From assembly GCA_964512325.1 (NCBI GenBank), contig CAZEGN010000001.1, forward strand, positions 89,483-153,482: a stretch of DNA of 64,000 nt. Reading direction: 5' to 3'. The position numbers and the translations under genes were made by a program. Every line of letters starts with the position of its first letter. Position 1 is the first letter of the stretch. Source of the stretch: an uncultured Candidatus Peribacteria bacterium (lineage in GTDB: Bacteria > Patescibacteriota > Gracilibacteria > RBG-16-42-10). The notes below the pieces were generated by a model. That model was not told the origin of the DNA, made no database searches, and saw only the letters and a list, made by a program, of their open reading frames with translations. This document shows, one piece after another, positions 1 to 64,000 of this stretch.

Positions 1-1494
1 CTTTGCAGCAAGCTGATTTTGACTTTGTAGTAACGGCTCTGATCCATCACCAAAATCCCATTCGGCTTTTACTAATTGTGTACGAGCATTAAAGCCCGCC
101 ACCACAGCACCACTGCTCTCTTGTGCGGTAAAGTCGAGACTAGTTGCACCAAAAAATGGTTGGGTAAAAAAGTGCTTATTGGAATTTGACCAGTTTGTTT
201 GAGTGGCAGAACGGATTTGCAATTTGATATCAGGTGGAGCAGAAATTACTCTAATTTTTCTCTGCGTGACTCCTACAAATTGCCCATTTTCCGCCCGTAA
301 AACCAAGGTGTAATTTCCCGCTACTGTATAGGTATGCGACACGACACCATTATCTACACCACTATCAGTTTTTCCATCACCAAAATCCCAAACCAGCTTC
401 AGTTGAGATCCTGGGGTAGGGTCATACGACGACAAACCAGAAAAAGTAACAGGTTCATTCGCAGTAACTACTAGCTCATCAGGAATAGGTCCTAGAATTG
501 AATCTTGATCGGTAATAATAATCGCCACAGGCACTACAGGCGTTACTTTTACTTCACTTGTAACAGCTGAAAAACCCGATGGCCCCTTGACCATTAGCTT
601 CACTAAATAGGTAGTTGCCTTAGTATATGTATGTGAAACATAAGGACCAAAAGCAAATGTACCATCACCAAAGTCCCAAAAGTAATCTTTGGTAGCAATA
701 GTACCCAAACTATCAGATGAATCGGAAGCATCAAAGTGAATTACTTGGTAAGTAGAATTGCTCGCTTTTGCTGCTTGATTGCTTTTTAAATTTGCTTTGA
801 TGGTACCACCTGACTGATCTCTATTGGTAGAAAGATTCTGTAGGGCTTGATAAAGAAACACGGCGGCATCCATTTGAGCCTGATATTGTGCAATATCGAT
901 ATTTCCACCATTATTCATGGCTAGCACTCCTATACCAGCGATGTTGTCGCCCACACTTCTTAAGCTCTGGCCTAGTAATGACATGCTAGGGAAAAAGAAA
1001 CTCGTTGAACTGCTTGTACCTTCTTGTAGGGTAGTTGCTGCTAGAACTAATGATTCAGCAAGTAAATGCAAACCAAAACCACTTAATACCATGGCCTGCT
1101 CCACTGGAATTACTTGTTCACGCGCTTTTAAGTCATTACCCAACTTTTGCAAAGCGGCGCTGTAGGTTGAAATTACTTGTGCTGCATCGGTTTTTTCGGG
1201 TGTGACTTTTAAAATATAATCTGATACTTGCACTAAAAAGGCTGCCGTAGTCACAAACCATTGAGCCTGGGCATCCATATTGCTCCTAACATAAGTTAAT
1301 TGTTCACTTAACAAGGATTGAGTATTGGGAACAACCGTAGTTTGTGTTTGAGGTAGAGTGGTCGGAGCAACAATATTAATTTGACTTCCCGGCACAGCCA
1401 CTGGTGCAGCCGTCGTAGCAGCGAATAGTGTATCTACCACAAGTGATGGCACTAAAAGCAGACCAAGAAATGCCCGAGCAAGAAATTTACGCAT
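1..1494 (-). CDS. secreted PKD-repeat protein, C-terminus beyond window edge
   Basis: Own translation of the - strand. ATG at 1494 (MRKFLARAFLGLLLVPSLVV..., signal-like) stays open in frame to position 1. It is absent from the ORF track because no stop lies in the window. Three WDFGDG motifs (PKD-domain hallmark) occur in the distal half. Confidence 0.6.
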   Translation of the reverse strand, partial: MRKFLARAFLGLLLVPSLVVDTLFAATTAAPVAVPGSQINIVAPTTLPQTQTTVVPNTQSLLSEQLTYVRSNMDAQAQWFVTTAAFLVQVSDYILKVTPEKTDAAQVISTYSAALQKLGNDLKAREQVIPVEQAMVLSGFGLHLLAESLVLAATTLQEGTSSSTSFFFPSMSLLGQSLRSVGDNIAGIGVLAMNNGGNIDIAQYQAQMDAAVFLYQALQNLSTNRDQSGGTIKANLKSNQAAKASNSTYQVIHFDASDSSDSLGTIATKDYFWDFGDGTFAFGPYVSHTYTKATTYLVKLMVKGPSGFSAVTSEVKVTPVVPVAIIITDQDSILGPIPDELVVTANEPVTFSGLSSYDPTPGSQLKLVWDFGDGKTDSGVDNGVVSHTYTVAGNYTLVLRAENGQFVGVTQRKIRVISAPPDIKLQIRSATQTNWSNSNKHFFTQPFFGATSLDFTAQESSGAVVAGFNARTQLVKAEWDFGDGSEPLLQSQNQLAAK

Positions 1495-1506
1495 GAAAGC
1501 GAAAAA

Positions 1507-2193
1507 TTAGAGACGAACGCCTACAGCAAAGCCCAAACCTGTACCACCTGGGAAACCGGGGAAAGAGCGTTCAATCCCGACTCCCGTAAACCCATCACTA
1601 ACCTGAGGACCAATTCCAGCAATTAAAGTATTGGTTGCTGCATAAGAGAGAGCGATCACAATTACACCAATAACAGCATAAGTGATAGTTTGCTTTCCTT
1701 TTTTGGTCATTTCCGCATCTCCAGCGGAAGCGAGATAACGAAACCCACCATATACTAGCATTAAAAATGCAATGAGAGCTACAAAACCTAAAAAGAAGTT
1801 AATTATCTGCACAATCAAGGGCTCAAGCTGTGGATTATTAGCCTGCAAGACCGTCCCTTGTGGTACATGAATACCGTAACTACTTAATTGACCAAGATTC
1901 AAACCAGGAATGCCACCACTCAAATTGCCAGTAGCACCAGCAATTGCGCCAGCGACAGCTCCCACTCCAGCACCAATCAAACCACCAACTAAAGCACCAT
2001 CACTCCCGCCAACTAAACGCCCTACACCTGCGCCGAGTGCACCACCAGCACCCGCACCAGCTAGTCCACCACCCAAACCACCTAGAACATCGGAGACAGT
2101 GTCAGCCCGTGCTTGGTGAATAGCAAGTGGCGCTAAACTAATAGTAGTGGCAGTAATGAGAAGAAATAATGAAGCTAAAAGTTTGCGGAACAT
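1507..2193 (-). CDS. Gly-rich membrane protein with C-terminal TrbC/VirB2-like (T4SS-pilin-type) two-helix module
   Basis: Signal peptide MFRKLLASLFLLITATT and a long G/A-rich spacer. The C-terminus reads hydrophobic helix - GGFRYLASAGDAEMTKKGK - hydrophobic helix, a pattern shared with the next two ORFs. Confidence 0.55.
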   Translation of the reverse strand: MFRKLLASLFLLITATTISLAPLAIHQARADTVSDVLGGLGGGLAGAGAGGALGAGVGRLVGGSDGALVGGLIGAGVGAVAGAIAGATGNLSGGIPGLNLGQLSSYGIHVPQGTVLQANNPQLEPLIVQIINFFLGFVALIAFLMLVYGGFRYLASAGDAEMTKKGKQTITYAVIGVIVIALSYAATNTLIAGIGPQVSDGFTGVGIERSFPGFPGGTGLGFAVGVRL

Positions 2194-2213
2194 AAAAATA
2201 AGTTGTTATTGGT

Positions 2214-2816
2214 TTAGAGTCCAAGATTTAAGCCAACACCGATATTTACATTGGTATTATTTGCAGGAGCACCACTTTGTCCCCCTGTAACTGCAATAGA
2301 AACAATAGTATAGGCAAATATTGCCACTAAAATTCCCGTTATGGCGCCCCAAATTGCTTTGGTTGCCTTGCTAACCTGACCAGAATCACCACGAGCAGTC
2401 ATGTAGAGATAACCACCGTATACCATATAAATGACAGCAACACTACCAATCAGAGCCAATAGGAAGTTGGTAATGCTGATGATTAAAATATTAGCGCCAC
2501 CAATATTGATACCACGAGCAGGATCGAAAATTGCTCCTATGCTTTCCGCTAAAGCCACAACAACGAGACCAATAACGGCATACGTAATGCTTTCTTTTGA
2601 TTTTTTTATCGCGCCATCATCGCCTCTTGCAGTAATATACAAAAATCCTGCAATCACAATATAAAGTATCGCTACTGAGGCAGATATACTTTGCAAGGTG
2701 CGAATAATAAACAAAAAGAAATTACTTGCTTCCGTAATTTGCGGCACACCACTAACATCAGATGGGAGCGGAATAGCGTATGCTTGAGGTATTAATGCAG
2801 AAATAAGAGAAGACAT
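2214..2816 (-). CDS. membrane protein with two tandem TrbC/VirB2-like pilin modules
   Basis: Two copies of helix - (A/G)GFLYITARGDDGAIKKSK / GGYLYMTARGDSGQVSKATK - helix in one polypeptide. Confidence 0.55.
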   Translation of the reverse strand: MSSLISALIPQAYAIPLPSDVSGVPQITEASNFFLFIIRTLQSISASVAILYIVIAGFLYITARGDDGAIKKSKESITYAVIGLVVVALAESIGAIFDPARGINIGGANILIISITNFLLALIGSVAVIYMVYGGYLYMTARGDSGQVSKATKAIWGAITGILVAIFAYTIVSIAVTGGQSGAPANNTNVNIGVGLNLGL

Positions 2817-2819
2817 AAA

Positions 2820-3131
2820 TTAACGTGCTAAACGAGGTAATTGATTGATAACAATATTTACAATCAGAAATGATAATGTAACCACGATAATACCCACTAC
2901 TGCGCCAAAGATTTTCGTCTTTCCTTTTGCTTTTGTATCAGGATCCCATCCCCATATGTATTGACTAGCACCAATAAACACAAACAACACCGCAACACCG
3001 CCCGCAATACCCAATAGAAAATCTATTGCATAATGGATTAAAACAGCAATATCGCTTAACTGCGGGTCATCTAGAATATAGTCACCTTGATTGGGCGTCA
3101 ATGTCGTGGCAATCAAATAAAACCAGCTCAT
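2820..3131 (-). CDS. small membrane protein with one TrbC/VirB2-like pilin module
   Basis: Helix - GASQYIWGWDPDTKAKGKTK - helix. It sits 3 nt downstream of the previous paralog's frame, in the same operon. Confidence 0.5.
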   Translation of the reverse strand: MSWFYLIATTLTPNQGDYILDDPQLSDIAVLIHYAIDFLLGIAGGVAVLFVFIGASQYIWGWDPDTKAKGKTKIFGAVVGIIVVTLSFLIVNIVINQLPRLAR

Positions 3132-3147
3132 AAATTAATAATTCATA

Positions 3148-4026
3148 CTATTGTAACAAAAATTTCGTAATCGTACCAACTTTATCAGTCCGAATTATGT
3201 TTCCATACTGCGCTAAACGCATCAAAGTCATATCATTCGGGTGACCATAGACATTACTTTCACCGGCACTAATCCACATTTCTTTTGGCTTTAGCACAGC
3301 CAAAAAGGCCGACGTAGAACTAGTAGAACTACCATGATGAGCAACCTTTAAGAATGTTGAGGCTAAATCATATTGATAATAATACAGCAATACTTTTTCT
3401 AGCTCTTTTTCCATGTCGGCTGCAAAGAAAATGCTTTCTTTAGGTGTAATTAGGCGAAAGACTAAAGAGGCATTATTGATATTTTTAAATGCATTATTGT
3501 TTCGTAATGGCTCGAACGGAAATAAAATGTCTAGATAAATATTTTGAGCGATTTGCCAGTCCATATTGGCCTGTGCCTGAAATATAGGGATACCACGATC
3601 TCTAGCCTGAGCGACTAAGCGTTGATAATTAGTACTTTTGTAAGTCACCCCCGTCAGCAACAGTCCTCTTACCTGATAGCGATTCAGCACTGCCAAGGCA
3701 CCATCCAAATGATCAGCGTGAGGATGAGTAATCACTAACAAATCTAAAGCTTGTTTGAGATAGGGCAAGTGCTCTGCCAGAGGCGCCAATATATTTTGAT
3801 CAGGGCCGCCGTCAATAAGAATATACTTATAATCTGGTGTAGTAATCAGAATGGCATCACCCTGTCCCACATCAAGAATATTGATTTTCAGCGCTGTTGG
3901 TTTAACAAAATAGCCAGCGAAGGAGATTGTTGCGAGAAAAATCGACATATCAATCAGAGCAACAGCGATCACCATATTTAGCCGCATTATTAAAAAGGTT
4001 ACTTGCTGTTGAGTATAAAAGAGCAA
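3148..4026 (-). CDS. ComEC/Rec2-related metallo-beta-lactamase-fold protein (MBL domain only)
   Basis: ILDVGQGDAILI, VITHPHADHLDG (HxHxDH) and KVAHHGSSTSS motifs with one N-terminal TM helix. The true start may be an internal Met. Confidence 0.7.
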   Translation of the reverse strand: MLFYTQQQVTFLIMRLNMVIAVALIDMSIFLATISFAGYFVKPTALKINILDVGQGDAILITTPDYKYILIDGGPDQNILAPLAEHLPYLKQALDLLVITHPHADHLDGALAVLNRYQVRGLLLTGVTYKSTNYQRLVAQARDRGIPIFQAQANMDWQIAQNIYLDILFPFEPLRNNNAFKNINNASLVFRLITPKESIFFAADMEKELEKVLLYYYQYDLASTFLKVAHHGSSTSSTSAFLAVLKPKEMWISAGESNVYGHPNDMTLMRLAQYGNIIRTDKVGTITKFLLQ

Positions 4027-4063
4027 ATATGAACTTGTTGTTTTTCCTAGCCAGACAAAAATG

Positions 4064-4072
4064 TGCTACAAT
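4064..4072 (+). promoter_or_regulatory. extended -10 promoter element (TGcTACAAT) upstream of mscS
   Basis: TGCTACAAT lies 23 nt upstream of the ATG at 4095. There is no good -35. Confidence 0.3.
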
Positions 4073-4094
4073 GTAGTGTGAAACAAAAATATAT

Positions 4095-5090
4095 ATGGCA
4101 AGCTCCCAAGTTACCGACGTCTCTAGTCAAACATCAGAAAATGTTGTGGGTTTTGTTAATATGGTGATTAATAAAATTCCAGCACTATTTTTAGCAATAG
4201 TGGTGTTTGGGTTAGCGATCTTATTAGCAAAAGTGGTGAAAGCATGGGCCCAAAGATCAATTCTAAAATCAGGCAGCAATGAAGGGGCAATGAGTATTGT
4301 CGGCAAGACTGCCTATATCGGCACGATTATTCTTGGCCTAACAATAGCTTTAAAAATACTGGAAATTGATATCAGCTTTATTGTAGCTGCCATGGGTTTT
4401 GGTCTCGGTTTTGCGATGAAGGACATTTTAGAAAATTATTTTTCAGGTGTGCTAATTCTGGTTCAGAAACCATTCACCGTTGGTGATATCATCAAAGCTG
4501 GCAATTTCGTGGGAAAAGTAGAAGAGATTGAAGCCAGAGCAACATTTCTGCGTGTTTTTGATGGACAAAGAGTTATCATTCCGAACTCTACTATGATTTC
4601 AAGTGCAGTTATTAATTACTCTTCTTTTCCCGAACGAAGAATTAATATTGAATTCAGTGTTTCTTATGACACTAACCTACAACAAGCATCTCAGCTGGTA
4701 GTGGATCTCATGAAAACTCACCCTAAGATTATGCAGGAGCCATCACCTTCTGTTACTATTAATGGCTTTGGTGATAGCAATATTGACTTAACCGCTCACT
4801 TCTGGGTAGATCGCAGCCAAAACAACTGGATCAAACTGAATACTGAAATGATGCGTCTCATTAAAGAAACTCTAGATCAGAATGACATCGGTGTTTCTTA
4901 TCCTGTTATGACATTAAATGTAAACAAACATGATTCAGATGATATATATCGTGTAATGAACTCTAAGTTACCCCAATCAAATCCTCCTACTGAAATGTCG
5001 ATCCCTACAATCTCTAACACTCGTGAAGCAGAAAGCAGCATGCATCTCGAGCCAATAGCTGGAAATGATAATAATTCAGCGCAAGCGTAA
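4095..5090 (+). CDS. mscS: small-conductance mechanosensitive channel (MscS family)
   Basis: Three N-terminal TM helices followed by the FTVGDIIKAGNFVGKVEEIEARATFLRVFDGQRVIIPNS beta-domain signature. Confidence 0.8.
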   Translation: MASSQVTDVSSQTSENVVGFVNMVINKIPALFLAIVVFGLAILLAKVVKAWAQRSILKSGSNEGAMSIVGKTAYIGTIILGLTIALKILEIDISFIVAAMGFGLGFAMKDILENYFSGVLILVQKPFTVGDIIKAGNFVGKVEEIEARATFLRVFDGQRVIIPNSTMISSAVINYSSFPERRINIEFSVSYDTNLQQASQLVVDLMKTHPKIMQEPSPSVTINGFGDSNIDLTAHFWVDRSQNNWIKLNTEMMRLIKETLDQNDIGVSYPVMTLNVNKHDSDDIYRVMNSKLPQSNPPTEMSIPTISNTREAESSMHLEPIAGNDNNSAQA

Positions 5091-5147
5091 ATTAGGTTGC
5101 ACAAATACATCATTTCTGTAAAATGTGTGCACTAACGTCTGTTCATC

Positions 5148-5453
5148 ATGTCTGCAAACGATCAGTCAAATTCCTCAACGAATAACAGCTCAAAATCTCG
5201 ACAAGCTCATCGTGTAGGGAAGTACATTGTGGAAATCGATCGCAGCAAGTGTATTAGTGTGGCCAATTGCGTTGCCATTACACCAGATGTATTTGAACTT
5301 GATGAAGAACAAATCGCAGTATTTCTAGAGCCTAATGCCGAAACGGGGAAATATGAGAGTGATGATGATACAGTGCTCATGTCCGCTCGCAGCTGTCCGA
5401 CACAGGCCATTATCATCAAAGATGCTGAGACTGGAGAGCAAATTTTCCCTTAG
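5148..5453 (+). CDS. small single-cluster ferredoxin
   Basis: YIVEIDRSKCISVANCVAITPDVF ... SCPTQAIII, the Cys spacing of short Fe-S ferredoxins. Confidence 0.6.
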   Translation: MSANDQSNSSTNNSSKSRQAHRVGKYIVEIDRSKCISVANCVAITPDVFELDEEQIAVFLEPNAETGKYESDDDTVLMSARSCPTQAIIIKDAETGEQIFP

Positions 5454-5561
5454 TCTGAGCATTCATTCGCAACAAGCAATAAGTTTATAGGCTGTAAATA
5501 CATAAGCTGGTGTATCTCATATATTCATATGCTATGATGCCTGCGACTTTTAAATTTCTGT

Positions 5562-7265
5562 ATGCGCAAAGCTCATACGTTTCTCTATACAGCGTTAGGC
5601 TTACTCACTCTCTTGAGCACGAGTAATGTTGCCAATGCTATCGTTCTTGATCCTTCAATTTCACTCCTTTTGATTCCACCCACAGTAGAATCTGTTAGTC
5701 CAACCTTTAATGAACGCGTTGTTGTACCTGCCAGTACAAACTCAAAACGCACCATTGCAGTTCAATTTGACAGCAACATTGAATTTGTCGGCAATCCCCT
5801 CGATGCTGTAGTCGTGACTAATATCGGTACAGGTAGTCCGATTCCGCTTGATGATGTCTCGATCCATAAGAACATGCTTTACATCTATAGTACAGCCTTC
5901 ACGCATGATAGCACCGATGGAACCGGATACACCGCCTGGCTTAATGGTTCTCGGATAAGACGCATTGGTGGAACAACAATGGCTGATGGTGGTCTTGGAT
6001 GGGGATTTACTATTGCCAATGGTTTTGACACTATTTTTCCACCAATTCATGAAAATATCCCTAAAATAACCATTAATCAAAATGTATTTAGTGGAGCAAA
6101 TCTTGCTTTTAGTGGTACTGATAGTCGACATGTAGTGTATCGAGTGTCAGTTACTAACAACAGTGAAGGTTACACAGTAAATAACTTAACAGTCAAAGCT
6201 GTTCTGCCTAGCGGCTTTGTATACGACAGCTTAACATTTGGTACAGATGTTACTGTAAGCGGTAGCCGTGTGCTTACTTTTAATATTGGCACACCAATTA
6301 CACCTAGCAGTACCAAGATCTTTGATTATCGAGTTAGTGTCCCTAGCACATTAGCTGATGGCGTTTATGATAGTAGTGCTATGGCTACAGCGGAGTTCTC
6401 TCCATCCGGTATTAATTCTGATCGCTACAGCCTCCCAGCAAGAATCAGTCATTTTGACGACAACCGAGCTGATGACGACAATGTGACTATTTCACACCTT
6501 ACCCCTACCCCGACTCCCACTCCAACGCCAACCACAACCGCAAGCCCAACGCCTTCTTCAACTTCAACACCCACATCAACCAGTACACCATCTGCGACAC
6601 CAACCAGCACTAGCACAGCATTATCTCACCCCAGCTCTGATCCATTAACATGCCTCCGTCTTAATGGAGCGGTAGCGACAAGCTTCAGTGATGTGCCATC
6701 ATCCTTGCTTGAAGCTCCATATGTATCGTTTTTGAATACTACCGTGTTTGCAAGCAACCCCGATGTGCGTCTTTCTCGTGGTTATGCAAACGGCACCTTT
6801 GGTACAAATAACACCTTAACTCGTTTTGAGTTAACTAAAATGGCCTTAGGAGCCAACTGTATTAATTACAATGAAAGCCCCGCCCCAAATCGAGCATTTA
6901 GTGACGTGCCTACTGATAATTCTGAAATGTCATTAGTAATTGGAAAAGCAAAGTCACTTGGCATTGTGCAGGGTATTGGCAATCAATTTTTTCCTAATCG
7001 TCCAGTGAGTTATGGAGAAATGGTAAAAATTCTAGTTGGGTCAGGAGTCTATTTTGATCGCGGCACACCTACACGTACGCTCACACATACTTTAAGCGGC
7101 ATTACTGATGAGTCTTTCCGCCAATTTGCTGAATACAGTGCACGAATGAATCTGGTTAATTTAAATGGTAGCGCTTTCCCTCAAAATGATTCCGTACAAC
7201 GTCGTTATATGGCCCAAGCAGTAGCTCGTTATATCGCTTGGCTTAAAAACATTTCTCTTCTCTAA
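5562..7265 (+). CDS. secreted surface protein: DUF11-like repeat, Thr/Pro/Ser linker, two SLH domains
   Basis: Signal peptide. VVYRVSVTNNSEGYTVNNLTVKAVLPSGFVY is DUF11-like. There is a TPTPTPTPTPT... linker and two FSDVP...(G)...F.PN...R.E... SLH-type units at the C-terminus. Confidence 0.65.
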   Translation: MRKAHTFLYTALGLLTLLSTSNVANAIVLDPSISLLLIPPTVESVSPTFNERVVVPASTNSKRTIAVQFDSNIEFVGNPLDAVVVTNIGTGSPIPLDDVSIHKNMLYIYSTAFTHDSTDGTGYTAWLNGSRIRRIGGTTMADGGLGWGFTIANGFDTIFPPIHENIPKITINQNVFSGANLAFSGTDSRHVVYRVSVTNNSEGYTVNNLTVKAVLPSGFVYDSLTFGTDVTVSGSRVLTFNIGTPITPSSTKIFDYRVSVPSTLADGVYDSSAMATAEFSPSGINSDRYSLPARISHFDDNRADDDNVTISHLTPTPTPTPTPTTTASPTPSSTSTPTSTSTPSATPTSTSTALSHPSSDPLTCLRLNGAVATSFSDVPSSLLEAPYVSFLNTTVFASNPDVRLSRGYANGTFGTNNTLTRFELTKMALGANCINYNESPAPNRAFSDVPTDNSEMSLVIGKAKSLGIVQGIGNQFFPNRPVSYGEMVKILVGSGVYFDRGTPTRTLTHTLSGITDESFRQFAEYSARMNLVNLNGSAFPQNDSVQRRYMAQAVARYIAWLKNISLL

Positions 7266-7269
7266 AATC

Positions 7270-8064
7270 ATGTCTGCTGAGTTAATAGATGGTAAGAAGC
7301 TAGCTGAAGATTTTGTAACAGAACTACGCCGCAAGTCCCCCATGAACCGGGGACTTGGCGTGGTTTTAATTGGTAATAACCCAGCTTCAGAAATTTATAT
7401 AAAAAACAAACAGAGTCTTGCCGCTCGACTCAATATTCCTTTTGAAATTTTACGAGTCACTGAGTGGCAGGATATCACTCAGTTAAAAGATGCAATCACA
7501 ACCTTCTCTGAACGCAGTGATCTCGCTGGCATTATTTTACAAATGCCATTGCCTGAAGGTTTACAAAGCCTTGCCAATGAACTACTTGAGTTAATTCCTG
7601 TTAACAAAGATGTTGATGGATTGCTTCCTCGATCCCCTTTTATTCCAGCAACTGCTCAAGGAGTAATGCATGCCCTAAAAAGCACTAAACAGCTATTAAG
7701 CGGTAAACATGCAGTGATTCTTGGTCGCTCAAAACTAGTTGGTCGTCCATTGGTGGATTTATTGTTGGCGGAAAATTGCACTGTTACTATTGCCCACTCC
7801 TATACTATGGATTTACCAAATTTAACCAGGCAGGCTGATATATTAATCAGTGCTGTTGGTAAAGCAGGCCTTATAAAAGGCGACATGGTAAAAGCTGGCG
7901 TGATTGCAATTGATGTAGGTATTAATAGAATAGGTGATAAAATTATTGGCGATATAGTGTTTGATGAAGTAAAAGAAAAAGCGAGCTTCATCACCCCTGT
8001 ACCAGGAGGAATCGGCCCGCTTACTGTTGCGTACCTGATGAACAATGTTTTATTAAGCGCCTAG
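7270..8064 (+). CDS. folD: bifunctional 5,10-methylene-tetrahydrofolate dehydrogenase/cyclohydrolase
   Basis: GVVLIGNNPASEIYIKNK, ILQMPLP, DVDGL, GRSKLVGRPL, PVPGGIGPLTVAYLM. Confidence 0.9.
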   Translation: MSAELIDGKKLAEDFVTELRRKSPMNRGLGVVLIGNNPASEIYIKNKQSLAARLNIPFEILRVTEWQDITQLKDAITTFSERSDLAGIILQMPLPEGLQSLANELLELIPVNKDVDGLLPRSPFIPATAQGVMHALKSTKQLLSGKHAVILGRSKLVGRPLVDLLLAENCTVTIAHSYTMDLPNLTRQADILISAVGKAGLIKGDMVKAGVIAIDVGINRIGDKIIGDIVFDEVKEKASFITPVPGGIGPLTVAYLMNNVLLSA

Positions 8065-8514
8065 CTGTGCAATAGCTTGTTTTAATACAGCATTAAGACG
8101 TGCTCCTTCAGCCGCTCTACCAAAGCGTCCTTCTCCAGCATCAGCTTGTGAAGGGCTATCTGTAAATGCACTCATTACTTGGCCCAATTCATTAATGAGA
8201 TACATTTCGCTGCTTCGTTCGCGTGAAATAGTAATCAACATAGTTTCCCCTAAGCGTTGGACCTCAACATCGCCAATACCTAGGATAACACAACGTACAA
8301 CATTTTTCTTACCCAGTAACTTTTCTGCTAAAGCAGAACACTCCATACTAAGTCTAGCCACACGCTCTGCAGGAGCTGTGGGTTCTTCTTTCAGAGCAGC
8401 ATGCACTCCAGCACGTACCATAGCAACCCCACTATCTCGAGTGCGCACTATATCCATGGCATGAGGTGCAATGGGTGCTAACTCACTTGAATCTCTTTTG
8501 CTTAAATCTTTCAT
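8053..8514 (-). CDS. hypothetical protein (Ala/Arg-rich, no motif recognised)
   Basis: 153-aa ORF convergent with folD, with a 12-nt overlap of the 3' ends. The only support is ORF length and the absence of a competing frame. Confidence 0.4.
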   Translation of the reverse strand: MKDLSKRDSSELAPIAPHAMDIVRTRDSGVAMVRAGVHAALKEEPTAPAERVARLSMECSALAEKLLGKKNVVRCVILGIGDVEVQRLGETMLITISRERSSEMYLINELGQVMSAFTDSPSQADAGEGRFGRAAEGARLNAVLKQAIAQLGA

Positions 8515-8624
8515 AGTTTTCTTAAGTAATCATTTCATTATACATGGAATTTGGATGTTATGAATAGTGAGTTACTAGTTACACTTGCTGAATGAGGACA
8601 ATTATTGCCGCACTGCAATAAAAG

Positions 8625-9800
8625 TTACGTGCGATCCGTTTTGAATTGATGTAATTGTGGGGGAGAAAAGATTATCTTTACCAAAAAGTAGCAGAATTGA
8701 AGCAATCTCAGGTAAAAACCAAGCAGATACAAAGCTAAATTCAAAAAAGAAAAACATTGTCTCCAAACCAGATGAATAATCGCAGGTATAATGAACAGGA
8801 TGATAAACATTGGCCATGATCGCCATAACAAATAGGGTGAAATAGCAATAGCAATGAACTCTAAAATGAATACTATATACCAGCAAATTCCAGCAACAGA
8901 CTGCTTTAGGGTAAGCGACACATGATATCTTTGTGCTAATGAAAAGTAGCAAAAAACGCCATGCAGTATCGGAATTATTTGCCGAAAGGCATTGCCTAAA
9001 TTGGGTGGTGATTGAACTTGAGTAAAAAATGGCAGCGAGCGGTAAGCAACGCCTTTCCAGCGAAGCAAATACTGCAACGGAATATCATCAATTGGCTCAG
9101 GAAAAGCAGGCAGCTTGTCCCAAAGCTGCGGCGCTATCACCATAGTAGCGCCCATAGGATAATTCCAGCTAGCTGATGCTATCAATGAAGGAATATATTC
9201 CCACACGAAAACCCTTTCCAAATGGTGCAACATCAATGCTGCTACACTCTTACTATAAGCAGCAATCTTCGACACTGGCACAAAAGAGTAAATACAAGCA
9301 TTACCCTTGTTAAGGAAACTTCGATCTACTTGTATAAAGTCATCTATTGCGATACGCGCATCACAGTCAAAACAGACCACGTAAGGAAACTGTTGTTGCT
9401 GATACTTTGTGCGTACCCAGTGCAAACCAACATTTAACTGGGTCGCCTTCGTGCCCGTCATCTGGTGTGATTCTACTACATGAATACGCTCGCGAAAGCC
9501 TGAACCTTGCCTGTAAGCTTCAATATATTCAGCGGTATTATTGCTATCCCCTCTTTCTTTAATAGTAGTAATAAAAAGGAGCTGAATATTTTCTGAATAA
9601 GCAAGGAAAGATTCATAATATTGCAGCGTATCGCGTATAATCTTTTGCTCCCGAAAAACCGGAAAAAGAAACACATAGCCATGTAGCACTGCTTTTGAAG
9701 GAGATAAGGGCGACGCTGTCCTTCGGCGCCAGCGCCAATTGCTCAATGTGATTGAAACAATGAAGACACGATACAGCAATATAATCGCGACTAGGTACAT
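8625..9800 (-). CDS. family-2 glycosyltransferase with C-terminal TM helices
   Basis: N-terminal TM, GT-A like core with a VVCFDCDARI (DxD) motif, and several C-terminal hydrophobic helices. Confidence 0.6.
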   Translation of the reverse strand: MYLVAIILLYRVFIVSITLSNWRWRRRTASPLSPSKAVLHGYVFLFPVFREQKIIRDTLQYYESFLAYSENIQLLFITTIKERGDSNNTAEYIEAYRQGSGFRERIHVVESHQMTGTKATQLNVGLHWVRTKYQQQQFPYVVCFDCDARIAIDDFIQVDRSFLNKGNACIYSFVPVSKIAAYSKSVAALMLHHLERVFVWEYIPSLIASASWNYPMGATMVIAPQLWDKLPAFPEPIDDIPLQYLLRWKGVAYRSLPFFTQVQSPPNLGNAFRQIIPILHGVFCYFSLAQRYHVSLTLKQSVAGICWYIVFILEFIAIAISPYLLWRSWPMFIILFIIPAIIHLVWRQCFSFLNLALYLLGFYLRLLQFCYFLVKIIFSPPQLHQFKTDRT

Positions 9801-10648
9801 AGCGCTAATTGTGTTATTGCTTCATCTTTAAATGGATAGTCTTCTTGGTAGCCGCGGTACTCAAAGTATGACACAGCCGCCAGATACTCTATTCCCGTAA
9901 AGCAAAACAACTTCTCTCGCTCTAGGGCTTGTGGTTTACGCCCTAGGTAGGCTCCTAATAACTCAGTTGCCGCCAGAGCATCACTACCTAATACACGCCA
10001 GACAAACTTGGCCAAATCACTGTATACATCTCCTTGACCAGTGCGCTCAAAGTCGAGCAATGCAAAAGGTTGCTCTGCTGCTTGTGCATAAAGAATATTA
10101 CCGGCATTGAGGTCACCATGGATTAAGTCGGCTGACCTCACCTCAAATGAATCTAAAGCGTTCTTTATACGTGCAGACATCTTTAAAGCCAAACTGCACT
10201 CTTCAGCTTTTAAATGCCGTGCAGAATGAAAGTTCTGCTCATAAAGTGCCAGCATTTTTCTGATATTACTCTTTGTCATTGTTGGAACAGGGAGTTGATG
10301 GAATGACTTTAGTGTATTGGCGAAGACAGGCAATTCTTGATCTAGCAAAGTGGACTTTTTTAAAGGTTGACCGACGAGAAACGTCATCATTAGTACTAGC
10401 CTTTGATCATCAGCATGTATGAGTTTAGGCACTCGAAAATCCAGCTTATGACCGGCTAAAGTCTCAAGCCAGTACTTTTCAGCCTGATAATGCGCTGCTG
10501 TATCATATGCTTTGATGACCCCAGACACATCTTCAGGCAGAGTGACCTCAAGTAAGCAATTTTGAAATGTACGACGCACCGACTTGATTTTCGCAGCCGG
10601 AAATAGGTCACTAATATGTTCTACCGATAGCAATGGCATGATAGGCAA
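9791..10648 (-). CDS. APH/choline-kinase-fold phosphotransferase
   Basis: LIHGDLNAGNILY ... LLDFERTGQGDVYSDLAKF (Brenner/APH catalytic and DFE/DxD motifs). Confidence 0.7.
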   Translation of the reverse strand: MPIMPLLSVEHISDLFPAAKIKSVRRTFQNCLLEVTLPEDVSGVIKAYDTAAHYQAEKYWLETLAGHKLDFRVPKLIHADDQRLVLMMTFLVGQPLKKSTLLDQELPVFANTLKSFHQLPVPTMTKSNIRKMLALYEQNFHSARHLKAEECSLALKMSARIKNALDSFEVRSADLIHGDLNAGNILYAQAAEQPFALLDFERTGQGDVYSDLAKFVWRVLGSDALAATELLGAYLGRKPQALEREKLFCFTGIEYLAAVSYFEYRGYQEDYPFKDEAITQLALCT

Positions 10649-11204
10649 GACTGTTATCTAAAAAGTAATGTGTTAATGAGCAATGAGGAATTTTCATGAG
10701 CAAGACTTCACGATCAATATGGCGCATATAGGCAATTGCAGCCCGAATAACATTTTCATGAGAAACTATCCCGATATTTTGATAGGTGCTTTCTTTTGCT
10801 AATCTCTCTAAAAACTTGCCCACCCGAATCTTTACATCATCGAGACTTTCCCCTTCTTGATGATGAAAGTGATAAGGATCTTCACGATAGGCCGCGTCCA
10901 CCTCCGCAGGAATATCTTTAATATGAACATTAGTCATCAAACCGAAGTCTTGCTCTTTCAGCTCTTCACTCGTGATTAATGGAATACTTTTAGCTGCAGT
11001 TAAAATTTCTGCAGTTTCCTGAGCTCTGGTATTCGAGCTCACAAAAAGCACCTCTAAAGGTAGCATTTGTACCACTTTTGCCAGGCTCTTTGCCTCTGCT
11101 ATTCCCTTTTCTGTTAAAGGCGAGTCACTGCGACCACCCATTAGTTTTTGTTCAAGATTTGCTTTGGTTTCACCATGACGGAAAAAGTAAATGTTTTTGG
11201 TCAT
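10611..11204 (-). CDS. histidine phosphatase (phosphoglycerate-mutase-like) family protein
   Basis: IYFFRHGETKANL (RHG catalytic motif) and a later SHENVIRA. Confidence 0.75.
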   Translation of the reverse strand: MTKNIYFFRHGETKANLEQKLMGGRSDSPLTEKGIAEAKSLAKVVQMLPLEVLFVSSNTRAQETAEILTAAKSIPLITSEELKEQDFGLMTNVHIKDIPAEVDAAYREDPYHFHHQEGESLDDVKIRVGKFLERLAKESTYQNIGIVSHENVIRAAIAYMRHIDREVLLMKIPHCSLTHYFLDNSLAYHAIAIGRTY

Positions 11205-12778
11205 AAAAGTTGATTAAGTAAGTAAAGCCCTTGCAAGAAAAACTGTTTTTTTAACGCTTTGTTCTCATAACAACGAATCATGCTTAAAAAGCAAAGCGCC
11301 TCAATCCACATCACATCCGCGATTGGAATCCGGTATTGATCCAATAAAGGTTGAATATTTTTGACCGATTGCCACATGTCAGTCGGCAATTCAAAGGAGA
11401 ATGAGTTGTGACCGGTTTCTCGAAATTTCACCAAGCCTCGTTTTAAGTACTCATAGCCACCATGCAGTGAGTGCAGAAGTTTGGCTAAGTCATAACGGAT
11501 ATCACCATAAATTGAATATTGATTACCCCAAGTACCACGAGGATCGACGAAGAAAAAAACATGAGCATAAGGGTCATACAAAATATTGGCGAGGTGCAAG
11601 TCACCATGAATAACTCTAATCTTTGTTGTTTTAGCCAATTGTTTCGCCTTATTTAACAAAGTCTCATGTAGCTGTTCAAAGCCAATAACTTTTTTACCAT
11701 TAAGTAACCAATACTTAACTTCCGCAAGCTCTTTAGAATCTTGCTGCACCAAATCAATCACTCTTTGGCCATACATCCAATTCGTTTGAGCTTTACCAGC
11801 TAGCCAGTGTCCTGATTTGCTGTAGAAGTGCTTCTGCAATGAAGCCAGTAAACCTTGCCAAATATGACTTATTCCTTGATTTTGAATTCTTTCAAATAAC
11901 GCATAATAAGCCAATGACCGAACAGGAATATATCCTAGCTTTAGTTTGTGCGCCGTGCTTGATAACACTCGTGGCATTATTTCTGGCGCTTGAAAATGAC
12001 GATAAAAGTATTGTTCACGTTCAATATCACTGTGTTTTGTTTTTTTTATGACTACATTATCCTGACGAACAACCTGAACTTTCTTATAAGTAGAAAATGA
12101 TTCAGTGAGAGCATGCAGGTGTTTAACATTTCCTATATCAGACCAATCTTTTCTAAGCCTTACCTGAATCCCATCTAATTGATTATAAGCCAATAAAAGG
12201 GTACTTATCTCTACATTCTCTCTATTTAGGGTAGCAAGTGCCTGACGAAATAATTGGGCCCGCTTAAAAAAGTAGCATCCGCACAGGGCAGTACCTGCCT
12301 CTGCAGTAGTTGGTTTATCGACAATTGTATTTATTTCACCAGTCGCTGAAGAAGTTACTATCGCCCAAGCTGATGACTCTGCAACTTTTGCAGCGAGCAC
12401 AAAGCTCTGAACAAAATCCTTTTCTTTAAATGGCTTCGTAAATAATGTATCAGCCAAGTGTATACATATCTCGTCTACATGCTGTAACTCTTCACTCGAT
12501 TGGATAATAGCGGACAACAAGCCGCTGGCATTTTCTTGAACGATCAACTTAATTGGCCAGCATTGCTGATAAGTGTGACATATCGTATCGAAGCGTTCTT
12601 TCTCATGTGGACTCACAATGATAATCACCCCAGCCAATGATACTTGTTGATAAAGTGCTAATATTTTGGCAAGAATCGGCTCATCACCAAAAGGAACTAA
12701 CACTTTCGGGTAAAAGTTACTCAAAGGACTAAGCCGCGTTGCCAAGCCGGCAGTGGGAATAAGGAGGTATCTCTTCAT
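11201..12778 (-). CDS. fusion protein: N-terminal nucleotidyltransferase + C-terminal APH-fold kinase (LicC/LicA-like arrangement)
   Basis: N-terminus LIPTAGLATRLSPLSNFYPKVLVPF (G-x-G-T-R-L NTP-transferase loop). C-terminus VIHGDLHLANILYDP ... FFVDPRG ... GDIRYDLAKL (kinase). Confidence 0.65.
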   Translation of the reverse strand: MKRYLLIPTAGLATRLSPLSNFYPKVLVPFGDEPILAKILALYQQVSLAGVIIIVSPHEKERFDTICHTYQQCWPIKLIVQENASGLLSAIIQSSEELQHVDEICIHLADTLFTKPFKEKDFVQSFVLAAKVAESSAWAIVTSSATGEINTIVDKPTTAEAGTALCGCYFFKRAQLFRQALATLNRENVEISTLLLAYNQLDGIQVRLRKDWSDIGNVKHLHALTESFSTYKKVQVVRQDNVVIKKTKHSDIEREQYFYRHFQAPEIMPRVLSSTAHKLKLGYIPVRSLAYYALFERIQNQGISHIWQGLLASLQKHFYSKSGHWLAGKAQTNWMYGQRVIDLVQQDSKELAEVKYWLLNGKKVIGFEQLHETLLNKAKQLAKTTKIRVIHGDLHLANILYDPYAHVFFFVDPRGTWGNQYSIYGDIRYDLAKLLHSLHGGYEYLKRGLVKFRETGHNSFSFELPTDMWQSVKNIQPLLDQYRIPIADVMWIEALCFLSMIRCYENKALKKQFFLQGLYLLNQLL

Positions 12779-12781
12779 AAT

Positions 12782-14050
12782 TTAATATGATTGCAAAACA
12801 TGCTTTGCCGTAATGAGTGCCGCAAAGGTTGGATTAAATAGACCGGTTGAAGATAGAGTGGCTTGGCCAGCAATTGCTACATTCTTCATAAAGTGGACCC
12901 TCAACTGTTCATCTACAACCTCTGGAAAAACAGCGCCTCCAGCCAAGTGTCCAGCAAAGAAAAATGGAAAATGCTGATTTAAAAGAACAACACGCTCATC
13001 TTGAAAGAAGTGTTTCTGCAAATAAGGCAATAACACTCTTCTTTGCTGACGTAGAGTATTAAGAAACACAGCGTTTAGGCTGGCTTTATCAGCCGATTTA
13101 CCAGAAACTTGAAGACGGGAGTGGGCTAACTTGGGAAATTGATAAATGAGCGCGACCCGTAAAAAACATTGTTCAAAGTCCAAAGTCGCGTATTGTGGCA
13201 AGCGCATTCTGGTACGCTTTATTAATTCTTCTCTAGGTGGAGCGATATGGAACTCTAATCGATAGGGTATGTCTTGATAAGACCGGTCCTGATAGCAAAA
13301 ACCAGGCAGTGTCGTTCTCGGCACAATGGTACCTGGCAGTAACAGACCAAAAGATGTTTGGGCATGATCTGAAAAGTATCTGCCGATCAGTTTATGAGCT
13401 CTTAACTTGTTCATCACACAAGTACGAGCAAGCAAAGCAATGGTGCTAGGAGTATGACAGGCCAAAACAAACTGCTTTGCTGCAACAATCTTTTCTCGAC
13501 CATGCTCATCAGTGCACACCAGTTTTTTTGCCTCACCTTTTTCGATAATAAAGTACTGTGCCTGTAGGAATTGAGAATCGTCTGAGGAAAAACGCCACAT
13601 TGGCTTTTGAAACCGCCAATACTGATCATATGCGAGTCGCTCCATGAAGGTTGGCCCAGTAATTTCATGATGAGCACAGTGAAAGAACTGTGTCATGGCA
13701 CCAGGAAATATGCTTTGCAAAGTAGCTACAAATTCTTTGTAAGCAGGCTGACTGATTAGTGAAGATAAACTTTTCAGTGCTAGCTCCTCTTTGAGTTCTT
13801 GTTCATATATTTGATACTTGTTCCAGGAAAAAGGAAAAATGTCTCTATCCTGTCTGGTAGGAAAAGAAAAAATGCCTGTCGCTTTTTCTTGCCAGGTGTC
13901 GTTTACACCCAAATAGTTTTCTATTTTATACTCACCGCTTGAATGATATTGTTGATTGTGTCCGCTAATCCAAAGCACATCACGACCAGCCAAATGATGT
14001 GCCAGGTATTTGCCAACAATGCCGCTGCCGACAACACAAATTTCAGTCAT
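12782..14050 (-). CDS. FAD-dependent oxidoreductase (GMC-like C-terminus)
   Basis: ICVVGSGIVGKYLA dinucleotide-binding motif. The C-terminal GQATLSSTGLFNPTFAALITAKHV resembles GMC oxidoreductase ends. Confidence 0.55.
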   Translation of the reverse strand: MTEICVVGSGIVGKYLAHHLAGRDVLWISGHNQQYHSSGEYKIENYLGVNDTWQEKATGIFSFPTRQDRDIFPFSWNKYQIYEQELKEELALKSLSSLISQPAYKEFVATLQSIFPGAMTQFFHCAHHEITGPTFMERLAYDQYWRFQKPMWRFSSDDSQFLQAQYFIIEKGEAKKLVCTDEHGREKIVAAKQFVLACHTPSTIALLARTCVMNKLRAHKLIGRYFSDHAQTSFGLLLPGTIVPRTTLPGFCYQDRSYQDIPYRLEFHIAPPREELIKRTRMRLPQYATLDFEQCFLRVALIYQFPKLAHSRLQVSGKSADKASLNAVFLNTLRQQRRVLLPYLQKHFFQDERVVLLNQHFPFFFAGHLAGGAVFPEVVDEQLRVHFMKNVAIAGQATLSSTGLFNPTFAALITAKHVLQSY

Positions 14051-14051
14051 A

Positions 14052-14085
14052 AATCACTTTACCTGCTCTACAGGTTAAAGTGATT
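14052..14085 (-). promoter_or_regulatory. 5'-UTR hairpin abutting the start codon of the 12782-14050 operon
   Basis: Arms 14052-14065 / 14071-14085 (AATCACTTTA(A)CCTG) give 14 bp with one bulge and a 5-nt loop. The hairpin ends 1 nt from the ATG (14050). Confidence 0.4.
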
Positions 14086-14187
14086 AAGAGCATGAACCTA
14101 GCAATTTAAAATTAAGATTTTGTGATTCTTCACTACTTTTTAATAGTGATCAAGAACATTATTCTAGAGCCATAGAAGAGTACTAGT

Positions 14188-14841
14188 CTACAAAAACTCT
14201 TTGCACTTTTCTACCACTGCAGCAGCCATTTCATCACTCCATTGATGGGTATGTTTAGATAAAACTGTAGCATCGGTCACCAGCGCACGTGCAATTTCCA
14301 ATTGGTCCAAAGGTGGAACGAAAAGATCATTTTCAGCAAATACAAGATTTACCGAGCCCGCTACTGCATGATACGTATAGTTGGTAATCAGACCGGGACA
14401 CGCTAACACCACTTTTTTTACCAATTTCGGTGTAAACAAATGAGCCAATAAGCTAATAATTGCTCCCTGGCTATATCCTACTAGTATCACCTCCTTATAA
14501 TATCGTTGTATTGCTGACACCATACCTCCTACATGATCTAGTGCTAGCTCGATATCATCAATATCAAGCTCCATAGGCAGTTCAACATGGCTTCCCTTAA
14601 GCTTTGATAAAATACGACACCAATAATACCGCTCACTGCTAGTTCTTCTTAGTCCTACTGCAGCCATAACATCTGCTCGAATATGTTGCTGTAACTGCTC
14701 TACCTTTTTGGCTGTTTCAGCCAAAGAAACAAATGCACCATCTAGAAAAAGTACCGCACTGGCCGTTCTTTTATCAACAGGAAGCGACTCGATATCTTTT
14801 ATGTCTCTTAGTAACACTACATTAATAATTAATGAGGACAA
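14188..14841 (-). CDS. alpha/beta-hydrolase (carboxylesterase/phospholipase-like)
   Basis: LVGYSQGAII nucleophile elbow (GxSxG). Its size and late His are typical of small serine hydrolases. Confidence 0.6.
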   Translation of the reverse strand: MSSLIINVVLLRDIKDIESLPVDKRTASAVLFLDGAFVSLAETAKKVEQLQQHIRADVMAAVGLRRTSSERYYWCRILSKLKGSHVELPMELDIDDIELALDHVGGMVSAIQRYYKEVILVGYSQGAIISLLAHLFTPKLVKKVVLACPGLITNYTYHAVAGSVNLVFAENDLFVPPLDQLEIARALVTDATVLSKHTHQWSDEMAAAVVEKCKEFL

Positions 14842-14960
14842 GTATAAGACGCGTTATATTGAAAGAATACTGCTCACATTAAAAAACACCTGCGATATCC
14901 TAGATTGTGTAAACACTAGTATTACAGATAGCGGCGAGGTGCCGAGAGCCGCTCAGTTAG

Positions 14961-14988
14961 TTGACTATACGTGATATTTCAGTATGCT
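14961..14988 (+). promoter_or_regulatory. candidate promoter of tRNA-Arg
   Basis: TTGACT - 16 nt - TATGCT, ending about 19 nt upstream of the tRNA 5' end. Confidence 0.35.
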
Positions 14989-15006
14989 AGGCATGCTCTT
15001 TTATAT

Positions 15007-15083
15007 GTATCCGTAGCTCAGCTGGATAGAGCGCAACCCTGCGGAGGTTGAGGCCAGAGGTTCGAATCCTCTCGGATACACCA
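15007..15083 (+). tRNA. tRNA-Arg, anticodon GCG, CCA encoded
   Basis: Hand-folded cloverleaf. Acceptor GTATCCG/CGGATAC, D arm GCTC-AGCTGGATA-GAGC, anticodon arm CAACC-CTGCGGA-GGTTG (U33, GCG, G37), T arm AGAGG-TTCGAAT-CCTCT, A73, CCA. Confidence 0.9.
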
Positions 15084-16523
15084 ACGTTGACGATCGTTAC
15101 ATTTGAGTATCAAATCAAATGGTTCGTAGGCTTCGTATACTATTTTTTTGCCTTCGAGCCTGAGGTTCTGAAGTGTCAGTTTTACTATTTGCCTTTTCTG
15201 TTCGACTTCTGAACCCACGAATAGTTCGTGAGCATGCTTAGCAAGCCTTAATACGCATTCAGCTGTGGTGTAATAATTGTCCTCGGCGTTTTTTAAGAGA
15301 GCGAGTCTAGCCTCAATGTCGCTTATTTTATCCTGGAACTGTTGCTGGTAATTGTCATACTCGCTCTCAGTAATACGCCTGTCGAGTCTATCCATGTACA
15401 ACCTTTCGCGTCGACCCAAGTACAATTCTCTTTCTTTAAGCAGCTGATCACTCTGTTCTTTTCGATACTCCATCTTGCCCTTATGTAGATTTTTTAAACT
15501 ATTTGTCAGATCTTCAAGAACATCCTCAGGAAGCTGCATCCCTTTAAAAACTATCTCAAGCTGAGATGTGATATCTTCTTCACGTACCCATGGTGCGCCA
15601 TGTTTCCCATTGTATTGGGTGCAATGGTAGTAGACGTGGCCTTTATGCTTCTCTGGAGTAATAGCCAAGCCACAGTCAGCACAGCGCAATAAGCCACGGT
15701 AATAGTAGGTTTTACCGGCATACTTGAATGGCTTCTTACAAAAACCAGCCTTGACCTGCTGCACCATATCAAACAGCTCTTTAGAGATAATGGGTTTGTA
15801 CCTGTGTGGGTAGGGTTTATCATCCCACTTCATGACACCATAGTAGAATGAATTCTTCAAAATTTTATCTAAGTATCCTTTTGACCAGTCAATACCATAG
15901 TCTTTCTTCAACTTTGCCCTTAAGAGTTCCATCGAAAAAGCCTGGGATGCATATAATTGGTACACCTCCAGAATAACTTTACTAAAAAATGCATCATGCA
16001 CATTATCCTTTTGCCCATTTTCCGTAACAACACATTGATATCCACGAGGAGCTTTTGCAGGATACTCACCCTTTAATAACTTTTGCTGTTGCGACCTCTT
16101 CACGTTATCTCTGAGCTGTAAAACGTAGGATTTGGCAAACATTACGCCCATATCCCAACGCATAATGTCAGAACTGTTAGAATTTTTAGAAATAATGAGG
16201 CCTTCCCTGAGAAAGTGGATTTCAAGCTTGTCTCTTTTGCATAATTCATCAAGCACAGGACTCTCTTTGAAGCTTCTTTGCAAACGATCTATTGTCTCAA
16301 TAATCAAAGCAACTTTCTCATTACTATTTTCGATCTCAACAATTACATCTTCAAATCTTTTTCGTTCTTCCTTCGTAGAGCTCTCATCAATCTTATGCTC
16401 TTTTTTGATCTCAAGGCCTTTTGCCGAACAGTATTGACGCATTTTTGCAACCTGTGCAGGAATCGAATAGCCTTCCTGCATCTGTTCCTTCGTCGACACT
16501 CTAGCAAAGATAATGGCTTTCAT
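15018..16523 (-). CDS. large serine recombinase (integrase); last 66 nt antisense to tRNA-Arg
   Basis: MKAIIFARVSTKEQ resolvase-type catalytic Ser domain, recombinase domain, Zn-ribbon CADCGLAITPEKHKGHVYYHC and a coiled-coil tail. I prefer the Met at 16523 over the track start at 16595. The stop TGA (15018-15020) lies in the tRNA D arm. Confidence 0.85.
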   Translation of the reverse strand: MKAIIFARVSTKEQMQEGYSIPAQVAKMRQYCSAKGLEIKKEHKIDESSTKEERKRFEDVIVEIENSNEKVALIIETIDRLQRSFKESPVLDELCKRDKLEIHFLREGLIISKNSNSSDIMRWDMGVMFAKSYVLQLRDNVKRSQQQKLLKGEYPAKAPRGYQCVVTENGQKDNVHDAFFSKVILEVYQLYASQAFSMELLRAKLKKDYGIDWSKGYLDKILKNSFYYGVMKWDDKPYPHRYKPIISKELFDMVQQVKAGFCKKPFKYAGKTYYYRGLLRCADCGLAITPEKHKGHVYYHCTQYNGKHGAPWVREEDITSQLEIVFKGMQLPEDVLEDLTNSLKNLHKGKMEYRKEQSDQLLKERELYLGRRERLYMDRLDRRITESEYDNYQQQFQDKISDIEARLALLKNAEDNYYTTAECVLRLAKHAHELFVGSEVEQKRQIVKLTLQNLRLEGKKIVYEAYEPFDLILKCNDRQRWCIREDSNLWPQPPQGCALSS

Positions 16524-16527
16524 AAGA

Positions 16528-16704
16528 TTATTTAATACTATCGCGTTCAAGAAAAAGGTCGAGCTGTTCCTTACTGATGCGGTATTGCTTACCAACCTTG
16601 TAAGCCTTTAATTTACCAGCCTTTACCCATCGATACACAGTAAGATAAACCACTTTCAACATCGCTGCTACTTCATCAAGAGTGTAATATTCTATTTGCT
16701 GCAT
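16528..16704 (-). CDS. excisionase/MerR-type helix-turn-helix DNA-binding protein (58 aa)
   Basis: Own translation: MQQIEYYTLDEVAAMLKVVYLTVYRWVKAGKLKAYKVGKQYRISKEQLDLFLERDSIK, the typical 'excisionase family' HTH pattern. It is below the ORF-track size cut-off and sits 9 nt after the Rep-like stop and 4 nt before the recombinase ATG. Confidence 0.6.
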   Translation of the reverse strand: MQQIEYYTLDEVAAMLKVVYLTVYRWVKAGKLKAYKVGKQYRISKEQLDLFLERDSIK

Positions 16705-16712
16705 GATATGCT

Positions 16713-17873
16713 TTAGTTATCTTTATTTAACATCTTACCAAGGCTAGAATCAAGTTTAAGTGGAACAAAAGCTATAAGATGTTCACGAACCAGATCAAAG
16801 GTGTCCTTGCTTGTGGGTAAAGAAATGTCTCTGGCTTCACCCATCAAACGGTACCAACTTCGTGAGTGGCATCGTCCAAACATTAGGCGCAACTCACGAG
16901 TACTAACCCTATCAAGTGCCTGTTTAAGTCCGAAAATTTGTATGATACGACTAATACTCAACTTAGGGTTATGTATTATTAAATCAGCTAGAAAGTCTTT
17001 ATCTGATCTACTTTGATACTTTGCATAAAATGGTCTCTTCTTTTCCATTTCATCAAGAAAGTGAAGAAGTATGGCTTGAGACTTTTTCGAGTCAAACAGA
17101 TCTCGTAGTGTTAAATTGTTAGGCATATTAATCGTCTTCATCAACTGCTTTACCTTTGCTCTTTTGTTCAACCGTACTTCAATGCGCAACACTTCAAATG
17201 GTTTCTTGGTATCAAGCTGGTCGAACAACGATAATTGAATGCCATTGTCCTTTTCAATAGCTCTTTTACCACTTACCTTAGCCTTCTCAAGATCTTTACG
17301 TTTGTCATAAAAGGCTACCTCATAGGAATTACAATGCCATTTGAAGCTGGTCCCATCATTACGAAAATCCGTTTGGTTAACATCTACTGAAAGATTGATA
17401 TTAGCTTCTTTTATTTTCCCAATGTAATAATGCGGCGTAGTACCATCGGTTAAAACGATGTTCTTAGAGTAATGAATCGCTGACACGGGAGCACTTATTA
17501 AAGCATAAGACCAAACCAGAACTCCCATTTCTTTCAAACTCTTTTCTAGCAAATCTATCACTACAGCGAACTCATCATTTTGTAACTCATCAAAGTTGTT
17601 TCCAAATAGTAGCTTCGACAAAGACAACTCAATCCTGAGGGATGCCTCGCAATGCTTGCTCAAGTGATTGTAACGATTTGTAAGAGTAAGACGAGGCCTA
17701 TAAATCCCATTACGCAATTCAGTAGGAGTAGGATTTTGTTTAGAAACAATATAGCCTCTACCACCGAATCTGGACTCATCATCCAATATCCAGCGAGCTG
17801 AAGGTGTGAATTTGTCAGGTTCAAGAATAGTGTATTTCCCCTCGCTAAGCACCAATACTATCGTGTCTATCAT
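16713..17873 (-). CDS. replication-initiation-like protein (phage/plasmid gene II/X-type?)
   Basis: The N-terminal MIDTIVLVL... and LRIELSLSKLLFGNNFDEL resemble, from memory, phage/plasmid replication proteins. No HUH motif was identified. The context with the recombinase supports the call. Confidence 0.4.
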   Translation of the reverse strand: MIDTIVLVLSEGKYTILEPDKFTPSARWILDDESRFGGRGYIVSKQNPTPTELRNGIYRPRLTLTNRYNHLSKHCEASLRIELSLSKLLFGNNFDELQNDEFAVVIDLLEKSLKEMGVLVWSYALISAPVSAIHYSKNIVLTDGTTPHYYIGKIKEANINLSVDVNQTDFRNDGTSFKWHCNSYEVAFYDKRKDLEKAKVSGKRAIEKDNGIQLSLFDQLDTKKPFEVLRIEVRLNKRAKVKQLMKTINMPNNLTLRDLFDSKKSQAILLHFLDEMEKKRPFYAKYQSRSDKDFLADLIIHNPKLSISRIIQIFGLKQALDRVSTRELRLMFGRCHSRSWYRLMGEARDISLPTSKDTFDLVREHLIAFVPLKLDSSLGKMLNKDN

Positions 17874-18138
17874 ACAGCTTAGTTACTTTTTCAAATTTAG
17901 TGATAATGAGCTGCTCAACTAGCTTGGCCATGCTTCTGTTAATTGGATAAAAGATGGCCAAGCTATTGTCTGCCACTTTGCGTGTGGGATAGGTTAAACG
18001 GTATCCACCATGCGGCCTGGTATAAATTCCGATTGAACCACAATAAAAAGCCGAACCAAAAACAAAACTGGCAAAGCCAACTAATCCTAACTTGGGTTTA
18101 ATTGGTATTACTTGAATCTCTGTGATCATCTGCTGCAT
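17845..18138 (-). CDS. SpoVG-like small nucleic-acid-binding protein
   Basis: ITEIQVIPIKPKLGLVGFASFVFGSAFYCGSIGIYTRPHGGYRLTYPTRK...IFYPINRSMAKLVEQLIITKF follows the SpoVG pattern (beta strands, then 'P..R' and 'hP.n...r..i'). It overlaps the Rep-like start by 29 nt. Confidence 0.4.
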   Translation of the reverse strand: MQQMITEIQVIPIKPKLGLVGFASFVFGSAFYCGSIGIYTRPHGGYRLTYPTRKVADNSLAIFYPINRSMAKLVEQLIITKFEKVTKLYDRHDSIGA

Positions 18139-18341
18139 AAGGCTGAGTTAGTTTTAATTTACGATCGACTTCAATAAGAATAGAAAAGAAAGCCGTCAGA
18201 CGATCTAGAGCTTCAACTGACAACTTCTTTTCCGGCAATGTTTTCTTTACGTCATCATCACTCACTGGCATTCTCTAAAGTCGCCGTGAGATTAGAGAAA
18301 CCAGAGAGGTACCCAGTGGGACCCGTTGTGGTACCACTAAG

Positions 18342-19505
18342 TTAAGGCCAATATATTGGATTCACTTTAACTGAGCTTTTAGTAAAGATTAGGAATTGCA
18401 CCACACCCGATTTGGCAGCAATCCTTCGGACAATCGCTTTACAGACCTCATAGAACTTATCCCTCTCTTCTTTTCCAAACTTCTCAACCTTTATACCTTC
18501 TATTAGCTCGTTGAGTTCATCGTAAAACCATTCCTGGTGTACTGCGTTATCGTCCTTCAGCACAATATTCAACAGATCCCTAGTCTTTGAGGGCCTAAAA
18601 GCAAGACGACACCCATCCACGATTAGCTCTCCCAACTCCTTTTCGTAAATCCATTTGATCTTTTTTCCGGTTACGGGAGAAACTTCAACATCCACACCCT
18701 GCATACTCGACAAATAGTGTTTAGTGTAAAGGTGAACTCTTTCTAGGCAAGTGCGGTGTTCTTCCATTTCGTTCATATCCTGCGCAGAGAAACTACTATT
18801 GATACCATTATCTCCCATCAAATGCTGTATTTTCTTGAAAGCTGAATGGGTAGCTAATACCATGAGTAGCTTTTCACTTTTAATGTACTCGGCACTCGCT
18901 ATTTCGTAATCCCTATACAACGCACAAAAACCGGTCAATTTATCCCAAGCAAACCATATCTCAAACGACTGTAAGCGTTCAATCCTACTGCTTTCAGCCT
19001 TCCACTTATTATAAGCTGGCTCAAACTGCAGATCCTCTATCTGCTTTGTATTTGTAATAGTAGCGAATTGCGTTACAAATTTATCAGCATCTCGACATGT
19101 AGATCCTAGCAATAAATGAAATGTTCTACCTAAAACAAAGAACTTGGTCTCAGTCACGGCTGCCGAAGTAAGAATTCTATTCTCTTCATGAGCATAAAAC
19201 TCTGCCAGAGGAAACTTTATTTCTTTGAGCTCAGCATTATTCTGTTTTATAAACTCCACTATTGCCTTAAATACAGATTCCATTTCCGTATTAGCAGCAT
19301 GAGCGAGTTGATTCAACAAAGCTAAACCATGCTCTTTGTGTTCGTGAATTGCCATGACAATAGGCCCAAGCACATCGTTTTCATCGTAAAGACTTATATA
19401 CTCATACATTGCTTGAAAAAAATCCGTAGGCTTGCTAGCAGCCCTTGCCCTAAGATAGATGCTTTCCAGTTTTTCTAACAATAGTTCTACTTTTCCCATA
19501 ATCAT
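18342..19505 (-). CDS. hypothetical protein, 387 aa, no recognisable domain
   Basis: Long uninterrupted ORF on the same strand as the element genes. No motif was recognised. Confidence 0.5.
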   Translation of the reverse strand: MIMGKVELLLEKLESIYLRARAASKPTDFFQAMYEYISLYDENDVLGPIVMAIHEHKEHGLALLNQLAHAANTEMESVFKAIVEFIKQNNAELKEIKFPLAEFYAHEENRILTSAAVTETKFFVLGRTFHLLLGSTCRDADKFVTQFATITNTKQIEDLQFEPAYNKWKAESSRIERLQSFEIWFAWDKLTGFCALYRDYEIASAEYIKSEKLLMVLATHSAFKKIQHLMGDNGINSSFSAQDMNEMEEHRTCLERVHLYTKHYLSSMQGVDVEVSPVTGKKIKWIYEKELGELIVDGCRLAFRPSKTRDLLNIVLKDDNAVHQEWFYDELNELIEGIKVEKFGKEERDKFYEVCKAIVRRIAAKSGVVQFLIFTKSSVKVNPIYWP

Positions 19506-19586
19506 TACATCTTCAAAGCACTCGACATTAGCATGAAAGAAAAATGAAAATGATGCAAGAATATCTACAGTTGTAGACTCTAGTGA

Positions 19587-20234
19587 TTACTTCAATAGAT
19601 TCTTGATTTTACTACATGTAACTTTACGTTCAATAAAACTTATTATTTTCAGATAAAGGACTCTAAGTTCGTCTGCAATATCAGCCATATATATATGGTA
19701 CCCATCAATTCTTAACTCATGGGCATCCGAGGACAAATTTAAGACGGGCGAATTCCCTACGTGACCTTCAAATCGTGTTTCAGCATGCTCAACAGCAGCA
19801 CGCATACTTGCTAATAATGCAATATTATTTCCTGTAATTGAAGGAAATACCGCCCGCATCTTATTTATGCGGTTTAGCGCATTTAGAAGATTTTCAAGGT
19901 GATCAATGATAGTAGCAGTATATATTGGTTGAACACCATTAATTAGAACCGATCTAAACTTAGGCTTAAACCTTCGACTAAATCGTCTATTAATTTGTGA
20001 GAATGTAAGTCTAGATTCTTTTACCTCTTCAAGAACAACCTCCCGAACCATTGTGTATTCCCACACCGCTTTATCAATAAGTCGCACTAAAATTACCAGC
20101 CCTTTCTGCTCTTTTGTGGATAATGCTTGATTGAGACCACAGAAAGACGCTGCAAAGTAGCAGCCCGTTGCTGAAGGTATATCATTTTCAATACTCGGCA
20201 TTTTACAATTTTGCATTCTCATAGTGTATTTCAA
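19587..20234 (-). CDS. hypothetical protein, 215 aa, no recognisable domain
   Basis: The ORF starts 8 nt after the tyrS stop on the same strand. No motif was recognised and the start codon is uncertain (several Mets in the first 12 codons). Confidence 0.5.
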   Translation of the reverse strand: MKYTMRMQNCKMPSIENDIPSATGCYFAASFCGLNQALSTKEQKGLVILVRLIDKAVWEYTMVREVVLEEVKESRLTFSQINRRFSRRFKPKFRSVLINGVQPIYTATIIDHLENLLNALNRINKMRAVFPSITGNNIALLASMRAAVEHAETRFEGHVGNSPVLNLSSDAHELRIDGYHIYMADIADELRVLYLKIISFIERKVTCSKIKNLLK

Positions 20235-20242
20235 AGTTTAGC

Positions 20243-21376
20243 CTAGGCTCTAGTCACAAGACATGCTTCTAATTCATCTAGCATCTTTCTCCCTTCACCT
20301 TTACTAAAGTGCTCTCTCACTGGAGCTAAAAGTTCAATCAGGTATTCAGCCACAAATTGTTTCAGATCTTTAGGATGAATCATTCCATCCTTGAACAGCT
20401 GTACTAATTCTGGAAAAGAGCTAATGTTGAGATTACCACCAAACTTTTCATCTCGTTGGATAGTAACACTTGATTCACGAGAGAAGATGAGGTGCTCAAC
20501 CCAATCTAATACGGGGTTGAATTCAGTTTCCTTTTCTGGACAGAAAGCTTTCATGACTTTTCTTTGTATTTCTTCTGGCTCGTCATGAATAAAGACTGCA
20601 CTGTCTGGTTTCGATTTACTCATCTTCATGGACGACCAAATGTCTTGCCTATCCATATCAGTAGGAATAGGCCACACACTTGGTTTTTGTAATCCGAGGA
20701 GGAGATGATGATGAACAGCTACAGGTTTTACTATATTTCCCCCTAATCGTAGGGGACTGATAGTCAGCTTGTCAGCAACATCTCGTGCAATCACCTGTGC
20801 CTTTCTCTGATCCATACCTGCATGAGCTATGTGAATTCCTTGCACAAAAATATCTGCTACCTGCATAGCTGGGTACATGAGCTTAGCAAAATCTACTTCA
20901 TCACCTTCTTTTCTTCCAAGAATTGTAATACTGCGCTTCATACGCGAAAGCGTCGTGTGTTTACCTACTTCAACTACTGTATCCCAGTATTCAGGATGTT
21001 TGCTATAGAGTTCAGAACCAAGGACAAAAGTAAGCTTATCTGGATTCCCACCAAGACATTTAAAAGCGATTTTGAGTCCTTCCTGAAAGTAGCCGATAGC
21101 AATTTTCTTGATCTTAGCTCTGTCTCCCCCTAGTTTATCATTAATCCAAGTATGCCAGTCCGCCAAAAAGACGTGACAGTTTACACCAGCATCTTGGAAG
21201 TCTTTCACTTTTTGCATACACACCAGACCTGTCCCTAGATGAATCTTTCCAGAGATCTCGAAACCAATGTAATGGTTGAGCGGCTGTGACGACTCTAGCA
21301 TTTTCTTCAGGTCTTCCTCTGTCATGATATCTTCTGTGCGCGCTTTGATACGAGCAAGTTGGTCTTTGGCAATCAT
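20243..21376 (-). CDS. tyrS: tyrosyl-tRNA synthetase, archaeal/eukaryal type (no bacterial S4-like C-terminal domain)
   Basis: A class I aaRS with HYIGFEISGKIHLGTG (HIGH region), FLADWHTWINDKLGGD, YPAMQVADIF..IAHAGMDQRKA and a literal KMSKS. The pattern is collinear with my recollection of Methanocaldococcus jannaschii TyrRS (AYIGFEPSGKIHLGHY, LLADLHAYLN, YPIMQVNDIH..GGMEQRK, KMSSSK, KFGGD, LHPMDLKNAVAE). Confidence 0.85.
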   Translation of the reverse strand: MIAKDQLARIKARTEDIMTEEDLKKMLESSQPLNHYIGFEISGKIHLGTGLVCMQKVKDFQDAGVNCHVFLADWHTWINDKLGGDRAKIKKIAIGYFQEGLKIAFKCLGGNPDKLTFVLGSELYSKHPEYWDTVVEVGKHTTLSRMKRSITILGRKEGDEVDFAKLMYPAMQVADIFVQGIHIAHAGMDQRKAQVIARDVADKLTISPLRLGGNIVKPVAVHHHLLLGLQKPSVWPIPTDMDRQDIWSSMKMSKSKPDSAVFIHDEPEEIQRKVMKAFCPEKETEFNPVLDWVEHLIFSRESSVTIQRDEKFGGNLNISSFPELVQLFKDGMIHPKDLKQFVAEYLIELLAPVREHFSKGEGRKMLDELEACLVTRA

Positions 21377-21389
21377 AGGATAAAATTAT

Positions 21390-21465
21390 TGGTCCAGCGG
21401 GTAAGATTTGAACTTACATAACCTGGTTTTACAGACCAGTGCATAAACCACTCTGCCACCGCTGG
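21390..21465 (-). tRNA. tRNA-Tyr, anticodon GUA, C1-G72, 5-nt variable loop, CCA encoded
   Basis: Hand fold of the - strand: CCAGCGG TG GCAG AGTGGTTT ATGC A CTGGT CTGTAAA ACCAG GTTAT GTAAG TTCAAAT CTTAC CCGCTGG A CCA (76 nt). Confidence 0.9.
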
Positions 21466-21470
21466 TGAAA

Positions 21471-21512
21471 CAAAAAAAGCCACCCTCAACATAAAGATTA
21501 TGCAAGGGCGGC
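21471..21512 (-). terminator. intrinsic terminator of the T-box leader
   Basis: - strand A-GCCGCCCU ... AGGGUGGC-U stem (extendable via GCAUAA/UUAUGU) followed by UUUUUUU. It ends about 6 nt before the tRNA-Tyr 5' end. Confidence 0.75.
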
Positions 21513-21784
21513 TATATAATTTCATAATTAGACCGCGGTACCACCTTACTTTAAATAAACTATTACTAGCTTATTACTTTTCATCCTCAATCAAGGACTT
21601 ACGCTGTAACGGGCGATCCCGTTGAACTCTACAAGCCGAAGCTTTCGTGTTCACCTTTCCGAAGGAGTATTTCCTACTCTCATGATACGATAGCCTCGCA
21701 ACGACCGGCTATTTCGAGTGTCACCCATGATTTTGTACTGCATCCTTCTTCACTAAGTTTAGGAAGACCGAATTTTCAAAGAGC
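21471..21784 (-). promoter_or_regulatory. T-box riboswitch leader (presumably Tyr-specific)
   Basis: AGUAAGGUGGUACCGCGGUC (21550-21531) matches the T-box consensus AANNNGGGUGGNACCGCG. The antiterminator is GUAAGG/CCUUGC + 7-nt bulge UGGUACC + GCGGU/GCCGC, and its 3' strand is the 5' arm of the terminator. UGGU is complementary to the ACCA end (A73) of the adjacent tRNA-Tyr. An AUGAGAGUA motif (21683-21675) resembles the Stem I K-turn/specifier 5' side. Confidence 0.75.
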
Positions 21785-21790
21785 ATCTGC

Positions 21791-21818
21791 ACTATAGCAT
21801 CTTTTTACAGAATGTCCA
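21791..21818 (-). promoter_or_regulatory. promoter of the T-box/tRNA-Tyr/tyrS transcript
   Basis: - strand TGGACA (21818-21813) - 16 nt - TGcTATAGT (extended -10, 21799-21791). Confidence 0.5.
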
Positions 21819-21902
21819 TTAAGACACCACTACGTCATCCATTTAAAAATGGCTATAACTAACTGATATTAGCGCAATTTCATCACATCAAAACTGCTTA
21901 GC

Positions 21903-21930
21903 TTGTCGAAAAGTCATAAGAATGTATGAT
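21903..21930 (+). promoter_or_regulatory. candidate promoter of the 22096 operon leader
   Basis: TTGTCG - 16 nt - TATGAT. The predicted start coincides with the first base of the 14-bp P1 helix at 21937. Confidence 0.4.
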
Positions 21931-21936
21931 ACTAAC

Positions 21937-22072
21937 GACGTTTCACTTCAATTTGTTTTTCTTGGTCATTTTTGTGCGCATCTGTGGTAACGCGGGGTCA
22001 ATCCCACTTGCTTACAGATGCCTTCGCAAGAAGACTGAAGTGAGACGTCCAAGATGGGGTTGGTCCCATTTT
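21937..22072 (+). ncRNA. unclassified structured 5' leader (three-way junction plus terminator-like hairpin)
   Basis: P1 21937-21950/22036-22049 (14 bp, one G-U). P2 21978-21985/22014-22021 (8 bp). P3 CUUC-GCAA-GAAG 22022-22033 (GNRA loop). Then hairpin AUGGG(G)-UUGG-(U)CCCAU + UUU at 22054-22072, 24 nt before the ATG. Confidence 0.45.
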
Positions 22073-22095
22073 GCTTAATCACTTAAGTTATTTTT

Positions 22096-23781
22096 ATGAA
22101 AACTGTTTACCTGGTACGGAAATTGATGCTACTCAGCATCGCGTTGGTATCATTAATCGGTCCTGCACAGGCAAATGCAGATACATATGTGCGTGGTTAC
22201 TATCGCAGTAATGGGACATACGTACAGCCCCACTATCGATCTAGTCCTGATAGCTCTGTGACAAACAATTATAGCTATTGTGGTAATACAAATCCTTATA
22301 CAGGCACTACTGGCACACAAGGTTGTGGAAGTGGAAGCAGTAGCTATAGTCTCCCTAGTTACACCGCACCAAGTTATGTTACTCCAACGCCTATCAGTTA
22401 CCCCTCTATACAAGTTCCATCATATACACCATACACCTATACCCCACTTGCAATTCCTACCCATACACCTTATGTATATACTCCTCCTGCAGCTCCCACA
22501 TACGAACCTCCCATTGTAGCACCGCCATCAAATAATACAGAATCACATGATACTACCAATAATACTTATGTTACAGCTCAATTAGTAGCAGACTTAGGAA
22601 ATAACCATCTACTTGTTCTTGATGGTCAGGAAGCATTCTTTGATATCACCTATCATGGATGTCTTAGTACTAACTTCAATAAGGGTGAGTCATTACATTT
22701 TAACCAAGCACAAGGTTACTTTCTTGCTGGCAATGTAACTGCTTATGATCGCTGCTCTATAGGTGAAGCCAAGAAGCTTAACCTGTTTAAGTATGCTCTT
22801 TCCGATGTCATTTTAGCTTCTAGCCAGGTTGTCCTAGAAGATGCAAACGGTCAAAAGTGGATTAGCACGTATTACGAGGGCTGTTCCAGTTTGGCTCTGT
22901 ATAAGGGGCATGACGTAGTAGTAAACGTAGACGAGAATGGCTCTGATGATCGCATAATTTTGGTACAAGAAAAAGAAACATGCCTTTTTAGCAAAGCGCA
23001 ATTGTACAATCCTGAATTGGCTACTACAGATATTCCTTTACCAACAACATCGTCAGAGTTTTTAGACGTACATGATGACACCCCCTTTGCTCCGGCTATC
23101 CGGTTTTTGCAAAACAGAGGGATTGTCGCTGGTCTTTCTGATGGGACATTCCATCCCAATAACTTTCTCACCAGAGCTGAATTACTTAAGATGGTTCTTC
23201 TGGCCAAACAAGATAACGGTATTGGTGAAAGCTACAGTAGCAGTTGCTTTTCTGACGTTGATGCGACCACTTGGTATGCAAGATTTGTATGCTATGCCAA
23301 GGAAAATCAGATTATTGGGGGGTATGATGATGGGACATTTAAGCCAGGACAACCAGTATCATACGTAGAAGCCCTGAAAATCACTCTAAATATACTTGGT
23401 CACACACCAAGTACTACAACTAATCCCTGGTATGACGCTTTTCTTACCAAGACAGACGAAGTCAAAGCTGGAGTGGCAGATACTAAGCTTAATGATCCGC
23501 TAACCCGAGGAAAAATGGCAGAGCTAATCACTAGAATTATTAAGTACGATGAAGAAGGACCAAATAGTAGCTATCTTACAGGTTACCAACCACTTAAATC
23601 TTCTGTATTACAACCCATAGTTTCTGCAGCTCCAGAAAGTGTATCGACATCTAAAGTGCCATCTAGTACTTACTACACACCTGAAAGTGCTACAGCACTC
23701 TGTAATGATGGCACATACAGTTTCAGTGCAAATCGACAAGGTAGTTGTTCACACCATGATGGGGTTGCTCAATGGTTATAA
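22096..23781 (+). CDS. secreted protein: YxRxNGTYVxPHYR motif, Tyr/Thr/Pro-rich spacer, two SLH domains, C-terminal DUF3761-like Cys motif
   Basis: Signal peptide. YVRGYYRSNGTYVQPHYRSSPD. SLH units FLDVHDDTPFAPAIRFLQNRGIVAGLSDGTFHPNNFLTRAELLKM and FSDVDATTWYARFVCYAKENQIIGGYDDGTFKP. Tail CNDGTYSFSANRQGSCSHHDGVAQWL. Confidence 0.65.
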   Translation: MKTVYLVRKLMLLSIALVSLIGPAQANADTYVRGYYRSNGTYVQPHYRSSPDSSVTNNYSYCGNTNPYTGTTGTQGCGSGSSSYSLPSYTAPSYVTPTPISYPSIQVPSYTPYTYTPLAIPTHTPYVYTPPAAPTYEPPIVAPPSNNTESHDTTNNTYVTAQLVADLGNNHLLVLDGQEAFFDITYHGCLSTNFNKGESLHFNQAQGYFLAGNVTAYDRCSIGEAKKLNLFKYALSDVILASSQVVLEDANGQKWISTYYEGCSSLALYKGHDVVVNVDENGSDDRIILVQEKETCLFSKAQLYNPELATTDIPLPTTSSEFLDVHDDTPFAPAIRFLQNRGIVAGLSDGTFHPNNFLTRAELLKMVLLAKQDNGIGESYSSSCFSDVDATTWYARFVCYAKENQIIGGYDDGTFKPGQPVSYVEALKITLNILGHTPSTTTNPWYDAFLTKTDEVKAGVADTKLNDPLTRGKMAELITRIIKYDEEGPNSSYLTGYQPLKSSVLQPIVSAAPESVSTSKVPSSTYYTPESATALCNDGTYSFSANRQGSCSHHDGVAQWL

Positions 23782-23793
23782 ACGACAGCCCTT

Positions 23794-24300
23794 ATGACCA
23801 TGCTTCAAAATCTAAAGATTATAGGCATCACTATAGTTTCTTCAATATCAGGACTGGCAGGAGTTTTGTATGGCATGAATTTGAACGCACAATTGAATGA
23901 CTTAAAAAGCAATTTCAACGCTACAGCCTCCGGGTTAAGTGCCACTCTTACAGACACCAAATCTATTACACGCGTATCAGAAGCAAATATAATCATTCAG
24001 CCAACATTCCCTGATGGCGAAGTCGAAGTGTACATTAATGACCGATTGATCAAAACTGTATTGGTGAATGCAGGTGTAATTAATACAACGATACCGCTTA
24101 TGAGTGGCGTTAACAGAATTAGCATTAACCAAAAGCTAAGTAAGTTATGGATGAGTACTGAAACTCAAGAACAAAAGGTAAAGAACATTTTGTACGCACC
24201 ATCGAGTGCTTCGGCTATTTGTAGCGACTTGAGCATTAGTTACAGCGCTAGCCGAAGAGGCACTTGTTCGCATCATGGTGGAGTTGCTGAATGGTTATAG
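23794..24300 (+). CDS. membrane-anchored protein with Ig-like module and DUF3761-like tail
   Basis: N-terminal TM. The PDGEVEVYINDRLIK module is paralogous to the next ORF. Tail CSDLSISYSASRRGTCSHHGGVAEWL. Confidence 0.55.
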   Translation: MTMLQNLKIIGITIVSSISGLAGVLYGMNLNAQLNDLKSNFNATASGLSATLTDTKSITRVSEANIIIQPTFPDGEVEVYINDRLIKTVLVNAGVINTTIPLMSGVNRISINQKLSKLWMSTETQEQKVKNILYAPSSASAICSDLSISYSASRRGTCSHHGGVAEWL

Positions 24301-24318
24301 TTTTACAAAGAACACTTT

Positions 24319-25512
24319 ATGATTACAAAAGATGAAATAAAAGTTGCTGCTATTACTTCTACTATAGCAATCGTCATACTTCTTGCCTTTTTCTACGGTA
24401 TTAATCAGTACACAAAGTTCCAAGATGTGAAACAAAAGGTGCTATCCCAAACAGGGTTCAATGCATTTATTAACGGTCCACACAATACTAGTAATGCTAA
24501 TATCACCCTCGCTTTTTCAGCAGTTGTACCTGATGGCGAAGTTATTGTACGTGTAGATAATAAGGAGATGATCAGAGAACCAATAACAACTAGTATCGGT
24601 AATCTCACACTGAATTTAAAAAAAGAAGGGAATTATACTATTCAAGCGCACCAACAGCTCCATCAATGGGGTTACGTGCTAGAGAGTCCATTACTCTCAT
24701 TAGGTAACATTACATACGATCATACTGCTCCTACCGGTACCCTAAAAAAGCTTTCTTCCCTACCTAAAGAAACCAACAGTAATACTGTTTACGTTTCACT
24801 TGCACTGGAGGCTAGCAGTATAGAGAAGGATGTAACTTTAGCTATTAAAAGCAATGATCATACGATTGATACAGTAAGTGCAAATACCAACGGTGTATTT
24901 GAAAATGATATGAATCTGTATGAGGGGGAGAACTCCATCGCTTTTGTTCTAAGAGATGGAGCAGGTAATGAGTCTCTTCCCTTGGCGACTGCTATGATCA
25001 CTGTTGATGGGACACCTCCAATGCTAGATACTAATTCTCAATACTCTTGCAGCGCGCAGACAGAATTTGCTTGTGTGTGGTTCAATGGAGAATTGAGAGG
25101 TCCGTTATATGGGACACTATGGGCACCAATTCTAGGCCGATACAAAAACATCAAGTCACTCAAAATAAATGGAAAAGACATTACCCTAAAGGCTGACGGC
25201 AGTATTAGCCAACGTATTGCCTTATATGTAAAACCAGGTGAAAACAAATATGAAGTACGTGCGATGGATAAGATGGGCAATCAAAATACAAGTTACTTAT
25301 CCCTATATTGGAGCTCAGAGAATGATAGTAATTCGAGTAGTGATGACTATTGTACTTTCAACTGTAGCGGTCATGAGGCAGGTTACAACTGGGCTGAAGA
25401 TAATGACATTAGTAACATATATGACTGTGACGGGAATTCAGATTCTTTCAATGAAGGCTGCCAGGAGTATGTAGAAGAGAATTATCCTGATGAGGGAGAA
25501 TTTGACTATTAG
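24319..25512 (+). CDS. membrane-anchored protein with Ig-like repeats and Cys-rich C-terminal motif
   Basis: N-terminal TM, PDGEVIVRVDNKEMI module and bacterial-Ig-like segments (DHTAPTG..., VDGTPPML). Tail CTFNCSGHEAGYNWAEDNDISNIYDCDGNSDSFNEGCQEY. Confidence 0.55.
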   Translation: MITKDEIKVAAITSTIAIVILLAFFYGINQYTKFQDVKQKVLSQTGFNAFINGPHNTSNANITLAFSAVVPDGEVIVRVDNKEMIREPITTSIGNLTLNLKKEGNYTIQAHQQLHQWGYVLESPLLSLGNITYDHTAPTGTLKKLSSLPKETNSNTVYVSLALEASSIEKDVTLAIKSNDHTIDTVSANTNGVFENDMNLYEGENSIAFVLRDGAGNESLPLATAMITVDGTPPMLDTNSQYSCSAQTEFACVWFNGELRGPLYGTLWAPILGRYKNIKSLKINGKDITLKADGSISQRIALYVKPGENKYEVRAMDKMGNQNTSYLSLYWSSENDSNSSSDDYCTFNCSGHEAGYNWAEDNDISNIYDCDGNSDSFNEGCQEYVEENYPDEGEFDY

Positions 25513-25777
25513 AAATATAGTGCAAAGAGGCTAATTAAGAGTACATTGCAATTTGCATTCTTAGACTCATGTTAGAATAGCATCGAAACTCTTAACCATA
25601 CCTTGAAGCAATTGCAGACTTAAGTTAAGCTTAATTTTGCCGTTCCTGAATGCGTCTACTAGGGGACACCACGAGCACGAAATATATTTGCTTGCTGTTA
25701 GTTTTGAGAACACTCAGTTTATTATATGGCTTTTTTGAGGTGCTCGAAGGATGAGGAGAAGGATAAGGGGGAAAATA

Positions 25778-25812
25778 AAAAAGCAGTTGAACAGACTGTT
25801 CAACTGCTTTTG
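25778..25812. terminator. bidirectional intrinsic terminator
   Basis: Near-perfect palindrome AAAAGCAGTTGAACAG-A-CTGTTCAACTGCTTTT with an A-tract on one side and a T-tract on the other. It lies 21 nt downstream of the - strand ORF ending at 25833. Confidence 0.75.
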
Positions 25813-25832
25813 ATAGCTATAGAAGACACGGC

Positions 25833-26048
25833 TTAGGCAGCGCGGTGAGTTGTGCCAGGTCTGCTACCTGAATTAGGATTTTGATCACTCAATGGTACAG
25901 CTAAACCTCTAAGACGAGCGCGATATTTTGCTCTTTCCTGTCCTTCTTGACCTGTGAGATCTAATACTTCAGGAGTACCAGCCAAAACGAGATAATCAGT
26001 CAGCTCTTCACGTGTAGTATCGATTTCTGCAAAACGATTCATAGCCAT
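25833..26048 (-). CDS. hypothetical small protein (71 aa)
   Basis: ORF followed by a strong terminator. No motif was recognised. Confidence 0.4.
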   Translation of the reverse strand: MAMNRFAEIDTTREELTDYLVLAGTPEVLDLTGQEGQERAKYRARLRGLAVPLSDQNPNSGSRPGTTHRAA

Positions 26049-26144
26049 TTAGATAATTAACTTCGTTTACACCTTAACACACACACCTTGCCAATTGCAA
26101 GCATTGATTGTATTTTAACATCTAATTGAAATTTATCAACTATC

Positions 26145-27017
26145 ATGGCGAGATCATATAAAATACGCGCTACCAGAGCACCAGTACTACAATTAGGACC
26201 ATATTCGCATCAACTGGCCAGTTATCTCCACACCAATGCAAGAGCATTAATTGATTATGCAGACATAGAAGCAGACGTTCTTGCCGACGAAATCACTCCA
26301 GCGCGCATTAGGAATGCATTGCAAGCCGCATTATCTACCCCACAAAGACAAAGAGCTTTTGTGGCCTTAAATCTTGATAAGCCCGCAGCCGCAGAAATAA
26401 AGCAGGCGCCATCAATTTCAGAAGAAGAGATCGAGCAAAGATTAGCAATGATTAGATTAGAGTTTACGATGCTTGTACGACTAGTGCTTGGCGTAAACAC
26501 CGCCCGATCAGCATTAAAGGAAATATTAACTTCACCAGACACACCTACAAAGTCGTTATTAAAGCAGCAATTTGAGCATACTCTGAGCACGCTAGATTCT
26601 TTGCTCAAACTAGTTGAACTGCTCATGCAAACCTTTATTAGAGAGCAGAGCCATCGTAAAGACTCTCGAAAAAAAGGTGAACAGATATACAGTTCTAATA
26701 AAGCGCCAGAGATAGGTGGTACATTGCTGGCCATTGAAGTGCATAAGTTAGTAGCCAATTTCTTAAAAACCACCATCTTAATTATCCGCAGAAGCCACGA
26801 CAGCGGACACACAACATCATCATTGGGCAGATTAGCAGAAATACTAAAAGAGAAGTTTGAGATTGCTACTGATATTCCACCCTGGCATGAACTTTCTATA
26901 CAGCACTTAGACAGACTGTATGAAAATCTGATCGCCCTTACTGAGGGGATATCTCATCAGCCTCATGTGGCGTTAATCGATACACTTGAGCAAAAGAAAG
27001 CAGCAGAACGTCAATAA
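26145..27017 (+). CDS. hypothetical protein (290 aa, predicted helical)
   Basis: Long ORF with no motif recognised. The 185-aa antisense ORF is judged spurious. Confidence 0.5.
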   Translation: MARSYKIRATRAPVLQLGPYSHQLASYLHTNARALIDYADIEADVLADEITPARIRNALQAALSTPQRQRAFVALNLDKPAAAEIKQAPSISEEEIEQRLAMIRLEFTMLVRLVLGVNTARSALKEILTSPDTPTKSLLKQQFEHTLSTLDSLLKLVELLMQTFIREQSHRKDSRKKGEQIYSSNKAPEIGGTLLAIEVHKLVANFLKTTILIIRRSHDSGHTTSSLGRLAEILKEKFEIATDIPPWHELSIQHLDRLYENLIALTEGISHQPHVALIDTLEQKKAAERQ

Positions 27018-27071
27018 TTTACTAATATAGAGGTTTAGGTACACTACAGCATGATTTAGCTGTCACGTCTC

Positions 27072-27737
27072 ATGTCTAAACAAGTTTGGAGGTTAATGTC
27101 TGCAGTGTGGGCCATGTGGAGAAGCTTAATTATGAAAATGAGCTTTTACCCCCTTTTGTTTTGCTTGCTGGGTGGGATTATACTCAATTTCACGCAAAAC
27201 AATGTGCTGAGTCTCCAAATCACCAGCTTTTTTATTTGGATCATTGTTGCCTTACCACTATGGTTTTTAGGACAACATTGGGTTTTTCTAGTTCCTGTTG
27301 TAACTATGAATACAGGCCTATCTTTTTTTAGCTCAACCTTGTTTGGCTACCACGTGATCTTTTTATCACTTTGCTTATCTTTGTTGCTCTGTATCATTTA
27401 TGCTCCCCGCTCTTTATTTAGTCTTTACATTTTATTCGAAGACAAAAATAAACATCCTTTGGCCTTATCCTTTGCACTAACGGAAAACTCTTACACCAAA
27501 CTTTTACTGCATGTGCTTGTATTTAGTAGTGGCAGTATTTTATTCCTATGGCTTGTTCCATTCTTATTAGGACTGATTGTGAGCCACTTTTTACTCCCCT
27601 ATTCCTCTTTTTACGTAACAACACTTTCAATTGTGCGCTTTATAGCAACTATCATGTGTGTTGCATTGACTACTTTGGTCTGGAACAGACATTTTTATGG
27701 ATTGTATAAGAGAGCGAAGATGAGTCATAGATTATAA
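27072..27737 (+). CDS. polytopic membrane protein, unknown function
   Basis: About six hydrophobic helices. The start may be the Met at MKMSFYPLL. Confidence 0.5.
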   Translation: MSKQVWRLMSAVWAMWRSLIMKMSFYPLLFCLLGGIILNFTQNNVLSLQITSFFIWIIVALPLWFLGQHWVFLVPVVTMNTGLSFFSSTLFGYHVIFLSLCLSLLLCIIYAPRSLFSLYILFEDKNKHPLALSFALTENSYTKLLLHVLVFSSGSILFLWLVPFLLGLIVSHFLLPYSSFYVTTLSIVRFIATIMCVALTTLVWNRHFYGLYKRAKMSHRL

Positions 27738-27765
27738 ATTTAAGAATCAGGGGGCAGACCCAAAA

Positions 27766-27792
27766 GAGGAGATGCGCTTATACGCTCTCCTC
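27766..27792 (+). terminator. hairpin between convergent genes (weak terminator)
   Basis: GAGGAGA(T)GCG - CTTATA - CGCTCTCCTC followed by CAATTT. It is nested inside the outer pairing AGGGGGCA (27750-27757) / TGCCCCCT (27825-27832). Confidence 0.4.
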
Positions 27793-27830
27793 CAATTTAC
27801 AATCTATAATTTATAATCCACACTTGCCCC

Positions 27831-28490
27831 CTATCTTGAATAATTGTAATAACGAACTTTCACCTCAGTCAGCCCTCCTTCTTTGGAGAAGTCTATTTTC
27901 ATTCGATCATCACTTGAGCCCTCTAGCTTTTGTAATTCAACATACCCACTTTCAGCTCCTCCCATTTGACTTTTCACTTTCCAACCTGTGGGCAAAGGGT
28001 TTTTTATAAGCTGACGATAGTAGCTCGTCACTGTAGTTACAGGGTCTAAAGTGTTGTATGTAAGACGAATATCTAAAGGCTCGCTATTCTCAATTGATGC
28101 TCCTACCAGCTTACCATTAGTATAATTAAACTGTTTTACTATATCTGGAGTTCCTTCTGGCATATCAACAGGATCAACCATTTGATAAGACTGCGCCGCT
28201 TGTTGTTGTTCAATTTGATTCAATGTGTTAGCAAAGTTGTTCAGTGCCTGCGCATTTTGCATTTGACCATTTGCATCTATTGATTGCCCCAGTTGGCCCA
28301 AAGCATTCAATCCTTGCATTGCTGCATTTAGCTCATTTGCTGGCAAATTAGTAGGCAAGCCAGCTAATGGATTTCCTAATGGTGATGGCACAACGACCGT
28401 TGGTGGTACTGGTGGTGTTCCACACGCAACTAACACTAAGCTTAAAGCTACCGGCAGAAGCAATTTAGCTTTTTTTGATATTTCGTTCAT
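27831..28490 (-). CDS. lipoprotein, unknown function
   Basis: Signal peptide with lipobox LVLVAC-G, followed by a Pro- and Gln/Asn-rich linker. Confidence 0.6.
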   Translation of the reverse strand: MNEISKKAKLLLPVALSLVLVACGTPPVPPTVVVPSPLGNPLAGLPTNLPANELNAAMQGLNALGQLGQSIDANGQMQNAQALNNFANTLNQIEQQQAAQSYQMVDPVDMPEGTPDIVKQFNYTNGKLVGASIENSEPLDIRLTYNTLDPVTTVTSYYRQLIKNPLPTGWKVKSQMGGAESGYVELQKLEGSSDDRMKIDFSKEGGLTEVKVRYYNYSR

Positions 28491-28547
28491 ACTGAACTAA
28501 TAGTTAATACATATTAATGATAGCATGCTTTTCAGTCCTAGGCAGTA

Positions 28548-28907
28548 GTGTATAATAGTATGGCCATTAACCCTAAAGTGTATATGATTATTGATTTAAA
28601 TGATCAGACATTCGCCCAGGAAATTGAACAATCAAAAGGAGTTATATTAGTAGACTTTCATGCTCTATGGTGTGGTCCATGCAAAAGACAGGGCCCGATC
28701 GTCGAGGCATTAGCTGACAAATTTAAAGACAATTTTAAAGTCGTTAAAGTAGACGTAGATGAAGCTCCTGTAACGGCTGAAAAGTTTGGCATCTCTAGCA
28801 TTCCTACCCTAGTTTTCTTTAAAAATGGTCAAATGGTAGATACGTTGTTAGGATTGCAACAACCAGCGACACTTGAGAGCAAGATCAATCAGCTTCTAGC
28901 CAGTTAA
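28548..28907 (+). CDS. trxA: thioredoxin
   Basis: VDFHALWCGPCKRQGP active site and SIPTLVFFKNGQ. Confidence 0.9.
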   Translation: MYNSMAINPKVYMIIDLNDQTFAQEIEQSKGVILVDFHALWCGPCKRQGPIVEALADKFKDNFKVVKVDVDEAPVTAEKFGISSIPTLVFFKNGQMVDTLLGLQQPATLESKINQLLAS

Positions 28908-29799
28908 TCTCTTTGTTTCTACGCCACCAGGTCATCTGCCGTTTAGCGTATGTACAAGTGTCTTTGATGATCTGGTGTTTCATGTCTTCATACGAGCACA
29001 ATCCATCTAAGTATGACTTAACCTGTCTGTAGCCAATTCCTGTGATAGCAATCTTGCTCTGCGGATAGTTTGTCAGTATTTGTTCGACCTCAGCGACTAA
29101 GCCTTGTTTTAGCTGTTGCTCTACGCGTGTGGCAATTCTCTGTTGTAGCAACTCCTTAGGAACACTAAGTCCTAACAACAGATACGGGTATTTGCATCTG
29201 CCTCTATTTTGTTTTTCCCAAATCCAGTTGCTAGTTTGGTAATAAAACTCTAGTGCACGCATTAAACGGACAGGATTCTGCCAATCCAAAAACCGAGGTG
29301 CGTCGGGATTTAGTGTTAAAAGTAGAGATTGCAACTGAGGTAAAGACATAGCGCGCACCACTTGATTGCTTTCTTTACCACCAGAAGGCAATTCATAATT
29401 ATAAACAATGCTATCAATATATAACATGGTTCCTCCTACCAGAAAGGGCGTATGTTTATCAGTAAAAACCTGCTCAATAGCAGCAAATGCTAAGGATTGG
29501 TAGTCAGCAAGGGTGAACATTTGGTCTGGCGACACAATGTCGATCAGGTGATGTGTAACCACTTCTCTTTCTTTGTTTGATGGTTTTGCGGTACCAATAT
29601 TCATATGCCGATATACCAAACGCGAGTCAGCCGAAATGATTTCGCCAGCAAATTCAAGAGCCAAGTTCAGTGAAAGAGCAGTTTTCCCAGAAGCAGTTGG
29701 TCCCAAAACCACAATCAAAGATTGGGGGTGGCACTTTAACTGCTCTCCTATAAGGAGTTTTGCTTGTGCTAAGACACCTTCTCGCCGCGTAGTACCCAT
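28885..29799 (-). CDS. miaA: tRNA dimethylallyltransferase
   Basis: VVLGPTASGKTALSL P-loop, ISADSRLVYRHMNIGTAKP and a TCTYAKRQMTWWR tail. It overlaps miaB by 31 nt. Confidence 0.9.
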   Translation of the reverse strand: MGTTRREGVLAQAKLLIGEQLKCHPQSLIVVLGPTASGKTALSLNLALEFAGEIISADSRLVYRHMNIGTAKPSNKEREVVTHHLIDIVSPDQMFTLADYQSLAFAAIEQVFTDKHTPFLVGGTMLYIDSIVYNYELPSGGKESNQVVRAMSLPQLQSLLLTLNPDAPRFLDWQNPVRLMRALEFYYQTSNWIWEKQNRGRCKYPYLLLGLSVPKELLQQRIATRVEQQLKQGLVAEVEQILTNYPQSKIAITGIGYRQVKSYLDGLCSYEDMKHQIIKDTCTYAKRQMTWWRRNKEINWLEAD

Positions 29800-31064
29800 G
29801 TGAGCGCTTCTTTAATCTTTACAGACACAATATCACCAAGACTAACTCCTTCTGCAGGCAGCTCAGTATATTTAAAGTTCTCAGCTCGACCTGAAGCAAC
29901 ACCATTTTTAATCTTATCCACCAAAACATGGAGCACAGTATCTAAATACTTTTGATTATTCTCTTCAGCAATTGCTTCCTGGAGAGCATGCAACTTGTTA
30001 AAACGATCTTTCTTTACCTCCGCCGGAACATCATCCTGCATTTTATAGGCCAACGAGTGAGGTCTCGGTGAATACATACCAATAAAAACCAAATCAAATT
30101 TTGCCTGACGATATAGGTCTAGAGTATCTTGAAACTCCTCCTCTGTCTCACCACAAAAACCTACAATAATATCTGTACTGATTGTAATCTGAGGCACCGC
30201 CTCTCGAAACTTTTTAACTAAGTCCAAAAAACTCTCTTTCGTATAGAATCGATTCATGCGACGCAGCACAGCAGACGACCCAGATTGCACTGGCAAATGA
30301 ATGGTAGGACAAAGCTTGGGAATAGTAGCATGTGCCTCTATTACATCATCCTTCATGTCCTTTGGATGTGGGGAAGTATAAAAAATACGCTCTATACCAG
30401 GAATTTCAGCGACCTTGTGTAACAAGTATGCAAAACTCGCCTGTTTGCCATCCTCTTTTATTCCCCGAAAACTATTCACATTTTGTCCCAACAAAGTGAC
30501 CTCTTTCGCCCCTTTCTCTGCGAAAGCAGAAATTTCACGAACAATGTCTTTTACAGGCCTACTACGTTCACGGCCACGGGTAAATGGAACAATGCAAAAG
30601 CTACAAAAGTTATTACATCCTGTCATAATAGGCACATACACTTGAAATGCATTTTTGGTTTTAGGAATGACATTCAGATAGTCCTCGTACTCAGCCTGTT
30701 TTAAGTCAACCCCCATGAGCTCTGCTAACTGGGCAGGCAATTTAGGTAATTCCTGAATATCAAAAGTGATATCTACTTCCGGCAGCTTACGCTTAAAGTT
30801 GTATCCTTTATGCGCAACCATACAGCCAGTAACAGCTATTACTAAATTAGGATTTTTCTCTTTCAATTCTCGCCATTTATCCCGACTCCCCAGAATTCTA
30901 TTCTCTGATTTTTGGCGTACTGAGCAAGTATTATAAATCAAAACGTCAGCTTCAGCCTCGCTCGCCGCTTGTGAAAAGTTTAAACTTTCCAAGACAGAAG
31001 CAACTCGTTCTGAATCAGACACATTCATTTGGCAACCGAAGGTAGTAATATGATATTTACGCAT
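29769..31064 (-). CDS. miaB: tRNA-i6A37 methylthiotransferase (radical SAM)
   Basis: MRKYHITTFGCQMNVSDSE start (I prefer the ATG at 31064 over the track start at 31124), CNNFCSFCIVP radical-SAM Cys triad and a TRAM-like C-terminus. Confidence 0.88.
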   Translation of the reverse strand: MRKYHITTFGCQMNVSDSERVASVLESLNFSQAASEAEADVLIYNTCSVRQKSENRILGSRDKWRELKEKNPNLVIAVTGCMVAHKGYNFKRKLPEVDITFDIQELPKLPAQLAELMGVDLKQAEYEDYLNVIPKTKNAFQVYVPIMTGCNNFCSFCIVPFTRGRERSRPVKDIVREISAFAEKGAKEVTLLGQNVNSFRGIKEDGKQASFAYLLHKVAEIPGIERIFYTSPHPKDMKDDVIEAHATIPKLCPTIHLPVQSGSSAVLRRMNRFYTKESFLDLVKKFREAVPQITISTDIIVGFCGETEEEFQDTLDLYRQAKFDLVFIGMYSPRPHSLAYKMQDDVPAEVKKDRFNKLHALQEAIAEENNQKYLDTVLHVLVDKIKNGVASGRAENFKYTELPAEGVSLGDIVSVKIKEALTWVLRGEKVS

Positions 31065-31231
31065 GTAATCAACATAATAACGAACGGGAGCAAAATACCA
31101 TGCTCGCCCAGAGAAGACTAGCAAAAAACGTACAAATGGCTCTCTTAAAAAGATATCGAGCCTGTTTTGCTTGAAATAGTAAGAGAATGACTCTACCCTA
31201 TATATGCTATTTGTAATTTGTCATCACAGTT

Positions 31232-32482
31232 ATGATTGATATTAATTTTTTACGCACTAATCCAGAAGTTGTAAAAGCAAATAATGCCACACGCAATGTT
31301 TCAGTTGATATTGATTCAATTTTAGCACAAGATAGTGCTTATCGAGCATTACTAACTGAGGTTGAGACCCTGCGTAGTCAAAGGAATCAAAAGCCCAAGA
31401 CAAAACCAACCCCAGCTGAGTTAGAAGATCTTAAACGATTAAGTGAAACTATTAAAGAAAAAGAAGCTCAAGTCCAAACACTAAAAAATGCCTTAGACAG
31501 CCTGCTATGTCAGCTTCCTAATCTCAACCACGAAAGCACCGCTGTGGGAAAAGATGACAGTGAAAACAAAGTGGAACGGATGGTAAATCCCAAACCCCAG
31601 TTTGAATTTGTCCCCAAAGAACACTTCGAATTAGCAGAAAGGCTAGACCTCATTGACATGGAACGAGGCGCTCGCCTCTCAGGAGCGCGCTTTTGGTACT
31701 TAAAGAATGAGCTTGTATTATTAGAATTTGCCTTATTGCAATTTGTGACTAGGAAACTTTATCAAAAAGGCTTTTGTCCCATGATCCCTCCCTTTATGGT
31801 GAAGGAACAAGCCATGTATGGCACAGGTTTTTTCCCTGCTGAAAAAAATGAAATCTACACAGTCAATCCTGATGAAGACAACTTATTTCTCATTGGTACA
31901 TCAGAAGTACCACTGGTCAGTTACCATATGGATGAAATCATTGACGTAACAAGCCCTAAACGTTACTTTGGTTTTTCTCCTTGTTTTCGCCGGGAAGCAG
32001 GCACATATGGTAAAGACACTAAGGGCATTATTCGTGGGCATCAGTTTGATAAACTTGAAATGGTGATTTTCTGCAGACCTGAAAATTCATGGCAAGAACA
32101 TGACTATATTTTAGCTATTGAAGAAGAAATTTTGACTGAGCTTGGCTTTCACTATCAAGTTATCAATGTATGTAGCGGCGACTTAGGCTTCCCTGCTGCC
32201 AAAAAGTATGACACTGAAGTATGGTTACCTGGACAAAAGCGTTATCGCGAGTTGACTAGCTCTTCAAATACCACTGATTATCAATCTCGCCGCTTGAACA
32301 TTCGACATAAAGATGATCAAGGCAAAAACCAGTTGGTACACACTCTCAACGGTACAGCCTGTGCATTAGGCAGAACACTTGTTGCCATCATGGAAAACTA
32401 TCAAGATAAAAATGGGAATATCACAGTTCCTGAAGTACTTAGACCTTACATGCCAGATCAAATGAGCATGATTAAACGATAG
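31232..32482 (+). CDS. serS: seryl-tRNA synthetase
   Basis: N-terminal coiled coil, class II motifs FSPCFRREAG and NGTACALGRTLVAIMEN. Confidence 0.92.
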   Translation: MIDINFLRTNPEVVKANNATRNVSVDIDSILAQDSAYRALLTEVETLRSQRNQKPKTKPTPAELEDLKRLSETIKEKEAQVQTLKNALDSLLCQLPNLNHESTAVGKDDSENKVERMVNPKPQFEFVPKEHFELAERLDLIDMERGARLSGARFWYLKNELVLLEFALLQFVTRKLYQKGFCPMIPPFMVKEQAMYGTGFFPAEKNEIYTVNPDEDNLFLIGTSEVPLVSYHMDEIIDVTSPKRYFGFSPCFRREAGTYGKDTKGIIRGHQFDKLEMVIFCRPENSWQEHDYILAIEEEILTELGFHYQVINVCSGDLGFPAAKKYDTEVWLPGQKRYRELTSSSNTTDYQSRRLNIRHKDDQGKNQLVHTLNGTACALGRTLVAIMENYQDKNGNITVPEVLRPYMPDQMSMIKR

Positions 32483-32571
32483 CAGCTCACACTTGTAAAG
32501 AGCTTGTAAAACTGTTATCTGGGCTTACCTAGAAGGCATGATACAATGAAGACTATAAATAAATTCTAATC

Positions 32572-32820
32572 ATGTTAGTCTCTCATGTGGATCAAGCCGT
32601 CTCACAATATTTGACTTCAGCTAGCGTAGAAAGCATTACGAATGGACAGGCTGTGCTAAAATTAGAACAAACTGGTGAAATAGTTTCTTGGCCAATAAGC
32701 CATCTTCCTGCACACATATCACCAGGCAGCCATATCACCATTCAATTTGGCGATGAAAAGCAAAAAGTGCAAGAAAGAAATAACATTGCATATATGGTGC
32801 TTGAGCAGTTAATGCAATAG
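32572..32820 (+). CDS. small DUF3006-like protein
   Basis: The GQAVLKLEQTGEIVSWPISHLPAHISPGSHITIQF pattern resembles DUF3006 (from memory). It lies 6 nt upstream of the sbcC-like gene. Confidence 0.4.
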   Translation: MLVSHVDQAVSQYLTSASVESITNGQAVLKLEQTGEIVSWPISHLPAHISPGSHITIQFGDEKQKVQERNNIAYMVLEQLMQ

Positions 32821-32826
32821 CTTTTC

Positions 32827-35346
32827 ATGCATCCTCAACGTCTTTATCTCAAAAACTTTCTCAGCTACGGCGCACAAGGTACTGAAATCGACTTCACACC
32901 ATATCAAACTGTATTGCTCATCGGAGCAAATGGCGCAGGTAAGAGTTCTATTCTTGATGCCATTTTATGGACACTATGGGGAAAAACACGTTTTGGCAGT
33001 GATACTGATGTAATGCATAGTGGTAGCAGTGATATGGAGGTTCGTTTAGATTTTCAAATCAACTCCTACAACTACCGCATCATTCGTAAACGCAGCAAAA
33101 AAGGCAAAGGATTTGTATCAGTATTAGAGCTACAGAGCCTGACTGAACCGATAACTGTTCTAACAGATGCCACGATCAGCAAGACGCAGGAGAGAGTAAA
33201 CGAACTGATCGGAGTCGACTATGAATTATTGGTTAGTTCAGCGTTTTTGCGCCAGGGAGATGCGGCAGAATTCACCCACAAATCTCCTAGTAAAAGAAAG
33301 GAACTACTATCTTCAATTTTACACCTGGATCAATATCAGCGGTGGCATGAAGAAACCAAATTGGAACTGAAAGAGATTGAAAGCAGTTTGCTTGCCACCC
33401 AGGGGCAACGAGAGTATTTGCTGTCTGAAAAAAACCGCCTACAGAGTGAAATAGCAGCTTTAGAAAAAGAACTCAGTGACAATAATGTTGGCCAATTAGA
33501 AAAGCTGATTGAGGAAACTCAAGCAGAAATTAAGAAACAGGCAGATAGTATTCAAAGCCAGAAAGAAAAAGCTGAAAGAATAAAACTTTTACAGAGCTCT
33601 TTTGAGCAAACAAATAAAAAGTTACAACAAACCCAGAAAAAGCTTGACCAATTAACAATTCAAAAGAACAACGCTCAAAGCAATGGTACTGATGTGAAGC
33701 CAATAGATCACGATTTACTGCAACATTTAACAAATGAATTGGAAAAGTTACAGAAAGACTTAGCACAAAAAGAGGCCATCAATCAAACTATTGTGTTTTT
33801 AGAAAAACAGCTGGCTCAACTAACTAGCCAATATTCAAACAGTACGGCAATTCTACAAAAAGAGCTAACACGCCTAGAGAGCCTGCCAGCCGTGTTAGCA
33901 GCACAAGCAATACCTGACCACAACATTTCTGAGTTACAAACTAATTTGCAAAAGACAATTGAGGAAACCAATCAAAAACTTATAAGCTACAGTGAGAAAA
34001 TTGCTACATTAGACTTTGAGCTCAACGCCACCGTCAGCAGCGGTAATGCGATTAAGGAAAAAAAACAAAAACTTGAGCAATTAGATCACAATTGTCCTCT
34101 GTGCGAGCAGGCAATCGATGATAACCATAAAAGAGAAATAGCAGAAAAGTATGAGACTGAACGGGCCCAACTGTTAGCGCATTATAATGACATAAAACAA
34201 CAAAAAGAGATCGTAGAAGCCAACAAAAAAACAACTCAGACAGAGCTTGAGCAACAGCGGGCAAGGCTTGCCGAAATAAATAAAGCAGCTGAAGGCACAA
34301 TACTTATTACACAGCTACAAAATCTTCATTTAAGATTACAACAAGAAGCTGAAACTTATAAAAGTCAACATGATTCGCTCGAGCAATCACTTCACGATCA
34401 CAAAGCTCAAGTGACTGCACTATCTTTGAATTTATCCCAGTTTGATACAACAAAGGAACAAGTTAATAAGCTACAAAAGCAGGATGCGTTATATCGTAAA
34501 CACCAAGAGTTAGCTTTAACGATAAAAAGCTTAGAAAAGGAAATCGAGCTACTAGAATTGAATGTACAAGCTGAATATGAAGAACAGACACATATTCAGC
34601 ATCAAATTCAAGCTATTCAAGCAGAGTTAAGCCCCCCAGGTAATGAGGAAACAGCATTAACCAAAAGCCAAGAAAGGCTCAAGCTTCTAGAAGAGCAACA
34701 GGAAGAAATCAAGCAAAGACAGACCCAGCTTGCACATCTCAAAAAAGATTGTGAGCGTATTGAAGACACTCTTACCACGCAAGAACAACAAGACCAAGAA
34801 CTACTTAAAAATCGTGAAACATTGACAGTTTTAGCAGAGGCTCTTAGCTACAGAGGCATACCAACCATGATTATTGAAGAAGCAATCCCCCGTTTAGAGC
34901 AATACGCAAATGATATATTGAGCTTTCTTTCAGATAATACAATGTCAGTTCGTTTCAGTCTCAGTCGAACCAGTAAAACTGATAAGGACAATCAAATTGA
35001 GACACTAGATATTCTTATTGGTGACACATTCGGTACTAGAGCCTATGAACTATTTAGTGGAGGTGAAGCATTTAGAATTGATATTGCGCTCCGCTTAGCA
35101 CTAACTAAGTTATTAACTGAACGCAGCAATGGAAAGATTGATTTTTTAGTAATCGATGAGGGCTTCGGATCTCAAGACGAAAGTGGCAAAGATCATGTTA
35201 TGCAAATCATCCACAAGCTAGAAAGGTATTTCAAACTCATCATTATTATTACTCATGTCGATTCATTAAAAGAGACCTTCCCCGACCGCTTATTAGTCAA
35301 GAAAGGCCCTTATGGCTCAGAAGTAATGGTCGATCAAGAAGATTAA
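32827..35346 (+). CDS. sbcC: SbcC/Rad50-family ATPase
   Basis: Walker A GANGAGKSSILDAI, long coiled coil with Zn-hook CPLCEQ, signature SGGEAFR and Walker B LVIDEGFGSQD. Confidence 0.75.
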   Translation: MHPQRLYLKNFLSYGAQGTEIDFTPYQTVLLIGANGAGKSSILDAILWTLWGKTRFGSDTDVMHSGSSDMEVRLDFQINSYNYRIIRKRSKKGKGFVSVLELQSLTEPITVLTDATISKTQERVNELIGVDYELLVSSAFLRQGDAAEFTHKSPSKRKELLSSILHLDQYQRWHEETKLELKEIESSLLATQGQREYLLSEKNRLQSEIAALEKELSDNNVGQLEKLIEETQAEIKKQADSIQSQKEKAERIKLLQSSFEQTNKKLQQTQKKLDQLTIQKNNAQSNGTDVKPIDHDLLQHLTNELEKLQKDLAQKEAINQTIVFLEKQLAQLTSQYSNSTAILQKELTRLESLPAVLAAQAIPDHNISELQTNLQKTIEETNQKLISYSEKIATLDFELNATVSSGNAIKEKKQKLEQLDHNCPLCEQAIDDNHKREIAEKYETERAQLLAHYNDIKQQKEIVEANKKTTQTELEQQRARLAEINKAAEGTILITQLQNLHLRLQQEAETYKSQHDSLEQSLHDHKAQVTALSLNLSQFDTTKEQVNKLQKQDALYRKHQELALTIKSLEKEIELLELNVQAEYEEQTHIQHQIQAIQAELSPPGNEETALTKSQERLKLLEEQQEEIKQRQTQLAHLKKDCERIEDTLTTQEQQDQELLKNRETLTVLAEALSYRGIPTMIIEEAIPRLEQYANDILSFLSDNTMSVRFSLSRTSKTDKDNQIETLDILIGDTFGTRAYELFSGGEAFRIDIALRLALTKLLTERSNGKIDFLVIDEGFGSQDESGKDHVMQIIHKLERYFKLIIIITHVDSLKETFPDRLLVKKGPYGSEVMVDQED

Positions 35347-35348
35347 GC

Positions 35349-38300
35349 CTATTTTACAATCACATTCTCTACTGCAGTTGTCCCAAACATATCAGGCGCT
35401 CGCTGTAAAAAGATACGGGCGGGTTTCACTTTATATGCTCCCTGTATTCCAGCTTTCGCTAAGTACGATACCGTATAAACTCCCCTCGGTAGATTATGGG
35501 CATACGTTATGACCCGGTTATCTCTAATTTCTTGATAGTCCCAATTTAACGGTCCAAGCTGTGTTTTGATACTTTGGCGATCAATTTTCAAATTGTTGAT
35601 TTCATCTAACAAGTGCTCTTGCCATGATGACGCAGTGGCAAAGACAAAATTTTGTGCGGTAAGACCAGCAGGCAAATTATCCTCAATCACTGCAAAGTTT
35701 TGATCAGCCGGCACAATCACTGTAAGTTTGACTTGCACGTCCTGACCTCGGTTAAAGGTGGTTAACGGATACAAATGTCCTTTGTCAGCCAGATCATAAT
35801 ATTCACGATATATACTTAATCCCTCAGTCCTTGGCTGAGCATTTTCACCTCTTACCTCATAAGACATATAACCCCAATAATAAAGAGGCCCTGGCGAAGA
35901 TTTCTGAATGACAATGGTATTACTTGCTAGATTTTCTTTTGTTAGAAAAGAAGAAATATCAATATCAGCCACTTGAGTCGATGTGACAACAGGAGTTTCA
36001 TTTACCCATATAGACCAGGTGGTGTTTTCTTGAGTTGTACGGTTTTTTAGCCATTGATTTACCGCCCATATATAGTTGCTATCTCCATAGCCATCATTAT
36101 ATTCCTGTGCCGTACGCGCAATGACAATATACCGCACAAGATCATGGATAATCTGTAAATTGCTCGCTATTTTTTCCTGCATAAACACATTTAGTAGGAC
36201 ACTATTTAAATGGACCTTACTCATTGACTCAGCTAACTCAGAGCTTTCTTCAAAGTGAGCTAAGTTGCCACTCTTAATCAACTTGTTTTTGATAGCGGCA
36301 ATAATTACTTGAGCTTGTTGATCTCGTTTCTGATTTTGAAGTGCCAAAGTTAGGTAGCCTTGACCAATTAGAGGTAGTTCCTGGTAGCGATCAAACAAGC
36401 CCTGAGTGCTTATGCTCGTGTCATCAGAAAGTGTAAGGACATAGGCAATAAAAGCCTTATCAGTTAGCACACTTGCTAGCTGCCTTTGAGCACTTACCCG
36501 CCCCTCAGCGGTAAATGAGGCTTGAACCTCAGAACTTATCTCTGTTGGCGCCTGATAGAAATACTGTGTTACAAATTCCTTAGCTCGATTCAAAATCCAA
36601 TCGTCCACATGCAAACCATTTGTCACGGCAATATGGAATGCAAGTGTGACTTGTGCTGATAAAAAGGGCGAACTCTCGTTATTACCTGGATAATAAGTAA
36701 ATCCCCCATCATTTTGAGCGTATGTATAAAGTTTTTGCAGGACGAGACTAGACTGTTCATTTTTCTGCTGCACTGAAAGATTGTGATTAAGACTCAGTGC
36801 AATTAATTTTGCTGCCAACACATCAGCAGATTCATAAGTGTTTGCATCAATACCCTCATAAAAAGCCCTGGTCGTGTCAAGCAAATTGCTAGTGATATGC
36901 AGACCAGCTTGTACAGTGTCACTAATCACTCCAACTGGTATTATTAACTGTTCAAGCGCCGTATTACTTTCTAGTATGCCCCCAAAAGTTGTAGTCTCCT
37001 TGCTGACCCAAGGAACAACAGGAATGCTTTTTTCTAAAATATCACTGCCCTTTTCATTCTGTAAACTGTAAGTAAATGTTGCTCCGGTTGCCGAAGAATT
37101 TACTTTCGTATCCCAATACACTGTCTGCTGTGATTGACTTCCAATATGTATATTTTGTTTACTACTTTCTATAGTAACATGTTCAGCGTTGAGAGAAATC
37201 GTAGTATCGACTGGTGTACTAGTTTGATTATGGATAACAGCCCCGATTCGTACGCGATCTTCATTGGTCAAAAACCGCGGCAAGATTGGATCAACAAAAA
37301 TACTTTTCTGTGCTACCACCTGAATAGTGGCACTGCCAACATCAGTCTTATCGGTAGCTCCAAATACCCATACCTGCCAAGTCGTAGTATTGTCAGGCAG
37401 TGTGAATTTTATAGTAGCCTTTCCATCGTGATCGGTTACGATATGAGGATTGAAGTAGGCAGTATCTTTGAAGTTCTTTCGCTTTGCTAAGGCATCACTT
37501 CCGCCACCTCCTTTTGTACCGCCAGTTTTTTTCACATCAATTCTTTGAATTAAGTTTACTAAACTCTCATAAGTAGTAACTGCTAATGAACGCTGGCCAA
37601 AGAATCTTTCTAACAAATCAACATCACGCCCACCAGTTAAGGCTAATAATCCCTGGTCAACCACAGCCACAGCAAAGTCACCGCTTACCGGTTGATTTGA
37701 TGCGTCCCTAACTAACATATCGACACTGACAATGTTGCCAGGTTCATAAGCTTTTTTATCAGGCATTAAACTCACAGCGAGTTTACGTGATTCATTGTTG
37801 AGTCTGAGGTTTATATATCCCAGTTTAAAACCAGGAATATTGTCTTTTCCATACCCCTTGACCAAGGTGAGCGATACAAAAACATTAGGCAAGTACTCAG
37901 CTTTAAGCGGCACATCTATAGTGGTAGCAGTTGTTGTTATATCTATCACTTTTTTTTCTAAGATGCCGCTTCTTTCGATGGTAAGTAATCCCTTCACTCC
38001 TTCATATGGTGACTTCACTAGTAGCTTAGCGGTGTCACCAACTTTGTACTCTTCACGATCGGGAATGATTTCCAAGCGATCATTATTATCTCTACCCCAA
38101 CTGATATATGACTCACTACTTGCCCAGATGTCGGTAGCTGATGTAATGACATGTCCTTTACTATCAATAGTACGGACCACGACGTGATATTGTCCCCCCT
38201 CTGGTAGGGCAAATACAATCTGGCCCTTGCCTTCATTATTTGTTGCAAAGGACGATATTTTTACCAAGGTATCATTAAATGAAGTATCATAATAAAAGAA

Positions 38301-41183
38301 GCCATCAATGCCTCGTTTTTTTACTGTTTTGTATTCACGTTTATACATTTGCACTTCTCCCCTAACATTTCCTCTTGGCTTACCTAAAGTTGTAAGTGAT
38401 TGAAGCAAGAAAGTGGCATTTTCTTTTTGCTTTACTACATAATTCTGATTAGCAATGCCTACGTAGAAGTCTCCCTTATGAATAATCACCTCTTTGGTCG
38501 TGTAAATCATTTGCAAGGTATTTGGATCTTCCACGCCGACTTCGATGCTCATTAGCTGTGATTCTTTTTGTTGGTTAAAAGTGGCCGGAATGGTTAACGT
38601 TGCCTGACCACGTTCATCAGTGGTGATAGTTTTTTCAAGCCAGACCTTGCCCGACTCACCAGTCGGATCACAATAAAAGCAGTCTGTCATACTGTCAGAG
38701 AAACTATAGCTCCAAGCACCTCGGTCAAAAAAGTAATCAGCTGAGTATACCCGGTATTTCAACTTTGCATGTGCTAGCGGTGCACCAAAATAATAATTGG
38801 CATTAATAGCAACTTTTACTTCATCATCTCGAATATATTCATCTTGATCCGTGGCAAGCTCCACCTTAAATAAAGGCTTTTGATATTCCTCAACCAAAAA
38901 TGATGTGGCAAAGTGCTCATTTTCAATTTGAGTGGTTAGAGTATAAGTCCCTACTGGAGCGACAGCCGGCAATACAAATGCTTCACTGATTGTGCCATGC
39001 GAATCAGCGATCAGCTCTTTCTCCCAAACACTCTCGCCCTGAGGATTAATGATATTTGTTTTTATTTTTGTACCAGCATTCAGCACTTGATAGTATGTAT
39101 CCAAGTCTTGACGATAAATTCCCTTAAAGAAAACCTCTTGTCCAGGCTGATAAAGAGGCCGATCTGTAGTAATAAATGCTCTTATTGTCTCGGGGGCATA
39201 GCTTTGACTGATATAGTAATTCCACGGTTCAATTCCTTGATTCCAAGTGTAATCGTTTCCAGCGATTGCAAGATCTCCATTATACTCCCCTATCACCAAG
39301 ACGGAAGGCAAACTATAGTAGTTATCTGGGGACTTAGTAAAACCCTCCGGCCAAGTAAAAGCAAAGACACCATCTTGATCTGTATTACCACTGAGCAGCA
39401 CTTTATTTGGACCTGAGAGAATAGAAACCGCAACTCCAGCAATTGGTAAACCAGATTTCAAGTCAGTCGCCCACACTAGACCGCCCTTAGGAAACGTTTT
39501 AAAAGTGAGGGCTGTTTTGCTAACCATAAATGCTTGACTGAGTTTCAGCTGCGTACCGGCCACTGAAGATGCCTGCATAATATATACCCCAGAGTTTTGT
39601 AATCGACTGGTTAAATCAACTGGAATTTCTACCACTTCATTCAATGGGTTGGGCGAAGTAATCTGCCATGTACCTAGGACAACTCCCGCCACCTTTCCGC
39701 TCTGTAAGAAATCCCAAACTTGAGCAGTATCGACTTTTGCAAGTGACAAATTAACTTTTGCCACATTGATGGCTTGTAGCATTTGTTGATATTCAGAACC
39801 ATAACCATCTATTAAACCAAACCGCTGCCTGCCAACGAAAGCAAGATCGGGTGTGACAGGCGCAGTATCAAATTGTAATACAAAGTCATAAGGCATTTTT
39901 TGCCCATATTGGTCTTTCCAATCTTTACTCAATGTTACTTTATAGTGAGTGGAAGGAAGAAAATCGCCACTAATACTCAAACTCTGATTTTCTGATACTT
40001 CAGCCAGGTCATTAAATTGATTCGAGACTCCTGGCTCTATTCTAATAAATTGATCAATATTTTCAGAGCTCATTGGATTAGAGAATGTAATCGCCACTCC
40101 ATATCGAGAAGCACTTTTTGCATTTTGTTCTGGTTGGCTCTGCTGCACGATTGGCAAACCAACAGTTGTAAAAGGCAGGACAAATGGATTTTGCAAAGAG
40201 AACTGTCCTTCTTTTGATTTCAAACCTTGATTAATGGTAACAATAAACTTCGTCTGATATGCCAATGGCTGTTGTGGCGTCAGAATTGCTTGAGTCCCCT
40301 CTTCTTCTAGACGTAGCGCAAAAGAAACCTTCTGATTAGACTCAGCGACTTCCCATTCAATATTCTGCTCTAAAGAGCTTTGATCAACAGCCTGGTTAAA
40401 ACGAATAATTACCTCTGTATTAGGTCCTGCCTTACTGTAATTAGACGATGGATAACTATAAACAATATCAGGATGTGCAGTATCAAACTGCCAAGAAAAA
40501 TTGCTGGCTAAGTTAATGCCATAAATATCTTGCATGCTTTTATCCACCTCCACAGTATAAGTTGTAGCTGGCAAAAGCTGCTCTGGTTGGTACTGTACTG
40601 TATTTGTACCTAACCATTTAAATTGACCTTTCACCGCTGGTGTAATTTTTATTGGCGGGATAAGACTATCTCTGGCCTGTATCGATGTAGCAGGAATCAT
40701 TGCCCGATCAAATACTACTGTAATTGGTGTAGAGCGGTCTTCTACTATAGCCTTGGGCAAACTCATAACAACTGCAGGCGGTCCAGAAATTTCGAATCTT
40801 TGGTAAAAAGACTCTGTCAGCTTCTTTTGAAAAATATCTTGCGCGCTACTATCAATAAACAGTTGATAATCTTTTTGCATTCCCCAGCTGCCACCAGCCG
40901 GTGTAAACACTAACGTATTTCCCTCCCAACTCACGTGACCTTCATGTGTGGGCAAAATACGAAGAGCATTTTCAACACTTCGCTTATCCATCAACCGAGA
41001 AAAGGGAATACGTAGTGGACTGGTGACCTCTATTTTTTGCACTTCACCAACAGCTAACTTTTCTCCTAGTACTTGTGGCGGAGGCAAAAAGTAGACACCA
41101 GCTCCTATCGCGATTAGCCCAATCATTACTACAGCTACACCAAGCAACAATACTTTAGACCACTTGTTTTTTAATATAGACAT
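35349..41183 (-). CDS. alpha-2-macroglobulin-family giant surface protein (1944 aa), no CxEQ thioester
   Basis: N-terminal TM anchor, Ig-like repeats, MG-domain-like beta-rich body and an alpha-helical TED-like region (..YESADVLAAKLIALS..GGFTYYPGNNESSPFLSAQVTLAF..). The only Cys residues are in SMTDCFYCDP, so no Cys-x-Glu-Gln site exists. Confidence 0.7.
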   Translation of the reverse strand: MSILKNKWSKVLLLGVAVVMIGLIAIGAGVYFLPPPQVLGEKLAVGEVQKIEVTSPLRIPFSRLMDKRSVENALRILPTHEGHVSWEGNTLVFTPAGGSWGMQKDYQLFIDSSAQDIFQKKLTESFYQRFEISGPPAVVMSLPKAIVEDRSTPITVVFDRAMIPATSIQARDSLIPPIKITPAVKGQFKWLGTNTVQYQPEQLLPATTYTVEVDKSMQDIYGINLASNFSWQFDTAHPDIVYSYPSSNYSKAGPNTEVIIRFNQAVDQSSLEQNIEWEVAESNQKVSFALRLEEEGTQAILTPQQPLAYQTKFIVTINQGLKSKEGQFSLQNPFVLPFTTVGLPIVQQSQPEQNAKSASRYGVAITFSNPMSSENIDQFIRIEPGVSNQFNDLAEVSENQSLSISGDFLPSTHYKVTLSKDWKDQYGQKMPYDFVLQFDTAPVTPDLAFVGRQRFGLIDGYGSEYQQMLQAINVAKVNLSLAKVDTAQVWDFLQSGKVAGVVLGTWQITSPNPLNEVVEIPVDLTSRLQNSGVYIMQASSVAGTQLKLSQAFMVSKTALTFKTFPKGGLVWATDLKSGLPIAGVAVSILSGPNKVLLSGNTDQDGVFAFTWPEGFTKSPDNYYSLPSVLVIGEYNGDLAIAGNDYTWNQGIEPWNYYISQSYAPETIRAFITTDRPLYQPGQEVFFKGIYRQDLDTYYQVLNAGTKIKTNIINPQGESVWEKELIADSHGTISEAFVLPAVAPVGTYTLTTQIENEHFATSFLVEEYQKPLFKVELATDQDEYIRDDEVKVAINANYYFGAPLAHAKLKYRVYSADYFFDRGAWSYSFSDSMTDCFYCDPTGESGKVWLEKTITTDERGQATLTIPATFNQQKESQLMSIEVGVEDPNTLQMIYTTKEVIIHKGDFYVGIANQNYVVKQKENATFLLQSLTTLGKPRGNVRGEVQMYKREYKTVKKRGIDGFFYYDTSFNDTLVKISSFATNNEGKGQIVFALPEGGQYHVVVRTIDSKGHVITSATDIWASSESYISWGRDNNDRLEIIPDREEYKVGDTAKLLVKSPYEGVKGLLTIERSGILEKKVIDITTTATTIDVPLKAEYLPNVFVSLTLVKGYGKDNIPGFKLGYINLRLNNESRKLAVSLMPDKKAYEPGNIVSVDMLVRDASNQPVSGDFAVAVVDQGLLALTGGRDVDLLERFFGQRSLAVTTYESLVNLIQRIDVKKTGGTKGGGGSDALAKRKNFKDTAYFNPHIVTDHDGKATIKFTLPDNTTTWQVWVFGATDKTDVGSATIQVVAQKSIFVDPILPRFLTNEDRVRIGAVIHNQTSTPVDTTISLNAEHVTIESSKQNIHIGSQSQQTVYWDTKVNSSATGATFTYSLQNEKGSDILEKSIPVVPWVSKETTTFGGILESNTALEQLIIPVGVISDTVQAGLHITSNLLDTTRAFYEGIDANTYESADVLAAKLIALSLNHNLSVQQKNEQSSLVLQKLYTYAQNDGGFTYYPGNNESSPFLSAQVTLAFHIAVTNGLHVDDWILNRAKEFVTQYFYQAPTEISSEVQASFTAEGRVSAQRQLASVLTDKAFIAYVLTLSDDTSISTQGLFDRYQELPLIGQGYLTLALQNQKRDQQAQVIIAAIKNKLIKSGNLAHFEESSELAESMSKVHLNSVLLNVFMQEKIASNLQIIHDLVRYIVIARTAQEYNDGYGDSNYIWAVNQWLKNRTTQENTTWSIWVNETPVVTSTQVADIDISSFLTKENLASNTIVIQKSSPGPLYYWGYMSYEVRGENAQPRTEGLSIYREYYDLADKGHLYPLTTFNRGQDVQVKLTVIVPADQNFAVIEDNLPAGLTAQNFVFATASSWQEHLLDEINNLKIDRQSIKTQLGPLNWDYQEIRDNRVITYAHNLPRGVYTVSYLAKAGIQGAYKVKPARIFLQRAPDMFGTTAVENVIVK

Positions 41184-41319
41184 AGGAAAAGAAATTTATG
41201 GAGAGGTGCGATCTATTTCAGCACCCATTTTACAACTACAATCTACCACCTTGAATTTATAATTGATACTAGCAATCCGCCCGAACTTCTTTTACTCTTT
41301 TCCTCGATGAATAGCATTT

Positions 41320-42342
41320 ATGAAATTTGCATTATTTGGTAGTTATGGCCGAGACAATATTGGCGATGAAGCGATTGCTGATGGCATTCACAAGATGCTA
41401 CAAGAAATTATACCAAGCGCAGAAATCACTCTTTTCACTCACAACATTGAGACAGCAGCTACACTGCATCCCCAATTTTCAGCTATCAAGCCAGTTATCG
41501 CCACAGGACTACGCAGCCTGTTCAGACAGTGGCAAAGCGGTGTTTGGAAAGAGAATATACGTACGTTGCAAGAGTGTGACTACATTATTGTAGGAGGAGG
41601 GGGCATTTTTCACGATTATGAAACTGAGCAGAAAGGGATCAACCCACTTTTCATATGGTGGCTAAGGGTGTTGATTTTTGCTCTTTTAAAAAAACCTATA
41701 CTAATTTGGGCGGTGGGCATTGGCCCAATACATAAGAGCTTTAGCCACTTTTGGCTAAAAGGAATATTAAAGCGCGCTCATACTATCACCGTTCGTGATC
41801 AAGATTCAGCCTTACTCGTTCACAATGTACAGCACACAGCCACAATCGTTCCTGATCCTGTCTGGGGATTATTTCAAAACCAATCCAAGACAAAAGATCC
41901 AACATTAACAATTAATATCAGACCTAATCAGCGCATCCCTTCACTGCAAATTAAAAAGTTGCTCTATGAAAAAATAAGCAGTTTGCAAACGCAATACCAG
42001 TTCCAAAAAATCCAGTTCATCCCTTTTGCGCTAAAGCAGCCTGATGATCGAGAGCTAATGAATGAGTTTGTGAAAGAGTTAGGAGATCGATTTCACATTC
42101 CGGTCACCATTGTTTCTCCACAATCACCACTTGAGGCATTTACACTGATTGCTAAAAGCACAGCCATGATCGCCATGCGTTTTCACAGCTACATCTTTGC
42201 ACAATCAGCACAGTGTCCCTGTATATTATTAAGCTACAGTGCGAAAACTGATGCCATCGCTCAACAAACTTTATTGAAAAACTTAGCTTTACAAAAACAA
42301 GCTCAGGTTTTTTGGCTGCAAATTTTAAGCACAAAGCATTGA
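41320..42342 (+). CDS. polysaccharide pyruvyl transferase (CsaB-like)
   Basis: FGSYGRDNIGDEAIADGI and IIVGGGGIFHD motifs typical of the PS_pyruv_trans family. Confidence 0.65.
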   Translation: MKFALFGSYGRDNIGDEAIADGIHKMLQEIIPSAEITLFTHNIETAATLHPQFSAIKPVIATGLRSLFRQWQSGVWKENIRTLQECDYIIVGGGGIFHDYETEQKGINPLFIWWLRVLIFALLKKPILIWAVGIGPIHKSFSHFWLKGILKRAHTITVRDQDSALLVHNVQHTATIVPDPVWGLFQNQSKTKDPTLTINIRPNQRIPSLQIKKLLYEKISSLQTQYQFQKIQFIPFALKQPDDRELMNEFVKELGDRFHIPVTIVSPQSPLEAFTLIAKSTAMIAMRFHSYIFAQSAQCPCILLSYSAKTDAIAQQTLLKNLALQKQAQVFWLQILSTKH

Positions 42343-42386
42343 TTATCTCATCAAGAAAACCTACTTTATTAAAAAAAATCATCACT

Positions 42387-43496
42387 ATGAAAAAGCTTTT
42401 TATATTCACCCTCATTGCTGTGCTTTTGCTTACCCCTCAATTCAACGTTGAGGCACAAGAAGGAGAGACGACCGTTTACAATTATTTTCTAGTCACGAAA
42501 GCAGCCAATGTTCGCGCTAAGCCCAATATGAATGGCAAAATTATCGGAGGGGTGCACGCGGATGATCTGGTATATGTGTTAACTAGGAATAATGATTGGT
42601 GCAGTGTTGAATTTGAGGGTTACAAAGAAGCTTATATTTATTGTAACTTGCTGGAAGAAGATACGTCAGCTTATGCAGATTATGACTACACCACAAATGA
42701 CTTTCCCCCAGAGACCAGTCTGAATAGTTCTTGGTCCAGCTTTAGCTTAGCCAATCAGGCTTGTGATAAACAAACACAAATCTGTAGTGGCAATTATCAA
42801 ATAAGCATTAGCGGCTACTTCACTGAGAAAGAGCGCGATCGTCAGGACTTAAATCTGCATGTACATGGTAGTTTCGATTTGCTAAATCCTGGAGCCAAAA
42901 AAATGAGTATAAATATCAACGGCTCAGCTGGAAGTATCAGGGATTCAGTGCAAGGTAGTGCTCAGATAATAGCTACATCAACACAAACTTTTATAAAGTT
43001 TGAAAATGTGCTTGGCAAAAAACTCTTTGGCGAATTTCCCTTAGAACAGAATATATGGTTTGCAACTGAAAAAGGCCTATCAACACTAGCAATCAACGAA
43101 CTAAGCAGCATAAGCAATACAGCTGCCTTGCAAGATCTTTTTCCAAATTCTCAATTTATCAATAGCAGTTCTCATAACGGGATAACCGAATTTCATTATC
43201 AGGTACCGCTAAATATCGATGCACTTACTAATTTTGACGCCTTTGAATTTGAAGATATACCTGTACAGGAGTTGGCAATGTTAAAGCCACAGATCAGTCT
43301 AGATTATTGGGTAAATGAGAATAATATGCTTACTCAGATGAGTGCTACAGTCTATCTTGTAGATCCACAAGTACAAGGCAATGAAGCAAAAATAGAGTTT
43401 GCTTTGAAGCTCCAATCAATCAACCAACCAATTCAAATCGAAATCCCCTCGGTTGAAAATACAACTCCTATCTCTCAACACGCCCTTGATTTTTAA
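42387..43496 (+). CDS. secreted protein with N-terminal SH3b-like domain
   Basis: Signal peptide MKKLFIFTLIAVLLL (I prefer the ATG at 42387). ANVRAKPNMNGKIIGGVHADDLVYVLTRNNDWCSVEF is SH3_3-like. Confidence 0.55.
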   Translation: MKKLFIFTLIAVLLLTPQFNVEAQEGETTVYNYFLVTKAANVRAKPNMNGKIIGGVHADDLVYVLTRNNDWCSVEFEGYKEAYIYCNLLEEDTSAYADYDYTTNDFPPETSLNSSWSSFSLANQACDKQTQICSGNYQISISGYFTEKERDRQDLNLHVHGSFDLLNPGAKKMSININGSAGSIRDSVQGSAQIIATSTQTFIKFENVLGKKLFGEFPLEQNIWFATEKGLSTLAINELSSISNTAALQDLFPNSQFINSSSHNGITEFHYQVPLNIDALTNFDAFEFEDIPVQELAMLKPQISLDYWVNENNMLTQMSATVYLVDPQVQGNEAKIEFALKLQSINQPIQIEIPSVENTTPISQHALDF

Positions 43497-43513
43497 TCAG
43501 CAACTACCTTGAT

Positions 43514-43792
43514 ATGAAAGACCATAACATATTACAGAAAGAGCTAGACCAGGCAAAAACATTAGTAAATTTAGGTGATATTTACCACCACTATAAGCAT
43601 CCCGAGCGCTATTATCAGATCATCACTCTAGGATTTATAGAGAGCAATGAAGAAATTAGTGTGGTATACCAAAGTCTCTATGCGCCATATTTTACCTGGA
43701 TTAGACCTCTTAGTAATTTCACACAAACTGTTGAAAGCAATGGACAAACAGTACATCGTTTTCAAAAGTCAGTCCCATCACTCAGCAGATAG
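43514..43792 (+). CDS. DUF1653-family small protein
   Basis: YHHYKHPERYYQIITLGFIESNEEISVVYQSLYAPYFTWIRPLSNF matches the DUF1653 pattern (from memory). Confidence 0.6.
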   Translation: MKDHNILQKELDQAKTLVNLGDIYHHYKHPERYYQIITLGFIESNEEISVVYQSLYAPYFTWIRPLSNFTQTVESNGQTVHRFQKSVPSLSR

Positions 43793-43854
43793 CAAAAGCT
43801 CTAGCTCTTTTTTCATCTCAGATCTCTAAGCTAAGGTCTTCTTTTCTTTGATGT

Positions 43855-45273
43855 TTAGTTCCCCTCCTTTAAGGTTCCTTGAATCAGGGTAAACTGCTCG
43901 ATATAACGAATAAATGACTGACTAATAGTAATGTCCATTCCCAAAGCTTGGTCTAAACGGGTGGCCGTTTTCTTTTCAAATACGCCTTGGTTCTCAACTT
44001 TTGTTAGTTGGACATTATACTGTTCTTGGAAAGCAGCTACTGCTTGCATCGTTTGTTCACCGTAAAAGTCTGTGACTGGCCCCTTATAGATTCCAATTTT
44101 TTGCAGTTTTTCTTGTAAAATACTCACTTCTGGACTCTTGTCCCCTTTCTTTAGCACAACAACAGGGATCGGTGCGGCTGTTTTCTTGCCAAGCAATACA
44201 GCTAACAAGCGATTACGAGTTCCTTCGTCAAACTCACCAGCACCAGTATCATTAGCATTTTCAATTAAACCTTCTGCCAATTGAAAACGAGTAATTGCTG
44301 CTTTAGTGGAAGGTCCGAAGTAACCAGTAATTGTTGGTGCATCAAAATAGCCTAAGTTACGCAGATTTTCTTGCAACTTACTAACCTCACTGCCCTGTGC
44401 ACCGTAATCAAGTGCAATGCTTACCAAGGGAGTGTCTGCCGGCTTCGCAAGAGCAGTGGTAACTTTTTCTATAGCTTCAGTTGGACTTGACGATTCCTTT
44501 TTTGTTGAGCCCTGTAACGCTAGTAAGGCCTGCCAAGTCCGCGGTCCTACCACACCAGCACCATAAGCATTCTGATCAATTACAATTTTTTTGTCGACTT
44601 GAAACTTAATGAGTTCCATCTCTAATAGCGCATCAAAGTCTCCTTTGGCAGCGACATCATATCCATTTTCTTTCAGAATTCTTCGTAGTAGTAAAACATC
44701 TTCGCCAGTTTCTCCTAAGCTTAAGTTTTTATGTCCTCCTGATAACTTTTGCTCCCAATATGATGATGGCAAGGCAGCATTTGGCAAGTTATAATCACCA
44801 ATTCTTGCTTGCACATCAGGTGGAATAGCACTTCCTGGCAAATAAACAGTACAGCTGGTTGTACGCTTTCCCCAGTTAAGTGCACGCGCCAATCCCTCAT
44901 CACCCTTTCCAACCCATATATCAAACCTGTTTCCTTTAATTGCGCCACCACGGTCATGTACTTTTCCTACACCAAACCCACCAATATCAATAATTGTGCC
45001 AAAAGGATATTCTGGGGGGGCTGCAACCACTCCAACTTTTACTTTGGTGCCATCTGCTGTTGTATCGTCTCCATTTAAAGCAATATCAGCAGCCAAGTTC
45101 CCCTTAATATAAGACTGTTGTCCTTCAATTGGTTGATAGTAAGCCGTAACCACACAATCTAAAGAATTGACAAGATCAACTTGATCCGCATCACTACCAG
45201 CAGCATAAGTCTGCGCTGGAATCAGCATACCAAACACTAAAATCATTATCGAAATCTTTTTATTTTTGTACAT
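43855..45273 (-). CDS. secreted cell-wall protein: 3D domain + three peptidoglycan-binding (PG_binding_1) repeats
   Basis: Signal peptide. GTIIDIGGFGVGKVHDRGGAIKGNRFDIWV is the 3D domain. Three G..G.(D/E)V..LQ..L..LG(Y/I)....G.FG..T..A...FQ repeats follow. Confidence 0.7.
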   Translation of the reverse strand: MYKNKKISIMILVFGMLIPAQTYAAGSDADQVDLVNSLDCVVTAYYQPIEGQQSYIKGNLAADIALNGDDTTADGTKVKVGVVAAPPEYPFGTIIDIGGFGVGKVHDRGGAIKGNRFDIWVGKGDEGLARALNWGKRTTSCTVYLPGSAIPPDVQARIGDYNLPNAALPSSYWEQKLSGGHKNLSLGETGEDVLLLRRILKENGYDVAAKGDFDALLEMELIKFQVDKKIVIDQNAYGAGVVGPRTWQALLALQGSTKKESSSPTEAIEKVTTALAKPADTPLVSIALDYGAQGSEVSKLQENLRNLGYFDAPTITGYFGPSTKAAITRFQLAEGLIENANDTGAGEFDEGTRNRLLAVLLGKKTAAPIPVVVLKKGDKSPEVSILQEKLQKIGIYKGPVTDFYGEQTMQAVAAFQEQYNVQLTKVENQGVFEKKTATRLDQALGMDITISQSFIRYIEQFTLIQGTLKEGN

Positions 45274-45342
45274 GTTTTTTGTGTTTATCTCCTAATTATA
45301 TCAATAATTTGCGTTAATATTTGTTATCAGGAGCAATTACTG

Positions 45343-45371
45343 TTGACAGGCAAACAGGGTGTCACTATAGT
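45343..45371 (+). promoter_or_regulatory. near-consensus promoter of rpoBC
   Basis: TTGACA - 17 nt - TATAGT, about 108 nt upstream of the rpoB ATG. Confidence 0.6.
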
Positions 45372-45479
45372 CATCTTGAACTCTGTTAGGCTCCCGGTAT
45401 TTTGCTTTGTTTTCTCTACAAAGCCCGAGGCACGCCTGTAAATGCGCGCTTATTTATCTTCATTACCCTTTATTACCCT

Positions 45480-48400
45480 ATGGTTAAAAAGTTTACTGAA
45501 CGTAGGTACTTTACTCCTCAGGCAGACATTTTGGATCTACCTAATTTAATTGAAGTCCAGCTAAATTCCTACAACTGGTTTCTTGCAGATGGCATTCAAG
45601 AGCTGCTAGAGGAAGTTAATCCTATTCAGGATTTCACAGGCAAGAATCTCGAGTTACATTTCTTAAGTCATACTCTAGATAAACCGAAGTACGATGAGAA
45701 GACTTCAAAGGCAAAGAACATTACGTTCGAAGCTCCCCTTCGCTGTCAGGTGCAACTTATTAATAAGGTAACTGGAGAAGTAAAAGAGCAAGAAGTGTTT
45801 TTGGGAAATCTTCCGATGATGACTCCACGCGGCACATTTATTATTAATGGTGTAGAGCGTGTGGTAATTAGTCAAATTGTGCGCTCGCCTGGTGTAATCT
45901 TCACCAAAGATGAGAATACGGGCTATTTTGGAGCGAAAATCATCCCTAATCGTGGAGCTTGGTTAGAAATTGAAACCGGAAAGAAAGGTGTTATTACTGT
46001 AAAAGTAGATCGCAAAAGAAAAGTTCCAGTAACAGCATTACTCAGATCATTTGGATTCAGCAAAGACAAAGACATTTTAGATACTTTCAAAGACATTGTT
46101 GGCAACTCAGAAGTTGACTTTATTTTAGCAACTTTAGAGCGTGATCCTACCAGTAATGAAGAAGAGGGTCTGCAAGCTGTATACAAACGTATTCGCCCTG
46201 GTGACTTGGCAACCTCAGAAAATGCTAAGTCTCTATTACAATCAATGTTCTTTGACTATCGTCATTATGACATTGGTCGAGTAGGTCGATACAAAATCAA
46301 CAAGCGCCTCAATGTAAATACTCCGATTGATAAAGAACACCGTGTATTTCAAGTTGAGGATTTAATTGCAATTATTAAAGAGATTATTCGCTTGAATAAT
46401 ACTCCTGATGCAGTTGAAGATGATATTGACCACTTAGGAAATCGCCGCGTGCGTCCAATTGGTGAACTAGCGCAAAACAAATTCCGCGTTGGTTTGCTCC
46501 GCACTGAACGTATCTGTAAAGATCGCATGACCGTTCTAGATCTAGAAACTGTAGTGCCAACACAATTAATCAATGCTCGTCCAATTATTGCTGCTATGCG
46601 TGAGTTCTTTGCAAGCTCACAGCTTTCACAATTTATGGACCAAACAAATCCACTCTCTGAATTGGATCACAAGCGTCGCTTGTCAGCTACAGGCCCAGGA
46701 GGACTTACGCGAGAACGAGCATCTTTTGATGTCCGTGATGTGCATCGCACACACTATGGTCGTATTTGTCCAATTGCCACACCTGAAGGACCAAATATTG
46801 GTTTAGTAGTACATCTTTCTACTTATGCCAGAATTAATGAGCACGGCTTCATTGAAACGCCATATCGCAAAGTTTCACAAACTGCACCGAACAAAGAAAA
46901 GGATTTATTAGGTCATACCATTGGTGAAGCTATTTTCGATCCAAAAAGCAAAAAAGAATTAATCCCTGATCGTACAGTCATCGGGAAAAAAGAGGTAGCT
47001 GTGCTTGCAAAGTTGAAGGATTTAAAACAAGTTCCAGTCCGTCCATATGTAACTAATGATGTAGAATATTACGATGCAGATGAAGAAACTGATTTTGTAG
47101 TGGCCCAGGCAACAATCCCTGTGAATGATATCGGTGAGTTTGTTGAAAATCGCGTTTCTGCTCGTAAAGATGGTGAAGCAGCGCTTTATCATATTAAGGA
47201 ATTAACCCATGTAGATATCGCACCAAAACAAGTGGTATCTGTTTCAACCTCCCTTATTCCATTCGTAGAACATGATGAGGGAGCCCGTGCTTTGATGGGT
47301 TCAAATATGCAACGTCAAGCCGTTTCATTAATTAAACCGGAGGCACCAGTGGTGGGCACCGGCATGGAAGGTCTCGCTGCGGTCAACTCACAACAAGTAA
47401 TTATTGCCGAGGATGATGGCGTGATTTCATTTGTAGATGCAACCCGCATTACTATGATTACTGGCGCCGGCAAGAAAGTGACTTACGATTTAAACACTTT
47501 TGCTCGATCTAACCAAGGCACCTGTATTCATCAAAGACCAATCGTTGAAAAGGATCAAAAAGTCAAGAAAGGTCAGGTCCTAGCCGATGGTCCTGCCACA
47601 GATCATGGTGAGCTCGCTTTAGGTATGAACCTACTCGTAGCCTACATGCCATGGCAAGGAGGAAATTTCGAAGACGCTATTTTGCTTTCAGAGAATATTA
47701 TTAAGAGAGACTGTTATTCATCAATCCATATTGAAGACTATCCTGTAGATCTACGTGATACCAAACTTGGTCCCGAAGAAATCACTAGAGATATTCCTAA
47801 TATTGGTGATGACAAATTAAAGCATCTCGATGAAGATGGCATTATCCGTATTGGCGCCGAAGTAAAGGAAGGCGACATTTTAGTTGGTAAACTTACCCCA
47901 AAAGGAGAAACCGAACTCACTGCAGAAGAAAGACTACTTCGTGCTATTTTCGGTGAAAAAGCGCGTGAAGCAAAAGATAGCAGCTTAAGAATGCCTGGAG
48001 GCAGTCAAGGTAAAGTAGTAGGAATCAAAGTATTTTCACGCGATAAAGGTGATGAGTTACCTACAGGTGTGATTAAACAGGTTGTAATTAGCGTTGCGCA
48101 GATTAAACGTTTACAAGTTGGTGACAAGCTAGCAGGTCGGCACGGAAATAAAGGTGTGATCTCACGCATTGTCAAAGTGGAAGACATGCCTTATCTAGCT
48201 GATGGCACACCGGTTGATATTGTACTTAATCCTCTCGGTGTAGTAAGTCGTATGAACATTGGTCAATTACTTGAAGCTGAACTAGGCTGGGCAGCAAGAC
48301 AACTTGGATTCAAAGTGGCAACACCAGTGCTTAATGGTATTACTGAAGACACAATTCGTGACCTGCAAAAAGAGGCTGGCATTAGTCAGACTGGCAAAGT

Positions 48401-48977
48401 ACAATTATTCGATGGTACTACAGGTGAACCATTCGACAATGAAAGCCTTGTGGGTATTACGTATATCATGAAGCTTTCTCATTTGGTTGATGACAAGATC
48501 CATGCTCGTTCAATTGGACCATACTCGCTTGTTACCCAACAACCTCTTGGCGGAAAAGCGCAACATGGAGGTCAAAGATTTGGAGAAATGGAAGTGTGGG
48601 CATTGGAAGCGTACGGTGCAGCTTACACGCTACAAGAGATGCTTACTATCAAGTCAGACGATGTAGTTGGTAGATCAAAAGCTTATGAAGCAATTATTAA
48701 GGGTGAGCCTATCAAGAAACCTCGAACCCCAGAATCATTTAATGTATTGGTAAGAGAGTTACAAAGCTTAGGTTTAAATGTGGATCTATATGGTAAAGGT
48801 GAGGTTCCTTCAGAGGACTTCAACTTCAACGAGTTGCTAAGTGGAAATGTCGACGCTTTCTTGCAAAGACAACATGAAGCACAAAATCATGTACCAGCAG
48901 CTGAAGCGCACCCAACAACAGAAAGCTCTGCAACGGTTGCACAAGAAACAGCGTCTGACACAAGTACCAACGCTTAA
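45480..48977 (+). CDS. rpoB: DNA-directed RNA polymerase beta subunit
   Basis: [11 protein letters not shown]... start (I prefer the ATG at 45480), plus [29 protein letters not shown] and [11 protein letters not shown]. Confidence 0.97.
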
Positions 48978-49007
48978 TATTGAATTATTATCCCTTATAA
49001 ATATTTT

Positions 49008-52000
49008 ATGGCACAAACCTTTCATCGCCAAGACAAAAGTTATATTCCTCATGATTTTGACGCGATAGCTGTTTCTGTCGCTTCACCAGAGCAAATTCTT
49101 TCCTGGTCATATGGTGAAGTCACAAAGCCAGAAACAATTAACTACCGTACTCAAAAGCCTGAACGTGATGGATTATTCTGTGAGAAAATTTTTGGTCCCA
49201 CTAAAAACTGGGAATGTTACTGTGGTAAATACAAGAAAGTTCGCTACAAGAATATTGTATGTGATCGTTGTGGAGTTGAAGTCACACGCTCATCGGTTCG
49301 TCGTGAACGCATGGGACACATCAAATTAGCTGTACCAGTAACTCACATCTGGTTTTTACGATCAACACCATCTCGTATTGGTTTATTATTAAACCTCTCA
49401 ATCAAAACTCTCGAACAAGTAGTTTACTTTGCAAGCTACATTATTGAAGATGTTAATGAGGAAGCAAAAGCTTCTGCTCTGAAAGAGCTCGAACATGATT
49501 ATCGCAATCGCAGCAAGCGCTTGCAAGAAACATACGAACAAAAGAGCAATGAAATGCGAGTTCAGAAAGTAGCAGCTAAAGAGCTCCAAAAGTATCAAGA
49601 AGAACAAGCGGAAGAATTGAAGTCTCTTACAGAGAATTTTGAGCGCGCCCGCGAAGATTTGAATAGCATTGAAAAATACGCTGTTGTCTCTGAATTGAAA
49701 TACCGTGACCTATCAATGAAATTTGGTCATGTATTTCGTGCTGGCATTGGTGCACAAGCAATCCGTGATGTAATTGAGAATATTGATCTAGTGGAATTGC
49801 TTCGCGCTCTTCGTGAAGAAATGAAAAATGCACAAGGCCAAAAGAGAAAGAAAATCAGCAAACGATTAATGCTCGTCGGAAATCTTATTAAGTCAGGATT
49901 AAGTCCTGAATGGATGGTAATGACAGTATTACCAGTAATTCCACCAGATATTCGTCCTATGGTACCACTGGATGGTGGTCGCTATGCTGCCTCTGATCTC
50001 AATGATCTGTATCGTCGCATCATCAACCGCAACAATCGTTTACGACGTTTGCTTGAAATTGGTGCACCAGAGGTTATTTGTCGCAATGAGAAGCGCATGC
50101 TACAGGAAGCTGTCGATGCTCTTATCAACAATTCTGCACGGGCAGGAAGAGCGGTTACCAAGACGGGCTCATCTCGTTTACAGCTCAAGAGTCTTTCTGA
50201 CATGCTCAAAGGAAAACAAGGTCGTTTCCGTCAAAATCTCTTAGGTAAACGTGTGGATTATTCTGGCCGCTCTGTAATCGTAGTTGGTCCAAAGCTAAAA
50301 TTGCATCAATGTGGTCTACCAAAGAAAATGGCATTAGAACTTTTCAAGCCATTCATTATTGGCAAATTAATTCAAAAAGGACAGGCTCATAACATTAAAA
50401 ATGCTGAGAAACTGATGGAGTGGGAGCGCTCAGAAGTATGGGATGCATTGGAAGAAATCACACAAACACATTATGTATTGTTGAACCGTGCACCTACACT
50501 TCACCGTTTAGGTATTCAAGCTTTCCAACCAGTGTTAATTGAGGGTAAAGCAATTCAGCTTCACCCACTTGTTTGTTCTGCATTCAATGCCGACTTCGAT
50601 GGAGATCAAATGGCAGTACACTTGCCACTTTCAGTCCATGCTCAGGCTGAGGCCCATGAAATAATGCTTTCTGCGAAGAACCTACTAAAACCGTCTGATG
50701 GTCAAGCAATCACGCCACCATCACTTGATATGGTATTAGGTTGTTATTATCTCACCCAAGATAGCGGTGAGGAATCTGCAATGGTATTCACCGACATTAA
50801 CGAAGCAATTACCGCCTATCGTCTGAAACATGTGGGCTTGAGAGATAAAGTAAAAGCGCGTGTCAAAGGAGAAATTATCGAGACAACTATCGGACGCATG
50901 ATTTTCAATAGCTTTTTGCCTACTGAACTTGGTTACCAGAATAAAACGCTGAACAAAAAAGAGCTTGCTGGCCTGATTGCTGAATGTTATGAAAAATGCG
51001 GTCCAGACCGTACAGCTGTATTAGTAGATGAAATTAAACGCGTGGGCTTTAAGTTTGCAACAAAGTCCGGTATCAGTTTGGCAGTTCATGATTTCCAAGT
51101 ATCTGACAAAAAACAAGCTGTACTTGATGAATCAAGTGAATTAGTAGCTGAAGTCACCCGTAAATATCGCAAAGGTCTACTGACCGATGAAGAAAGATAC
51201 TTAAATATCTTGAAGATTTGGAAAAACACCAAGGAAGAAGTATCTAAGCAGATCGCAGATATTATCGACCATAAGGGAATTGTTTATACCTTGGTTGACT
51301 CTGGTGCTCGTGGTACCTGGAGTCAGATTACACAAATTGCAGGTATGAAAGGTCTCGTCGCTAATCCTGCAGGAAAAACAATTGAATTGCCGATCAAATC
51401 AAACTTCTTGGAAGGCTTCCAAGTGTTGGAATACTTTATTGCTCAGCATGGTGGACGTAAAGGTAAGTCCGATACAGCTCTTAAAACAGCTAATGCGGGT
51501 TATCTAACTCGTCGTTTGGTTGATGCTGTACAAGATGTAGTTGTGCGCGAAGAGGATTGTGGTACTACGGATCTAAACCCAATTGCAATTGCTGATGCGA
51601 AAAAAGCTGGTGAAAAGCTCACCAATCGTATCTTTGGTCGAACCTTAGCAAAACCGCTCAGCGATCCAAAAACGGGCGAGATCATTGCTGAAGAAGGTGC
51701 TGAAATCGATTTAAATCTGGTAAGAGTGATTGAAAAAATGGATATAGACACAATCTATATCCGTTCAGTTATCACTTGCCAGACTGTCGATGGTGTTTGT
51801 CAGCGCTGTTATGGTCGTGACCTTGCTTATAATCGTACAGTACGCCTAGGCACAGCAGTTGGTATTATCGCTGCACAAAGTATCGGTGAACCTGGTACAC
51901 AGCTTACTATGCGCACATTCCACTCTGGAGGTGTAGCTGAAGTAAAAGATATTACTCAAGGTTTGCCACGTGTAGAAGAACTCTTTGAGGCACGTACTCC

Positions 52001-52880
52001 CAAAACACCTGCAGTACTAGTTGAAATTGATGGTACTGTGAGTATTGAAAGACGAACCAATCAAAATGCAGTCACTGTTACAGCAGATCAGCTTGGTGTT
52101 GATGTTTATGACATCGAAGGTTACATGCCTTTAGTGAAAGATGGCATGATGGTAAATCCAAAAGAGATAATCGCTAAGAATCAGAAGAATCAGGATGTTA
52201 TTCGTGCAATTAATAGAGGAAAAGTAGCAGTAGAAGGAAACAAGATTAAGATTCACCACACTGAACTAATTAAGCGTGAATATATTGTTCCAGCACGTAT
52301 TCCAATGAAAGTAGCAGATGGTGCTAAGGTCAAATCTGGAAGCACTTTAACAGAGGGCCACTTAAATCTAGTAGATTTAATCAATCTCACTGATATTCTT
52401 ACTGCTCAAAAGTACATTATTAATGAGGTTCAAAGCATCTACTCTGCTCAAGGACAAACTATCAATGATAAACACATTGAAATTATTGTTCGCCAAATGT
52501 TCTCTAAAGCTCGTGTTGTCGACAGTGGCGACTCAACTTACCTGCCAGGTCAAGTTGTTAACTTCCTTCGCATCAATGAAGTTAACAAAGCACTAGAAGC
52601 CGAAGGCAAACGTCCGGCACGCTTTGAGCGCTTATTGCTCGGTCTGATCCGCACCTCACTTACTACTGAAAGTTGGTTATCTGCAGCATCTTTCCAGGAG
52701 ACAATTCGTGTGCTTGTGGAGGCAGCAGTAACTAAGAAAGTAGATAATTTGAAGGGTTTGAAAGAAAACGTAATCATTGGTCGCTTGATTAAAGCAGGCC
52801 AAGTATATGAGGCTGAGCATGAAGGTCGCTCAATTGAGCAACCAATATTGAGCGAAGAAGAGATTGCGAGTCTAGCTTGA
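49008..52880 (+). CDS. rpoC: DNA-directed RNA polymerase beta' subunit
   Basis: Zn-finger CYCGKYKK..CDRCGVEV, NADFDGDQMAVH catalytic loop and a trigger-loop region. Confidence 0.97.
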   Translation: MAQTFHRQDKSYIPHDFDAIAVSVASPEQILSWSYGEVTKPETINYRTQKPERDGLFCEKIFGPTKNWECYCGKYKKVRYKNIVCDRCGVEVTRSSVRRERMGHIKLAVPVTHIWFLRSTPSRIGLLLNLSIKTLEQVVYFASYIIEDVNEEAKASALKELEHDYRNRSKRLQETYEQKSNEMRVQKVAAKELQKYQEEQAEELKSLTENFERAREDLNSIEKYAVVSELKYRDLSMKFGHVFRAGIGAQAIRDVIENIDLVELLRALREEMKNAQGQKRKKISKRLMLVGNLIKSGLSPEWMVMTVLPVIPPDIRPMVPLDGGRYAASDLNDLYRRIINRNNRLRRLLEIGAPEVICRNEKRMLQEAVDALINNSARAGRAVTKTGSSRLQLKSLSDMLKGKQGRFRQNLLGKRVDYSGRSVIVVGPKLKLHQCGLPKKMALELFKPFIIGKLIQKGQAHNIKNAEKLMEWERSEVWDALEEITQTHYVLLNRAPTLHRLGIQAFQPVLIEGKAIQLHPLVCSAFNADFDGDQMAVHLPLSVHAQAEAHEIMLSAKNLLKPSDGQAITPPSLDMVLGCYYLTQDSGEESAMVFTDINEAITAYRLKHVGLRDKVKARVKGEIIETTIGRMIFNSFLPTELGYQNKTLNKKELAGLIAECYEKCGPDRTAVLVDEIKRVGFKFATKSGISLAVHDFQVSDKKQAVLDESSELVAEVTRKYRKGLLTDEERYLNILKIWKNTKEEVSKQIADIIDHKGIVYTLVDSGARGTWSQITQIAGMKGLVANPAGKTIELPIKSNFLEGFQVLEYFIAQHGGRKGKSDTALKTANAGYLTRRLVDAVQDVVVREEDCGTTDLNPIAIADAKKAGEKLTNRIFGRTLAKPLSDPKTGEIIAEEGAEIDLNLVRVIEKMDIDTIYIRSVITCQTVDGVCQRCYGRDLAYNRTVRLGTAVGIIAAQSIGEPGTQLTMRTFHSGGVAEVKDITQGLPRVEELFEARTPKTPAVLVEIDGTVSIERRTNQNAVTVTADQLGVDVYDIEGYMPLVKDGMMVNPKEIIAKNQKNQDVIRAINRGKVAVEGNKIKIHHTELIKREYIVPARIPMKVADGAKVKSGSTLTEGHLNLVDLINLTDILTAQKYIINEVQSIYSAQGQTINDKHIEIIVRQMFSKARVVDSGDSTYLPGQVVNFLRINEVNKALEAEGKRPARFERLLLGLIRTSLTTESWLSAASFQETIRVLVEAAVTKKVDNLKGLKENVIIGRLIKAGQVYEAEHEGRSIEQPILSEEEIASLA

Positions 52881-52924
52881 CGAATTCATAACCTTTAGTT
52901 AATTTAACGCAGCTTACAAATATT

Positions 52925-53341
52925 ATGCCAACAATTAATCAACTTATTCGCAAACCACGCAAGAAAGTTTGGGCAAAATCCAAGTCCCCAGCTTTGCAGT
53001 TTGCTCGCAATGTGCTCAAGAAAATTGATGTACCGTTGAAGCGTGGAGCTCCTCTAAAGCGTGGAGTATGTACAAAAGTAACCACAATGACACCTAAGAA
53101 GCCTAACTCAGCGATTCGTAAAATTGCTCGTGTAAAACTCAGTAATGGTCTTGAAGTTACAGCATATATCCCTGGTGAGGGACATAACTTGCAGGAACAC
53201 TCTGTTGTAGTTATTCGTGGTGGTCGCGTAAAGGATCTTCCTGGTGTGCGCTATCACATTGTGCGCGGTTCATTAGATACTGCCGGTGTGGAGGCTCGCC
53301 GCCAAGGCCGCAGTAAGTATGGTAACAAACGTCCTAAGTAA
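52925..53341 (+). CDS. rpsL: 30S ribosomal protein S12 (with ~15-aa insertion)
   Basis: [12 protein letters not shown]..., [10 protein letters not shown] and [13 protein letters not shown]. Confidence 0.97.
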
Positions 53342-53347
53342 TAGTGT

Positions 53348-53779
53348 ATGAAAAAACGAGTACTCACTCTCAAAGAGAAACTTACCAATATGATTATGAT
53401 GCGCGGAAAGAAATCGATCGCGCTGGACATAGTCAATCGTGCCTTCGCAACAATTGCAGAGCAAAAAAAGAATCCTGACGAGGTTTTTGCTGCAGCATTC
53501 GAAACAGTTGCTCCTGTAATCGAAGTTAAAGCTCGCCGTATTGGTGGTTCTAACTATCAAATTCCAGTAGAGGTAAAACCTAATCGTCGTCAGACTTTGG
53601 CACTTCGTTGGATTATCGGTGCTGCTCGCGAACGCAAGGGGTCAGATATGGCTACCAAGCTTGCAGCTGAGCTTCTAGAAGCTAGCAATAATCAGGGTGG
53701 TGCTATCAAAAAGCGTGATGACACTCATCGTATGGCTGAAGCAAACAAAGCATTTGCTCATTTTGCTAAATATTTCTAA
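53348..53779 (+). CDS. rpsG: 30S ribosomal protein S7
   Basis: MMRGKKSIA..IV, VEVKARRIGGSNYQIPVEV and RDDTHRMAEANKAFAHF. Confidence 0.95.
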   Translation: MKKRVLTLKEKLTNMIMMRGKKSIALDIVNRAFATIAEQKKNPDEVFAAAFETVAPVIEVKARRIGGSNYQIPVEVKPNRRQTLALRWIIGAARERKGSDMATKLAAELLEASNNQGGAIKKRDDTHRMAEANKAFAHFAKYF

Positions 53780-53808
53780 GCTATATTGCTTAATTGAAAT
53801 AAAAAAAG

Positions 53809-53842
53809 GTACCCTACTATTAGATAAGTGGGGTGCTTTTTT
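53809..53842 (+). terminator. intrinsic terminator after rpsG
   Basis: GTACCCTAC / GTGGGGTGC stem (9 bp, two G-U), 10-nt loop and TTTTTT tail. An A-tract lies upstream. Confidence 0.6.
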
Positions 53843-53856
53843 AAAAAATTCTCGCT

Positions 53857-54522
53857 ATGACAGAAACACAAGATTTAACGCAAGTACTAAAAGGGCGGCT
53901 CAGTATATTTATTGATTCCAGCAATGTCTTTTTTATTAGCAAGAAATTAAGAGTCAGAATTGACTATGAAAAAGTCTTAGAATTTTTCAGGACCTTCGAC
54001 CCGCAAACTAAGTGTTTTTTCTATACAGCCTATCAAGAAGGCTATGAAAAACAATTAGAATACCTACAAACCTTAGAGAAGGCAGGAATTGCAGTGAGAA
54101 AGAAACCGTTGAAATTTATTACCACACCAAAGGGGAAACAAAAGCTCAAGGCACTTGAAAAAGATTATGCAGATAACGATGCTCAAAAGAATACACCTGT
54201 GGAGTTCACACCGGAGGATGGTTTCTTCAAAGGAAACATGGATGTGGAGCTTGCCATTGATGCCATTCGTACAATGTCGCAATATGACACTTGTATTCTT
54301 TTCTCCGGCGATAGTGATTTCCACTCGCTGCTTGCATACCTCAAAGAACACGATAAAAATGTTGTAGTTATCTCCCACCCCGGCTTTGTGGCCGAAGAAT
54401 TAACTAATGTAGCTAGCTTTATTAATATTGGCGAATATTTAAAAAGAAAATCACCGAAGCCCAGAAGACTGACAAAAAGGAAATCATCCCCTCCCCAAGC
54501 AAATCATAATTCAACACACTAA
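53857..54522 (+). CDS. NYN/LabA-like (PIN-fold) domain protein with basic tail
   Basis: LSIFIDSSNVFF ... KGNMDVELAIDAI ... ILFSGDSDFHSLL, the three acidic motifs of NYN/LabA domains. C-terminal KRKSPKPRRLTKRK. Confidence 0.65.
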   Translation: MTETQDLTQVLKGRLSIFIDSSNVFFISKKLRVRIDYEKVLEFFRTFDPQTKCFFYTAYQEGYEKQLEYLQTLEKAGIAVRKKPLKFITTPKGKQKLKALEKDYADNDAQKNTPVEFTPEDGFFKGNMDVELAIDAIRTMSQYDTCILFSGDSDFHSLLAYLKEHDKNVVVISHPGFVAEELTNVASFINIGEYLKRKSPKPRRLTKRKSSPPQANHNSTH

Positions 54523-54551
54523 TTGCCAAGGTCCAGCTTTTCTTTTAGAAT
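54523..54551 (+). promoter_or_regulatory. candidate promoter of fusA
   Basis: TTGCCA - 17 nt - TAGAAT, starting immediately after the NYN gene stop. Confidence 0.5.
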
Positions 54552-54624
54552 GCTCGCGCTTTAGGACTCACAAAAGTCTTACGGTTACTTCCATTAGTAA
54601 TTATTTATTATTCATTTTTAGTAT

Positions 54625-56694
54625 ATGGCTGATCTCGCCAAGTTACGTAACATAGGTATTATTGCTCATATTGATGCCGGTAAGACTACTGTCTCAGAGC
54701 GTATTTTGTTCTACACTGGAAAAACATATAAAATTGGTGAGGTACATGAAGGTGAGGCTACAATGGACTGGATGGAACAGGAGCGTGAGCGTGGTATTAC
54801 CATTACCTCTGCTGCCACCACTTGTTCATGGAAAGATGTACGCATTAATCTTATTGATACTCCTGGCCACGTAGATTTTACAGTTGAAGTAGAACGTTCA
54901 TTGCGTGTATTGGATGGCGGTGTTGCTGTATTTGACAGCTCACAGGGTGTGGAGCCTCAATCAGAAACAGTATGGCGCCAGGCTGATAAATATAATGTGC
55001 CCCGTATTGCTTTTGCCAATAAAATGGATAAAACCGGTGGTGATTTCTTCATGACCTTAAACTCTATTCATGCTCGTTTGAGTAAAAATGCAGTTGCCGT
55101 TCAATACCCAATTGGAAAAGAGGGCGGATTTATGGGAGTAGTGGATCTTGTCCAAATGAAAGCTGTTACTTTTGAGGGTCAACATGGCGAAAAGATTGTT
55201 GATATTGAAATTCCTGCCGATATTAAAGACAAGGTGAATGAGTTTCGTGCGACCTTGATCGAGAAAGTATCTGAGCATGATGATGCTTTGATGGAGAAAT
55301 TCCTTGAAGGAAAAGAACCAAGCACAGAGGAAATCAAAGCCGCTCTACGCAAAGCAACAATTGCTGGCAAGCTTTATCCTGTACTTTGTGGTACAGCGCT
55401 ACAAAACAAGGGTGTACAATTAGTGCTAGATGCTGTAGTGGACTATCTCCCCTGTCCTCTCGACTTGCCCGCTATCAAAGCAACAAATCCTAAGACAAAT
55501 GAACCAGAAGAAGTGAAACCTGATGACAATGCACCATTCTGCGGTCTAGCGTTCAAAATTGCAACCGACCCCTTCGTAGGTAAATTAATTTTCTTCCGTG
55601 TATATTCTGGTGTAATGAAATCTGGAAGCTACATTCTCAATTCCTCTACTGGTAACAAGGAACGCATTGGTCGTCTTGTTCAAATGCACGCTAATAGCCG
55701 CCAAGAAGTTGAAGAGGTACATGCCGGTGATATTGCTGCCGCAATCGGCTTAAAAGACACTATTACTGGAAATACACTCTGTGAGCCGGAGCATCCATTG
55801 CTACTTGAATCTATTAAGTTTCCAGAACCAGTTATTCAAATCGCTATCGAACCAAAAACCAAAGCCGATCAAGATAAAATGGGTATCGCGCTAAATCGCT
55901 TGGCTGAAGAAGATCCAACTTTCCGTGTTTCAAGCAACGAAGAGACAGGTCAAACTTTAATCGCTGGTATGGGAGAATTGCACTTGGAAATCATTGTCGA
56001 TCGCATGAAGCGTGAATTTAAAGTGGAGGCGAATGTTGGTAAACCTCAAGTTGCGTATCGTGAGACAATTCAAAAAAGCGTTGAACAAGAAGGTAAATAC
56101 ATCAAGCAAAGTGGTGGTCGTGGACAATATGGTCATGTGTATCTCCGTCTCGAACCAGTTGAGCCAGGTGTGGGATATTCTTTCGAGAGCGAAATTAAAG
56201 GAGGCGTCATTCCACAAGAATATATTCCCGCCATTGATAAGGGTGTGCGCGAGACTATGAAAACTGGTGTACTTGCTGGTTATCCAATGGTAGATGTAAA
56301 AGCAGTAGTTTTTGACGGTTCATTCCATGATGTAGACTCATCTGAAGTTGCCTTCAAAGTAGCAGCATCTATGGCATTCAAAGACGGTTGTAAGAAAGCA
56401 AACCCATGCTTATTAGAGCCTATCATGAGTGTTGAAGTTACCACTCCTGAGGATTTTATGGGAGACATTATGGGCAACCTCAATTCACGCCGTGGTCGTA
56501 TCGAATCGATGGAAGACCGAGGCATGGCTAAGGTTATTAAGGCAAAGGTGCCACTAGCAAATATGTTTGGTTACGCTACTGATCTACGCTCAATGAGCCA
56601 AGGACGCTCTGCTTACAGCATGGAATTTTTCGCTTATGAAAAAGTGCCACAGAATGCTGCTGATTTGATCATTAAAGAAAAGTCAGGTGCCTAG
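54625..56694 (+). CDS. fusA: elongation factor G
   Basis: [26 protein letters not shown] and domain IV/V motifs. Confidence 0.97.
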
Positions 56695-56703
56695 GTAAAG
56701 TAG

Positions 56704-56754
56704 AATTCGGAATTCAGGATTTGGAGTTAAATTCCGAACCCCGAATTCCGAATT
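56704..56754. repeat. 12-bp perfect inverted repeat (AATTCGGAATTC / GAATTCCGAATT) with a third competing copy
   Basis: Arms 56704-56715 and 56743-56754. The inner AATTCCGAA (56730-56738) can pair with the first arm instead. It lies just after the fusA stop. Confidence 0.6.
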
Positions 56755-56765
56755 TAAAAAAGTGC

Positions 56766-56794
56766 TTTACAAAGAACACCTTTTCCGTTAAAGT
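56766..56794 (+). promoter_or_regulatory. candidate promoter of tuf
   Basis: TTTACA - 17 nt - TAAAGT. Confidence 0.45.
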
Positions 56795-56867
56795 CATGAC
56801 GCTTTTTTTCAAGCAATAGGTTTCGTTTATTAAAATTTACTCTTAAATATCATTATTTTTCAATATT

Positions 56868-58061
56868 ATGGCTGATGTATTTCAACGCACAAAACCTCAT
56901 GTAAATGTAGGTACAATTGGTCACGTTGACCACGGAAAAACCACCCTTACCGCTGCTCTAACAGCAGTTGCTGAGAAGCAAGGTTGGGGAAAGGCTAAGG
57001 ATTACAAAGATATCGCAAAAGGTGGTATTGAACGTGATTCAAGCAAGACTGTAACAATTGCTACAGCCCATGTTGAATATGAATCAGCTACTCGCCACTA
57101 CGCTCACGTTGACTGTCCAGGTCACGCTGACTACGTAAAAAATATGATTACTGGTGCGGCTCAAATGGACGGTGCTATCTTGGTAGTTTCTGCTGCTGAT
57201 GGACCGATGCCACAAACTCGTGAGCATATCCTTTTGGCTAGCCAGGTTGGTGTAAAAAATATTGTGGTCTTCTTAAATAAAGTTGATCTAGTAGATGATC
57301 CTGAGTTGTTGGATTTAATTGAGGTAGAAATTCGTGACCTTTTGACCAAATATAAATACGACGGTGCTAACACACCAATCGTGCGCGGTTCAGCTGTTAA
57401 GGCACTTAACGCTCCAGCTGATGCAGATGCTGCGGCTCCAATTTTGAAGCTGCTTGAAACCTTGGATCAATATATTCCAGAACCTGTTCGTGTTCTAGAC
57501 AAGCCTTTCCTAATGTCAGTTGAGGATGTGTTCTCAATTAAGGGACGTGGAACTGTTGCTACTGGAAGAATTGAGCAGGGTGTTGTAAAGGTAAATGAAG
57601 AGGTTGAAATTGTAGGCTTGCGTGATACTCGCAAGACTGTGGTTACTGGTGTTGAGATGTTTAAGAAATTGCTTGATCAAGGTCAGGCGGGAGATAATGT
57701 AGGGTTGCTTCTTCGTGGTATTGAGCGTGAAGATATCGAACGTGGTCAAGTATTGGCTAAAACTGGGACAATCCAGCCACACACAGACTTTGATGCTGAG
57801 GTGTATATCTTGAGCAAGGATGAGGGTGGTCGTCATACTCCTTTCTTCAAGGGTTACAAGCCACAGTTTTACATCCGCACAACAGATGTAACCGGTGAAA
57901 TTGAATTGCCAGCTGGTGTTGAAATGGTAATGCCTGGTGACAACATTCAAATGAAGGTAAAACTAAGTGTGCCAGTCGCTATCGAAGAGGGTGTGCGTTT
58001 CGCAATTCGTGAAGGTGGACGTACTGTTGGTGCAGGTGTAGTAGCAAAAATCACTAAGTAA
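56868..58061 (+). CDS. tuf: elongation factor Tu
   Basis: [25 protein letters not shown] and a typical 397-aa length. Confidence 0.98.
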
Positions 58062-58091
58062 TTCATTTAATCGCTGATAATCGAGCATTCT

Positions 58092-58418
58092 ATGGCACAG
58101 AGCAATAAACCTAAAATTCGTATCAAGGTAAAGGCATATGATCATCGTGTAATCGATGCTGCTGCCAAGGTAATTATTGAAACAGCAGAGAGAACTGGTG
58201 CGCTTATTGCTGGACCAATTCCTCTTCCTACTCGAATCAAGAAATTTACAGTTTTGAAATCGACTTTTGTTCACAAGAATGCTCGTGATCAGTTTGAAAT
58301 TCGTACTCATAAAAGAATTATTGATATTACAGAAAGCACTTCAAAGACTATTGATGCTCTCAGTAGCATCACCCTCCCTGCGGGAGTTGAAATTGAAGTG
58401 AAGATGTTAGCAGCATAA
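58092..58418 (+). CDS. rpsJ: 30S ribosomal protein S10
   Basis: [15 protein letters not shown]...GPIPLPT and operon position. Confidence 0.96.
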
Positions 58419-58461
58419 AGAATCGTTCTTTAATGCTCATTTAACCGCTCTTATTATTTAT

Positions 58462-59040
58462 ATGAAAGGATTATTAGGAAAAAAAATTGGCATGGCCCAA
58501 ATCCCAAATGCAAATGGGAAATTGACTGCTGTGACCTTAGTAGAAGTTGAACCAAACACAATTCTACAAATTAAGACAGCTGAAGGTAAAAATGCATTAG
58601 TATTAGGTACTGGAGTTCGTAATAAGTTAAAAAAGAATAGCTATAGCAATTACGCATTTATTCGCGAGATTGCTTTTGAAAGCATAGAAGGACTCGACAA
58701 GACCAGCAAAATTAGTTTAGACATTTTCCAAGCTGGAGACACCGTGAATGTGGTTGGAACATCAAAAGGTAAAGGTTTCCAAGGTGTTGTAAAACGCTAT
58801 GGATTCAAAGCAAATCCAGATTCACATGGTCATGAAGATCATCGTGAGCCAGGTGGCTTTGGTGGACGTACATGGCCAGGTCGTGTTTCTAAAGGAAGAC
58901 ATCTTCCAGGACATATGGGTCTTGATACCGTTACGCTTAAAAATCGTCAGATTGTGACGATTGATAAGGAGATGGGTATTCTTGCTATTAGTGGTCCTCT
59001 ACCAGGAGGCATCAATAGCTTTGTGAAAATTTGGCAGTAA
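58462..59040 (+). CDS. rplC: 50S ribosomal protein L3
   Basis: GLLGKKIGM, SKGKGFQGVVKRYGF and operon order. Confidence 0.95.
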   Translation: MKGLLGKKIGMAQIPNANGKLTAVTLVEVEPNTILQIKTAEGKNALVLGTGVRNKLKKNSYSNYAFIREIAFESIEGLDKTSKISLDIFQAGDTVNVVGTSKGKGFQGVVKRYGFKANPDSHGHEDHREPGGFGGRTWPGRVSKGRHLPGHMGLDTVTLKNRQIVTIDKEMGILAISGPLPGGINSFVKIWQ

Positions 59041-59056
59041 TCGGATTTATATATAT

Positions 59057-59887
59057 ATGCTTACAATTCCAGTTTATAATACACAGGGTAAAGAACTTGA
59101 GAGCCTATCTCTGTCTAAAAACATTTTTGGCTTAAAGGTGAAACCATCTCTCTTGCACTTGGTATCTACCATATTCTTGGCTAATGAACGTAAAGGTACA
59201 GCGAAGGTAAAAACACGCGCTGAGAGACGAGGTGGCGGTCGCAAGCCATTTAAACAAAAAGGTAGTGGTAGTGCCCGTGCTGGTACCACACGTAGTCCAA
59301 TCTGGAGAAAAGGTGGCCGTGTATTTGGTCCTACAGGCGAACAAAACTACCATCGCGAATTACCTAAGAAAGTTCGTGTAAAGGCATTTTTAATGAGCTT
59401 GTCAGCTAAGGCTCAAGCTAAAAGAATTGTAGCAATGGATAGTCTTAAACTTGATACAATTAATACTAAGAGCTTTGCCGAGATTATCAGCAAGTTACCC
59501 GTCAATCGCTCAACCTTATTGGTTCTACCAGCAAAGGATCAAAACATTACCCTTTCTAGTAGAAATATTCCAAATGTCACTACCCGTACATTTGATAACA
59601 TCAACACACTTGATGTACTTACACATGAATATATTTTGGTATTAGCGGACGCTGTGCCAATGATTGAAAAGAAATGGGGAGAATATAGCTTTAAGGGAAT
59701 AATGACAGATGATGAACTAAGCGCTGCTTTGCAAAAGAGTGAAAGCCAAACAATCAAAGCAGAAAAGCCTGCTAAGGCAGCACAATCAGCAAAGCCAACT
59801 AAAGAGCCATCAGCAAAAAAAGCATCAAAAGCAAAAGTAGCTGCTAAAAAAGGACCTAAGTCCTCTGCTAAATCTTCTAAAGCATAA
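59057..59887 (+). CDS. rplD: 50S ribosomal protein L4 with ~70-aa Lys/Ala/Ser-rich C-terminal tail
   Basis: RRGGGRKPFKQKGSGSARAGTTRSPIWRKGG and operon order. Confidence 0.95.
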   Translation: MLTIPVYNTQGKELESLSLSKNIFGLKVKPSLLHLVSTIFLANERKGTAKVKTRAERRGGGRKPFKQKGSGSARAGTTRSPIWRKGGRVFGPTGEQNYHRELPKKVRVKAFLMSLSAKAQAKRIVAMDSLKLDTINTKSFAEIISKLPVNRSTLLVLPAKDQNITLSSRNIPNVTTRTFDNINTLDVLTHEYILVLADAVPMIEKKWGEYSFKGIMTDDELSAALQKSESQTIKAEKPAKAAQSAKPTKEPSAKKASKAKVAAKKGPKSSAKSSKA

Positions 59888-59889
59888 GT

Positions 59890-60174
59890 ATGAACCACCT
59901 ATATAATGTTATTTCTCATCCAGTAATCAGTGAAAAAAGTGTTTCTCAATCTGAGAGCAATCACTATATTTTTTCTGTCGCTAAAGAAACCAACAAGATT
60001 GATGTAGCAAGAGCTATTAAAGCAATTTATGGCATTACACCTGTAAGCATAAAGATTATTCGTCTCCCCAAGAAAGTTTCTGGCCGTGGTCGTGTTAAAA
60101 GAAAAGAAAAGAAGAAAGCAATTGTAGTTCTCAAAAAGGACGAAAAGCTTGATTTGACTAAAATGCAATTCTAA
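59890..60174 (+). CDS. rplW: 50S ribosomal protein L23
   Basis: VISEKS...YIFSVAKETNKIDVARAIKAIYG and operon order. Confidence 0.93.
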   Translation: MNHLYNVISHPVISEKSVSQSESNHYIFSVAKETNKIDVARAIKAIYGITPVSIKIIRLPKKVSGRGRVKRKEKKKAIVVLKKDEKLDLTKMQF

Positions 60175-60195
60175 AAGTATTTAACCTATAATCTT

Positions 60196-61041
60196 GTGCC
60201 AATCATTAGCTATAAACCTACAACTCCAGCTCGTCGCCATGGAAACAAAGAAGACTACTCTTCTTTGTCACCTAAAGCACGTCCACAAAAAAACTTGCTT
60301 GTTCGTCTTAAAGAGAATGCAGGACGTAATAATCAGGGTCGTATCACCACACGCCATCGTGGTGCCGGTAGTCATCGCCGTATGTATCGTGTGATTGATT
60401 TTACTGGAAAAATGAATGTTCCTGGTGTTATCAAGACTGTGGAATATGATCCAAATCGAAATGTGCGGATTGCATTGGTACATTATCGTGATGGTGACAA
60501 ACGTTATATCCTTTTGCCAAACAAGGTAAAAGTTGGTTTTGAAATATTGACCTCAGCAAAAGCTCCAATACAGCGAGGTAATCGTATGATGCTGAAGAAT
60601 GTTCCAGAAGGTATCGATATTTTCAATATCGAGATTTATCCTGGTCGTGGTGGCCAAGTAGTAAGAACTGCTGGCAGCAGCGCTCGCCTGGTTTCACTTG
60701 AAGGCGAATACGCTCAAGTAAAGATGCCATCTGGAGAAATTCGTCTTTTTCATAAAGATTGCATGGCAACTATTGGTACATTGAGCAATGCTGAATTTGT
60801 AAATGTAAATCTTGGGAAAGCGGGTAGATCTCGCTGGAAAGGTATTCGTCCTACAGTTCGTGGTAAAGCTATGAATCCTAACGACCATCCTCATGGTGGT
60901 GGTGAAGGTAGAAATCCAATTGGTATGCCACATCCTAAAACACCTTGGGGCAAACCAGCTCTTGGTACCAAGACACGTAGGAACAAGCGTACAAATCGTT
61001 GGATCGTTCGAGATGTGCACGGTTTAGCTAAAGTTAAGTAA
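60196..61041 (+). CDS. rplB: 50S ribosomal protein L2 (GTG start)
   Basis: [19 protein letters not shown] and [14 protein letters not shown]. Confidence 0.97.
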
Positions 61042-61046
61042 ATACT

Positions 61047-61334
61047 ATGTCTAGAAGTTCAAAAAAAGGTCCTTATGTTGACCCAAAGCTGTTAAAGAAA
61101 ATTGATGCTCTTAATAAGGGTGGTCAAAAAAAGCTTATTAAAACATGGGCACGTTCATCCAGCATTCATCCTGATATGGTGGGTCACAACATTGCTGTTC
61201 ATAATGGCAAAACACATGTACCAGTATTTATTACTGAAGAAATGGTTGGCCATAAATTAGGAGAATTTGCTGCTACCAGAAAGTTCGTCAAGCATGGTGG
61301 TAAGCTTCCTGGGGCAACAGCCGCTAACGTTTAA
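61047..61334 (+). CDS. rpsS: 30S ribosomal protein S19
   Basis: [11 protein letters not shown] and [27 protein letters not shown]. Confidence 0.97.
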
Positions 61335-61344
61335 TCACTGATAT

Positions 61345-61674
61345 ATGAAAGCATATTCTCGTTATCTTCGAATCTCACCTTATAAACTTCTTGTGATTAC
61401 CGGAATGGTACAAGGGAAAGATGTAAACTATGTTCTTAATCTTCTTGAATTTCTTCCCAAGAAAGGCGCTCGCCTTTTGCATAGAGTAATTAAGTCAGCT
61501 GCCAGCAACGCGGAAAACAATTTCAAAGTGGCTAGCAAAGATTTAGTAGTAAGCAAAATTGTAGTAAATAAGGGACCTGTATTAAAACGCGGTCTGCCTG
61601 TATCAAGAGGACGCTGGCATCCAATCTTAAAAAGAACCTCTTACGTTGAAGTAGAATTAGCTATGAAAGCATAA
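61345..61674 (+). CDS. rplV: 50S ribosomal protein L22
   Basis: RISPYKLLVITGMVQGKDV...AASNAENN and operon order. Confidence 0.93.
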   Translation: MKAYSRYLRISPYKLLVITGMVQGKDVNYVLNLLEFLPKKGARLLHRVIKSAASNAENNFKVASKDLVVSKIVVNKGPVLKRGLPVSRGRWHPILKRTSYVEVELAMKA

Positions 61675-61684
61675 CACTAGATTT

Positions 61685-62392
61685 ATGGGACAAAAAGTTC
61701 ATCCATTTTCATTTCGTCTAACGGTAATTCGCAATTGGAGCTCCAACTGGTTTGGTGGTCGCAAAAAGGATTACGAACAATCAGTACAAGAAGATATCAA
61801 ACTACGTAAGTATTTGAATAAAAAACTAACTGATGCTGGTATTGCAAAGATTGATATCTCGAGAAACAATCAAAGTATCTCAGTGACTCTTCATACCTCA
61901 AAGCCAGGTGTAATTATTGGTAAAAGTGGTGCTAATATCGAAATCCTCCGTGAAGATTTGAAAAAATTAATGAACAAACCCATTGATGTTAAAATCTTTG
62001 AGGTTAGAAAAGCAAATGTTGTGGCAGCATTAGTAGCACAAAAAATTGGTCAACAGATTCAGCGTCGAGTTGCATATCGTCGTGCAATTAAGGGTGCAAT
62101 TCAAGAAGCACTTGAAGATGGTGCTCTCGGTATTAAAGTAGCAATTGGTGGTCGCCTCAATGGAGCGGACATTGCTCGCCGTGAAAGTTATAAGGAAGGA
62201 AACATCCCACTTCACACACTCCGCGCTGATGTTGATTACGCTATTTACCATACTGAAACTACCTTTGGTATCATTGGTATCAAAGTGTGGGTTTATAAAG
62301 GCCTAGTATTTGATCGCGACGCTATATTTGCTAGCCAAGACACCGAGTCAAAAGCTAACAAAAAGTCCGAAGAAGAAACTATGACCTCATAA
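61685..62392 (+). CDS. rpsC: 30S ribosomal protein S3
   Basis: MGQKVHP..FRL and the KH domain GVIIGKSGANIE. Confidence 0.96.
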   Translation: MGQKVHPFSFRLTVIRNWSSNWFGGRKKDYEQSVQEDIKLRKYLNKKLTDAGIAKIDISRNNQSISVTLHTSKPGVIIGKSGANIEILREDLKKLMNKPIDVKIFEVRKANVVAALVAQKIGQQIQRRVAYRRAIKGAIQEALEDGALGIKVAIGGRLNGADIARRESYKEGNIPLHTLRADVDYAIYHTETTFGIIGIKVWVYKGLVFDRDAIFASQDTESKANKKSEEETMTS

Positions 62393-62454
62393 TCTAGTTG
62401 ACTACACAACAATTTTACTTATAATGACAGGGCCTAAAATGGCCTAAATATCAT

Positions 62455-62862
62455 ATGTTACAGCCTAAGAAGACAAAATATCGCAAATGGCATAAGGACA
62501 CCCTAGCAGGTGCCGCAACCAATGGAACAACACTCAGTTTTGGTTCATTTGGTTTAAAAAGTATGTCACGAGGTCGTATTACCTCACGTCAGCTTGAAGC
62601 AGCACGCCAAGCGATGACTCGTGCAATCAAACGTGGTGGAAAAATCTGGACAAGAATATTTCCTCACAAGCCATTTACCCAAAAAGCATTGGAAGTTCCA
62701 ATGGGTTCAGGTAAGGGTAATGTTGAATTTTATGCTGCGATTATAAAACCTGGACATATCCTTTTCGAAATCGATGGAGTATCTCGTGAATTGGCAGTAG
62801 AAGCTTTCACTTTAGCTGGCCACAAGCTACCCGTAAAATTTAAAATTGTTGAAAAATCTTAG
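62455..62862 (+). CDS. rplP: 50S ribosomal protein L16
   Basis: [11 protein letters not shown] and RMGSGKG-like [12 protein letters not shown]. Confidence 0.96.
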
Positions 62863-62865
62863 TAT

Positions 62866-63060
62866 ATGTATACACTCGCTGAACTACGCAATCTTACCCC
62901 AGCCGAGCTCAAAAAGGAGCTAACTAAAGCAAAACAGAATGTGTTTCGCTTAAGTATGTCAGTTCGTACCGGTGCAGAGAAGAACACTAGTCTTGTAAAG
63001 AAAGCAAAGCTTTACGTGAGTCGAATTCTCACCGTAATTAATTCACTTCCAAACGTATGA
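62866..63060 (+). CDS. rpmC: 50S ribosomal protein L29
   Basis: Size, ELRNLTPAELKKELTKAKQNVFRL and operon order. Confidence 0.9.
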   Translation: MYTLAELRNLTPAELKKELTKAKQNVFRLSMSVRTGAEKNTSLVKKAKLYVSRILTVINSLPNV

Positions 63061-63455
63061 GATTCAAAACTGGTGTCGTAGTCGGCACAAAAATGGCAAA
63101 AACTCTTGTAGTACAGGTAGAGAGCTTAAAAGCTCACCCTAAGTATAAGAAGCAATATAAAGTGAGCACTAAGTTTTATGCTCACAATGAAGATGCTTCA
63201 ATCAAGCTTGGTGATGAAGTTACAATTGTTGAAACTCGCCCACTTAGTAAACTTAAGCGCTGGCGTGTGATTTCTGAAAAAGAATATTCTGATTTGACCA
63301 AGAGTAATGACACAAAGAAGAAAGAAACTAAAGTACAGAAGCCTGCATCAGCTAAGAAAGTATTCTTACTTGATTATAAAAAGCGTGTTAAGAAACCTAA
63401 GGCTGGAGCAACCGAAACTGCTGCACCTGAGGCTGAAACTTCATCTGCATCCTAA
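63057..63455 (+). CDS. rpsQ: 30S ribosomal protein S17 with ~50-aa Lys-rich C-terminal tail
   Basis: GVVVGTKMAKTLVVQVE..HPKYKK...HNE...GDEVTIVETRPLSK. It overlaps the rpmC stop by 4 nt. Confidence 0.92.
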   Translation: MRFKTGVVVGTKMAKTLVVQVESLKAHPKYKKQYKVSTKFYAHNEDASIKLGDEVTIVETRPLSKLKRWRVISEKEYSDLTKSNDTKKKETKVQKPASAKKVFLLDYKKRVKKPKAGATETAAPEAETSSAS

Positions 63456-63465
63456 ATTCTAGTAT

Positions 63466-63834
63466 ATGATTCAACAACAAACGGTTGTAAATATTGCTGA
63501 TAATACCGGCGCTCGCACATTGATGTGTATCAAAGTGCTTGGTTCAACTAAGGCTCGCTATGCTCGTGTCGGTGACGTGATTATTGGTGCAGTAAAAAAT
63601 GCACTCCCCACTGGAACAGTAAAAAATCATGAAGTGGTGCGTGCAGTAGTTGTTCGAACAAAGAAAGAATATCGCCGCCAAGATGGCTCTTATGTTCGCT
63701 TTGATGACAATGCTGTCGTTATTATCGGTGGTGATGGAGAGCCTCGTGGTACTCGTATTTTTGGACCAGTAGCTCGTGAGCTTCGTGATAAAGGCTATAT
63801 GAAAATTGTTTCATTAGCTCCTGAAGTTGTTTAA
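63466..63834 (+). CDS. rplN: 50S ribosomal protein L14
   Basis: [17 protein letters not shown]...IRFDDNAVV. Confidence 0.97.
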
Positions 63835-63846
63835 TTTAAAGCTTAT

Positions 63847-64000
63847 ATGAAAATCAAGAAGAATGATAACATCATAGTCATTGCTGGTAAGAGCAAAGGT
63901 AAGACAGGCAAAGTATTGCAAGTTTTTCCAAAAGAAAATGCTGTACTAGTAGAGGGAGTAAACTTGGTTACTCGTCATGTCAAAGCTCGCCAAAATGTGC
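63847..64000 (+). CDS. rplX: 50S ribosomal protein L24, N-terminal part (runs off window)
   Basis: Own translation [51 protein letters not shown] (KOW motif). The position after rplN fits. Confidence 0.9.

Follow-up and report, generated by a model that had tools for sequence, protein, structure and literature searches.

A tyrosine-specific T-box leader directly ahead of a tRNA-Tyr gene and an archaeal-type tyrosyl-tRNA synthetase gene in an Abawacabacteria-like bacterium

In the 64-kb window (the whole stretch of DNA analysed here), the first gene controlled by a T-box leader appears to be that of the tRNA-Tyr which the leader senses, followed by the gene of the enzyme that charges this tRNA. 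Overall, we believe that the RNA is likely to be a canonical, transcription-attenuating and tyrosine-specific T-box at the head of a promoter/T-box/tRNA-Tyr(GUA)/tyrS unit (Table 1). The anatomy of the RNA, the covariation of its Stem I, the matches of its specifier and bulge to the anticodon and discriminator base of the tRNA, the order of the genes and the tight spacing between them are all directly visible in the window and its relatives. The host is best placed as an Abawacabacteria-like bacterium of the candidate phyla radiation (CPR); the EF-Tu encoded here shares 95% identity with a Candidatus Abawacabacteria protein, and the next named matches come from Gracilibacteria and Peregrinibacteria.

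Table 1. Coordinates of the elements of the T-box/tRNA-Tyr/tyrS unit in the window
Feature	Position	Strand	Details
Predicted sigma-70-type promoter	21791..21818	-	-35 TGGACA 21818-21813, 16-nt spacer, extended -10 TGC-TATAGT 21799-21791
Tyr T-box leader	21472..21784	-	Predicted transcription start to end of terminator U-run; RF00230 alignment
Stem I	21656..21757	-	Match to covariance model R1, 66.1 bits; alignment A2; covariation counts
Stem I K-turn	AGUGAA 21754-21749 with GGA 21660-21658	-	Flanked by helices P0 and P1
Stem I helix P1	GAAGG 21748-21744 with CCUUC 21665-21661	-	
AGUA S-turn	21739-21736	-	
Stem I distal helix	AUAGCC 21712-21707 with GGCUAU 21695-21690	-	
Distal loop GGUCGUUGCGA	21706-21696	-	
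Specifier codon UAC (Tyr)	21667..21669	-	Context GAA-A-UAC-U (GAA-A-UAC 21673-21667)
Stem II and Stem IIA/B	21607..21654	-	Rfam alignment, high posterior probabilities
Stem II	~21654-21622	-	Extra apical hairpin AAGC-UUCG-GCUU
Stem IIA/B CGGGAUCGCCCGUUA	21621-21607	-	Pseudoknot element in the Rfam model
Stem III (AAUAAG...UUUAUU)	21554..21575	-	Rfam alignment
T-box sequence and antiterminator	21504..21550	-	T-box sequence AGUAAGGUGGUACCGCGGUC at 21550-21531
Intrinsic terminator	21472..21513	-	16-bp stem 21513-21478 overlapping seven-U run 21478-21472
tRNA-Tyr(GUA)	21390..21465	-	C1-G72, A73, 5-nt variable loop, CCA encoded; archaeal-type identity
tyrS	20243..21376	-	377 aa archaeal/eukaryal-type tyrosyl-tRNA synthetase; NF006330 and PF00579

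The leader and its Stem I

A local Rfam search aligned the RNA with the whole of the T-box model (RF00230, model positions 1-219; window positions 21762-21501 on the minus strand) at 71.4 bits and E = 2.2e-15. This score lies below the 93-bit gathering score of the family, which is a curated score cut-off and not a biological feature, and because of that shortfall standard annotation misses the window T-box: at the gathering threshold the whole 64-kb window yielded two tRNAs only, with no T-box listed, and the leader was recovered only with an E-value threshold. The deviations of the window sequence are small, comprising a pyrimidine after the specifier, a diverged AG bulge (CUCGAAA, not AGAGA, with only GA.A kept), an apical insertion in Stem II and a 17-nt insertion before Stem III, and it is their combination that leaves the score beneath the cut-off. 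Colinear homologues of the same leader family reach 96-115 bits against RF00230, above the gathering score, and the window aligns with these homologues across the whole of Stem I.

Upstream of the leader, the predicted promoter, a consensus match only, is the best-scoring site between 20100 and 22100 (10 of 12 positions plus the TG), and its consensus would place the start of transcription near 21784 on the minus strand, giving a leader of about 310 nt. A near-identical module at another locus (L081) keeps both promoter hexamers and their spacing, though the sequence upstream is unrelated.

The original prediction was of a tyrosine T-box with a textbook 3' half and a Stem I region that looked non-canonical. 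The identity of the RNA is borne out by the full-length RF00230 alignment, the canonical switch and the match to the adjacent tRNA-Tyr, and every string quoted for it lies on the minus strand where it had been placed. The non-canonical Stem I, in contrast, is not what we find. Were the tRNA-docking half of the leader rearranged into short hairpins, tRNA recognition would have to be different, and a number of observations lean that way: the score below the gathering cut-off, the low Rfam posterior probabilities in mid-Stem I, a minimum free energy no better than that of shuffles, the diverged AG-bulge motif and the pyrimidine after the specifier. Against them stands the comparison with other leaders. 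The RF00230 alignment alone already places the K-turn, the AGUA S-turn, the distal hairpin and the specifier loop, giving an ordinary Stem I with a clear UAC specifier, and in an alignment of 16 Stem I segments (A2; the window and 15 homologous leaders) the window is colinear with all 15 others. The signature motifs are invariant throughout this alignment, namely UGA in the K-turn, AGUA, G.GACA, GA.A, CGG..G.UG..AG in the distal loop and GAA.UAC. The GA of the K-turn is likewise unvaried in the 16 leaders, helix P0 goes from GC/CG to UA/UA in the window, and the distal loop and distal helix are conserved and covarying.

Covariation gives the most direct view of the fold. Over the 21 pairs of the four-helix canonical Stem I, 81.6% of alignment cells are paired, where column shuffles give 59.7%, and compensatory double changes occur at every one of the 21 pairs, against 13.9 expected; none of 500 shuffles reached the observed values of pairing and covariation, and slid-register controls, in which the 3' partner was moved by 1 to 3 columns, left only 35-56% paired. 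When 21 hits were realigned to R1, a covariance model built from the Stem I alignment, 83.5% of cells were paired, with helices P0 and P1 at 98-100%. RNAalifold recovered the middle helix only from the Stem I alignment, so the canonical structure was named and its pairs were counted directly. RNAfold does give one long Stem I for the window, no more stable than shuffles (z = +0.48), and it is probably because the fold is so unremarkable thermodynamically that it was hard to find by hand.

The several short hairpins described in the original prediction prove to be pieces of standard T-box elements, namely the long Stem I, Stem II and Stem IIA/B. The hairpin CCUU-CGGA-AAGG is rejected: its CCUUC pairs with GAAGG far upstream, its GGAAA forms the 3' side of the K-turn, and as drawn it clashes with the covarying helices P0 and P1. 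Of the others, AUAGCC/GGCUAU makes up the distal helix in Stem I, GAAC/GUUC and its inner AAGC-UUCG-GCUU make up Stem II, and AACGGG-AUCG-CCCGUU is Stem IIA/B. We therefore regard a rearranged Stem I as very improbable and as refuted as far as sequence analysis permits; on the evidence of the alignments, the Stem I of the window, and the T-box itself, are ordinary.

Three UAC triplets had been offered as specifier candidates, and it is the second that survives. The first (21737-21735) shares positions with the AGUA S-turn and the third falls within Stem IIA/B, whereas the second sits in the GAA.UAC motif that is kept in 16 of 16 aligned leaders, one unpaired nucleotide 5' of helix P1, and matches the anticodon GUA of the downstream tRNA. 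The base that follows a T-box specifier is normally a conserved purine; here it is U in the window and C in most relatives, where the RF00230 consensus has 'a'. The T-box database TBDB assigns specifiers by the same position, one unpaired nucleotide before helix P1 (PMC7778990).

RF00230 aligns Stem II, Stem IIA/B and Stem III of the linker, all with high posterior probability, and the conserved T-box sequence AAGGUGGUACCGCGG follows. The 7-nt bulge UGGUACC (21543-21537) opens with UGGU (21543-21540), which is complementary to the ACCA end (A73) of the adjacent tRNA-Tyr. On either side of it lie the antiterminator helices AAGG/CCUU (21547-21544 with 21507-21504) and GCGGU/GCCGC (21536-21532 with 21512-21508), in which 9 of 9 pairs were checked and of which the inner one, read directly from the sequences, covaries across loci as GCGGU/GCCGC, GCGAG/CUCGC, ACGAU/GUCGU and GCGUU/AACGC. 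The strand GCCGCCCUU (21512-21504) is common to terminator and antiterminator, making the two mutually exclusive. The terminator is calculated at -20.2 kcal/mol and the antiterminator at -6.6 to -13.6 kcal/mol, and the 87-nt 3' region as a whole has a z-score of -3.06 against shuffles. RNAfold shows this terminator; a simple terminator scan missed it because its stem has a bulge. The T-box sequence, the bulge matching the ACCA end and the shared strand, on which the description of a textbook 3' half had been based, are thus verified in full.

A decaying T-box relic that no longer switches is hardly credible in this setting. The score below the gathering cut-off is what one might expect of such a relic, but every functional motif is preserved, terminator and antiterminator are both well formed, base pairs are maintained by the substitutions that separate the window from its relatives L081 and L006, and conservation is higher in the leader than in the protein-coding part of the module.

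The tRNA-Tyr and tyrS genes downstream

The U-run of the terminator ends 6 nt before the tRNA-Tyr gene, and the ATG of tyrS follows 13 nt after the 3' end of the tRNA, with no Shine-Dalgarno sequence seen ahead of it. The complementarity between bulge and ACCA end had been pointed out in the original prediction and is correct; what escaped notice there is the unusual place of this tRNA, between the terminator and tyrS.

The synthetase matches NCBIfam NF006330 at 423 bits, with PF00579 as its only Pfam match, and does not carry the bacterial S4-like C-terminal domain; the bacterial-type enzymes found in relatives also match PF22421/S4. Its homologues come from Patescibacteria, Chloroflexota, Dormibacterota and DPANN archaea, the closest named ones being encoded in Patescibacteria MAGs. 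The pairing of an archaeal/eukaryal-type TyrRS with a C1-G72 tRNA-Tyr in CPR bacteria has already been published by Mukai, Reynolds, Crnkovic and Soll (2017, PMC5370408), and the window conforms to the features given there, a tRNA-Tyr with C1-G72 and A73 and, optionally, a short variable arm. Among 46 tRNA-Tyr genes, C1-G72 goes with an archaeal-type TyrRS and G1-C72 with a bacterial-type TyrRS with no exception. The terms 'T-box' and 'riboswitch' do not occur in Mukai et al. (PMC5370408), and the regulation of the Tyr pair is not described there. Either type of tRNA would suit the specifier and the UGGU bulge, since both types have GUA and A73. Within the 64-kb window there is no second tRNA-Tyr or TyrRS.

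Recurrence of the layout in related leaders

The same module was found at two loci (L081 and L082) whose TyrRS is 92% identical to that of the window, with a tRNA that is 100% identical and a leader that is about 97% identical. The leader thus exceeds the conserved block as a whole, which stands at 87% identity. L081 comes from JGI 3300055001. Between the window and L081 only 21800-20248 is shared, and the flanks are unrelated; because of this, the promoter-T-box-tRNA-tyrS block behaves as one self-contained unit. A more distant locus (L006), found solely through TyrRS homology at 63% identity, has a T-box of 87.9 bits followed by a C1-G72 tRNA-Tyr and tyrS, with the specifier context GAA-U-UAC-U. 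The exact T-box motif GGTGGNACCRCG occurs at only three of 82 TyrRS loci (L059, L081 and L082), and as a search string it missed L006, which reads GATGGTACC.

A metagenome scan with a pattern made up of the T-box core, the tRNA-Tyr anticodon loop and the T-loop returned 25 loci. Three of these (L090, L101 and L102) were false hits inside tRNA clusters, one (L085) had no T-box by Rfam, and another (L099), which was not among the loci sent to Rfam, had no leader-like sequence upstream. Once false hits and duplicates had been removed from the loci submitted to Rfam, there remained 16 distinct T-box leaders, each directly before a tRNA-Tyr; 10 of them exceed the gathering cut-off, with scores of up to 115 bits. 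With the window and L006/L092 included, this makes 18 distinct leaders, 17 of which have their own Rfam confirmation. In this count, L081 and L082 are near-identical to the window, L092 repeats the sequence of L006 and stands with it for one leader, and some loci are duplicates; L107 is confirmed by Rfam itself, and L105 and L106 rest on duplicates.

Fourteen of the distinct leaders have enough sequence downstream for the next genes to be read, and each of the 14 is followed within 3.3 kb, on the same strand, by a TyrRS gene, which is either adjacent to the tRNA or comes after one to three other genes and is always of the type that matches the tRNA. The loci include both archaeal-type tRNA-Tyr (C1-G72, short) and bacterial-type tRNA-Tyr (G1-C72, long variable arm), and because the T-box -> tRNA junction is found with both tRNA-Tyr/TyrRS types, it seems to have persisted through an exchange of one pair for the other. 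The gap from U-run to tRNA is 0-17 nt across loci, a tightness that in the metagenome loci is partly imposed by the search pattern and so is not independent evidence. In four relatives, the ATG of the next open reading frame begins 1-2 nt after the tRNA. The relatives L087, L094 and L098 present the specifier in a terminal hairpin loop above a K-turn.

The T-box is not a general companion of archaeal-type tyrS, since R1 found no long Stem I at the TyrRS loci of Chloroflexota, Dormibacterota and other Patescibacteria. Likewise, the linkage of tRNA-Tyr to tyrS is broader than the T-box, because most Patescibacteria loci that have tRNA-Tyr beside an archaeal-type tyrS have no T-box. This bears on a simpler account of the window, in which control by the T-box in effect extends to tyrS alone, or to neither gene, the tRNA-Tyr is expressed constitutively from a promoter in the 3' part of the leader, and the adjacency is no more than that widespread linkage. 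The many loci in Patescibacteria, Chloroflexota and Dormibacterota with tRNA-Tyr directly upstream of an archaeal-type tyrS and no T-box would fit such an account, as would a weak internal site in the window (ATGAAA-17-CATAAT, 21525-21497, 9 of 12 positions). That site, however, is kept only in the near-identical L081, and a scan of the 17 remaining loci did not find it; with 2 weak matches in 19 loci (window and L081, both 9/12) against a chance expectation of 1.9, an internal promoter is rejected as a conserved feature. With only 0-17 nt between U-run and tRNA, a promoter could not fit behind the terminator, and a start inside the terminator would still feed tyrS, bypassing the T-box and leaving the conservation of the leader (about 97% against 87%) unexplained. 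We consider this account, with its separate promoter for the tRNA, unlikely.

The proposed circuit and its relation to known systems

The circuit that we favour, with the tRNA-Tyr gene under the control of the T-box, can be outlined as follows. Transcription would start near 21784, and Stem I of the nascent leader would capture tRNA-Tyr through pairing of UAC with GUA and through a putative distal platform that would contact the elbow. An uncharged tRNA would pair through its ACCA end with UGGU in the bulge and lock the antiterminator, and the polymerase would pass the terminator. The first gene read thereafter would be the ligand tRNA-Tyr itself, and the next the archaeal-type TyrRS that charges the same tRNA. 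RNase P and 3' processing would then cut out the tRNA, and the remaining tyrS mRNA would begin with about 13 nt of 5' leader; in the four relatives where the ATG follows the tRNA almost immediately, excision would leave an essentially leaderless mRNA. The regulatory outcome would combine the usual negative feedback, wherein a rise in TyrRS increases charging and hence termination, with co-induction of the effector tRNA, such that tRNA and synthetase would rise together as charging falls. That the genes are co-transcribed past the terminator, that their transcript is processed and that regulation has this outcome is what the arrangement of the sequence leads us to infer. If the tRNA-Tyr of the window is the only one in the genome, a ligand that depends on its own read-through would need appreciable basal read-through.

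One way in which such a ligand could be supplied is from elsewhere. For example, consider the locus L083, where a bacterial-type tRNA-Tyr (G1-C72, long variable arm) sits in the usual tRNA-Thr/Tyr cluster, 4.3 kb from an operon with a T-box, a C1-G72 tRNA-Tyr and an archaeal TyrRS. By analogy, the cassette in the window could be a second, inducible tyrosine-charging system beside a constitutive bacterial-type tRNA-Tyr (and TyrRS) that supplies the basal ligand; a specifier and UGGU bulge that suit either tRNA (GUA, A73), and flanks that are unrelated in two genomes, would agree with this. However, the 64-kb window itself holds no further tRNA-Tyr or TyrRS, the C1-G72 tRNA-Tyr of many relatives lies in the canonical tRNA cluster, as one would expect of a sole copy, and loci with a bacterial-type tRNA show the same T-box -> tRNA layout with a bacterial pair. 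A second system in the host of the window is accordingly doubtful to us, but in some organisms, judging by L083, the cassette may have that role. If true of loci such as L083, it would amount to a natural, inducible and orthogonal charging system. We are similarly tentative, and on balance sceptical, about the broader proposal that a CPR clade recruited the T-box to the gene of its own effector tRNA as an autoinducing arrangement, that in some genomes (L083) this produced a second, orthogonal inducible pair, and that mRNA 5' ends are there set by tRNA excision.

Regardless of how the ligand is supplied, the placement of its gene as the first after the terminator, recurring in many divergent leaders, would change the logic of the circuit, in that the effector is co-induced with its charging enzyme, and it raises a testable question of how a bacterium with a minimal genome sets its tRNA levels. 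To our knowledge, T-box regulons consist of genes for aminoacyl-tRNA synthetases, amino-acid biosynthesis and transporters, and the tRNA is treated as an external input. In a literature search that scarcely covered subscription journals, and that is weak evidence for this reason, we found no T-box described in CPR/Patescibacteria and none upstream of a tRNA gene or of the gene of its own ligand. In the TBDB paper, ontology is the basis on which downstream genes are assigned, and there is no mention of tRNA targets (PMC7778990). As far as our searches found, then, the archaeal Tyr identity in these bacteria is known, and the layout of T-box, cognate tRNA gene and synthetase has not been described. 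There are also practical consequences for annotation, for CPR T-boxes can score under the Rfam cut-off, and a procedure that seeks only the downstream protein gene overlooks tRNA targets.

Known systems resemble different parts of the window. tRNAs that are co-transcribed with a downstream protein gene are familiar from the thrU-tyrU-glyT-thrT-tufB operon of E. coli and from mitochondrial 'tRNA punctuation', where RNase P and 3' processing release the tRNAs and define the 5' end of the mRNA; unlike the window, these lack a riboswitch at their head, and no tRNA in them governs the transcript that contains it. With respect to Stem I, the ileS-type T-boxes of actinobacteria have an ultrashort version and resemble L087, L094 and L098, not the window with its long Stem I, while those three loci differ from the ileS type in keeping a transcription terminator and in preceding a tRNA gene. 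The closest counterpart of the window leader is the tyrS T-box of Bacillus subtilis (class I transcriptional, RF00230), with which it shares the long Stem I, with its K-turn, its S-turn specifier loop and, putatively, a distal platform, the elements Stem II, IIA/B and III, the UAC specifier, the UGGU bulge that pairs with ACCA, the competing antiterminator and terminator, and a tyrosyl-tRNA synthetase gene under control. In contrast to the B. subtilis system, the leader in the window belongs to a member of the CPR/Patescibacteria, has a pyrimidine after the specifier, a diverged AG bulge and a sub-gathering Rfam score, and stands before a synthetase gene of archaeal type, with the cognate tRNA as the first gene that it would regulate.

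tRNA-Tyr identity and variable arms

Among the comparison loci (L-numbers), which were gathered by TyrRS homology or by a metagenome pattern scan, L002, L004, L005, L007, L008, L010, L013 and L042 carry tRNA-Tyr genes with C1-G72, the archaeal identity pair, yet with a long, bacterial-style variable arm, and each of these genes adjoins an archaeal-type TyrRS. Judging from these sequences, the identity switch appears to have taken place on a bacterial tRNA scaffold, in agreement with Mukai et al. 2017 (PMC5370408). Both identities occur on one contig in L083, where one tRNA-Tyr combines G1-C72 with a long variable arm and the other C1-G72 with a short arm; only the C1-G72 copy has a T-box upstream and an archaeal-type TyrRS downstream.

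L083 also holds an interrupted tRNA-Thr(UGU) gene, which is followed by the bacterial-type tRNA-Tyr. About 190 nt split it directly 3' of the anticodon; this insert contains a whole second tRNA-Thr(UGU), scoring 73 bits, and the intron-like arms that flank it (CCCAG.../...CUGGG) could pair.

Variant T-box leaders

In leaders of L083, L084, L086, L087, L088, L089, L091, L095, L096, L097, L100 and L103, the place expected for Stem III, after Stem II and before the T-box sequence, is taken by a hairpin rich in G+C with a run of 6-7 U on its 3' side (e.g. AACCGACCUCGAGUCGGUUUUUUU). From its sequence, this element resembles an additional intrinsic terminator placed 5' of the T-box sequence. It is absent from the window.

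Stem I consists of a K-turn and a hairpin in L087, L094 and L098, with UAC-A in the hairpin's terminal loop, and these leaders score only 38-60 bits against RF00230, the Rfam T-box model. Their ultrashort Stem I resembles that of actinobacterial ileS-type T-boxes, although an intrinsic terminator is retained and a tRNA-Tyr gene lies downstream.

A short T-box-like leader in L059 (138 nt, 38.5 bits) stands directly 5' of an archaeal-type tyrS, with no intervening tRNA. The MAG that holds it bears an Alphaproteobacteria label, possibly as a result of misbinning.

Divergent from the predicted T-box promoter in the window run three successive genes for secreted or surface-type products. Two of the three proteins end in a DUF3761 domain, one of these also having SLH domains, and the remaining one has Ig-like and glucodextranase-B domains.

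Coordinates of the leaders and of neighboring features (L083 as stored)
Feature	Locus	Position	Strand	Model
Ultrashort-Stem I T-box leader	L087	1019-1214	+	RF00230
Ultrashort-Stem I T-box leader	L094	1231-1436	-	RF00230
Ultrashort-Stem I T-box leader	L098	1910-2105	-	RF00230
T-box-like leader	L059	2307-2444	+	
tRNA-Tyr, archaeal identity	L083	5301-5376	-	
tRNA-Tyr, bacterial identity	L083	9728-9814	-	
Interrupted tRNA-Thr(UGU) region	L083	~9730-10070	-	
Secreted/surface-type genes	window	22096-25512	+	

From tRNA-Tyr to the next reading frame

Between tRNA-Tyr and TyrRS, an ORF whose product of roughly 297 aa matches no Pfam family recurs as the first ORF after the tRNA (L083, L088, L095, L097, L106), and a small aminoacyl-tRNA editing-domain protein (PF04073) is encoded in L083, L088 and L107. 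Inserts at other loci encode methyltransferases, an M20 peptidase, a PLP Cys/Met enzyme, an Asp/Glu racemase or a SLOG protein.

Only 1-2 nt separate the tRNA 3' end from the ATG of the next ORF in L093, L095, L097 and L103; the window has a longer spacer of 13 nt (21389-21377), and no Shine-Dalgarno sequence is seen within it. Because the gaps are so short, tRNA 3' processing would leave leaderless or nearly leaderless mRNAs, a predicted outcome that recalls mitochondrial tRNA punctuation.
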